Assembly: GCF_964355755.1 (NCBI RefSeq)
Contig: NC_092678.1
Location: 4,604,422 to 4,668,421, forward strand
Length of the DNA: 64,000 bases
From: Antedon mediterranea
Lineage: Eukaryota; Animalia; Echinodermata
Direction: 5' to 3'
Part shown: in pieces, positions 1 through 64,000 of the stretch
Layout of the letters: every line of letters begins with the position of its first letter
How positions within the stretch are numbered: the stretch's first letter is position 1
Notes under the pieces: model-generated
Database searches by the model: none
What the model saw: the letters and a program-made list of their open reading frames with translations, nothing else
Told to the model about the DNA's origin: nothing
Position numbers and translations under genes: made by a program

Positions 1-1900
1 TATCAATTTGCACCAACGCTGTTTGTATTAAGATCAAACTACACGTCATTCTTAACATGAATGATGTAAGTACTATATGTTGTTATTTCACATCCCATGT
101 ATAAACACATCATGTTGTTATTAGGTAAAATGATATTGAATAATTGAGAACTTGTCATCAAAGAAATATTTAATGAAAGTGCTTTAACATCTGTAACAAC
201 TTACAATGTTTTGTATGTTTACCATTGGTATATCATCACCATTTAATATCTATCACTAACACAGCACAGGGGTGCAAACTCTGTCAAAGACAAATTCCTC
301 AAGATTTTATTATGAGGGCCAAGTCTAATTCTTTGGCTTAGCACTAACTAGTGTACTGTACTGTACCACACCGCTTCGCAACCTATGAATTCCCAAATAT
401 GGTTAAAAAGGTTGCGGAACGCTGCTCTACCGTACCCTTAGAGTAGGACAACATTGTAATTACTGTTGGAAACATAGTTTTTCAATAGACAGTACGGTTT
501 TGTAATGATTTATGTTCAAGTTGTAAGGTTTACTAACTGTACATAGCAACTTTGATTTAAGATGTATATTTACCATACATCAGATCATTACGTGTGTTAA
601 GAAAATGCTCTTTTTACACATCTCTATGTAATGGCCCATCTGCCACTGAAATTCTTCAATTAATTTCTACTTCGTGATTGCCAATTTGTCACCAACCTTG
701 TATTATCTTATAATTGCCTTTAGGTTTGTGATTTTATGATTAATTTATTCCTGCGACTTCGAGGTCAACCTTTTTGATATGATAAATAATGATATTGTTA
801 AATAAATTATAAAAATGTAATGTAAGCATCAATTATTTGATTTTTACAGATTTCTGTCTGGTTTTAGCAATAAATAGAACTGCCAGAAGAACTAATTAGT
901 ACTGTAACTTTTGACAATTACTGTATGTTAATTGTCAGGTATTCATTGTAACTTTGTCAGATGTTGGGTGTTTGTATTGAGCAGACAGCCTGATGTGTCT
1001 CCTGCTATCGTTTACTATACTGACAATGGCAGGCTCTAGACACGTGTCTAACTGGAATTTTAATCTTTGTTAGTTCATGCGTTCAAATTAAGTTTTATCA
1101 TTCGGTTTGCTGTGTATATTATTAGTGGGTCATTAAACTTGGTGAAATGATGTTTTTCTTTGGTAGTCATTTTTCGTATCACAATGTATAGTAATGCAGA
1201 TGGTTCATTCCTTAAACTGAGCATACTTTTTTAAACTTTTTAAAGAGAGCTGTATTTACAGAAACTGCTCGACCATAATTCTTTTCTATAATAAGAAAGA
1301 AATCCAATATACTGTAGACTAACACCTATTATTATTTTTGGAATGAGAATGCATTACCCCAGTGTATTTAATTAGTATGCGGTGTGGTTAAAATAACCTA
1401 GTGAAAAAATAGAAACTACCTAGAATTTTAGTTATTGATCGTATGGAGTCAGGCATTTTCAAGAATATTGGTATAATATTTCATAATACAAATGTGAAAA
1501 ATGTATCAAAATATTAGATTATACAACTGTTGTATAGTGACATGCTGGGCTGAACTTTGAAGAGAAGGCCTGAAGATATAAATTCAATTTCAAGTTGTTT
1601 GTCTTCTTTACTATAGTATCATCAGATTATTATTAAATATAGTTACCATTAATCATCGCCTTCCAAAATTCTTGAATTTCTACTCCTTGTGGACAAAATA
1701 AACCTACTTTTAAAGTATTCCACCCAGCCTAAAGCTTATTTTAAGACCATCAACCCAACCTAATTTTTACACAGCAACAACCATCTCATAAACACGGGGT
1801 TTTTCACCCACCCTTAAAATGTTGACACTCTAGACATGAACTCTAGCCACATCTACATCTGTCCACTTGCATTAATAGACTGCTTTGATTGAGCTTTTAC

Positions 1901-1990
1901 AGTCTATTTCGTGCCTGCTTACCTGGATAAACCGACAATATAGCCTCTCTCTCCGAAGAGAGGATACAATTTACGAAAAAGAAAAATCCG
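1901..1990. repeat. Dispersed repeat family A, copy 1 (AGTCTATTTCGTGCCT...CTTACCTGGATAAACCGACA)
   Basis: Alignable copies at 13718 and 43431 share the same left boundary. Confidence 0.85.
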
Positions 1991-2368
1991 TATATATAAC
2001 ATAGCATGTTGCATGTGAAACAATCAGATTTTGCTACATTAGATTATCACAATACACTAATGACTACTTTACATATTATGTTATTGTTATGCTAGTTTTT
2101 GTTTCGATAAAGGATACCTAGATATTACATAATCTACTCATAAATAAACATACTAAATCTGAGGACTAAATGGTGAAATAATTGACTAAATATTATCAGT
2201 AGAACCCCTCCTATTCAGGAAACGCCCTTTTTAAAGTGACACCTTCTTGTAAAACAACAAGAAGAAATATATGTGTTTACACTAAAACTATTCATACGAC
2301 TTGTTGTTTTATTGTTTTGTTTTTAAAACTAAACATTTAATTTATGAAATATCGTTTTTCTTCTTCAG

Positions 2369-5300
2369 CCAAAACTTATGGTAAAAGATCTTCTGGATTT
2401 GGTTTCTTCACATTTCTTACTGAAGGAGAAGGGTTACTTTGGACTATCATTTAAAGATACCAAGTAAGTATCTAGGAAAATAGTTAGTTTGGACTTTCAG
2501 CAAGTAAGTATGCTTTAGAAGAAGAATTAGTTTTGACTTTCAGCAAGTAAGTATACTGTAAAAGAAAAGTTAGTTTTGACTTTCAGCAAGTAAGTATACT
2601 GTAAAAGAAGAATTAGTTTGAACTTTCAGCAAGTAAGTATACTGTAAAAGAAGAATTAGTTTGAACTTTCAGCAAGTAAGTATACTGTAGAATAAGAGTT
2701 AGTTTGAACTTTCAGCAAGTAAGTATACTGTAGAATAAGAGTTAGTTTTGACTTTCAGCAAGTAAGTATACTGTAGAATAAGAGTTAGTTTGGACTTTCA
2801 GCAAGTAAGTATACTGTAAAAGAAGAATTAGTTTTGACTTTCAGCAAGTAAGTATACTGTAGAATAAGAGTTAGTTTGAACTTTCAGCAAGTAAGTATAC
2901 TGTAAAAGAAAAGTTAGTTTTGACTTTCAGCAAGTAAGTATACTGTAAAAGAAGAATTAGTTTTGACTTTCAGCAAGTAAGTATACTGTAGAATAAGAGT
3001 TAGTTTGAACTTTCAGCAAGTAAGTATACTGTAAAAGAAGAATTAGTTTGGACTTTCAGCAAGTAAGTATACTGTAAAAGAAGAATTAGTTTTGACTTTC
3101 AGCAAGTAAGTATACTGTAGAATAAGAGTTAGTTTGAACTTTCAGCAAGTAAGTATACTGTAAAAGAAAAGTTAGTTTTGACTTTCAGCAAGTAAGTATA
3201 CTGTAAAAGAAGAATTAGTTTTGACTTTCAGCAAGTAAGTATACTGTAAAAGAAGAATTAGTTTGAACTTTCAGCAAGTAAGTATACTGTAAAAGAAGAA
3301 TTAGTTTTGACTTTCAGCAAGTAAGTATACTGTAAAAGAAGAATTAGTTTTGACTTTCAGCAAGTAAGTATACTGTAGAATAAGAATTAGTTTTGACTTT
3401 CAGCAAGTAAGTATACTGTAGAATAAGAGTTAGTTTGAACTTTCAGCAAGTAAGTATACTGTAGAATAAGAGTTAGTTTTGACTTTCAGCAAGTAAGTAT
3501 ACTGTAAAAGAAGAGTTAGTTTGGACTTTCAGCAAGTAAGTATACTGTACAAGAAGAGTTAGTTTTGACTTTCAGCAAGTAAGTATACTGTAGAATAAGA
3601 GTTAGTTTTGACTTTCAGCAAGTAAGTATACTGTAGAATAAGAGTTAGTTTTGACTTTCAGCAAGTAAGTATGCTGTACAAGAAGAGTTAGTTTTGACTT
3701 TTAGCAAGTAAGTATGCTGTAGAATAAGACTTAGTTTGGACCCATGAAGTTTCAATACTACTACTCTACATTGCCAATGCTTTCAACATATTACATTTGT
3801 TAAATGTCTTTGATCTGTAAGGCTTGTAATCAGTTAAAAATGTTTTGGCATTAATAACTTTGTAAGATATTATTGAACATTACCAGCTTATCAAACACTT
3901 TTACAAGTACTTGAAGAGATAACAAAATAACTTATCAACTTTGATAATAGTCGGGTAAACAAAGCGAATTTTCCCATAGATTATTTGGTAAAAGGATTTT
4001 TAACCTATTCACATTACACTAATAAGATTTCAAACTTTTATAGGCCATTTTCAAGATTGTTTTCAATAATTCAATTTGAGCACATTTTGATTTGAAATCA
4101 AAAGAAAAAACACTTCGTAATCTTGTCCATTTTTTAGATTTATATTTTGACATAAAAATATTAAATTTAGATTTTTACAAATATCAGTAGAGTGAATACT
4201 ATCCTACAATCTTTGTCTAAATTTTTGAAATAATTTAAATTTAATATTAATATTATAACTAATAGTAGAAAACAGTAAAAAACAGTAGAAAAAGACTGAG
4301 TGAATATTTGAGTTGAAACTGTTAAGTACATAGAGCTTAAGAAGATTTAAACTGTTCTTAAGCTGTTTCCTTTTACTGGTACAATTAAGCTGTTCCTTTT
4401 TCTGGAAACGCTATCTGATTGGTTGAACTAATGATTTAATCCTTTGAATAACTATTAAAATAAATTTGTGAAGTTGTATTTCAGGATCTACTAACTGTAC
4501 TTTACTATGTTAAACTATTTGATTTTGGTAACGTAGTAGAACCCCATTAAGGACCCAAAAGTAACCCCTAATTAGGGGTGACCTTTGAAAAGGGATTGGC
4601 TGTACTGTTGAAACTATTGCCCCTCATTCTTTTCCCATAATAGTGTCCTAAAGGAGTGGTTCTTATTTTTAAAAAGAAAACAATGGAGTTGTTCTGAAAA
4701 CAATGAAGCGTATTTCAATGCAGAAATGCAGATATTTTTTATGTTGAACTTCAGCATTGTAACTAGGTTACAGAAATTTTATGAAGAACGCCCTCTCTTG
4801 GCCTAGGTGCTACTTTCACAATTTCTGAAGTGAGACCTCTATTGACAGGTACTATTAATTAATACAGTTGAAGTGAGACCTCTATTATGCAGAATACAGG
4901 TATTAATACAGTTGAAGTGAGCCCTCAGGCATTGCAACAGCTTGTATGCTAACGGTTTCCCTATTTTACTAACAATAATAGTAATCCTGCCATTGTATTC
5001 TTGATCATAAAGTGGTTAGAACACAATAGACATATGCGTCAGACTGGTACATTACCATATCAAAGCAGCGTCTACTACATCTCAATGATAACTTGTTGCT
5101 TACAGGTAAACCAAACATCAGCTAACTGACCCATAAATTTTCTCATTGTAGTTCAAATATCATTTGGTTTGATCCTGAGCGTAAAATCAACGATTACAAC
5201 ATCCCGAAGAAGCCTGAGACGGTAACGTTAAATTTTGGCGTGCGGTGCTATATTGAGAGTATAACACATCTTGTGGATAGTGGTACGATAGAGTTGTTTT

Positions 5301-8300
5301 ACCTTCAAGCCAAGCTAGCCGTCTTCAAGGTGAGTAATTTTGTTATATAATACATTGTATGCTTCTATTGATATTTTACTTTCTCGTACAAAGGTCAAAC
5401 AATGCACACAGAGAATGAGTGACCTTAAAGTTTGCAGTCTAGGACCTGCCTTGTTGTTAGCCTGGACTCTTCTGGGAGAATAAGTAACCCTAGTAGAATT
5501 TGCGTTTACCACGATATAGCACCGATGGGATTTTAGGTACATTCGATGTAACTTTAACTCTGATAGGTTTCAGAATGTAACACAAGAACTTCTCATATGT
5601 ATATTGGGTGTTTAATCGGTCTAAAAGCTAAACCCATCAGGGGTATATTCAGTGTTTAACCGGTGTTAAATCTAAACCCATCAGGGGTATATTCAGTGTT
5701 TAACCGGTGTAAAAGCTAAACCCATCAACCACAATGAAACTCTGATAGACAATACAACATGCAAACGTTGACATAAATAATAAAGTTGATAGAGGTAATT
5801 ATTATCACACAATGTACGGAATCAATCATCACTATCGTTTCCAACATTACTTCATCAAACTTTTTATTTACCTATCCATCTAGCTCAAAGTAAACTAATA
5901 TTGACTAAGCTGTTAAAGGGAAATGATCAAATATACGCTATGAATAGCTTGTATTGATTGGTTAGAGCTATTATGACATAATGCAAGTAACGTTTCTATG
6001 CAGAGTTTTTTAAGGCACCTATTCCTTGCCCACTTTCACTCACCGTTGAATCAACCATGTTGCTTTATTATAGTTATTGGTATAGATACCTAAGTATCCT
6101 TTCTCTTGTCCCCCTCCCTCACTCCATTATTAAATCTATCCTGGTGTTTTATAGAGGTGTCTTGCAATTTAATTTGATTGTCATTAAAATATATTAATTA
6201 ATTATGTTAGAATATTCGTAATAATTTATCATATAAATATCCAATTGACCTTAGAATATTACACTGCATCCTTGGATATTTGGTATTATTTCAATAGAAA
6301 TCCTTGATTTTTGGTTGAATTTGTAAAGACAGTTTTTAATGGTGAAAGCAGTCATCTTCAGGGTCTGTGTATACATAATCTTTCTCGCAATGACATCAAG
6401 GGATGGCCCTCGCTAATCCCACCATTGTTCATGCTGCTGTTTTGTTAGTGCGGTTTGTTCCCACAGCTTTCCACTTCTTTTCCTCTCCGAGGGTTTTAAA
6501 AAGCTTTGCTTATTAGATTGTTAGCGTGCTCTAGTACACTCGAAAGCACAATTAAAACTCTATTATAAAAAGTTATACAATTTCAGGACAATATGTATAG
6601 ATTTACAAAGTTGTAAAATTTCAATGAAATTTTTAATAAAAGAAAGATTGGAGTTTGATAAAAAGATTGTATTACACTACAAACTTAAGATCATTTGTAG
6701 CTTATTTTTTTTTTTTTTAACTAAATTATATTACCATAAACAGTAAGATATTATGAATTGAAATTTACCACTGAATTAAATATACAGAATGATCTCATTA
6801 TTAGAAAAAAAGCACCTGGGTCTGAAATGAAAACTTCATCATTTGACCCAATGTGTGGGTCAAAACCAAATTTATCTTATTATCTCAGCAGAATAAATTG
6901 TCATTTTCATTCAGTTCCCAAGTGTATCGCACATCTTATTCAAAGGTTTGTTGTCAGACCCAATTAATGTCATCAGTAGGTAAATAGGGTGTAATTGGCT
7001 TAAGTATACGCTCTGCTGAAATCTACCAGCAGTCAATCGCAAGGTAGACTCATTCTTTGTTAGCCCGACTTTAGTGACATGCACGATATAACCTGCTTTC
7101 CCTAAAACCCATGGATAATAAAATGTCTTTACTGTCATGCTCCATAAACTTATGTTTCGTATACTCTAGACGCTTAAATGATGTTCTGTTTTTGGATTAA
7201 AGACCGGTACTTTGCCGATATCAAAAGAACTGTATCTGTTCTTCATTCTCTTGAGCATTTAAATTGTTATCCATGTTTTGTAAAAATCATAAACTAGAGA
7301 AGTCACCATACTGTAGCTAAATATTTCAACCATTCTTTATTATTTCTTTTTGTCTCTATTTCTTTCTGATTGTAATAAAAAAAATCTATTGTGCACACTT
7401 TTAAAAGTTCCATGCATTTAATAAAATAATTTCTTCTTTATTTCTATGACTAGTGCAAATATTGTTGCTAGACATATTAAATTTTATTCTATGCTGAGAT
7501 TTTACCATATTACTAATTTCTTGGACTTGAAACCTACAGTTGTTCTAGCCTTGACCCTCTCTGCAATATTTTATGAGGAGAGTCAATTAAAAACATGGCA
7601 ACTATCTTGACAGCTTGGAGAATCCATTTAAAACACATTTTTAAATCATGGAAAATCTTTACTCTGAACTTGACCTTTGACATCTTCATGTGGTTCAATG
7701 AGAATGTGAAAATTTAGGTCTAAGAAAGTAGACATTCTGCTAATGTTGTCAGTTGGTAATTGATTTATAATATGAATGTAGCAAGCAGACAATATAAGGC
7801 AAACTATTTAATAGAGAAACATTGTTTCTGTCGCACAGTTTGTATCTTGTAAATTTAAACTGCCTGTGTTATTTTTGTTAAGGATTTGTGTGGTTCTTTT
7901 CAGTCATCATCCAATGTAAAAGTGATGGCTTGTAATCAATTGATGTCTGCAGCCTATATTTTTAATGTTGAAAAGTAACTTGGTAAACCAAATGTTGTAA
8001 TAACTATCATCTATAAGAATAACAAAACTCAGATATTGTATTGTTATTTCAGGGTGATATAGAAGTGGACAGCGAAACAGCCTTTGAACTTGGTGCCTAC
8101 ACGCTTCAGGCTACTCACGGAGATTTTACAACGTAAGTCCTGCACCTTAAGTTTTACTACTACAGTTATTCTTATTGTACATTATAATATTCGATAGCTT
8201 TCTGAAATCAGACCTTGGCGCATTCTGGAAAGACTCTGTGACTACTTCACCAACCAATCACAAAGTTACATTTCCTTTAAATACTATTTTATGTTCAGGA

Positions 8301-11300
8301 TTTTTTTTTTAGGTTACAGCCTGTTCTTGTTGCTGGAGAGTCACCTGCATTTAAGATTGTATCATTTTGGTATTTTTCTTTCACTGTTACCCATTCAGGT
8401 TTGCAACACAATGGATCAGACTGACTGCTAATCATGCACTCTTCAATTTATTCAGTCTTCTGTACAATACCTCCTTTCATAATTTCCGATAACTCCAGCA
8501 TAGATGACTGTATAAACATTATAGTGTTAGAAATAAAAATAAATGCCATCTGAAAATAAATGTAGAACTTGACAATAAAGCTAGCTAGAAACTGTCTACA
8601 CAGAAGTGCCGTTTAAATTGCACAAATATACTATTGTTGCAACAAGACTATAGATTTATAATAATAAAATTTGAATACAAAAGGTCTATAAAGTATATTA
8701 TGCTAAATTGTATAGTTTTATTTACATACTAAATAAAACATTTTTTTTGTTTACATAAACTTCTTGAAAGGTTTAATGTTTTTTTATTGTATGTTTGGAA
8801 AAAAGATGAAAATGATCGAAACGTTGAATCTCTTGGAATGTGGAGTTCCATTCATACTATTTTTATGTTATTAGTGTTTTACCAATTTTTTTCTCCTGAA
8901 TATTAAACAAATGCTTTGTTAACTATTGAATTCTATGTTTGTATGTTGTTTTCTCCAGTGAAATAAAAGCACAAACACAGCTTAAGAAGTTACCAGTCTT
9001 ACCAACAAAAGCACTCCAAGAACATCCCTCCTTAAGTTACTGTGAAAACCGAGTTCTCTTTCATTACAGAAGGTTAGATGGTCTCAGTCGTGGACAAGCA
9101 ATAGTTTGGTAAGTACCAAGATTGTTTGCTTTCTGGCAAGCCTACTACTATAAAGATTTAGAATTTGACCAAGGTGTCTATCTTCCCATCCATTTTGAAA
9201 CCTGAAAGCGTGAACTAAGACATTCTTTTCTAAGAAAAGAATTATATATCCTCTGTTTGCTCCCTCTCCTTTTCCAACAACTTGGATCCGAGGATAATCA
9301 ACATTTAGAAAGTTCTAATAATACTGCTGACCTGCAGCACTAGGTGTAGGAGATAATTTCAGGAGATACATTGCTCGGAAGAAGGTGCTTTACCAAAGAA
9401 ACATTGTATTTGAACGGTAAATGGATTACACAAGAATCCAGAACCTGAAGTTAGATGAAAATTAAAGTTGAAATTTCGTAGAGGATGCAAATTGTTTTGA
9501 TTTTATCCGAACATTTTTGGTGATGTTCTTTATTCCACTATCAGTAGTGCTAGTATGTAGTTTAGATTCATAAATGTTGTACCTGAGATCATGTGGCAAG
9601 ACGCAGCAGACATTCATGAAATATACATTCCTATGCAAAATTATGTCATTTTAAAAGTCATTATTGAAATTGTAAACTGAAGTTTAAAGTGTTTGAAAAT
9701 GTCAGTTTTAATTTATGGCCAATATGCATCATGTAGAATAACTAGCAAACACTGCACTACATTTTGCAGATAAATATTACTAAAGTGAAAATAGATAACT
9801 CATGGTTTTTAATTTCCAACTGACCTTGTTTTGCGCAATTTACAGTTAGTTTTAAACCGATAACATTTTAATTTAGAAAGATATTATTTCCACAAATTTC
9901 AATAATTACCGTAACTATATCTGGGGTAATTCCAATTGAAATCGAAAAAAAAAATCCAAATTAAAATCGATACTCCATTCATTTTAAATCTACATACAGG
10001 TGTGTCAAATGTGATGTAGGAATATGTCTCGTATCTCAAATTTTGTTTAAATTGAACATGGTTTTGTAGTTGAGTACTTGCATTTCACTACAAATGATCT
10101 GGTTCAATTCTGGTTGTTGTGCAAGATTTTCCTAGCTTGCCAAGTCGTTGCTTGACAACCTGAATGTAGTATATTTAATTAAACCTCCACCTGATGTTAT
10201 AAATCTTTTTATTTCACTATCTTGTCCTGATCATCACACATTCTAAAATATAGATCAGAATTTGTATGACTGTAACAGATTGAGATATTTTCTCCATTTC
10301 ATCTGTTTTGGAATTCCTGCAGTTAATATGCTAGATTTGCAAGTTGAAGAATTTATGTAATTGCAAAGATCCTGTGCCATAAAATAAAGAATTTCTCTTA
10401 AAAGATATATTTGTAACTTGCATTTACGTAGATTGTTTCAAGCTGAAACTACAGGCTGAGTATTAGTGTGTGTAACTGGGACATTTAAATTTGGATGCTT
10501 TAGCCGTACTTCTTCATTAAAATTCAACAGCATTAAAAACAAACCTGATTTCTATAAATCAGGGTTAATTTGGAATTTTTATTTCTCAATAGCGCAATTG
10601 GCTAGTTAGATTTTACTGCATGATTTACAATTTCTAAATTATAGAAAAGAAAAGTCTGGTATTCTGAATGTGTTTTAAAATGGTAAAATAGAATTTTGGA
10701 CCATTTTGACTAAAAGTAAAGTATGGTTTGTAAAAGTTTTTAAAGATTTCTCTAGTATTTGGAGAGCCTGAGTTGACTGTACATAACAACAGATAACATC
10801 TGTTACTATTTCTGGTTGTTTTTTTAGGCATATAAAAAAGAAACAATTTTGTTATTGTTTTATGATCAAACGAAACCACAACATATTTGTTTGGTTAGTA
10901 ATTGTGTTGTTTAACTTATCTGGTTTTGATTAGTAGAACTGCCATTAGATTCTGACCCTACTTTGGGTGGCCATTTAATTTTTGTTTTGTTTGTAGCAAA
11001 TTTTGTAGTTTTTTCCATATACTGGTCATTGATAACATATTTAATTACATAATTATGATTGTTACTATATGTAAACTTACAGTATCTCATTATCATACTC
11101 ATCATCACCATCGTCTTTAACTATATCATCTTTATCTTCATCACTGCTGTCATTCTTCAGTTATACCATCACAAACAGTATAATCACTAGATTCATTCAT
11201 CATTTTTACAATATTATCATCATTATCACAATATTATCATCATTATCACTGTTATCAGTATCATCTTATATTACATCATCATCGTATTACTATCATCAAC

Positions 11301-14300
11301 AAAGAAAAAGATATCAAGATGTTAATATCTTCTTCTTGGTATCATTCTGTATGTGAAGAAGCCTAGACATTATATCACATAGCGTTCAACCAAACCTTGT
11401 GGGTTTCAGAATTTCTAATTAATGGCAATTGAATGTAAGTATGAAACCAAATGTAATACCCTGGATAAAAAAGAGCTAAAATTAAGTGATCACCAACAAA
11501 GTTTAACCTTTTTCTTATGTAAATAGCTATAGGGAATATTTGAATCCCTGTTGTCTTTGAGTGCAATACTGAACATGATCCCTGAATTCAATTCATAAAT
11601 AAGTAGTCGAGAGAATCTAGTTGGATTTTATAAATGAATATGATGATAAGAGATGAGATAGATAACACAGTTTTGGAAACTTGACACTTTTTAGTATTCT
11701 CTTGAACTTTTATTTACCGATGACCTCGAAAAAGAAGAATGGATACTTTTTAAGTGGCAATCAATAGAAACCAGGTTTTACTTGTGAGTGCGATATTGTT
11801 TTCTTCTTTTCAAGTATTTCTTTTGTTTTATTATTCGCTTTAGTTGAATGTAATTCCTGTTTCTGAGAACGTTAGCCTCTATACTGTTGTCGACTTTAGC
11901 TAAAGCCGGCTAGTGTTGTTTTCTTCAGTAGCGGATTTAAATAAATATTTAATTTGTTCATTTGTAGTAATAATCTGCTGTAATCTGTTATCATTAGTGG
12001 AAAATTATGCTCACTACTTTAATTCTTAAGTCATTATCAAGTTGTTAGTAGAATTTGTACTAATTCTTGTCGTTACTGTAAACTTTTCATTCATTTTTTA
12101 AATGTTTTTGTTAAACTTAATGTGTGTTTCTCTTTGGTTTAGTTCTTCTTCATATTATTAATAATCGAAATAACAATACATATGAAACAACAAAACAAAT
12201 GCTGAGATGATTATAGGCGGAATTACTATCATATTAAGTCTACGTTGACTTACCTCATAGCCTATCATCAATGAATAGATTAATAGAAAAACGTAATACA
12301 TTGTAAGTTTAGTGATATTATTCAATAATTTATAATATATTTGAAGTAAAACGCACGGAATGCAGTTTCTAAAGAAAGTATAACTAATTTTATGTAATTT
12401 TAATTACGGTAATCAATTAATGTAATTGTTAATTGCCATACTATAATCTATTAAAATGTTCATTTAATGGGACATTTTTACAATTTAATATTTGTATTGG
12501 CCATTAAAAGTAAGTTTATAATTATTTAGACTTTAATAACATTCTGTTATTTTTATATCTTTGAATCTGCATAAGTCTTCAGTATAATATATTAAGCTAA
12601 TCTTATATTAAGAATCTCATAAACATACTTAAGTGCTAATGTTTAAGCATGTAATTTGTAACTTCTTTTGCTTATTTACATTGCACTAATACTAGATGCA
12701 AAGAATTAGATTTACTCAGTCTTCCAAAAGATTTCAAATTTATCATTTCTAATGCTAACTATCTTTGAAACTAATTTCACCGGCTTACCAGAAAGTGTTT
12801 CTTCTCAAACAGATTCTGGAAAAAAATCTATATTAAGCGGATTTTATTTTTGGCATTTATCCATCCCTTGGGGCAATGGCCTCCCAAAGCCGATCTTTGT
12901 CTGATGTACTGTACATGAATAACCCAAATAAACGTTGAATATTCAAGGCGAGTGTATTTAGGTTGAACACAGCTAGCATATACGGTAGATATAGATATTC
13001 CTGCAAGCTAATTAGTATGCATACTTTATCGTTTCAAATTTCACATTTGTAAAGAAAGTGGGCATGTTAGTTGTTATGGTGTTTTCAAGTATGTAAAATG
13101 GACTTTGTAAAGTGGTACGTATCACCTGTCTACGATGCATGTCCATCAAAAGAGATCGGGAAAAGCGATATCGAAAAGAAAAACACAGTTTAATATCTTT
13201 TTGACTACTTGTTCTACTACTAAAAATAAAAATACTTTATACTTACTGTACTGCAAATTAAATGTGCTTTACGTTTTAAAAATATGTTGATGCATATCTA
13301 ATGAGATAGAGGTCACAATAAGAAGATACCATCTGAGCATGAATTGTCAATTTAAATATTTTGAGGATCATAAAGGTCAAATTAGATATGTAAGTCGTTG
13401 ACCCAGTTCATCAATTTTAAATCTAAAAGATAAGATTACTTATTAATAGCAGATGTTGATTTCAAATCATTTTAAATTGCCTTAAAAATGACACCAATCA
13501 CAAATTTGTTTAAAAATACAGTAAATATGAAATTGTATCCAAGTTTAATTATTCACAATTTGTTTAATTAGCACAACTTGACTTGTAGGGAGAAGACACT
13601 AATGATAAGAATGGCAAATAATAATTTTGAAAGGTAAATATAAAAGAAGCAAAAAAAAAAACAAACATAAATCTATAACTAATGAAAAAAACTATTAAAC
13701 AGGAATGACAATGATTCAGTCTATTTCGTGCCTAGCTTACCTGGATAAACCAACAATAGCCTTTCTCCTTGAAGAGCAAGATATAACTCGAAAAGTAGAA
13801 GTTTTCATTGAATCCCCCTCTCCACAAATAATATAATCCATGACCTGTTTAATTCTTGTTTGCCAATTGTCTAATTATCATTATGAATTGTTGTGTTGAT
13901 AATTTGAAGTATCTTCAATTCTATTAGAACAAACCTAAAGGAAATTCCAAATACTCAATTTTTATAATTTTGTATAACATTAATACTGCCATATTTGGTA
14001 TAATAACATTTTATTTTTAATTCATAATTGTTTATAACCATTGGTAATTAAACGTTATTGAACCATAAACACAATTAAAATGCGAATTATTATTACACAA
14101 AAGTAAATATTTAAAATCATATTTATTATTTACTTAATATGCTGTGTGTCAGTCTGGAAAGTAGATATTTAAATATTTTATAAAATATGAGTCTTTGTCT
14201 CTCATTGAGACAATGACTTTACATTTAATGTTTAATTTATTGTATTTTTATTTTATTTCAACCACATCCAGCAGCGACATAAATATAGAATTAAAAGCAC

Positions 14301-17300
14301 ATTAAAATGCAAAACATGAAACATACAAAACTTAAATCGATTTAAGAACTTTAGACTTAAATTTGGACAAAGTGTAAAAAAAAAATTATTAATTTTATTT
14401 TTTATTTTATTTTGTTATGTTTATCATCTTCTTGCTCATACATTAAATATTAACTGCATCACGTCTGTGTTTAATTGATGATGACTATTTTTAGCCATGT
14501 TAATTCCTAGTTCTTTGTTTATGTAATTACTTTTCCATTTTGTGGTGTTCAGTGAAGTCTGCCCTCAAGGCCAAAATACAAGGAAAACAAGTAAAATTGT
14601 AGGAGAATGAGTCATAGCATAGTAACACACTGTGGACTGTGGTAGTGTAGTTGACCTGATGGATACATTTTGAAGGCAGGTAGTACCATTTGTGTTACCT
14701 GTGTACCAGTTACCTTTACCTGTGTACCAGTTGTTACCGTTACCTGTGTACCCTTTGTTACCAATCGGCCTATGTACAGGAAGTAGTTAAACGATAAGAA
14801 TCTAATCACTTGGAATTTAAATCGGATGTTTATCATAGGATTGTGTGGATTTCTTTCTGGAGTAAATATACTTTTACTATTTATTCAAGTATGTCATACC
14901 GTAATCATTTATCTAATAATATTTGTTGGTAACTTATTGAGTACAGACTATATCGGTAACATTAGGTGACATATTATAGTGTAGTTCTATCGTGGTGGTA
15001 TAAATTTTCAGTAAACCTTGTAGCTCTGTGTCACCATTTGGAGGTAAAAAATATATTTATTTTTACCTCCATGGTGTCACCTTCTAGTTACGATTGTGCC
15101 CAAATGCCAATGTGTACATTGGACCATGTTGCACAACAGTTTTCCTCGATTACGATGACAATTTTAAGAAAAAAAAAACTCACTAGGGTGAGCAGCTCTT
15201 GAGAAAGAAGAAATACAATCCTGCTGTCACATTTAAATTTTTTAATTTGAAATTAATTCATAATGTCTATCTAAGTTGAACGACCAGCCTTGGTAATTTT
15301 CTCACCTTTGGATACTTTTATTCGATTATGTATTGATTGCAGAATTTGCATTTAATGCTGTAAAATATTAAGATGCATCATTAATTATTTATGTACACAT
15401 TTTATTCTTTGTTGAAGTTCATCCGCCTCCTCTAGTTTAAATAATCTTGAGTGTAAAAGTTCATCAGCAGAGTTTTTCAAATTACAGTGTTTGATCAAAA
15501 TTGTCTTTAGGTTTTTTGTACTTCAATAACCAAGTTTTTGGCCTGTAAGATTAGAGAGCGTTCTGTTCATGTTACCTTTGATCTCTGGATTAATCCAGAG
15601 GAGTACAGACAAGTTATTCCAAAATACAGTTAGAATCCCTCCTTTCCGACACCCCTATTAAGAAGAAACCCATTTCAAGGCGACACTCTGTGTCCTAGGC
15701 CCCGTTTCTGCTGCCAAAAATATACCGTATATATACGGTATATTTTATATACGGTATATTTTTCGGCAGCAGAAATGGGTCTAATGGGTCTCATAAAAAA
15801 TATACCGTATATATATACGGTATATATACCGCATAAATATCCCCATCGTTTGTGGATATTATATGGTATATTCCAAAATATACCGTATATTTCGTACCCC
15901 GTTTCTGCTGCACTCAAAATATACCGTATATGTGACCCGGCCCATGACACGAGGTCAAAAACTAACAGAACGTGACGCGTTTGTTTGATTTTTCTGCTGC
16001 GTTACACACACGTGTATAATAAGCAAGCAACAGATCAAAATATCACTGTGGACTGAAGAAATAACTATTTTTGCAATTCAATTGTGGGGAGAAGCGAAAG
16101 TTAGGGGGAGACTACATGGCAACAGAAGAGATACCGAGATTTACAAAAGTATCTCAAACAAAATAAAAGCAGAATTTATGGTAGACTTAATAACGACAAA
16201 GTTATCGGCAAACGCCGTCGTCTTCTTTGCATAAATCTAGTCAATGCCCATTCTACATTTCTAGATTGTTTGTGCGATGTAAATTCGTTGCCACTTCTGA
16301 TCATTAGATTTAAAATAGAAAGCAATGCTACGACGTTTTGAGAAACCATCATTGTTTTGTTTTTGTCATGTAACCTCACTACACGAGACTCTAGGTCAAT
16401 CCATACTTCCGTCTCACAAAATGCATTTTGGGTATATGAAAGCCAACTTTTTTTACAGCCCACCCACGAAGTACAGTATGTGCAGCGGAAACGGTGCACG
16501 AATTTCATATACGGTATATTTATACGGTATATTTATACGGTATATTTGGGATTGGCAACAGAAACAGGGCCCTACAGGTGTCCCCAAAACAAAATAATAT
16601 TAAGAATGATGTACTCATATAGTAAATGATAACTTGTAATTACATATTAGAGTAAGGCAAACGATTACTGTCATTGCAATTTGTAGTAATTTAACTCAAT
16701 GACGTCAATTAATTACCTTGAGTGTTTTGAACTTATTTATGGACACATTTTTCAATTTGCAACGTTTTTTTGAATATTATTGATTAATTTTTTCTAGTAT
16801 CCAGATGTTTGAATTTGCTTAAAGCTAACTCAATATGAATAATTTCAAATGTACTGTATTTTAACAAAATTATAAATAGTATAATTAAATTTTTGACTGT
16901 TTAGTTATCTTTCGGTCTTTCAATTATTTTTTTTCGGTTTTTTTTTTCTTAATTCTTCCATATCGTTTTCTTCCCAATTTTCATGAACAAAAAATGAATT
17001 TTGAATTATCATAATAGCAAGAAGTAAAGAATATTTTAAGTCATATCGATACCACTGTGCTGCATACAACCTGTTGGTATTTATTCCTTTTTTTTCTAAA
17101 ATTAGTTTTTTTGTATTAAATGTGTAATACTTGCGTGCTTTGATATTTTATATCTGTCATACCTACAGTAACTATGACAAAAGAATATATAATTATAATT
17201 TTTGTCACAATGAAGGACAACCAAGCATTAATATTTTATGGTAAATTTTAAAATAGTTAAAATCAATATGTTTATGAGTTACCAATACACGTACTGTAGT

Positions 17301-20300
17301 AAGTTGTTATTATATTATCTTACTACAATACTCCCTTTGTGTACAGTAGTAGTATGGATGAGTTCTACTATCAACCACTATCATTGATTCCATTCAACTA
17401 GTTATTAAAAAAGAGATTATTTTATAGTTTTTGTCTATGAATAACAGTACTGTCAGTCTGTAGTTTTTGAATGGACGAGTAGAATTGAAAAGAAAAAAAT
17501 TAAAAAGATTTCCGTTCCATTTAAATACCACCATCAATATCAGCATTACCGGTACCTGTAATGTAATGGTTACTTTTTATGTGTACCTGAACCATTCGGT
17601 AACTTCTTTTAACATACGTACCTTCTACCATTGGCATAACAACAAATTTCTTGTCCAATATCACTTCCAATTTATCGGCATCAATGCTTTTGTTGATATC
17701 CTGTTTTTCCTTCATCCATATATCATTCATATTATATTATTTTGTCCTATTTTAACTATCCGTAAATCTTCTAAGAGCTTTAAATTAGTTTTTTTGTAGC
17801 ACAATTAAGTACACACTCTCTTATTATAATCACATAAATCTAAAGTAATGTAAAATCAAATTGAAATTCAGCATCTTCTTAAACATAATTTTATTCATAA
17901 AAACATTCACCAATAACAAAGACGTTTTTGTAATTCAGGTGATATTTGATGAATCATAATACTCACCTACTGTGAATCTTCTGGTGCCATGGCGATCATC
18001 ATAGTTTCTAATTACAATCGTTGCTAGGCGACAAATGCCAGAAGTTTAACAGACTTAAAGAAGACACATAAAGATGATGTTTTATTGAAAATTTCAGATA
18101 GATCTATAGAGCGTAAAGAAGACAGAAATTGTTGAAAGATTTGATATTTCTTAGGGCATGTATTAGGTTGCTTCAAAGTTTGGTGTAGACTCTTCTTTAA
18201 GCCTTGTCTACACTATCAAACTAGTTTGTGATGTGCGCAAATATGGTGGTGATGTGCCTAAATATGGCAGTGATATGACATCCTCATGTCCATATATGGG
18301 CACATCACATGTTGTTGTCACATCAAGTTTGATAATTCATTGTAGACAGAGTTTTACTTACAATTAAAATCGAAAGTCTCTTAATATTTACCCTTTTATT
18401 ACAAAATTAAATATCTTATAAGCTATTTTTATAATGCATATTAATTATTTCCATGTGGATAATATTATTGTTGAATATTTTTGTTTCGGTAGAAACTTCC
18501 AAATGACTGACTCCACTGTAATCTTGCTACATGGGTGGTCACACAACAGGTTAATTGTTTTGCTTGTAACTGTAGATCACAAAACAATTTACAAATGTAC
18601 TAAAAGCGTCCAAAGTGCTTTTGACTTTTCACAACTTCGCAAATAAAGTATATTCAGCATGTAGTATAGCAATATGAAAAACAAACAAACAAAACTTTTT
18701 ATTTAAAGGAGAATTTGAGATCTGTTTTATTAATAATTAATGATAAAAGATAGAACAATATTTTATCAAGATATCATTATCAAGTTTATGATAGATACAG
18801 TTATCAAATTTCATAAATACTATAGATATTATTTTTAAATGATGAACTATTCCTTGTTCAGTCGTGTTTGATATAATATATAACTACTATGTATTTAAAA
18901 ATACTGTATCTTTTAAACTAAGGAATATTAATGGGTAACATGATCAGTAAGAATCAAATCACCTATTAAGTTTAAACGTGGAGATATTTTAGTGAACGTA
19001 AATGTAGAACACTAAACCTATTAAGAACATTTAAGATCCATTAGACCAAACTTGATGTTTACTGAGAAATCTGAGATGTTACTTTGCTCTTTCTTGGATT
19101 TTGATTGTCAAAATCCAGGTTTTTTAACACTATGTTTTTAACAAAACCTTTCTCTCATTCACTTCCTTTTCAATTGAGTATCCTTTTAGACCCTATTAGT
19201 GACATCACAACCCATTGTGCATTCTAATTGGTCAATATTCCAGGTGTATTATGACATCATAATCCTACCAATAGTCAGAAAACCACTCATGCAGAAAGTC
19301 TACTAAGCTTTGTCAATCATGATGCTGTTTGTTAGGGTGAAAGGTCGTTAGGAACAGTAGGCGTGCATTCCAAAGGTTTGAGTGTTTCTGAAGGGCGAAT
19401 GGTTGACTAGAGGGAAAAATCGGAAATAACTATCCATTGTACAAACCACACATGTAGGATATACTGTATTTGGAGAACAACCGGAATTCATATTTCCTTT
19501 AATGTTATTTACCTAGTATTTTGGAATTACTACTATACACTAGACTATAGTAACAGAATTATTAGCAATACAGTATACTGACTGTATTCCACCAAACTTG
19601 TGTCTTGCTTGGATCTTATTCTTGTATGTCATTGTTAGTCTTTTATGGAATAATACAAACAAACTGAAATTGATGCTTTAGTCCAAAAGGTTAGTAGTTG
19701 TCTAGTATATTGATGCTACGTTTGTGGTAAGTTAATTGATTGTATACCCATTGTATACCACAGAAAAATGAATTTATCTGGTGATTCCAAGTTTGGAAGT
19801 AAGCACTGTAAGTGTACTTGTTACTGACTTTAATACCTGTAGATGGACTATCCCCTGTAGATTTTATTATAAGTTTTGTATTGTTTCAAGTAAGTCTGTT
19901 TCGAATAATGTGCTTAATTTTGTTTGTACACCAGACTCCAAGGTCTAAACATGTTGAACACCTTTGTCCACATAGTAAAATGTTTACTTTTTTATCTTAT
20001 TCTGATCTCAAATCCATTTATGACTTATTGAAATCAAAAACGTTGTACTGTATTACATAGAACCATTGCCAGAAAGAGGGTTTGTAATGTGTTTTCTATA
20101 TTCCATTATTCACATGCAGTAAAAAGCATACATTATTTTGTTATTATATTTTTAGTGTACAGTATTATTGACTAACCTTTCACGCTTTCTTCTGTACTGT
20201 ACTGAAATTAATTATATACAGACAAACTATTATTAGCGGAAAAGCATGAAGTCTATGTGATGTTCTTGTGATTGTCTTAAAACCACTATTTTTAATGATA

Positions 20301-23300
20301 TACGGTGTTTGTCTAAGTACTTTATCTTCCTGTTGAGTCAATTTGTAATTATGCAGGTTTTTCTACTACCTGTGTAGTATGTCAGATTTGATAGTTTCCT
20401 TCTTTGGAATCTTACACCACCGCGTGGTGCTTAAAATATCCTGTAAGTGATGATCATGTTGTTTGTGTATTCTTATCAAATGAGCGCACTAAATTAAGCG
20501 ACTTATAAATCATATCAGAATAAGAAGATAAATGTAATTTGCAAATTCAACTTTGGCTCGACTAACATTTGTCATTGTCATGCGAAGAAGAAGCATTTTT
20601 AATAATGTTCTTCTCTAAACGATATTCAAAATATAAATTACTTTAAAATAGTATAATTAGAAAATAAGAAAGAAAACGATTGTTAATCTTAAAGTTTAAT
20701 TACTGTAGTTTGGAACATTGTAAAGTGAGATGTTTCATCATTTTGGAAACATCAATTCTATTGTAGAATTACAATGTTTAAAGGTTTGATGGACAAATAA
20801 ATACTTTTTCAATTTTGGAAAAACATGGTGTTCAGCAAACTTTAATCCGAAATTCAAATACCTCAACATTTATGATTATCCATCAATTGTTAAATTACTC
20901 TTTCTATCAATTTCTTTTAATTTAATCCTTCCGTTTAATGAATAGAACAATTAATTGTCCAATAAGTACTGTAAGGTCAAAGTTCTTGCTCAAAGATTAT
21001 AGAGGTGTTAAATGCAATTGTGTCGATGTCCAAAAGTCCTTTTTAAAATAATACGACAATGACAGTATAATTATGGAGGACTTAATTCATTAAAGTTGTA
21101 CTAAAACCAAATAGCTGTGGCCAGCAATTTGCGTCAGTACTGTTGCGAAGAAAGCCCTCTATTGTTAAAATACTGTAACCCAGAATACTGTAGTTTGGTC
21201 AAAGTGCTACAAGTTGCGACAAAAGGACACATTGAAATTAATTGTGAGTTAGAATTTAACCTTAATTAAAAAAATAAAAATATTGTTTGGAGGTCTAACT
21301 GTAGATATGCTGGCAGTAACGTTCATTGTTATTTTATGTTGTTGAAGGTGAAAGTTGCAGCAGTGGTAACAAGTTTAGAAATGAAAATGAATCTCCATTT
21401 ATATGCACAAAAAGGAATCAAAATTTGTTTCTACAGTATTTGTATGTTGAAGGTGAAACGATAACCAGGAATTCTCCATTTATATGTACAGTAAAGTACA
21501 AATTAAAGTAATCACAAGTTGTTTAATGTTTTGTTCTTTAGTACAATATACTGTTGTAGAAAGATTGTTATTCCCAAAGCTAGTAAGATAATATACTGGT
21601 GTGTATGGTTTTATACCAGTGAGGCAGCAAGAGTGGGGTCACCAATTGTTTGCTGTGTAGATTTTATGGATTACAGTACTGTATTAAGAAAGGCCAGACA
21701 ATTAACAGGTGCTGTGCTATAGGAAACTCTCTGTTGATAATAATAGGTCTCACTGGTCTGTCCATAATAATACTAGTAATACAGTACCAGTATTGAATTG
21801 GTTGCTTTTACAATTCTTTCATATAATTAGTTATCCGCTTAGTAGCGGATAACTCCTTGTAATCGTCCTGTTTCATCATATTTTTTTTTTTTTTCTGTAT
21901 TATACTTATTTCCTTCCGTCATTTTTGTGCGTCGCGTTTCTCTAAAACGTGTAAACAGAACATATCGTAACTTTGTCAACATATCGACATTTACGTGAAC
22001 TTGTGCACCTCCTATTTTTGAATGACGTCAGAGTTGCGCAACGTGACTTACGCGCGATTTTATGAATTTCAATGATTGATCATAGACTGAAAACCAAACA
22101 TAATTTTGTTTTGACACTTTGTGAAAATTTAAGTTACATCAAGCGCAAACTTTCTATGGATTAAAAATAGCATCTTTCACAAAAAGTTACGCGCGCACGC
22201 GCGTTTAAAATTTTAGAGTGCGAAAAATCAACTTCTAATCAACTTTCTATGCGTTTCATGTCATTTTGAGCATGTCAAAAATTCCCACGCGCGCGAAACT
22301 TTTTACGCACGCGGTGCACACGTAGCGTTAAAAACATGCTTTTTTCGCGTGATTTATGTTTTTTCAGCCTTTTATAGTAATGTTACCAACTTTTAAACAA
22401 TTTCGACTTAAAATTACGTCATACGAGCACGTCGAATTAAATAATTTGCACGCGTTTCTGATGAAAAAGTTTAAAAATTCGTCAAAATTATGCCTATTTT
22501 TAAACAGTCATAGATTCTAAACTACATGGAGAACTTTTTTTTAATTACATATTCTGGAAGTTGATGAGTTGTAGATATCGAATCATGCATTAATATGGCT
22601 AACCGGACATTGTGACGTCATCGTATGGCCACGCGAATATAAAATATAGGATTTTTGTCTCTTTCGTCATAGCTTATCACATTTAATAGAGCGCATCTCC
22701 ACTTATTCGTTGTCCATTTTCACCCCGATTTTAATATATTCTAGGTCAGTCAACTATCTTTTGCATGAATAAAAATGTTTTTAATTTTTTTAACGTCATC
22801 ATGCCTAAAAATTTAAATTACGTTGGTCATTAATTTCATCTTTACAGTAAATTTTAATCTGTTATAGCTCGTAAGAATAAAATGTGATAATCACGATTAA
22901 AACGTTTTCAGGAAGCTATTGTATTGTAGATACAAAATCATGTGAAAATTGTGCCAATCGAATGTTGTGACGTCATCATATGGCCAGTTAAATACAAAAA
23001 GTCGTATTTTCATCTTTTGCGTTATATTTCATTACATTTAAAAGAACGCGCATCAATATTTCACGTATTCAAATTTCTACTACACGTTAATATGTTGTTG
23101 CTGAGATAATTTCATTCTGAAATTTCTACTTTTGCATTTCATTTTGAAACCGTCAAGATGTTAAAAATTACAATAAAATACGGGTCCCGTAATTTCACCT
23201 ATTTTACACTGTTTGTGATATGTATACAGATTGTACCGTGTATACTATGTATATGACACAAAATAACAGAATTCAGAAATAACAACATATCATATTCTTC

Positions 23301-26300
23301 AGTTCAGGTCATAATGCCTTAATATTTTTCTGTGTGCAATATTCTAACGTATGACGTGCACGTGGCGTTTGTCGAGCGGATAACTAACTCGTCAAAGTGA
23401 CGAGTTTCATGTCTAGTTATTTATTTTCTTTACTCTGAAAGCTGAGCTATAGTTACAATGCACTACACTAGCTTGATGATGCATAGTGATATTTAATTGG
23501 TGAGTTTCTTTGAAAATGATGTCTCCAGTTTTGCAATAACCTCTCTAGGTTTCTCTATTCTAGTTTTGATTCAACTATAATTTAATTTGAATATGGCATC
23601 AAAGAATGTTAGGTAATCCATTTCTGGACCACTAATCCGCATAAATCCTCAAGTGCTACTAATCCCTCACAGCTTTATTCATCCGTGAACATGACTTAGT
23701 CGGGACAAAATGTGATCCTTCGAAAAGGTTTTTCATCACATTTTAGTATTCACATAGATTGAGTGGATCAATCGGATTATCATGATTCGTTGAATCAAGG
23801 AGATTAAAGTAACGCCTATCTACAGTACACTGTGATTTACTCGTTGAAAGTGTCGGCATTTTTGTTCCTAGAGAGTCCTATAAGAGCCTGTAGATTCTGA
23901 TGCTGTTAATGTGTTCAGGATACTACATTATGTTGCAACTGCAGACTTGCTTCTCTCTCTCTCATCTGTTTTACAAGATAACTCAATTTTGTCTCTGATC
24001 TTCAATTAATCCTTCTGTTAATCTCCTCAATTAATAATCTGCAATAATTCGGTGTTAGTCAGCTACAGCTTCATTTCTTCATTTCTGTACCTACAAACAA
24101 ATCTCTACAATTTACAGAAAATAGGAAGAATTTTATAAAAAGTAAAAATAAAGGTCGGTATTGCTTGAGAAAATTAGCTTCTAAAATCCATATTGAAGGA
24201 ATAATAGTCCTGATTTGGTTTGTATATGCCCCATGAGGACGCCAATTCTGTTAGTGACCCATGAGGCAGGCAATTTGGTGTAGTTGATTTCCTTTTCTCT
24301 GCCATGGTCTTTCTGACAGTGTAACAATTGATTTATCCATTCCTTAAGAACAAACTACATTAAGCTGCTGTGCTGTGTAAATCAGTGTTTGCCTACAAAC
24401 TTTACGACCATGTAAAAATATTTTAATATGGGCAACTGTTACAGTAGTTTAATAGTGGTAGCGAAAATGTATTGCAATTTTGTAAAATATTTCTAGACTA
24501 TAAAACATAACATTATTTTATTACCAAAAAATGTATTATAAATAACATTACAGAGCAATTTTACACATTTAAATTGTTTGGCAACATTATTAATGTATGC
24601 TGAAATAACTTTAAATTTATATGTTCCAGTCAAAACAAGTTGACAGATCTTTTATTGTTTAATGCAATAACGTACCTGTATATATATATTTTAAAACCAA
24701 AAGCCAAAACACCCGGATGAGTCATGCTAATTAATTATTTGACAATATGTTGTTATTTGATAGAAGAAAACAATAGGTGAGGTCATTCAAATCCCCCTTT
24801 TGTCATGCTTACCTTCAGTCTGTTGTTTTGTGGAAATTACTTGTATGTAGAAATAACAATATTCATATTCACTTTCTGTTGAGTTCAATAGTATTTTATA
24901 GAAAGTGCAATCTTGTTGTAGAACGCAACTAAAACCTACTGGTTGCTTTTCTATTGCGGATATTCTGTCACATGACAATTTTTATTTTAGATTTCATTTT
25001 ATGGAGTAAAATCTATTTGTTGCATGTATTTTACAGTTATAATTATTTGTACTGTGCGAGTAAGCGGTAAGTTTATAATCTTTGGATGTTTGATAAGGGA
25101 AGAATTACAAATTATGTTATATATTGCATTATGCTGTTAGACGCTCTGCCTTCATGTTTTAGTCAAACGTTTCGTTTCTTTTTCTGTCAACTTTGCGTTA
25201 TATTTTACTTGGATGGTCATGTACAGCTTTGCTTTTTGTGTATTTCTGTATGGTTTTATTTAATTTGATGTTTTCTTTATATCTTTTAGTTACATGCAAT
25301 TGGTGGAAAGTTTGCCTACGTATGGAATTCACTATTATGAAGTTAAGGATAAAGCAGGAATACCGTGGCTGTTAGGGTTAAGTTATAAAGGCATCGGACA
25401 GTACGATCGTTTGGACAAAGTCACACCTAGAAAAGTAAGATACACAATATCAACCATTTTATACAAACTGTTGTTCACAATAGGGGGAGCTTTCAACTTT
25501 CAATAATCTACAGTACTGTAATGCATTTTGACTGTCTCAAACTGTTTCAACGTCTCAATGTCCATTCATGTGCAGTGAATTTACATGGCATAGATCTTTA
25601 GCCATTGCCTCACGACGAATACTCCCTAATTATACTTATACTATAAAGTTAAATTAGTCAACAATTAACTTTTCCAATCTAAGCAAAATTAATATTACAT
25701 AGATACAGTACAGTAGTTAAGGAAGCTAAAACTTTCCCAAAACTGTGTACAGTATGATGTGCTTTACCGCAAACCTAATTCGTATCCTCATACATTTATA
25801 ACATCATTCCTTCTATTTCCTTTCTTTGAATAATCATGATCGCAATTATTAATTGACCTTTAACCTTTTCAGGTTTTTCCTTGGAGGCAGTTACAGAACA
25901 TCTACTTCAGGGAAAAGAAGTTCTCAATTGAAGTTAACGACCCTAAAAGGTAAGCAAATGCGGTGCTGGTAAACGGCAAATGTTAGTTAATTGTCATCCT
26001 TATGTACGCTGCTATAGACACACAGTCTATAGCAATGTACATAATCAACTATATATGTAAAGAAAGCCAATTTAAACAATTTCAGCAAACTTTAATGAGA
26101 CAATATTCATTTGTTTTGAATAAAACGTATTGCTTAGTGGAATGGATAACAGATTATTTACAGTAATATGTGGGGGAGGAGAGGGGGAAAGGTACAATAG
26201 GAGAAGCATGTCTGATGCATTTTGACTGTTGCATTTTAATAATATTAACATATTTTGTGCTATGTTTGAGTATACCGTATTGCAGAGGACCTATTATTAA

Positions 26301-29300
26301 CCAATTTTTATAACTAAGTGAGAACACTAATTGGGAAAATAGTTCCCTCAAATGTTGATTGAAGTAACATCGCCCTCAGTGGATTACTGTATTTAAATAT
26401 CTGACTACTCCTGATAATACTGTAGAATGCCAGTGTGGTGTTAACATATTAATAGCATACTATACTGTACAATGTGCCTTGTCATTGGCGTAAGAATGAC
26501 TATAGTCATATAATCATTTGATAATTATGCAGTCAAGTTAAGCTTTAGTATAATTAAATTTCACCGAATTTGTTTCTTATCTCGTCCTTTGATGATATAA
26601 CAACTGTGTATATTAGGCAGTTACCCACAGTAATCACATGGATGCAGTCTAATATTACTTCTTTCGATTCCTAATCTTCTACGCTCCGTCTTTCTCAGAG
26701 GATCTCAAAGTCAGGCCAGTCATTTACTGTACGACCAGCCCCTTCAGGACTCGCCAGATAACGTTGACGATCCATCAGAATCTAATTCCGACTTCGTTCA
26801 GTAAGTCATAGTCTCTGTGCAGACTGTTATTAGTTGTGCATGATTGTCACAAACTAACACCACCAATTGCCAACCAACGCAGCAGTTTATTTTAATTTTG
26901 TTTTCAGTTTGTAGATAAAATACTGTATTAATTTTGAGATTTTAGCATTGATCACTCCTTTTTAAATGCACGATGCATTAACTTCACTAAAACACATACA
27001 TGTATTACTTTTTAATTTTGCAAAGAAATGTTTTGTTTTGCTTGTTACGATTTTATTTTTTTGCAGTTACTCACCATTTTGAATGCTTGTTTGCCAACAG
27101 CCTTGTGAATTTTCTTGCACCATTATTTTATTATGATAATGATAATGATAATACTTCAATTATGATGATGATAATGATGATTATAACATGAAGATAGCAG
27201 TGTTTGGAATGGTGATAGCAATTGTAATCATAATTATAATAATGATAAGATGATGTTGATAAAAATGATTATAATGATGATGACAATGATTATAATTAAT
27301 GGAAAGAGGAAATTAACAGATAACAATAGAATGGTCAGTAACTGTACATGGGTCATTCCATGTCAAATCAACAAGATTTTTAAAAAGTTCCTGCTCCACC
27401 ATCTTGGATTTTGGCAAAACTTCTCGAAATTGATCCACTATGTGAAAAACCAACTCAACAAAAAAAATTAACCATAAAGAATCCAAATACCAGTTTTACA
27501 GTGTTACCTGCAAGCAAGGCATAATAATTTGTTAATTTATATATTTGATTTTGTTATAATAGGGTGTCTTTAAAAGTTTAATTTGTTTTTTATTTATAGT
27601 CATTAAACATGCATGCATGTACACCTGTAGTTACTCTAGATTTCTGCATTATTTCTAATAATAATATTTAATTTTCTTCATTCATTTCCTAAAGTTTCTT
27701 CACACAATGTTATTTTATTTTCCTACATTATTAATTTATTTCAATATCATGTTTACTTAAAATGTATTATTTAAATCTACAATAATCCATTTTATAATTT
27801 TTCTACTGTGTAAATAAGAAACGCTTTTGTAAAAATAATAAAGAAATTTATTGTTATTATTATTTTATGCCGTTATAGTTTTGCTTTCTATATTTTTCAT
27901 TGTTATTTTTATTTTCAATTTCCACAGAGGATCAACAACTAAACGGCCTTTCGGTTCCAGCAATGTTATCGTACACGCCTGGTATGGCACGCCAGTTTTG
28001 ATCAAGTCTATTTGGAGTATGGCTATAAACCAACATCAATTCTACTTGGATCGAAAACATAGCAAGGTGAGTGTGAAGGGTCTAAAGCTCTGTCTACACT
28101 ATCAAACTTTACAGTACTGTACAGTATGTGACAAAAAAAATGTGATGTGCCCATATATTTAAGGATACAGTATCTCTACCATATTTTGAAACATCATACT
28201 AGTTTGATAGTGTAAACAGAGCTTAAGCTATTCTGAACAGGAATAATAGGGTACTTTCTTGGTGTCTTGTGAACATTCAGCTGGGCAGAAGTTTTAAAAA
28301 GAACTTGAGTTTAGTTGTAGGACAAATAGAATATGGCGTCCAAATATCACAACATGGGCTTAGCCGAACAAATAGAAAATGGCATTCAAATATAAACTAA
28401 ATTGTAGGCCTGTAGGCCACCCAATCTGCCTCACTAAAACCGATGGTTTTAAATAATGTTTGGTTGTTTAAAAGACTTCTGGATGGCACGTTGGCTTAAC
28501 CCATCTAACTCCCCTTCACTCCAATCTCCATCCATATAATGATTAGCGATACTAAAACATATCTAAAATGTGTAGGCAAATTCTTGCATACAGTATTATA
28601 TAACATACTTCCTACAGCTTATCTTCAATAATGATGTTAATAATATTCCAATAAAAGAAAGGGTAAGTAAACTTTGAAAAGTGGCTTAACGTTGATGCTC
28701 TTTTACGGCAGTTGCTATGACGATGTAATAGGATATAGAGATGGTATAATCTTGAGATTTTGAAATAATCTCTAAGGATTCTGCGGCAATGCTTGAATAA
28801 AGAAATTGTAGCAAAGTTATTGGGTCAATTATTGTAATATTCTGTACACAGATGCAGTACAACATCGCTGAGAGATCCTGAGTGCTATAGAAAAACTGTG
28901 CAGGGTAGTGTTATGTAATACTAAATTATAAATTATTTTTCTCAGTATAATTTTGTTATGTTATATGCTAATAATAAATAATAATATTCTCTTTTGTTTT
29001 ATAACCTTTGATGTCAATCACTTTTTCCTTCCTCTTAACTCTTAATAAAATATTACAGGATATATTCAAAGTACATTAAATTAATTCCTTGTTCCTGTGA
29101 AGTTTATCAAATTACTAAATGAACAACTTGAACAAGTCAGCCACAATAACATAACAATTTGTTGCATGACAAAGAATCAGGGTGCAGTAGATCCAAGATT
29201 TCTAAAATGGAGAAAGACTGATTTGAACAGTTAGCGCTGAACTCCATGGATCCTGCCCTAAAAATATTTCATAGTTTACTGTAAAAATTAAATTATCACT

Positions 29301-32300
29301 GAATAAAGATATTTTGGAATTTGACCCAAAAATTACTATCAAACCACAATATCACGTAAACCATACAGTACTCCTGAAGAAATGTTAAATAACATTCAAT
29401 TGGCAATCTTAATTTGTGTGAAGTGCGGTAACCATTTCATTACAATTTTGCGTAGAGACGCTTGATATTTTACGATGTTTGCTCATACTTAACCGACATC
29501 TACTGTGCCTTAACGTCTAGAATTTATTAGCTATTTATTCTCGTGAAATAATTAATTTCAACTTGGTCTGGATTTGAAATATGGATCTATTTTTTATTCC
29601 AATCTACTGTAGCATTATTATAAAGATGCCGATGATGACCATTAAGGTCTAAGATATAGCATATATCTCATTTCTTAACAGATTCTTCAAGTTTTAAAAT
29701 TTACAGACAGTATTAAAATATCGAAATGGAATACGTATAAGCGAGATGCGCTCTATTTAATGTGATGAGCAATAACAAAAGAGACAAAAATCCTATATTT
29801 TACATTTGTGTGGCCATACTGTACGATGACATCATAATATCCAAGGGGTAAAGATTCTGCATGAATTCATATCTACAACATATCTGCTTACATATTAAAT
29901 TAAAAACATTGGGGGTCATGGATGATCCTGAGGAGCTATAATAGATTCAAAATAGGCATAATTTTGACAATATTTGTCACTTTTGCAACTAAAACGCATG
30001 CAAATGATCTAAATCGACGTGTTTGTATGACATCATTTTAAATTGAAATGATGTCAATCTTTTTTAAAATGACTAGGAAAGGCTGTAAAATCATAATTCA
30101 AGAGAAAAACACATGATTTTCATGCTCCTTGCGCACCTTACGCAAAAAATCTTTCGCGCGCGTGGACATTTTTGACATGCTCAAAATGTCATGATCAGCT
30201 TAATTTTGCGCATTTTGAAATGTTAAATGCGCGTGCGTGCGTAACTTCTTGTGAAACATGCCATTTTCAATCCATAAAAAGTTTGCCCTTGATATGACTT
30301 TAAATTTTCACCAAGTGTCAATTCAAAATTACTTTTCGTTTATAATCTATGATCAATCATTGAAATTCATAAAATCGCTCTTAACACACGCTGCTAACAA
30401 AATTTTCTTGCACATCTACAGCTACTGTACAGGTCAATCTTATGACAAAGTTATGCAATCTTATGTTGACCATAATTAGAGATACGCTGCGAACAAGAAT
30501 AGAAAAAAAAAATATCCTGACAATAACAAGGGGTTATCCGCCAAGTGCGGATAACCAATGATGGGAAATAAGTTTTACATGTGATAGAAAATTATAATTA
30601 AGAAGAAAAAAGTTTTCAATAAATTTTATAATCTTACAATTTTCCTTTTTTTCAGATGCAACATCCGATGTCTAGAAGCTTTAGTCAAATTGCTTCTGAT
30701 TTAACGCAAAGCACACCCTCTATAACATCAAATAATTCCGATATGACTAGTGAGACAAGCAGCAGTACAAATAGCTTAACAATTCAAAAAGAATTGAAGG
30801 CTAATCCATGTAAGTTACTTTTTAATTGTTATTGTATTGAATTTGACGGGACAAGAATGAAGAAGAATATTCCGAACAACACTCGACACTAATAACTAAA
30901 TGAAAAATTGATTAAAATTGGTTTTTTGTTGTTGTGTGATGATTAGAATTCACCTTAAATTCATTCTTGCTGTAAATTATTCATTAAGAAGAGAGATGTC
31001 AAGGGTTACCTAGATACTGTACTTCCCCTTGAAACAACGACCCTCTTTCGTAAATATTCAAATTATTGTGCGAAATGTTCAATCTGGGAGAGGTGACAGT
31101 ATAATCTCATAACAGTACCAGTTATTAATTTAGTTCCTATAATACTGTATATATTTTGTCATAGAACTACAGTATTTCAAAATTATTTTTATTTTTTAAC
31201 CGAATTTGAACTCTTAACTTGTGTAGTGTGTTTAGTAGTGCAAACTGTGATGTGAAAATGAATAGTTCCTGGTTTGATACCCATCTTGGAACAGTTCCTG
31301 GTGTTGACACTTAAATTGAAAGTAGATATTTAACGAGTACTTAGAATCCTAATTGGAATCTTAGATTGTGAAATGATATCAATCTATTTTGCCAAAGTGG
31401 ATTCTTTAGTTGCAAGATGCTTAGACGACCGGGTATATTTTATGCATTATTGAGGTCTGTTACAGACAACTAGAAAGCACATTGAGAAAGTTGCTTATTA
31501 GACAGGGTTTATCTTATTTATGTCTGAAAGTAAACGGTAAGTTTAAAACCTGGATAGGAAGTTTTAGGAACTTAACACTCTATTCGTGTTTATTGATTCT
31601 TGGAAAGTTCGCTACCGTACTTTTTGACGAGTTTTTGAAGAGTTTTGACATTACCAGTTTATTTTGTTACCATAAATTATTATATTATTTTTCTTGTAGT
31701 GAATGCAGATATGGTTGCAATGAGTGCAAAAGCAGAGCAGGACATGGTGTCCGCACTACAAGCGAGAAAAGCAGCTCTTGAAGAACGACTAAAATCAAAA
31801 CAAGAAGAGTTTAAGAAGATGTGTCTTAGAGAAGCAGTAAGTAAACTTAAATATGACTTTTTAAAGTTTATTAAGTGAGACTTAAGCTCTGTCTACACTG
31901 TAAAATTATTTTGACAAAAGAAATGTGATGGGCACAAATATGGTAATGATATGCTCAAATATGGTAGTGATATGACATCGTGTCCATATATGAGCACATC
32001 ACAATTTTTGTCACATAAAGTTTGTCTGGCTAAGTTGAGCATTTCCAATCTTTAACCCCGGCTTTCAGAGTTTTATATTGTCGAGGCAATTGTCTTTCAT
32101 TTATTGTTGATCATAGAGAAAGTTAGCGTGATGTATATTTGAACATTTTATGTTTTCATTTTCTCAGGAAATTTTAGGGGAATTACCAGCAGATTATCCA
32201 AAGGAACCTGGAGAGACGTTACCTGTTATCAGAAAGAGAGTCGGAACAGCATTCACTTTATCTGCTAAATTAATGAATGGAAGTACAGAGGTATTGAATC

Positions 32301-35300
32301 AGTTATTTATATCATAAACTCACACTAATGATAATTAAGCGTGTTTGTATAAAGTGCAGCTATGTACATAACACTTAAGACAATCCTATAGAAAACAACT
32401 AAAAATATACTGGGTATGCAAGATTTTATCAGATTTGTTACTTTTTTTTGCAGGAGGACTTTAGTAAAGAGCTTGCACAGATGGAGAAAGAACATGAGAT
32501 TCAGAGTAACATATGCAAGGCCGCTCTACGACTCTCATGTGATCCATCTCTGAATAAAAAATCTCGCAAAATACGCAGAGAAAATTATAAATCAGCTTTA
32601 CAAAAGGTAATAATTTATCTCAATCAATCAAAATGTTAACATTGTCATTTCTATAATGCCTTTACAAAAGCCAAGGGCTTTAAAAGAACCGATTATCAAA
32701 TGTATTTGTTTCAACAATGTAAACATGTTTGTCTTAAACATTGTTCTATTTCTATCAATTAAAATTTTGGGGGCATAAAGTTATTTAGAACAGTGCATTA
32801 CAGTGTGATATATAATTGTTGCGTTTATTTTTACACAGTTGGAAGAAATAGAAGGAAAATTGAATGAAAGTAGACTGGAACATGGACTGGATCCGATCTC
32901 ATCACAAGGTGTAAGCAACAGTTACAACACTTTGCCACGAGCAAGCAAGACTCCACCAATGTCACGAACGCATAATGTTAAGGGAATGAAAGCATTGAAA
33001 AGCGAGTCTGAAAGGGGGCGTGCAAAGACCACTGAGAGTAAAGGCGTACGTGCAAGGTCGAAATCGATGCCACGACCGCACTTGAACGGAGGTTTGACAT
33101 TGCCGTCTCCTTTAAGATCACGAAAGAGAGATGGTTCACTCCCGCGAGAATCTCCCCCCGGTGATATTGAATTTGATAATGAATTTCCCCAGCCACAGCA
33201 ATATTCCACACATAGTTTAGGAAGAGCTCCACGCAATCCTCACGGATTACCAGCTCATACAGCAAACACAGATAGAGGAAAGTTTAAAGTTAGTCCAGAA
33301 TACGCAGAGATCGGGCCACCACGGCAGCGAAGTGGTTCTAACAGTAAACAAAGATCAAAAACAATGGTAAATCAATACATTCCATCATCGCCTAGTAATT
33401 CCACCGCAAGACCAGTTCTACGTCAAAGCAATTCATTCAGGGGTAGTTCGAGCTCAAACTCGGATTTTAGTGATACTTCTTCTCGTAAACAAAGCGTTCC
33501 ATATGATTCACATCCTCAACAACTTAGCTACAGTTCATTGCCTCGACAGAAAATACATGCAGTTAATTATCAATCTACTAATACTTATAGTTCAGAGGAC
33601 GAACAACCGCGTATACGACAGCATGCTTCATCGATGTTTAACTTACAAACACAAAAAACTGAATACAATTATAGTGACGATGGTATTACTTATGAACAAC
33701 CTATCTCAAAAGTTCAAAGTCAATCTCCTAAGAAACACGGTTCAGTTGGTAATTTACGTTCAGATTACGCACCACCAGAACATTTAACCGATGAGACTGA
33801 TCAGTATCGACGTAATTCCCCTGCTCATAAAGACTATAGAGGGCACCATAACAGGCCACGTCAACCGAGATATGACCACAATGATCAGTCGAGGCATCTT
33901 TATGAAACTCGCGATGGGAATGGTGCCTATTCTTCAGACGACCAGTACTCCACAGGAAGTGGCGATAGAACTACCTCCTATAGAGGGGGCTATTCAAAAG
34001 ATATGCGATATAATTCACCCCAGCAATATCCACGAACTAATGTGCACGATGCACAGCACAGACGTGATTATTATGCTAGTGAGCAACATGAACAATATAG
34101 AGGGAGTACTCATAGTAGTCCTAATAGAGGGCGGTATCCACCACCGAACCAGAACTCGTGGCACCATGATCAACGGTCAAATTATGGCGATAATCAGTAC
34201 GACTACTATAACAACGGTCAAGCGTATTCAGATACTTACCATCATGGTACGCGACAGGATAATACGCAATATTATCAAGAAAACGGTGAAAATGGTCACT
34301 TTAAGGGATCAAGTTATGATGTACGTGCAGCTTATGCGTATCACTATCAGAGACAAAATAGCCATGAGGATTATTATAGTGACAGGTCATCGAACTATAG
34401 TGACCATTCAAGGGAGTATCTTGACCCTGCAACACCACATGCGGACAGACAGGGTAATTATGCTCACCAAACTTATCAGGACCAATATATAAATAAAGAC
34501 CCTCGGTTAAGAAACGATTACGCACCAAGGAATGATTACATGGCCAAACAGGAGTACCAACCACAGAATGATTACGTACCGTATCAACCGGAGCCGATGA
34601 TGGCGGACTCTGTGTACGCCCAGTCGCATCGTACAATAAGTGTTCAACAGTCGATACCTGAACCGCAACCTGCCGAGTTTAAAACGGCAACGACCATGAT
34701 TGTGCGACCTACAACGACATACAGTTCAAATTTAGTTGTAAGCAAGACCATGTACCAACCGGTAGCGAGAATGACGTGTGAACCGGTTGCGCCAGAACCG
34801 GCGGTATCCCATAGGTCTTCAAGTTCTAGCAGGTAGGTCACATGACCATTCTAAATATAATATAATATTTATAATATTAATTTGTTTATTTCTGGGTCAT
34901 AGCAACTTATATTAGCTTGGGTACATCGCATTTCATATCTATATATTAGTAGTATACTTATTTATCATAATATACATAACAACACGCTTACTGGGAATAA
35001 TATTATATCTTATGTCTGATGAACATTGGTTTTCATACAATGTTTTCCAGTGTACTGTTTTACTGTACAAATATTGAGAAAACATTAAACACAATTTAAA
35101 TGCTAAAAATTACATTAAAAAGTTATTGTATCACTTATTATTATTTATGATTTCTTTTGTTATGCAGGTTTTGAGTTTTTATTTATGTTTTATATTCTTG
35201 GATAATATTTGAGCAAATTTAATGGATTACCAATTAACTATTGCATAAATTTTCATAACCACCTCATTTGTTGCGTTGCCGAGTAAAGATCCAAAATCCA

Positions 35301-37106
35301 AAGTTCTTATTAAACAATAATTAAAATACCTAAATTATTATTTAGTTTGCTCAAATATTAAATTATTTTTGTTTACTTGTTTTTGTTGGGATATGTTTTT
35401 TGTTGTCATTTTTGTTTTTGTTTCCTTATTTGTTTTAATACTTCTGTTCTTTTGGTTCTTTTCATAATTTCTTTTAACAAATACAAAAACTTTTTTCGGT
35501 GTTTCTTTTACTTTTTTCAGTATTTCTTTACTTTAAATTTGTTTAAAGGTTACGATATTAATTCAGGCATATTTTAACTTTATAGAGCGTATATTATTTA
35601 TCAAAGAAAAAACAAATTAACTACCAAATTGAATTAAAGGACTTTTGCTAATTTTAAAAAAAATATAAATTAAATTACATTAATATTTATTCAGTTACTG
35701 AATATTTAATAAACTTGTTACCATTTCATTATTTAACACAATTCATATTAAATTTTCATTAACGCTTCTATATAATATAACCACCTGCCCCTTACTTAAC
35801 ATTGTGTACTTAACCCGATCTTAACATAACAATATGCGAGCTGTAATGCTCAATGTCACGCCATTATTCTTCTCTTTAATCGCATTAACAATTTCACCCC
35901 ATCGTCATCGCTATACACTTTATGTTGGTTTTCTGTTTGCTGTCGTTTATTCACTATAGCCTTAATTCATTCACCAATGTAGAAGATAAAGATTGCAGAG
36001 GAAATATTGAGCATGATGGGAGCATGACCTCCGACCCGGCAATGTAAGATCTCAAACTCACTTAAAGTACTCGCGTGTATAAGTGCTCCAAATAACAATT
36101 GTCTTCAAAAGTTTGGATCGGATTTATAAGACACAAATCCTTTTAAAAAACATATGTTTTCTAATGTTTAGTTCCCACTAGAGACGCAACTCAAGGACGT
36201 TAGCATCACAAGCGATAGATTATTTAAATCTGTCGCATGTCATTGGTCAACTTGCTTGAGTTGAGTTGCGTCTTTAGTGGGAACCAATCTTGAATGTAAA
36301 CATATGAACACTTATTCACGCGAGTATAATTTTTTTATCTTACAGCTTTCATATTTAATGCTTTTACTACAATCACTATTATATTTATATATATTTATTG
36401 GTATATTTTCTGCCTCCAATTAAGGACCATTTGAGGTGCTTATTGAACCATAACTTGGTCTTTGATTGGAGGAAGATTCTATATTGGCATAGCAGGTGGT
36501 GTTTGAGTTTAGCACTTTTATAATAAAGGCGTATATTTTATAATTTTGGTTTTTGGGAACATTGTTGTGTGTAAAATATGCATATCATGTTTTTGGTATT
36601 TTGGTTTTTATTTTTCTGGGATAATATAAAAAAAGTCTTCATGGTCAAAGTAAAACTTTAATAAAAAATTGTAAAATTTCTTAGTTCATGTAAAAATGTT
36701 TTTATTTATGAAATTATTAACTTTAAAATGTCTATCCTAGCCATAAATTAAACAAGTTTAAAATGCCGTCAAATAAGTAATATGAATTCTATAATAATAT
36801 ACCATTTTGGATGAAATATGTTTCTATTTTTATGCTTGAAATGGTTTTATTGTCAATTGGCTAATTGCTAACTTTCACAACAAAAAAAATATTCAAAAAA
36901 TACAATTACATCATAAAAGTTCCCTTACAGACATGTCCAATAAAGTTGTTTGTTTGTTTTGATATAGGATTCATGCAAGCCCAACGCCAGCATCATCCAG
37001 CGATGGCAGCCATTTAGAAGAGGATTCCGGTCTTGGAAACACACTCACCCCCGAGACAACGCTAGACGAATCTGCACGTAAAAAAGGTTCCAGTACTCTA
37101 GTATGA
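2369..37106 (+). CDS. FRMD4: FERM domain-containing protein 4 (FRMD4A/B-like), 5'-partial (first coding exon upstream of the window)
   Basis: Exons: 2369-2463, 5152-5329, 8053-8132, 8959-9108, 25290-25434, 25873-25949, (26699-26800), 27928-28066, 30656-30809, 31700-31836, 32168-32290, 32454-32606, 32839-34832, (35960-36043), 36968-37106. All GT-AG with matching phases, total 3750 nt. Peptides PKLMVKDLLDLVSSHF, LPTKALQEHPSLSYCE, VESLPTYGIHYYEVKDK, IKSIWSMAINQHQFYLDRK, KKMCLREAEILGELP, IRKRVGTAF match FRMD4 FERM and coiled-coil (CUPID/DUF3338) motifs. Ends KKGSSTLV-stop (class I PDZ-binding-like). Confidence 0.93.
2461..3741 (+). repeat. 43-bp minisatellite, about 30 units, starting at the FRMD4 exon donor
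   Basis: Unit CAAGTAAGTATACTGTAAAAGAAGAATTAGTTTTGACTTTCAG; CAA starts at 2501, 2544, 2587 ... 3705 (exact 43-bp phase). Confidence 0.97.
5608..5728. repeat. 44-bp tandem repeat, about 2.7 units
   Basis: GTGTTTAACCGGTGTAAAAGCTAAACCCATCAGGGGTATATTCA repeated. Confidence 0.85.
13718..13825. repeat. Dispersed repeat family A, copy 2
   Basis: agtctatttcgtgcctagcttacctggataaaccaacaatagcc... Confidence 0.85.
15698..16572. mobile_element. Non-autonomous TIR element with arrays of the ATATACCGTAT motif, flanked by TA
   Basis: Left end GGCCCCGTTTCTGCTGCCAA..AATATACCGTATA; right end reverse complement GGGCCCTGTTTCTGTTGCCAA..AATATACCGTATA; TA on both sides (15696-7, 16573-4); extra internal TIR copies at ca.15765-15782 (inverted) and 15897. 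Confidence 0.8.
17983..18032 (-). promoter_or_regulatory. Two RFX X-box-like motifs
   Basis: GTTGCTAGGCGAC (18020-18032) and GGTGCCATGGCGAT (17983-17996) resemble the palindromic X-box GTTGCCATGGCAAC. A minus-strand donor AG|GTGAGT follows at 17967/17966. Confidence 0.5.
18200..18355. mobile_element. Harbinger/Tourist-type MITE family B, copy 1
   Basis: TGTCTACACTATCAAAC ... GTTTGATA..TGTAGACAGAG; same interior as the other copies. Confidence 0.8.
21827..23417 (+). mobile_element. Non-autonomous Helentron/Helitron2-type (HINE/DINE-1-like) element, apparently complete
   Basis: 5' subTIR TTAGTTATCCGCT followed by its own inverted copy (AGCGGATAACT); 3' subTIR AGCGGATAACTAA (23375-23387); hairpin AACTCGTCA-aag-TGACGAGTT; terminal CTAGT in T-rich target; CpG-rich interior with an internal ca.355-bp direct duplication (22610 vs 22965). 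Confidence 0.75.
26699..26800 (+). CDS. Candidate cassette exon of FRMD4 (102 nt, phase 2-2)
   Basis: Pyrimidine tract + tttctcag acceptor, CA|gtaagt donor, open in frame (GSQSQASHLLYDQPLQDSPDNVDDPSESNSDFV). Flanking exons also join in frame without it. Confidence 0.75.
27131..27300. repeat. Degenerate (ATG/ATA)n microsatellite
   Basis: gataatgataatgat/atgatgatgata runs. Confidence 0.8.
28086..28223. mobile_element. Harbinger/Tourist-type MITE family B, copy 2
   Basis: TAA|AGCTCTGTCTACACTATCAAAC ... GTTTGATAGTGTAAACAGAGCT|TAA; 3-bp TAA target duplication. Confidence 0.88.
29620..30559 (-). mobile_element. Second, diverged and truncated copy of the HINE-like element in inverted orientation
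   Basis: GTTATCCGCCAAGTGCGGATAAC at 30533-30555. Blocks such as tttcgcgcgcgtggacatttttgacatgctcaaaatg and gagacaaaaatcctatatttta are reverse complements of sequence in 21830-22840. Confidence 0.85.
31885..32025. mobile_element. MITE family B, copy 3 (right TIR truncated)
   Basis: AGCTCTGTCTACACT ... tgtcacataaagtttg. Confidence 0.8.
32839..34832 (+). CDS. FRMD4: Large low-complexity Ser/Tyr/Gln/Arg-rich exon of FRMD4 (the 665-aa ORF in the track)
   Basis: ttacacag acceptor, begins LEEIEGKLNE (continues the FRMD4 coiled coil), ends AG|gtaggt. Confidence 0.9.
35960..36043 (+). CDS. Candidate cassette exon of FRMD4 (84 nt, phase 2-2)
   Basis: cactatag acceptor, AT|gtaaga donor, open frame LNSFTNVEDKDCRGNIEHDGSMTSDPA, GC-richer than flanks. 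Confidence 0.6.
36167..36290. mobile_element. Harbinger-type MITE family C, degenerate copy
   Basis: GTTCCCACTAGAGACGCAAC ... GTTGCGTCTTTAGTGGGAACC. Confidence 0.75.
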
Positions 37107-37228
37107 CGACTGCTCATAATATTTGTCTTTAGGTACGAAAAATGTATTTCAAATATCGCTAAGAATGGAGCCACGACCTAAATGTTATACAGAAGTTTAC
37201 AGTTACAATTACTCACTGTACAAATTAA

Positions 37229-37746
37229 CACATTGACTGCCAAGGCATTTTCCATAATTTCTGTCCCAGTGCCAAGTCCCGTTTACATATTAAATTACAG
37301 TTTGAAAGTGTAACATCTGGTCACAGACTATCATGATGTCATTCAAAATACGATGGCGGGAAAAACCCCCATCCTCTGACCCACCCTATCATAGAGAGAT
37401 AAAAACAGTAAACCACACTGAATCATTTCATCCTTTATTATTTTTATTTACTATTAGCGCAATTTATGACATGTTTGAGATGATTATATTGAGTGTGAAG
37501 GCGCCATCGTATCAACCATATTCAATGCATGAGGGAATAAACACAAACAAACATATGACATTTATTTTTAGATTATCGTTTACGTACATCATTCATAAAC
37601 TGCCATGCGATAATTCCTGTTCCAATCACCACTGCCAGCGATTCTACATACAATACAAAAGTGCTACGATTTTGACGTAGTATTTTGTCTTGGCAAGTAG
37701 CGACACGCAATTTTTGACGTATAAATACGCCGTGGCAGTGAACGTG
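37229..37746. mobile_element. piggyBac-like non-autonomous element just after the FRMD4 stop
   Basis: TTAA|CACATTGACTGCCAAGGC ... GCCGTGGCAGTGAACGTG|TTAA; TTAA TSD, C...G termini. Confidence 0.75.
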
Positions 37747-38755
37747 TTAATAGCAACAAATAAATTTACAATTTTGTTTTTTTTTGTTTTCATTTTAGAG
37801 TGTTGATGTCTTGTTGCAGCTCGGTACTGTTTGTGTTCTCAAGATCTGTAATCTTAACGATGTCTGCTTTTTCTATTTCGTTTTTGTGTATAAATTTGTA
37901 AATTATAAATTATTATATTTGAAAGTGTTTTGGTTCAGCAAATTATTTCTATTTAAAGAAGTTTAACTCATATGTATTCCTCTAAAATGGCTGAATATGC
38001 TTTGTGATTGGAATGGTATCCTAATCCAAATGTTACAATGTCTCATTTCCTTGTAAATCATTCCTCTCCCCATCCCCACTCTTTACCCTATGTAAGTTTT
38101 GTACTACTTGTTCATTCCAAGTTTCAATAACCAGAAGTAGTTGGTTTTTTAATGTCTATGTACACATATTCATCTAAGAGGAACATTTTTTATTTAACGT
38201 GTTGAAATTTAATTTGTTTAGTTTCAACCATTTTTATCAAATTTTATTTATGAATTTTGGTTATTTAGTATTATTTTGAGAGACTGATAACAAACTGCAC
38301 AAACTCTAGAATACATTCTGAAAATGTGTTTTAAATTTCTTTCTACTGTGTTTTTATTTTGTATGAAAATCACCCAAATTCAAAGCTTTAGCAAGACATA
38401 CATGTCCAGGGCACAATTAAGTACTTGCCTGTGTTGATGACTTGATAGCCTATTGTGACAAAAGAAGCCAGGAGAGTTGGGGTTGATCAACTTTTGAGCC
38501 TAACAAGAATTTAAGCCTAAAGTTACAATTGCTGTTTTAAAGACCAAATATGTTTTAAAATTGTGTGTGAAACTTAAGTAAAACTGTTAATTATTATTAT
38601 GCTATCATAATAAGTTGTATGATTTAATCTATTCTATAATTTGATTGGTTGGATAATAGTAATCTCATTATTCTATTGCCAGACTTATTGCCAGGTTGAC
38701 TGTCATTTTTATATCATTTTATAAAGTAGGGGGGAGACATTATATCATTATTATA

Positions 38756-39315
38756 TACTCTACATGTTGCACTCAATTCAAGTGCCCCTCTACTCTACAT
38801 GTTGCACTCAATTCAAGTGCCCTTTTACTCTACATGTTGCACTCAATACAAGTGCCCCTCTACTCTACATGTTGCACTCAATACAAGTGCCCCTCTACTC
38901 TACATGTTGCACTCAATTCAAGTGCCCCTTTACTCTACATGTTGCACTCAATTCAAGTGCCCCTCTACTCTACATGTTGCACTCAATACAAGTGCCCCTC
39001 TACTCTACATGTTGCACTCAATTCAAGTGCCCCTCTACTCTACATGTTGCACTCAATTCAAGTGCCCCTCTACTCTACATGTTGCACTCAATACAAGTGC
39101 CCCTCTACTCTACATGTTGCACTCAATTCAAGTGCCCCTCTACTCTACATGTTGCACTCAATTCAAGTGCCCCTCTACTCTACATGTTGCACTCAATACA
39201 AGTGCCCCTCTACTCTACATGTTGCACTCAATTCAAGTGCCCCTCTACTCTACATGTTGCACTCAATTCAAGTGCCCCTCTACTCTACATGTTGCACTCA
39301 ATACAAGTGCCCCTC
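38756..39315. repeat. 35-bp minisatellite, 16 units
   Basis: TACTCTACATGTTGCACTCAAT(T/A)CAAGTGCCCCTC, near-perfect, no spacers. Confidence 0.97.
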
Positions 39316-39896
39316 TAAATTTAGTAGTACTGCTGAAATCCCCTAGTGTGCTGTTTTTAATACACCAAATAGCATTCCAATCCCGTTGACTAAATTAAAT
39401 CAAAAAGTACTAAGTTTAGTAAAAATTAAGATTTCACGAACCAATCATGTCAAACAAGGTTTTAGTTGCTTATTATAAGAACACTTATCATTGGATGTTG
39501 CTATGTAATTTTTGGTTGGGTATCAACCAATCATGTTTCAGCATTCTAACTAGCGACTTCATTTGATTGGTTCTTGGTTGATAAATGTTTTCGAACTTTG
39601 CTGTCTTTCGTGATTTAATATATTTCAGCAACTAAAAGGCAAAATAATCGTTTTACTTTGCTATATAAAAAGCGACAACTTTTGTTCAAACACTACCATT
39701 TATAAGATAAATGGTTAAAGTTGTCTTATGATATTGGTGAAGTAATTTATAAAGAACATTAAGACATGTTCCATTACTTGAATGACCTTTTTAGTTCGTG
39801 AAAAGTAAGTTGAATTTAAATTTTAAAATGTCAAAACCGGTGCTTTGGATACAAAAACAGTAACAGACTTTTACTGTTTCTACTGTATAATTAATG

Positions 39897-39990
39897 TGTT
39901 CAGACTGTCTTTAAGAGTCTGTTCAGACTGTCTTTAAGAGTCTGTTCAGACTGTCTTTAAGAGTCTGTTCAGACTGTCTTTTAAGGGTTC
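39897..39990. repeat. 23-bp tandem repeat, about 4 units
   Basis: TGTTCAGACTGTCTTTAAGAGTC. Confidence 0.9.
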
Positions 39991-40796
39991 ATTCAGACTA
40001 TAGAGTATTGTCTTTTCGAAGTAATTACGCATCGTGCATAAAAAACATGAACCTTTTTGTTTTGGGATAAAAACGGAGGTAGCCCTACTTATTAATCTAT
40101 AAATTGAAAAATCCCGAATGATGGGAGGGTCAAAATGAAAGCTGGTCTTTTATTAAAGTATTTGTTAAAGATGTATATTAACATGGTAAAATGATGTTGT
40201 AAGGTAAATTGTATTGAATTTTATAGCTGTTGTGCTGCTTGTGTCGTCGGCGGCGGGAGCAATGTATGTTAAATATTGGTCGATATTTTGTCCCGTCGTC
40301 GTACCTGTACAGAGAGTTAAATTGTTTAGCACACTGTGTGTGCGAACCAAATAAATAGATAATAATGATGATAACCATTTGTGGTTGAAATGTTTCTTTT
40401 TATTTTTACGATTGTTTTCTGCATTAACGATATTTTTCGTGGTACCACGATTACTTTAATTGCTCATGCTATACATCATAATTGTTTATGGCGATTATAT
40501 TATTAATGATCATATTAATTAGCAATGATAATGGTCAACAATATACTACTAAAATAAAAAGAATATTTATTAAGGTATTTTTATTATAAATTTAATAAAG
40601 AACGCGCTTTCTCATAAGGGCTTAAAATAAAGTGTGTCAATATTTATCCTAAATAAGTTATCCTAAATTCGTTCTGTACCTATACAGATAATATGATACG
40701 GTTTACTGTGGGCCTGCCATTATAATTATGATAATAATCTAGTATAAATTCAGTAATATTAATTAAATAAGTGAAAGTTATTGCATTCATTTTCAA

Positions 40797-41130
40797 TATA
40801 TATTCAATAAACTTTATTGTCAAACTCATGAATGGCATTAAAATTGTCTAAAAACAGTGTCGCACAAACAGTAAAAAAGAATAAAATAACATAAAACTGA
40901 GAACAAGTTAAAAGAGGGTACAAAAAATACAAATTGAGTTAAAAATACAGCTAAAATACTTTTTACGTTTATCTTTTCCACGTTACATTAAAATGCCTCA
41001 TAGCAGATGGGAGAAAGGATCTACGTAGGCGTTCAGTGTTCCAGCGAGGATATGTAATGCAGCTTAACGTAATGTACTGGGTAAGGGGGTGGCTAACATC
41101 TGACATAATAATTTATTTGTAAGTGCGTTG
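40797..41130 (-). mobile_element. 3' end of a Rex1/Babar-like (L2/CR1 group) LINE
   Basis: Minus strand encodes IMSDVSHPL...ITYPRWNTERLRRSFLPSAMRHFN, typical of the RT ORF C-terminus in this group, then a T-rich 3'UTR ending caataaagtttattgaa. Confidence 0.7.
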
Positions 41131-41143
41131 TTTTAGTATTTAA

Positions 41144-41452
41144 AGATGTATTGTCCCCCCCAAAACATGAAAAATTTGAATAGGTTTTTTTGTAGTTTTA
41201 ATAAAGTTAATCACTTCCGTAGATCAAAAAAATGTTTACTTATAAAATAACATACTGAATGGTTAAATTCAACCAAAAATCCATTGACTGGCAGCCAATT
41301 TGAATATTGTTCTTAAAATTACAGTTTTTTCAGGTAAATAAATTTTGTTTAGATCCTATTTTTGGTCAAAGTGGATAACTACTGTGTGACATTAAAATGC
41401 CATATTCAACAAAAAAATTGTAAAAATTATTTTTCTTGGGGGCAATACATCT
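41144..41452. mobile_element. Kolobok-like MITE
   Basis: TTAA|AGATGTATTGTCCCCC ... GGGGGCAATACATCT|TTAA; TTAA TSD with AG...CT termini. Confidence 0.8.
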
Positions 41453-41793
41453 TTAAGGAGTACTTTATGTTATTCTATGCTATAGAGGGCGGCCTATAGC
41501 CACCGTTTAAAATATAAACAGCGACCTCTATTTAGTTAATTGAATTTCACAGTGTTTGTGATGAATTTAGAAAAACTAAAAAACACGTTTAATTTACTTG
41601 TTTTCATAAATATTTTCAGTGGAATTAGTATATTATCTAAATTTATTTTTATATAATGTTTTAAGATAAAGATATATCTTATATTTTGGTATTTTTTATT
41701 AGTATAAATTAAATAACAGGAAAGAGGCTAGTAGGATTGTTTACTCCATACGGGTTCTTCGCGTCCCTCCCAGTATTGTGGGTAAGAAACAAC

Positions 41794-51286
<9,493 letters not shown>

Positions 51287-51883
51287 GATGATGTCGCTGA
51301 TTTGCTAAGTAACAATCTGTTCAACCAATCATGAACTTTTTACTTGGTTGAACAATTGATAAATAATTTGAATAGAATCAATTTCTGTAAATACTATGTT
51401 TTTAAAGATATAACTACTTATGTCAACGTTTCACTTTACCCTTTGCTGACATCATAACTGGAGTCAGTTCAGTATTATATTTTGTGATCTTCCTGGAAAT
51501 GTGTATCTCCCCCCCCCCCCCCCCCCGTTCTGGTAACAACCAACATGTTAATTTGACCTTTCAACCCACTACCAGTTTGGGGTCGCCTGAATTTGGTAAA
51601 CATTAAGATAAGTGATCAGCAATTTGATTTGGTTGAATTTCAAATTAATGTATGATAAATTGTAGGTTTTTTTAAGTGAGACTTATAACCTATTTGTAAA
51701 TAGTATTAACGACTTAGATTAGTAAACAGACATGTAAACAAAACGATTATCGAATGTCAATATCCTTGTTGTAAGTTGAGCTTTAGTCAACTGTGTTGGC
51801 TCAGTGTATAAAGGCTTATTTCACTCCCTTATTAAAAGGAGATAATATGTACAACTGTAGTGCTAATGATTAGTTACTGTAAA

Positions 51884-52492
51884 CTAGCTACATGAGGGAG
51901 GGTGTGATGACATCACTAGCTACATGAGAGTGTGATGACATCACTAGCTACATGAGGCAGGGTTTAATATGACATCACTAGCTACATGAGGCAGGGTTTA
52001 ATATGACATCACTAGCTACATGAGGCAGGGTTTAATATGACATCACTAGCTACATGAGACCGGGTGTGATGACATCACTAGCTACATGAGGCAGGGTTTA
52101 ATATGACATCACTAGCTACATGAGACCGGGTGTAATGACATCACTAGCTACATGAAGAAGGGTGTGGTGACATCACTAGCTACATGATAGTGTGATGACA
52201 TCACTATCTACATGAGGGTGTGATGACATCAATAGCTACACGAGAGTGTGATGTCATCAATAACTACATGAGGCAAAGTGTGATGACATCACTATCTACA
52301 TGAGGGTGTGATGACATCAATAGCTACATGAAGAAGGATGTGGTGACATCAATAGCTACATGAGAGTGTGATGACATCACTATCTACATGAGGGTGTGAT
52401 GACATCAATAGCTACATTAGGGTGTGATGTCATCACTAACTACATGAGGGTGTGATGACATCACTAGCTACATGAGGCAAAGTGTGATGACA
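51884..52492. repeat. 28-35-bp minisatellite, about 20 units, downstream of the HCF stop
   Basis: Core GTGTGATGACATCACTAGCTACATGAG with variable linkers; two more units at 50511-50557 in an HCF intron. Confidence 0.95.
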
Positions 52493-53627
52493 TTCATTTT
52501 AGTACCTCAATGCTATAATGCCTGATTTTAGTTATTATTTTGTGCTTTTTTATGCAAGTTGCTTGTGTGTGAACCTGATCTGCATCTTCACATGGCTTGG
52601 TTTAACAAATAAGTCTATAGTACACCATCCTTATTATGGATAATGGTGATAATAATGGTGTATGTATGCACTGTGTCGTTTTTAGTGTTAAAAGATGATG
52701 ATTTGTAAATATTGTAAAAATATACTATTTTGGGGATTTCTTCTTAAAAGATGGCCATGGTTTTGAGTTTAATTAAAAGTATCCCCCAGTTTGTAGACAA
52801 TTCTTCTTAACAGTTTATTTTTCTATGTTTTTTTTTTTCGCTGACTGTAAGTGTAACATAAGGTCATTGGGTTATATTACAACAGACAATTGGCATTTTT
52901 TGTTTTCTATTTCTCTTAAGTACAGTAGTTGTGAATTGTTAAATATGTTTTCAAAATCAATTTGAATCGGATTGAGAAAACTTACTTTAAGAAAACTCTG
53001 GACACAAGACTGATACAGTACATCCATTGTTCATGCAAGTATAAGTATAATCTAATTCGTGCCAAATTTCGTACCAAGTTATATTTGGTACTTGTCCAAT
53101 TTACTGCCATAAGGTTGAACCGTGGTAACCATCCATTTATCGTAAATACCACATATACCACAAATATATTGTTTTTGTATTTAATATAAATCTCAATCTC
53201 ACTACTGTAACCTTTGACCTTTTGTAGAAGGTTGTTGATCAGCTTCTGTCTGTGTTTTGTAAATAGTGTTTTTTTCGCATTCTTATTGTAAAATATAAAA
53301 GTAGGTAAGGTAGATCCACTGTTTTTTAAAACTTAAAAAAATGAGGATGTTCTTTATGGAACAATGAGGTCAAAGGTGGATTTTCAGATTGATGACAGCA
53401 TTGTATCTCGTTTGCATGCAATACTATTTGGCGCAAGGATTTTTTGGAGGGGTTATTCTACGTTTCATTACCGAATTGGTAACCCTACTAGTACCCCTGC
53501 TATTGTTATTAAATGCTGTATACTATTATAACGTATTAATAGTCTCCTTTTAGAACATTGTTTTTGGTATTTTATTCAAAATATTCTCATCCAACTATAC
53601 AGTTAGGCTGGTATCTTGTGTATTTTC

Positions 53628-53633
53628 AATAAA
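53628..53633 (+). terminator. Candidate HCF polyadenylation signal
   Basis: AATAAA followed by a GT/T-rich tract; ATTAAA variants also at ca.51831 and 52772. Confidence 0.45.
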
Positions 53634-53866
53634 TACTCTTTGAGAGGGAATTGTGACTTTTGTACAATGTTTTATTTTTTGTAATGACAGATGAAAACAT
53701 AAAAATTAATAATTATGATCGATTGGTACGAGAAACTTAATTGTTAAAACTTAATTACTAGGCTACATATAAAAATATACATTTGCTTTAAATACTGTGT
53801 TTATAATAATAGTACTACACTAAAATTGTTTTTATATAATTATTTATGCTTTTTATATGCAGTGCT

Positions 53867-53946
53867 GATGGAAGAGCCAATTTGTTACGTAACAGATGGA
53901 AGAGCCAATTATGTTACGTAATCATCACGTGAGATATTGTGTCACC
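53867..53946 (+). promoter_or_regulatory. PXK proximal promoter: duplicated CCAAT + TTACGTAA module followed by an E-box
   Basis: GATGGAAGAGCCAAT..GTTACGTAA twice (TTACGTAA at 53885 and 53914), TCACGTGA at 53925, 93 bp before the ATG. Confidence 0.6.
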
Positions 53947-54024
53947 GACCGATATTTTGCTGCCAACTTCGCGACGAGGCGCTAACTAAAGCATGGTGAA
54001 AGTTATGTTATTTAAATACTGAAA

Positions 54025-57000
54025 ATGGCAGTTTTTGAGAAAAAGAAGTCAACAAAAGTAACACTTGATGATACTGTTCCGTTGACATGTTTAATTGAAA
54101 CGGCACAAAATGTTCAAACACACACAGTAAGTATGTTTATTCCTCATAAAGTCCTAGGCCTAGCCTCTAGTCAGAGTCTCTTTTTATGACACGGGTCATA
54201 CTAATCTACGCCAGGCGAGTTCAGGCAGTGCGCAGGTTAGTATGACTCTGTGACACGGGCCTGACCTGATCTTGCTTTAGCTGTCAGTAATTCTTCCTAC
54301 ATGGTATAGGCTAAACTTATATTTCCAATGACTGTTTTTGTTTCAACTGTTTAAAACATACTGTTACATGAATTTAGAACATAGATAGGCCTAGGTCTAG
54401 GCTTGGGAAATTCCAAGTTTTTTTGCAGCAATTATTAATTTCTTTGCCCGGACCTAAGGCCTAGAGTAGAACATAGCTTAAACATTTTTTTTAATTATTT
54501 AGGATTATGTCATCAGAGTGCATAGAGGACCCTCTCTTGAAAATAGCTGGCAGGTATGTTTTACATCTATTTGTTAATAATATGCTTTATTTAAACACGA
54601 AAACTTGGCTCAACTAGGTAGCAGTTGTTTTTCTGCAAAGCCGTGTATAAAAACAAAAAGTTCACAAACAAAAATCTTACATTATACTGAAATATTAATA
54701 CTAATAAACAATCTTATTCTTAACTACTGTTTTTTGCTTAAAAATAACTACTGAATAGATTAAAAATAAAACTGGCAGGATATAATGTTTCCATTAAAAT
54801 AGGCCTACACATTAAATCTTTATAAAGTTGGCATAATTTGTTTTTTAAATAAAGAAATAGTTTGGACATTTTTAAGATATATAATTTAATATTAATAATA
54901 ATGGTAAAGAAAACAATTAAAAAAGAATTAAGAATATAAAATAAAGGGGACAAAACTTATTAATTGATATTAATTTCTTTTGCAGATAAACAGAAGATAC
55001 AGTGATTTTGTATTCCTGAATGACAACCTGAAGGTCACTGGCATAGAATTCCCACTGCCGCCTAAGAAAGTGTTCGGGAACATGGATCGTGAATTCATCG
55101 CGGAGAGACAGATCGGCTTACAGACTTACTTGAACGTACTCCTCCAACATCACATGGTATCAACTAGCTATTTCTTCCGCAAGTTTCTGGACCCTTCGAA
55201 TCACCCGCCAAATTTACATGGTATGATATATCATTATTTTTCATTTCAAATGCTAAATTAAACAATATTAAACAGCTTGATGAAACTGTCTTGAAACCAG
55301 AGGAAAATTTTTTAACTCAATATTAAAAATCATTTTTAAAATATATACTCGTAATTTTGCTAGGAACAAATTTAACATTAAAATTTTATCATGTAAATTT
55401 AGATTAGTATGTTTCTTGTTCTATCTTTTGGTTGAGAGTCAGTACATGTAAAAATACTGCTGTTGCTAAATTCTATACATTACATAGAAAATGACACTAG
55501 AAAACATTGTGTTTTTATTTGTTGTATTTTGTGTACTGTACCATTACAGTACATGTTCTGTGCTCATATTCAAACTGAATGCGAATCCATACTATGTACA
55601 TTTTATGCTTGAGTACATCATTTATTATTTAAATTTATAGCGTTTATAGAAACCTTTGAATCAGATTCTATGAATCGCATGTAAAACAGATAATAAAGAA
55701 AAGCCTTAGTGAGGTTTTAAAGGGATTAATATAGGTATTGATAAAATCCATAAGGTAATGTTATACATTGGGCCCATCCAGCCTGTATATGCCCCTTTCC
55801 CATAATTATAATGACATCTAAAGCCATTTACAGGGGCATATTAAGTGCAGGACACAGTGAAGTTACAAGCAGGGCATTCTAGAAGTCCTTAAGACCTTTG
55901 AGTTTCATTACAATATATATTTAATAGAGAAAATCGAATACAATACAATTGTGACTAAACGCAAAAAAATCTAACAGATAATGCATCTATTAATAATGCA
56001 TTTAAAGTCCCCAGGCAGGCAGTGACATTTACACATTTTAAATCAATCCCTAAATTACATTTAGTTTCAATATGGTGCATTTATTTGTTGAATGTGGCTA
56101 GCATGGAAACGTCCACATTTTTATCTTTAATTTAATTTGGAGTTTGGACAGAGAAAAACTAACAGTATATTAGTCATATTTGATTTATAATGTTTAAAAA
56201 TGTTTCTTCAACTTAAATATGTATTAAATGTTATTCATACTTAGTCATTAAATGTTTCAATTTCAAGTTTATTACTTTAGTAATTTTATTTGTTATTTCA
56301 AATGTTTACAGAAATGTTTTCATGTAGCCTGTTGGTTTTCTTAATGTATTGATCCAATAACTGACTTCCTAAGTCAAAGGTCATAACCTCAATTTGCCTC
56401 CAATATGGTTTTTCTATCGAGTCACTTCCCCTTGTAGCTTGCATGGTTATATTGCCTTATATGGAAGTTGTATTGTCTTATATAAGCATCAACTATGTAC
56501 GTACCTCAATAAAAATTGGAAACTGGGCAATTAGTAAAATAATATATTAATTGACATTCTCAAAAATCGCTGAATAACAAAACTATACTATTATTATATC
56601 ATACAGTACACACATGTTAAATCACTTGTCTTTGATCCTATGAACCTTTGATAAAGAATACATAATAATATTTCTTGACAATTAGTATAAAATATTAATT
56701 GACATTCTGAACAATTAATTAACTGAATAATAGGACAATACTGTTATATCATACAGTACACATGTATTTAATTACTTGACTGTGATCCAATCAAACTTTT
56801 GTGAAGAATACATAATGATATTTCTTGTGGTTTTTTTAAACAGAGGTTGCTCTACAACATGTTTCCATGTTTTTCCGATCAGAACCTCACTGGGAAGTGG
56901 TGGAACCACTGAAGGATATTGGATGGCGTCTCAGAAAGAGCTACTTTATGGTGCGCCCAAAAGATCAACCAAAAGTAAAACAGGTTCTTGCTTGGGTAAG

Positions 57001-60000
57001 TTCTTACAGAATCCATAATCTTTAGCTAATCCATTTATTAGCTAATCCAATAGCTACTGAACCTAATCCGATCTTTACCTAATCCAATCTTTTCCTAATC
57101 CATCCTTTACCTAATCCAATCTTTTCCTAATCCATCCTTTACCTAATCCAATCTTTCACTACTGTACAATCTTTAGCTTTTCTGTATATCAAAAAGTAAC
57201 TCCTGTTTTTTAAAATGTCATTGCAATTTTCAGAGTGATTTTGGACCAGATAAAACACTAGTGGACAAAGACTTAGTAGGGCTGATGAAGCTACTTCCAA
57301 CGTTACAACATCCATTCATTTATCCTGTGACATACGCATCAGCTAACGAATCAGGAGGACTCGCTATTCGAACATTCCATGCTACAGGCACACTACGTGA
57401 TTTCATCTGCAAGGTAATTCAGTTTTTGCTTTTGAATGTATTTGCTGATTTTTGTAGTATTACTATAGAGAGCTAACTAGGTGACCGTGAAGTGGTCCCT
57501 CTCCTTTATCTTTGTATTTTTTCCATAGATATACTATTAAACTACTAGAGAGTCAACTAGTTGACACCAAAGCGGTCCCTCCTATTATTACCATAGAGAT
57601 ACTGTACTATTAAACTACTAGAGAGTAAACTAGGTGACACCAAAGTGGTCCCTCCTATTATTACCATAGAGATACTGTACTATTAAACTAATAGAGAGTA
57701 AACTAGCTGACACCAAAGTGGTTCCTCTATATTATCTTTATATTATCTTCATAGAGATACTATTAAACAACTAGAGACACAACTAGGTGACATCAAAGTG
57801 GTCCCTCCTATTATTACCATAGAACTACTATTAAATTACTAGAGTCAACTAGGTGACATCAAAGTGGTCCCTCCAATTATTACCATAGAACTACTATTAA
57901 ACAACTAGAGACACAACTAGGTGACATCAAAGTGGTCCCTCCTATTATTACCATAGAACTACTATTAAATTACTAGAGTCAACTAGGTGACATCAAAGTG
58001 ATGCAGACAAGCTAGGAATGCAGCCTCTCCATTAGTGTCTTTGTATTATTTTATTTTGATATTTTGTTTGCAGGCTAAACCAAAGTTTCATTTTCTGAGA
58101 AAATACTGCAAACCAAAGTCTTTCACAGCTTTCAATCTGATGAACATAAAAACATATGGCCGACAAATCCTTGAGGTAAGGTTAATTTTTTCAAAAAGAA
58201 TATTAAATATATAAGAATTATTTTAAGAATTTTACACTAACATTTTCTACATATTATTAATCAATGATTTCTCTTTCTCGTGTACGTAGGCGTTAAAGTT
58301 CTTAAAAGAGAAAGGCTTTCCTTACGGCCACCTGCATGCATCAAACGTCATGTTAGAGGGAAACACCTGTCGTCTGCTAGATATTGAAAATAGTCTGCTA
58401 GGATTACCATCCTATTATAGGATGTATTTTACACAGTTTAAGAAGATTAATGTAAGTATATTAAGATATTTTTATGTAACAAAATAATGTGCCCATATAT
58501 AGACATGATGATGTCATATCAGTACCATATTTGAGCACAACACATTTTGTTACATGAAGTTTGATCGTGTAGACAGAGCTTAAGGTGTTCTAGAGTAGAG
58601 ATGTCTAGTAGGAGAAGGGTAATTTTGTATTCTATCAAAATCAAAACATTGATTCCGGTCAGTGTAATTCCAGCAATAATGTTGCTTTTGTATTTTTGAC
58701 AGACAATGGAAGCAGTTGATGTTTATTGTTTTGGACATTTACTTTATGAGATGGTTCAGGGTGAGCAACTGAATGCAGCAACCAAAGATGACTTTCCACA
58801 AACAATTTCTGCTCCAATTAGTAAGTACATTACACACTATCGTCAACAGTGGCGTAATGGCTATGAGCGCTCACTGGCTAAACCCAGGGGCTCCAGAGCT
58901 CAAAGGGCCCAAAGCATGAGCAGCCCAATGCAACTACCCAGCGTTGGAGGGCGCCTTAGGAGTGTTAAACCAGGGGCCTTTTCCACCAGTGTTACGCCAC
59001 TGCTTGCAGATTCTACAATTGACTTTGTACGCTTTCCCAATACTCTACTGGTAAAAATGTAACACATTGATTTATTGGTTTTATTTTAGAATCTGTTTTG
59101 GAATCAATTTTAAATACAGAATCCTGTAAAAGCAAATTACCTAGCATAGATGAACTGATAGCTGATCCGTAAGTTGTTAGTTCATTTGAATTGTTGAATA
59201 AACTAGGTCGTTTCAAACATGTTTTAGTCTTCATATTATTTAAACTTACTTATTGGTTGATTTTGTAACTATGGACATCCGTTTCAGAAATAAGAGTAAA
59301 ATGAACGAATGAATTAAAAGCAGTTAGCACACTTGTGAAAATATAATTTATTTGTCGTTTTATTTGCAGATTGTTTAGCGACGTACCAATGCCCGGAGGA
59401 GATCGTCCACAATTTAGAATTCCAAGTAAACTTAAAGAGTCTGTCAAGTTGTTTCAAGAAAATGGCATTGAGAAACGATTAAAAGAAGAACAGAAACAGG
59501 TATGTGATATTTGTCATTTGCAATTGTACTCTGCTCTGTTCCAAAATATGTGTATGGGTCTATAACACTAAAGCGTGGTTCCCACTAGAACGTGATTTAA
59601 CAGAGTGATGTATCGACGCAAGGTGCTGTATTGCGTAATCACAAGTGGGAACCGATGACGAAACAGTGCTGCAAACACCACAGTTTTGATTTCATGGGCG
59701 GGGGCGCAAACACAATTATCGGAAGGGCATTTTCTTATGTTGCGTAGTTTGCGTTGCATCGCTAGTGGGAACCACGCTTAAATACATTCAAGATGGCTAG
59801 GTACAATCAATAACTATATTATGATATTTTGTTTAAGTTACTCACTTTCACTATATCTTTAGATTTCATCGCATAGAAGAATTACAAAAGCACATGCCCA
59901 TCACAACTCAGCAGAGGAGAAGAAGAGGAGAAAGAAAGTGTCGATGAAAAAAAGGATGTCGGAACAAGCGCTAGTGGTAGATAAGACATCTGAGGCACCA

Positions 60001-63000
60001 AGTAATGGTACACTAAGCCCCACTCATAATGGTATGTAAGCCCCACCCATAATGGTATGTAAGCCCCACCCATAATAATAATATGTAGGACCCCCACCCA
60101 TATTAGTAGGTATGCTGTAGCGTTACTCGCCTACAGACCTTGCGATTCTAGGCCGATGATGTATGAGGCAATACATTAGTAAGGTATTCATATGCTGGCC
60201 TGGATGGTAGACCAACAACCTTATAATTTGGCTAGTTACGGATGTATCTGGGTAGGTGAATGTTATAACTGAGTGAGAACACATGTTACCTTTTATTGTG
60301 TGAACACAACTTTTATTGTGAATATAGGCTATCTTTCCTTTTTTTGTTTAGGTTCTGGTTCAACAACTCCGTCTAGTGCGCCAACATCGCCAGCCAGCTC
60401 CATCACTTCTCCAGGTAAAACTAATCTAATGGATAGGTCATTGTTTCTTTCTTTCTCTTACATACTGTACTACACACAGTAGGTGAACCTATTGATGCCA
60501 CTTGTCTGCTAATAGTACTGCCATTGCACAGACCAGAACTAGATTGTGTGTTGAGCAGTTGCGCCACATCGTGTGGTGTGTAGTTGTGCCACATTGTGTG
60601 CTGTGCAGTTGCACTACATTGTGTGCTGTGCAGTTGCGCTACATTGTGTGCTGTGCAGTTACGCGGCATTTTGTGCTGAGCAGTCGCACTACATTGTGTG
60701 CTGTGCAGTTGCGCCACATCGTGTGGTGTGCAGTTGCGCCACATCGTGTGGTGTGCAGTTGCGCCGCATTGTGTGCCTTGCAGTTGCGCCGCCTTGTGTG
60801 CTGTGCAGTTCGGCGCATTGTGTGCTGTGCAGTTGCGCGGCATTGTGTGCTGAGCAGTGGCACTACATTGTGTGCTGTGCAGTTGCACTACATTGTGTGG
60901 TGTCCAGTTGCGCCACATCGTGTGGTGTGCAGTTGCGCAGTACTGTGTGCCTTGTAGTTAAGCCGCACTGTGTGTTGTGTGCTGTGCAGTTGCGCGGCAT
61001 TGTGTGCTGAGCAGTGGCACTACATGTGTGCTGTGCAGTTGCGCAGTACTGTGTGCCTTGTAGTTGCGCCGCACTGTGTGTTGTGTGCTGTGCAGTTGCG
61101 CAGCATTGTGTGCTGTGCAGTTGCGCCACATTGTGTGGTGTGCAGTTGCGCAGCATTGTGTGCTGTGCAGTTGCGCCACATTGTGTGGTGTGCAGTTGCG
61201 CCACATCATGTGGTGTGCAGTTGCGCTGTATTGTGTGCCTTGTAGTTGCGCCGCATTGTGTGCTGTGCAGTTGCGCCACATTGTGTGCTGTGCAGTCGCA
61301 CTTCATTTCTGCTACTTTTCAGCTGAGTATCAATGTGCTAGATTTCCTGTTCTGTTGCGCTGACTAGTTCTAATACATCACTTAAAATCTTGTACAACTT
61401 GTACCTTTATTTTTCTCACATCCTCAGTTATTTAAAATATATATAATTGCATTTCTTATGGCATGAGCATGTTTGTTAATTGACCTATGACCTTAGTTAG
61501 ATAGATAATACTGACATTAATTTCACGAGTGTATACATAGTTTGAACGTTTTAATGTATAGAATATTTGAAATATGATGTATATACATTTCTCAGTAACA
61601 TTGTGTTAACATTAATGTTTTTTGTTACACATTAACTTTCAGAGAATCTTGATAATACAAATGCAGCCGATTGAAAGGCGATTTGGTTAGTGTTATTGCA
61701 TTAGGTCCGTTGTAATGCACTTTTATATGCATTTTGCACGTGTATTTGTGCGTGCATTTTGCACATGTATTTGTACGTGCATTTTGCACATGTATTTGTA
61801 GTCTGTAAAACAACGAAGAACAAAATAAGATCTTGCTTTCCAAGTTTAAATTTCACCCATTTGGGTATCATCTGGCAATCTAACCCGACTTGGCAATCTA
61901 ACCTGACTTGGCAATCTGGTTGACCTAGTCTGACCTGACTTTGCTATCAAGTTGACCTAGTCCAACCTGCCCTCTGACCTGTCGTATCAAGTGGGAAGCT
62001 CAGATCACAATTTGTTCTTCTTTCTACATATTGGTTGACAATCACGCTGGTTTCTTTTCTGCATTTTTCTTTTTGTCCTTTGAGTGTCTTCCATACTAAC
62101 GTGCAAAAGGTGTACTTGTACTAATAACTTGGCTATTTTAGTTGCTCTTCTATCTGCATGTTTCTAGCAAAATGTTAATGATTTTAAAGTCATTGATCAG
62201 TAGACACATCAATATAATATATAGTATTTTATATTGCAATTCATTAAACATTGATGTGTTTCATTTTTAATCTGGTTTAATTTACTTTTTGGATTTAATT
62301 TGATTACCAGTTCTGATTTTATATTTCTTATTAAAATACTGATTTTTTTTGCAGTAATATTAGTAATAGGTATTATTCTGTGGCATGAAAACTCCAATCT
62401 TTTTCTTCTCCGCTATCAAATGTTTTCTAAGCAAACAACATTTTTTTTTTCATTTGGAGACTTTGAGATCATTTCCTTCCCTTACTTTCTAATTATCTGG
62501 TTATTTCTTTTAATATTGCGTGATTAAATAATTCAAGTTCTGAATGAAACGCATTTTATCAAGTTTTGAATTTGCAATTATAAGAAGGAATTCTGATAAT
62601 GTAGTTTGTAAATTTGCATGCTAATGAGAAATTAAATATTTTCATTGTAGTATTTATTTTTAGAAAACAAAATCTAGAAGTTGTAGATAAATGGAGGCCT
62701 TTTGTGTTTTTGGAAATGAAATTTAAAAAAAAGAAAAGATAAATAGACCGATACTGATAATAAATAATAAAATAAGTTATATCATATGCTCCAAACAAAT
62801 CAACTATTTTGTTGTTAGAATATTCTTTAATTTTGTATATATTTTGAATAGCATACCTCTAGTAGTGCTGTACTAACGCTGCACATACTGTACAGGAGTT
62901 TGTGTTTTACTTTTAATCATTTTCAGTTTTTGCATTAAAATACTTTCGTCTTTTTGTTTAAATCTTACACTGCTTATCTAATACACATTTCTCTTTATTT

Positions 63001-63269
63001 TTAGAATATTAATTTATTTGAGATGTTACAAGCAAACTACCAACATTTCCATTTGAATAAATATTATTATTGTATCTCTAGGATCCGCAGTACCCTCACC
63101 ACCAATGGCACCGCCTCCACCAGTGGCACCGCCTCCCCCAACTTCTTCAGCTTCGCCTCAAACAAACGGATCAACTCCAAAGAGAGGTGCCCTGTTAAGT
63201 TCTATTCAAACGTTCAACGCTGGAAAGTTGAAAAAGACCGACACATGTATGAAAAACGCAGTTGGATAA
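54025..63269 (+). CDS. PXK: PX domain-containing protein kinase-like protein (PX + pseudokinase + Pro-rich + WH2)
   Basis: Exons: 54025-54126, 54503-54553, 54986-55220, 56844-56995, 57234-57413, 58074-58175, 58290-58451, 58703-58820, 59090-59168, 59370-59499, 59863-60031, 60352-60414, 63082-63269 = 1731 nt. Motifs LDDTVPLT, RRYSDF, LPPKKVFGNMDREFIAER, FFRSEPHWEVVEPLKDIGWR, degenerate catalytic loop YGHLHASN, WH2 RGALLSSIQTFNAGKLKKT. Confidence 0.96.
57025..57156. repeat. 16-bp tandem repeat (6 units plus degenerate lead-in) containing TAATCC
   Basis: ACCTAATCCAATCTTT units at 57061, 57077, 57093, 57109, 57125, 57141. Confidence 0.9.
57460..58000. repeat. About 60-75-bp minisatellite, about 8 units
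   Basis: ACTAGAGAGTCAACTAGGTGACATCAAAGTGGTCCCTCCTATTATTACCATAGA..TACTATTAA. Confidence 0.9.
58470..58580. mobile_element. MITE family B, copy 5 (left TIR lost)
   Basis: ...GTTTGATCGTGTAGACAGAGCT|TAA. Confidence 0.75.
58847..59002. mobile_element. hAT-like MITE
   Basis: Perfect 11-bp TIR CAGTGGCGTAA ... TTACGCCACTG, GC-rich interior; no intact 8-bp TSD seen. Confidence 0.7.
59572..59778. mobile_element. Harbinger-type MITE family C
   Basis: TAA|AGCGTGGTTCCCACTAG ... CTAGTGGGAACCACGCT|TAA; perfect 17-bp TIR. Confidence 0.9.
60004..60102 (+). repeat. 23-24-bp tandem repeat spanning a PXK splice donor
   Basis: AATGGTACACTAAGCCCCACTCAT / AATGGTATGTAAGCCCCACCCAT x2 / one degenerate unit. Confidence 0.85.
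60545..61300. repeat. 25-bp GT-rich minisatellite, about 30 units
   Basis: TGTGTGCTGTGCAGTTGCGCCACAT variants; source of the spurious Cys-rich ORFs. Confidence 0.95.
61643..61674 (+). CDS. Candidate alternative terminal exon of PXK (ENLDNTNAAD-stop; would lack the WH2 domain)
   Basis: ttaactttcag acceptor with TTAAC branch-like motifs; phase-1 join to exon 60352-60414 gives 10 codons then TGA. Confidence 0.4.
61727..61800. repeat. About 25-bp tandem repeat, 3 units
   Basis: TGCATTTTGCACATGTATTTGTACG. Confidence 0.8.
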
Positions 63270-64000
63270 ATCATGAATGTCAAACAAGAATACAGAAATG
63301 AATTATATTTTTGTGTGCTTTTATAATAATTGCATTGTCATCATTTGTAAGTAAGTGTTGGTTTGAAAGTGTTACTTAATTATCTTATAAATATAGAAAC
63401 TTAGCTAGGATAAATTATACTCAGTGTATAACGCAATAACTAATAGTATTGCAGCTAATGTATTTGGCAGTCCGTTTCTCTCGTGCCTGTCAAATTTATA
63501 TATACATATATTTTATAACTTGTAAATATACTGATGCAGTAGCTTTTGTCTTTACCGCAAATTCTGGTTAGAATTATTTCAGGATCCATTTTATATATTA
63601 AGAAATATTTTAGGATTTTGGCAAGAGTTTCAGATTATTATAGCATCTTTTGGTCATTCTTATAACATTTGAGGTAGGTAGGTAGGTGAATGCAGAAACT
63701 TTTTTAAATGATATAACAGTTTTCTCAACATCGTAATTCAGCCAACATCAAATGGCTATTTTGAAGTCGTGGATTTGATGTGCTGATAAACTATAAAATC
63801 TTGTACTTCACAATCTGTCCATTTTATGTTTTCTAGTCTGCTTATTCATTTTGGTGCTACAATCCCAAAATTATATTATGTATATCATCATATATATCAT
63901 GTACTTACAACCAAAACATACCTTATTTATATCTTGTTTCTATCTAATTCATAATTTTATATTCTATTCTAATACTGCAAATTAACTAATTTTTGTTTTT

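What the first reader, a model, noticed from the sequence alone, without database searches (positions are those of the whole stretch)
2461..3741. Splice-donor-born array: 29 consecutive AG|CAA|GTAAGT units, a possible 3-nt microexon or ratchet ladder
Seen: the array starts at the true exon end (..ACCAA|gtaagt, 2463/2464). Every 43-bp unit reads tttcag-CAA-gtaagt (tttag in the last unit): acceptor, 3 nt, consensus donor, with 40-nt GT...AG spacers (37 nt for the first). The intron is phase 2 (AA|T), so each included CAA adds one Asn (AAC) and regenerates the same CAA|GTAAGT donor. Extending the exon to a downstream donor gives AAG TAA, an immediate stop. Inference: stepwise or recursive splicing could yield FRMD4 isoforms with 0-29 extra Asn in a FERM F1 loop, or the array acts as a U1 decoy or NMD-coupled rheostat whose strength depends on VNTR copy number. 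Caveat: 40-nt introns are very short and the TTGAC branch-like motif sits very close to the AG, so the array may be inert.
Basis: partly seen in the sequence, partly recalled or inferred. Interest (0 to 1): 0.8.

Follow-up and report, generated by a model that had tools for sequence, protein, structure and literature searches.

The report
Exon-end minisatellite with unused splice donors
In a feather-star FRMD4-like gene, the end of one exon and its splice signal are repeated 29 times in the next intron; the one available transcript assembly uses only the first signal, so this is likely an ordinary repeat of a kind known from human and lancelet genes, not a ladder of three-base exons.

Summary
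The unit is a decayed copy of the exon's last 46 nt plus 7 intron nt, less 10 nt (35 of 43 identical). CAA|GTAAGT is inherited; the AG is a by-product; the 29 copies are one event amplified. The one informative RNA contig joins 2463 directly to 5152 (n=0), as do all 3 RefSeq isoforms covering the junction. Contigs drop rare forms, so minor inclusion is not excluded. The 37/40-nt spacers are shorter than all 40 true introns in the window (minimum 113), and every unit has another AG 11 nt upstream (true acceptors: 17 or more, 40 of 40). A related species has the array, but 2 of its first 4 units break the AG-CAA-GT pattern. This is a new member of the exon-intron-boundary minisatellites (human F7 IVS7, CBS, 6-16; amphioxus 'mirages'). 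The scan has noted this kind before on other DNA, once in this genome.

The parts
2369..2463 (+). FRMD4-like coding exon (95 nt, FERM F1 lobe), ending at the true donor
   Evidence: The window CDS is identical to P0002 residues 23-1243. The X5 RNA contig aligns 2363-2463 with 0 differences and stops there.
2418..2470 (+). Source of the repeat unit: last 46 nt of the exon plus first 7 nt of the intron (53 nt; 43 after a 10-nt loss)
   Evidence: 35 of 43 positions match the unit consensus, and 37 of 43 columns carry the source base in some unit. 0 of 5000 shuffles reach the score with the CAA/GTAAGT part left out.
2464..5151 (+). Phase-2 intron of 2688 nt, removed end to end in the majority mRNA
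   Evidence: X5 contig position 455 = 2463 and 456 = 5152; the loose end before 5152 is the exon end.
2464..3741 (+). 43-bp minisatellite: 29 AG-CAA-GTAAGT boundaries (CAA at 2501+43k, donors at 2504+43k) and a 34-nt partial unit at 3708-3741
5152..5329 (+). Next coding exon; its acceptor is the one used

Best explanation
The array is a minisatellite whose unit is a decayed copy of the exon end plus its splice donor, and the cell likely splices from the first, true donor straight to the next exon, discarding the array as intron. Shown: the unit matches exon 2418-2463 plus 7 intron nt with 10 nt missing, so CAA|GTAAGT is the copied real junction. Shown: the majority mRNA in one RNA run is n=0. 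Inferred: one tandem duplication across the junction, loss of 10 nt (with one substitution, or as two small deletions) that placed an AG three bases before the donor, then expansion and homogenisation by slippage or unequal exchange, begun before the split from a related species. Inferred from human F7: the downstream donors are competent but lose to the most upstream one. Inferred: the internal AGs are poor acceptors, because each sits 37-40 nt from the previous donor, has another AG 11 nt upstream and a purine-rich spacer. Any leak to donor 2 or 3 would make a stop codon at once and would likely be cleared by NMD.
For: Origin: 35 of 43 identity to the exon end less 10 nt; shuffle test 0 of 5000; X1 and X6 carry two first-spacer bases (2478 G, 2481 G) that bring it closer to the exon. 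RNA: the X5 contig (1091 nt, depth 25) joins 2463 to 5152 and goes on spliced at 5330; no other X5 contig covers 2396-2453, and no joint from 3707 to 5152 is listed. RefSeq: 3 of 4 cluster members cover the junction and all 3 are n=0. Geometry: 40 true introns are 113 nt or longer, and their AG-free zone is 17 nt or more in 40 of 40, against 11 nt in 29 of 29 units. No UGC within -25..-3 in any of 29 units. Related species: by my reading of the contig coordinates, boundary 3 lacks 4 nt (no AG-CAA-GT) and boundary 4 has a GAG acceptor with a broken tract. A frame-neutral look is common: 9 of 40 true exon ends have a YAG 3-27 nt (multiple of 3) before the donor, and 8 of 40 end in YAG|GT. Precedents: PMC1557585, PMC3087553, PMC3902484.
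Against: Only one informative RNA run, of unknown tissue, held as contigs that drop rare variants; the RefSeq models may rest on overlapping data. None of the 9 variable columns falls in the 11 signal columns (nominal p about 0.05, chosen after looking). By a small weight matrix the unit acceptors (1.1-3.6) score no worse than the real acceptor at 5152 (leave-one-out 1.9), though 36 of 40 true acceptors beat the median unit. Steps that skip units would give introns of 123-212 nt, so intron size alone does not forbid use. The donor is strong (top 8 of 40), and in mammalian microexons donor strength tracked inclusion better than the AG-free zone did (bioRxiv 2024.09.17.613571, passage). In 6-16 and CBS two pseudo-donors are used (PMC1557585). 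The array has lasted across a species split.
Confidence: 0.85

Rival explanations
1. Copy-number-dependent leak: the second or third donor is used at a rate that matters, the immediate stop sends those transcripts to NMD, and array length or sequence tunes FRMD4 output.
For: All 30 donors read CAA|GTAAGTAT. Extension gives K-stop at once. Two pseudo-donors are used in human 6-16 and CBS (PMC1557585). NMD would hide such transcripts. Contig depth over the units differs widely between runs, a hint of length variation (the tool warns that this is no copy number).
Against: No X5 contig crosses 2463/2464 (depth 0 at 2478). In F7 only the most upstream donor is used unless the pseudo-sites match the consensus perfectly. 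Where leak is known it involves the two nearest copies, so it need not scale with copy number (inference).
Confidence: 0.08
2. Microexon bank or ladder: in some tissue (for example nerve) one or more CAA units are included, in single steps or skipping units, giving FRMD4 with extra Asn in a FERM F1 loop.
For: The frame is kept and a strong donor is regenerated. The signal columns are invariant in the window's 28 full units (nominal p about 0.05). Skipping steps would give introns of normal size. The real acceptor is weak too. Human introns of 43-56 nt are spliced (PMC4463651).
Against: n=0 in the RNA contig and in 3 of 3 covering isoforms. AG-free zone 11 nt against 17 or more in 40 of 40; the branch-like A is at -8 or absent. 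No UGC. No G triplets in the spacers, unlike the G-rich human ultra-short introns. The pattern is broken in 2 of the first 4 units of the related species. The loop has no indel between crinoid FRMD4 and moesin.
Confidence: 0.05
3. The array is an assembly artefact.
For: Tandem arrays can be mis-sized in assemblies (general knowledge); the exact count of 29 was not checked with long reads.
Against: Units differ in a patterned way (13 distinct units). DNA contigs of three other runs, from two organisms, carry units at this place.
Confidence: 0.01

Closest known systems
Human F7 intron 7 (IVS7) 37-bp VNTR, and the like arrays of 6-16/IFI6 (25 pseudo-sites), CBS intron 13 (15-20), LAMIN B2 and PDGF, as described in PMC1557585 (seen: abstract, passages of introduction and results, whole discussion; the original papers on the other four genes were not read)
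   Same: The first monomer spans the exon-intron junction, the donor is reiterated unchanged, unit size and copy number are similar, and the most upstream donor is used.
   Different: Here most of the unit (36 of 43 nt) is exon-derived, against 4 of 37 nt in F7. An internal 10-nt loss puts an AG three bases before each donor. The host is an echinoderm. Pseudo-donor competence was not tested here.
Amphioxus 'mirages' (Adh3, globins BflGb6 and BflGb9, troponin C, PGBD5); PMC3087553 and PMC3902484 (passages seen)
   Same: Minisatellite-like duplication of an exon-intron boundary in an invertebrate deuterostome. Many units keep AG/GT signals, clusters are homogenised with divergent ends, and regular splicing is reported undisturbed.
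   Different: Crinoid rather than lancelet; more copies (29 against 3-6 in BflGb6); each unit holds an acceptor-like and a donor signal 3 nt apart.
Neural 3-27 nt microexons (SRRM3/4, eMIC program); bioRxiv 2024.09.17.613571 (passages seen)
   Same: Frame-preserving size and a strong donor.
   Different: No inclusion seen, no UGC motif near the AG, short AG-free zone, not kept in the related species.
Recursive splice sites and ratchet points (described in the review PMC13196383, passage seen; the zero-nucleotide AG|GT layout is recalled)
   Same: An acceptor followed closely by a regenerated donor.
   Different: Three bases lie between AG and GT, so each step would leave a mark in the mRNA. 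The intron is 2.7 kb, not a very long one, and the sites are 43 nt apart.

Membership tests
Exon-intron-boundary minisatellite (F7 IVS7 type, amphioxus mirage) | First monomer spans the exon-intron junction; the unit derives from it | tested here: met
   35 of 43 identity to 2418-2470 less 10 nt; 0 of 5000 shuffles
Exon-intron-boundary minisatellite (F7 IVS7 type, amphioxus mirage) | Authentic donor sequence reiterated downstream | tested here: met
   29 of 29 further donors read CAA|GTAAGTAT
Exon-intron-boundary minisatellite (F7 IVS7 type, amphioxus mirage) | Main mRNA uses the most upstream donor | tested here: met
   X5 contig joins 2463 to 5152; 3 of 3 covering RefSeq isoforms; majority form only
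Exon-intron-boundary minisatellite (F7 IVS7 type, amphioxus mirage) | Copy number varies between alleles | tested here: inconclusive
   Unit-to-flank contig depth differs (X1 2119/47, X6 364/53; X9 9245/197, X6 575/49) and X1 holds unit variants absent from the window, but the tool states that depth is no copy number
Exon-intron-boundary minisatellite (F7 IVS7 type, amphioxus mirage) | Homogenised interior with divergent end units | tested here: met
   The first, second and last units carry private changes; interior units recombine a few alleles
Exon-intron-boundary minisatellite (F7 IVS7 type, amphioxus mirage) | Pseudo-donors become active when the first donor is mutated | not testable with these tools
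   Needs a minigene
Neural microexon (SRRM3/4, eMIC) | Included in mRNA of some tissue | tested here: inconclusive
   Absent from the majority form in one RNA run of unknown tissue; no raw reads were offered
Neural microexon (SRRM3/4, eMIC) | UGC motif close upstream of the AG | tested here: not met
   0 of 29 within -25..-3
Neural microexon (SRRM3/4, eMIC) | Signals conserved between related species | tested here: not met
   2 of the first 4 boundaries are altered in organism B (read from tables 5, 5c and 8)
Recursive splice site (ratchet point) | Acceptor directly abutting a regenerated donor, leaving no trace in mRNA (recalled) | tested here: not met
   3 nt lie between AG and GT in 29 of 29
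Recursive splice site (ratchet point) | Intermediates in nascent RNA (junction reads, lariats, saw-tooth cover) | not testable with these tools
   Only contigs were available
Ultra-short spliceosomal introns (human, 37-65 nt) | Shown to be excised; mostly G-rich with G-triplet enhancers | tested here: not met
   No excision seen; no GGG in any spacer; shortest true intron in the window 113 nt; features from PMC4463651

The most novel reading that the evidence does not exclude
In some tissue, most plausibly nerve, the spliceosome jumps from the true donor to an internal AG three or more units away and includes CAA, so a variable-number repeat acts as a bank of identical 3-nt microexons. Its length would set how many asparagines enter a FERM-domain loop: microexons born by duplication of an exon end.
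Probability: 0.05. Interest if true: 0.75.

Novelty: new member of a known kind. Interest (0 to 1): 0.15.

Why it matters
As it stands it is a tidy extra example, in a crinoid, of exon-boundary minisatellites known from humans and lancelets, with an unusually readable origin. It shows how a duplication across a splice junction can produce a frame-preserving acceptor-3 nt-donor motif by accident, which is raw material for exon or intron gain. It would matter more only if n>=1 transcripts were found. It would then be a natural test of how 3-nt microexons arise and of how the spliceosome chooses among 30 identical donors.

Tried and rejected
No whole genome is held for this window, so a genome-wide count of such arrays was not possible. 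The run search listed 9 runs, none on record as RNA and none as raw reads; 5 of the 9 were laid (X1, X5, X6, X8, X9). X5 and X8 proved to hold spliced contigs. X8 is uninformative for the junction: its contig begins at 5269 and it has no cover of exon 2369-2463. RNA structure masking the pseudo-donors: z = 0.41 for 2420-2720, and the true donor is predicted no more open than the copies; rejected. A global U1 decoy was rejected on general knowledge: 29 sites in one intron cannot titrate an abundant snRNP. A splice-site weight matrix from 40 introns did not separate the units cleanly from weak true acceptors. Of the 10 other tandem-repeat spans checked, none overlaps an annotated splice site; the nearest are 21 and 73 nt away. 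The first attempt to build the intron list failed on a wrong start coordinate and was corrected. Literature: no paper on this locus or on such arrays in crinoids was listed; a search for a VNTR driving recursive splicing in PCBP3, a recalled lead, found 0 papers; the original CBS paper was not among the 8 listed of 76. The library lacks most subscription papers, so these blanks do not show absence from print. No look-alike stretch among the scan's notes on other genomes.

Full report
Observation. The array is as described. TRF reports 2482-3741, period 43, 29.3 copies. AG-CAA-GTAAGT occurs 29 times, and with the true donor at 2464 there are 30 donors. The spacers are 37 nt (first) and 40 nt (28 others), and a 34-nt partial unit ends at 3741. 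The motif AG-NNN-GTAAGT occurs nowhere else in the window on either strand. The 29 copies are, however, one event amplified.

Host gene. The next exon (5152-5329) matches Antedon mediterranea RefSeq proteins at 100% and an Anneissia japonica protein named FERM domain-containing protein 4A-like at 83%. The window's spliced CDS, with the intron removed from 2464 to 5151, is identical to P0002 residues 23-1243. Three of the four cluster members cover the junction and all three have no extra Asn; the fourth starts further down. The junction lies in a short loop of the FERM F1 lobe that aligns without a gap between the Anneissia protein and moesin (the lobe assignment rests on the Pfam FERM_N hit, the loop label on recall).

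Origin of the unit. With the CAA and GTAAGT left out, the first spacer still aligns to the exon's 3' part (0 of 5000 shuffles reach the score). The last 46 nt of the exon plus 7 intron nt make 53 nt. Removing 10 nt just before the final CAA gives 43 nt, which matches the unit consensus at 35 of 43 positions; 37 of 43 columns carry the source base in some unit. Contigs of X1 and X6 have two bases in the first spacer that are closer still to the exon. So CAA|GTAAGT is the copied true junction. The AG in front of CAA came with the 10-nt loss, either with one substitution or as two small deletions that bring the exon's own AG forward; the data do not tell these apart. A frame-neutral look is not rare. 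Among 40 true exon ends in the window, 1 has YAG exactly 3 nt before the donor, 9 have one at a multiple of 3 up to 27 nt, and 8 end in YAG|GT.

RNA. Nine runs hold the gene, all as contigs, none on record as RNA. I laid five of them on the two flanks of the array. X5 has a 1091-nt contig at depth 25 that aligns 2363-2463 (contig 355-455, no differences), resumes at 5152 with contig position 456, and continues spliced into the exon at 8053. Its loose end before 5152 is the exon end with no extra CAA. No other X5 contig covers 2396-2453, none crosses 2463/2464, and no joint from the last array donor to 5152 is listed. This shows the majority form in one sample of unknown tissue.

Are the internal AGs usable? 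I annotated 40 introns in the window's three genes and checked them by open reading frame. The shortest is 113 nt. All 40 acceptors have at least 17 nt free of AG upstream; all 29 units have 11 nt. The only branch-like yUnAy near a unit's AG has its A at -8 and is missing in many units. No unit has UGC within -25..-3. Against this: a weight matrix puts the units (1.1-3.6 bits) at the low tail of true acceptors, where the real acceptor at 5152 also lies (1.9), and about 11% of 1736 decoy AGs score as high as the median unit. Steps that skip units would have normal intron lengths. The donor is strong, and in a mammalian study donor strength tracked microexon inclusion better than the AG-free zone did (bioRxiv 2024.09.17.613571, four passages seen). 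Human introns of 43-56 nt are spliced, but most are G-rich (PMC4463651, passages), and these spacers hold no G triplet.

Conservation. Within the window's 28 full units, 9 columns vary and none is in the 11 signal columns (nominal p about 0.05, chosen after looking). A related organism B (intron about 65 substitutions and 43 gap positions in 836 nt) has the array at the same place. Reading the coordinates of its 2367-nt contig by hand (tables 5, 5c and 8), boundaries 1 and 2 are intact, boundary 3 lacks 4 nt so that no AG-CAA-GT remains, and boundary 4 has GAG with a broken pyrimidine tract. A loose end in X9 fits the same 4-nt loss. Unit-to-flank depth differs several-fold between runs, which hints at length variation, though the tool warns that it is no copy number.

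What is known. PMC1557585 (abstract, passages, whole discussion) describes minisatellites whose first monomer spans an exon-intron boundary in human F7, 6-16, CBS, LAMIN B2 and PDGF. In F7, LAMIN B2 and PDGF only the authentic donor is used; in 6-16 and CBS two pseudo-donors are used as well. F7 pseudo-donors become active one after another when upstream ones are mutated. Amphioxus 'mirages' are the same build in an invertebrate deuterostome, often keep AG/GT signals, and are reported not to disturb splicing (PMC3087553, passages; PMC3902484, one passage). The array meets the tested defining features of this kind. It fails the tested features of neural microexons, ratchet points and G-rich ultra-short introns. 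No paper on this locus or on crinoid examples was listed, in a library that lacks most subscription journals. No supplements were read. Earlier notes of this scan describe the same kind in this genome and in others; I had reached my reading before opening them and did not test them.

Verdict. A real, well-dated-by-sequence exon-end minisatellite, most likely spliced out whole from the first donor (0.85). A meaningful NMD leak (0.08) or a tissue-restricted microexon bank (0.05) remain open until raw reads are counted. New member of a known kind; interest 0.15.

Noticed in passing
window 41794-51286 (+): An 18-exon gene with one open frame of 1356 codons; it reads like host cell factor HCFC1 (name recalled from the translation, not from a call). 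Used only as a source of true splice sites.
   Followed up: partly
window 54025-59990 and on (+): A gene with an open frame of at least 479 codons over 11 exons; it reads like PX-domain kinase-like PXK (name recalled). Used only for splice sites.
   Followed up: partly
window 2483-2540 and 3660-3729, run X5: In the RNA run the collapsed repeat units have contig depth of only about 4-10, similar to single-copy intron pieces (2-7), although many copies should pile up. Fewer copies in that individual, sparse intron cover or fast removal could each explain it; contig depth is a poor measure.
   Followed up: no
window 3742-3803: The array's last, partial unit abuts sequence that other loci share: several contigs join it at 3756 from unrelated flanks and depth is raised there. 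A repeat insertion or a deletion may have cut the last unit.
   Followed up: no
window 50515-50546 and 51883-52477: The unit of the 28-bp minisatellite at 51883-52477, downstream of the HCFC1-like stop codon, also appears in about two copies just after the donor at 50493 in an intron of that gene.
   Followed up: no
window 57017-57156 and 57515-58000: Two minisatellites fill short introns of the PXK-like gene, 21 nt after a donor and 73 nt before an acceptor, without copying the splice sites.
   Followed up: partly
window 1901-1971, 13727-13790, 43437-43500: A short dispersed repeat with very high contig depth in all four runs laid over 1901-1971; similar copies are visible at the other two places. 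Likely a small mobile element.
   Followed up: no
window 15715-15925 and 16495-16565: Clusters of a 13-16 nt near-palindromic A/T-rich unit in opposite orientations about 600 nt apart, within the 16-kb FRMD4 intron; possibly the ends of an inverted-repeat element.
   Followed up: no
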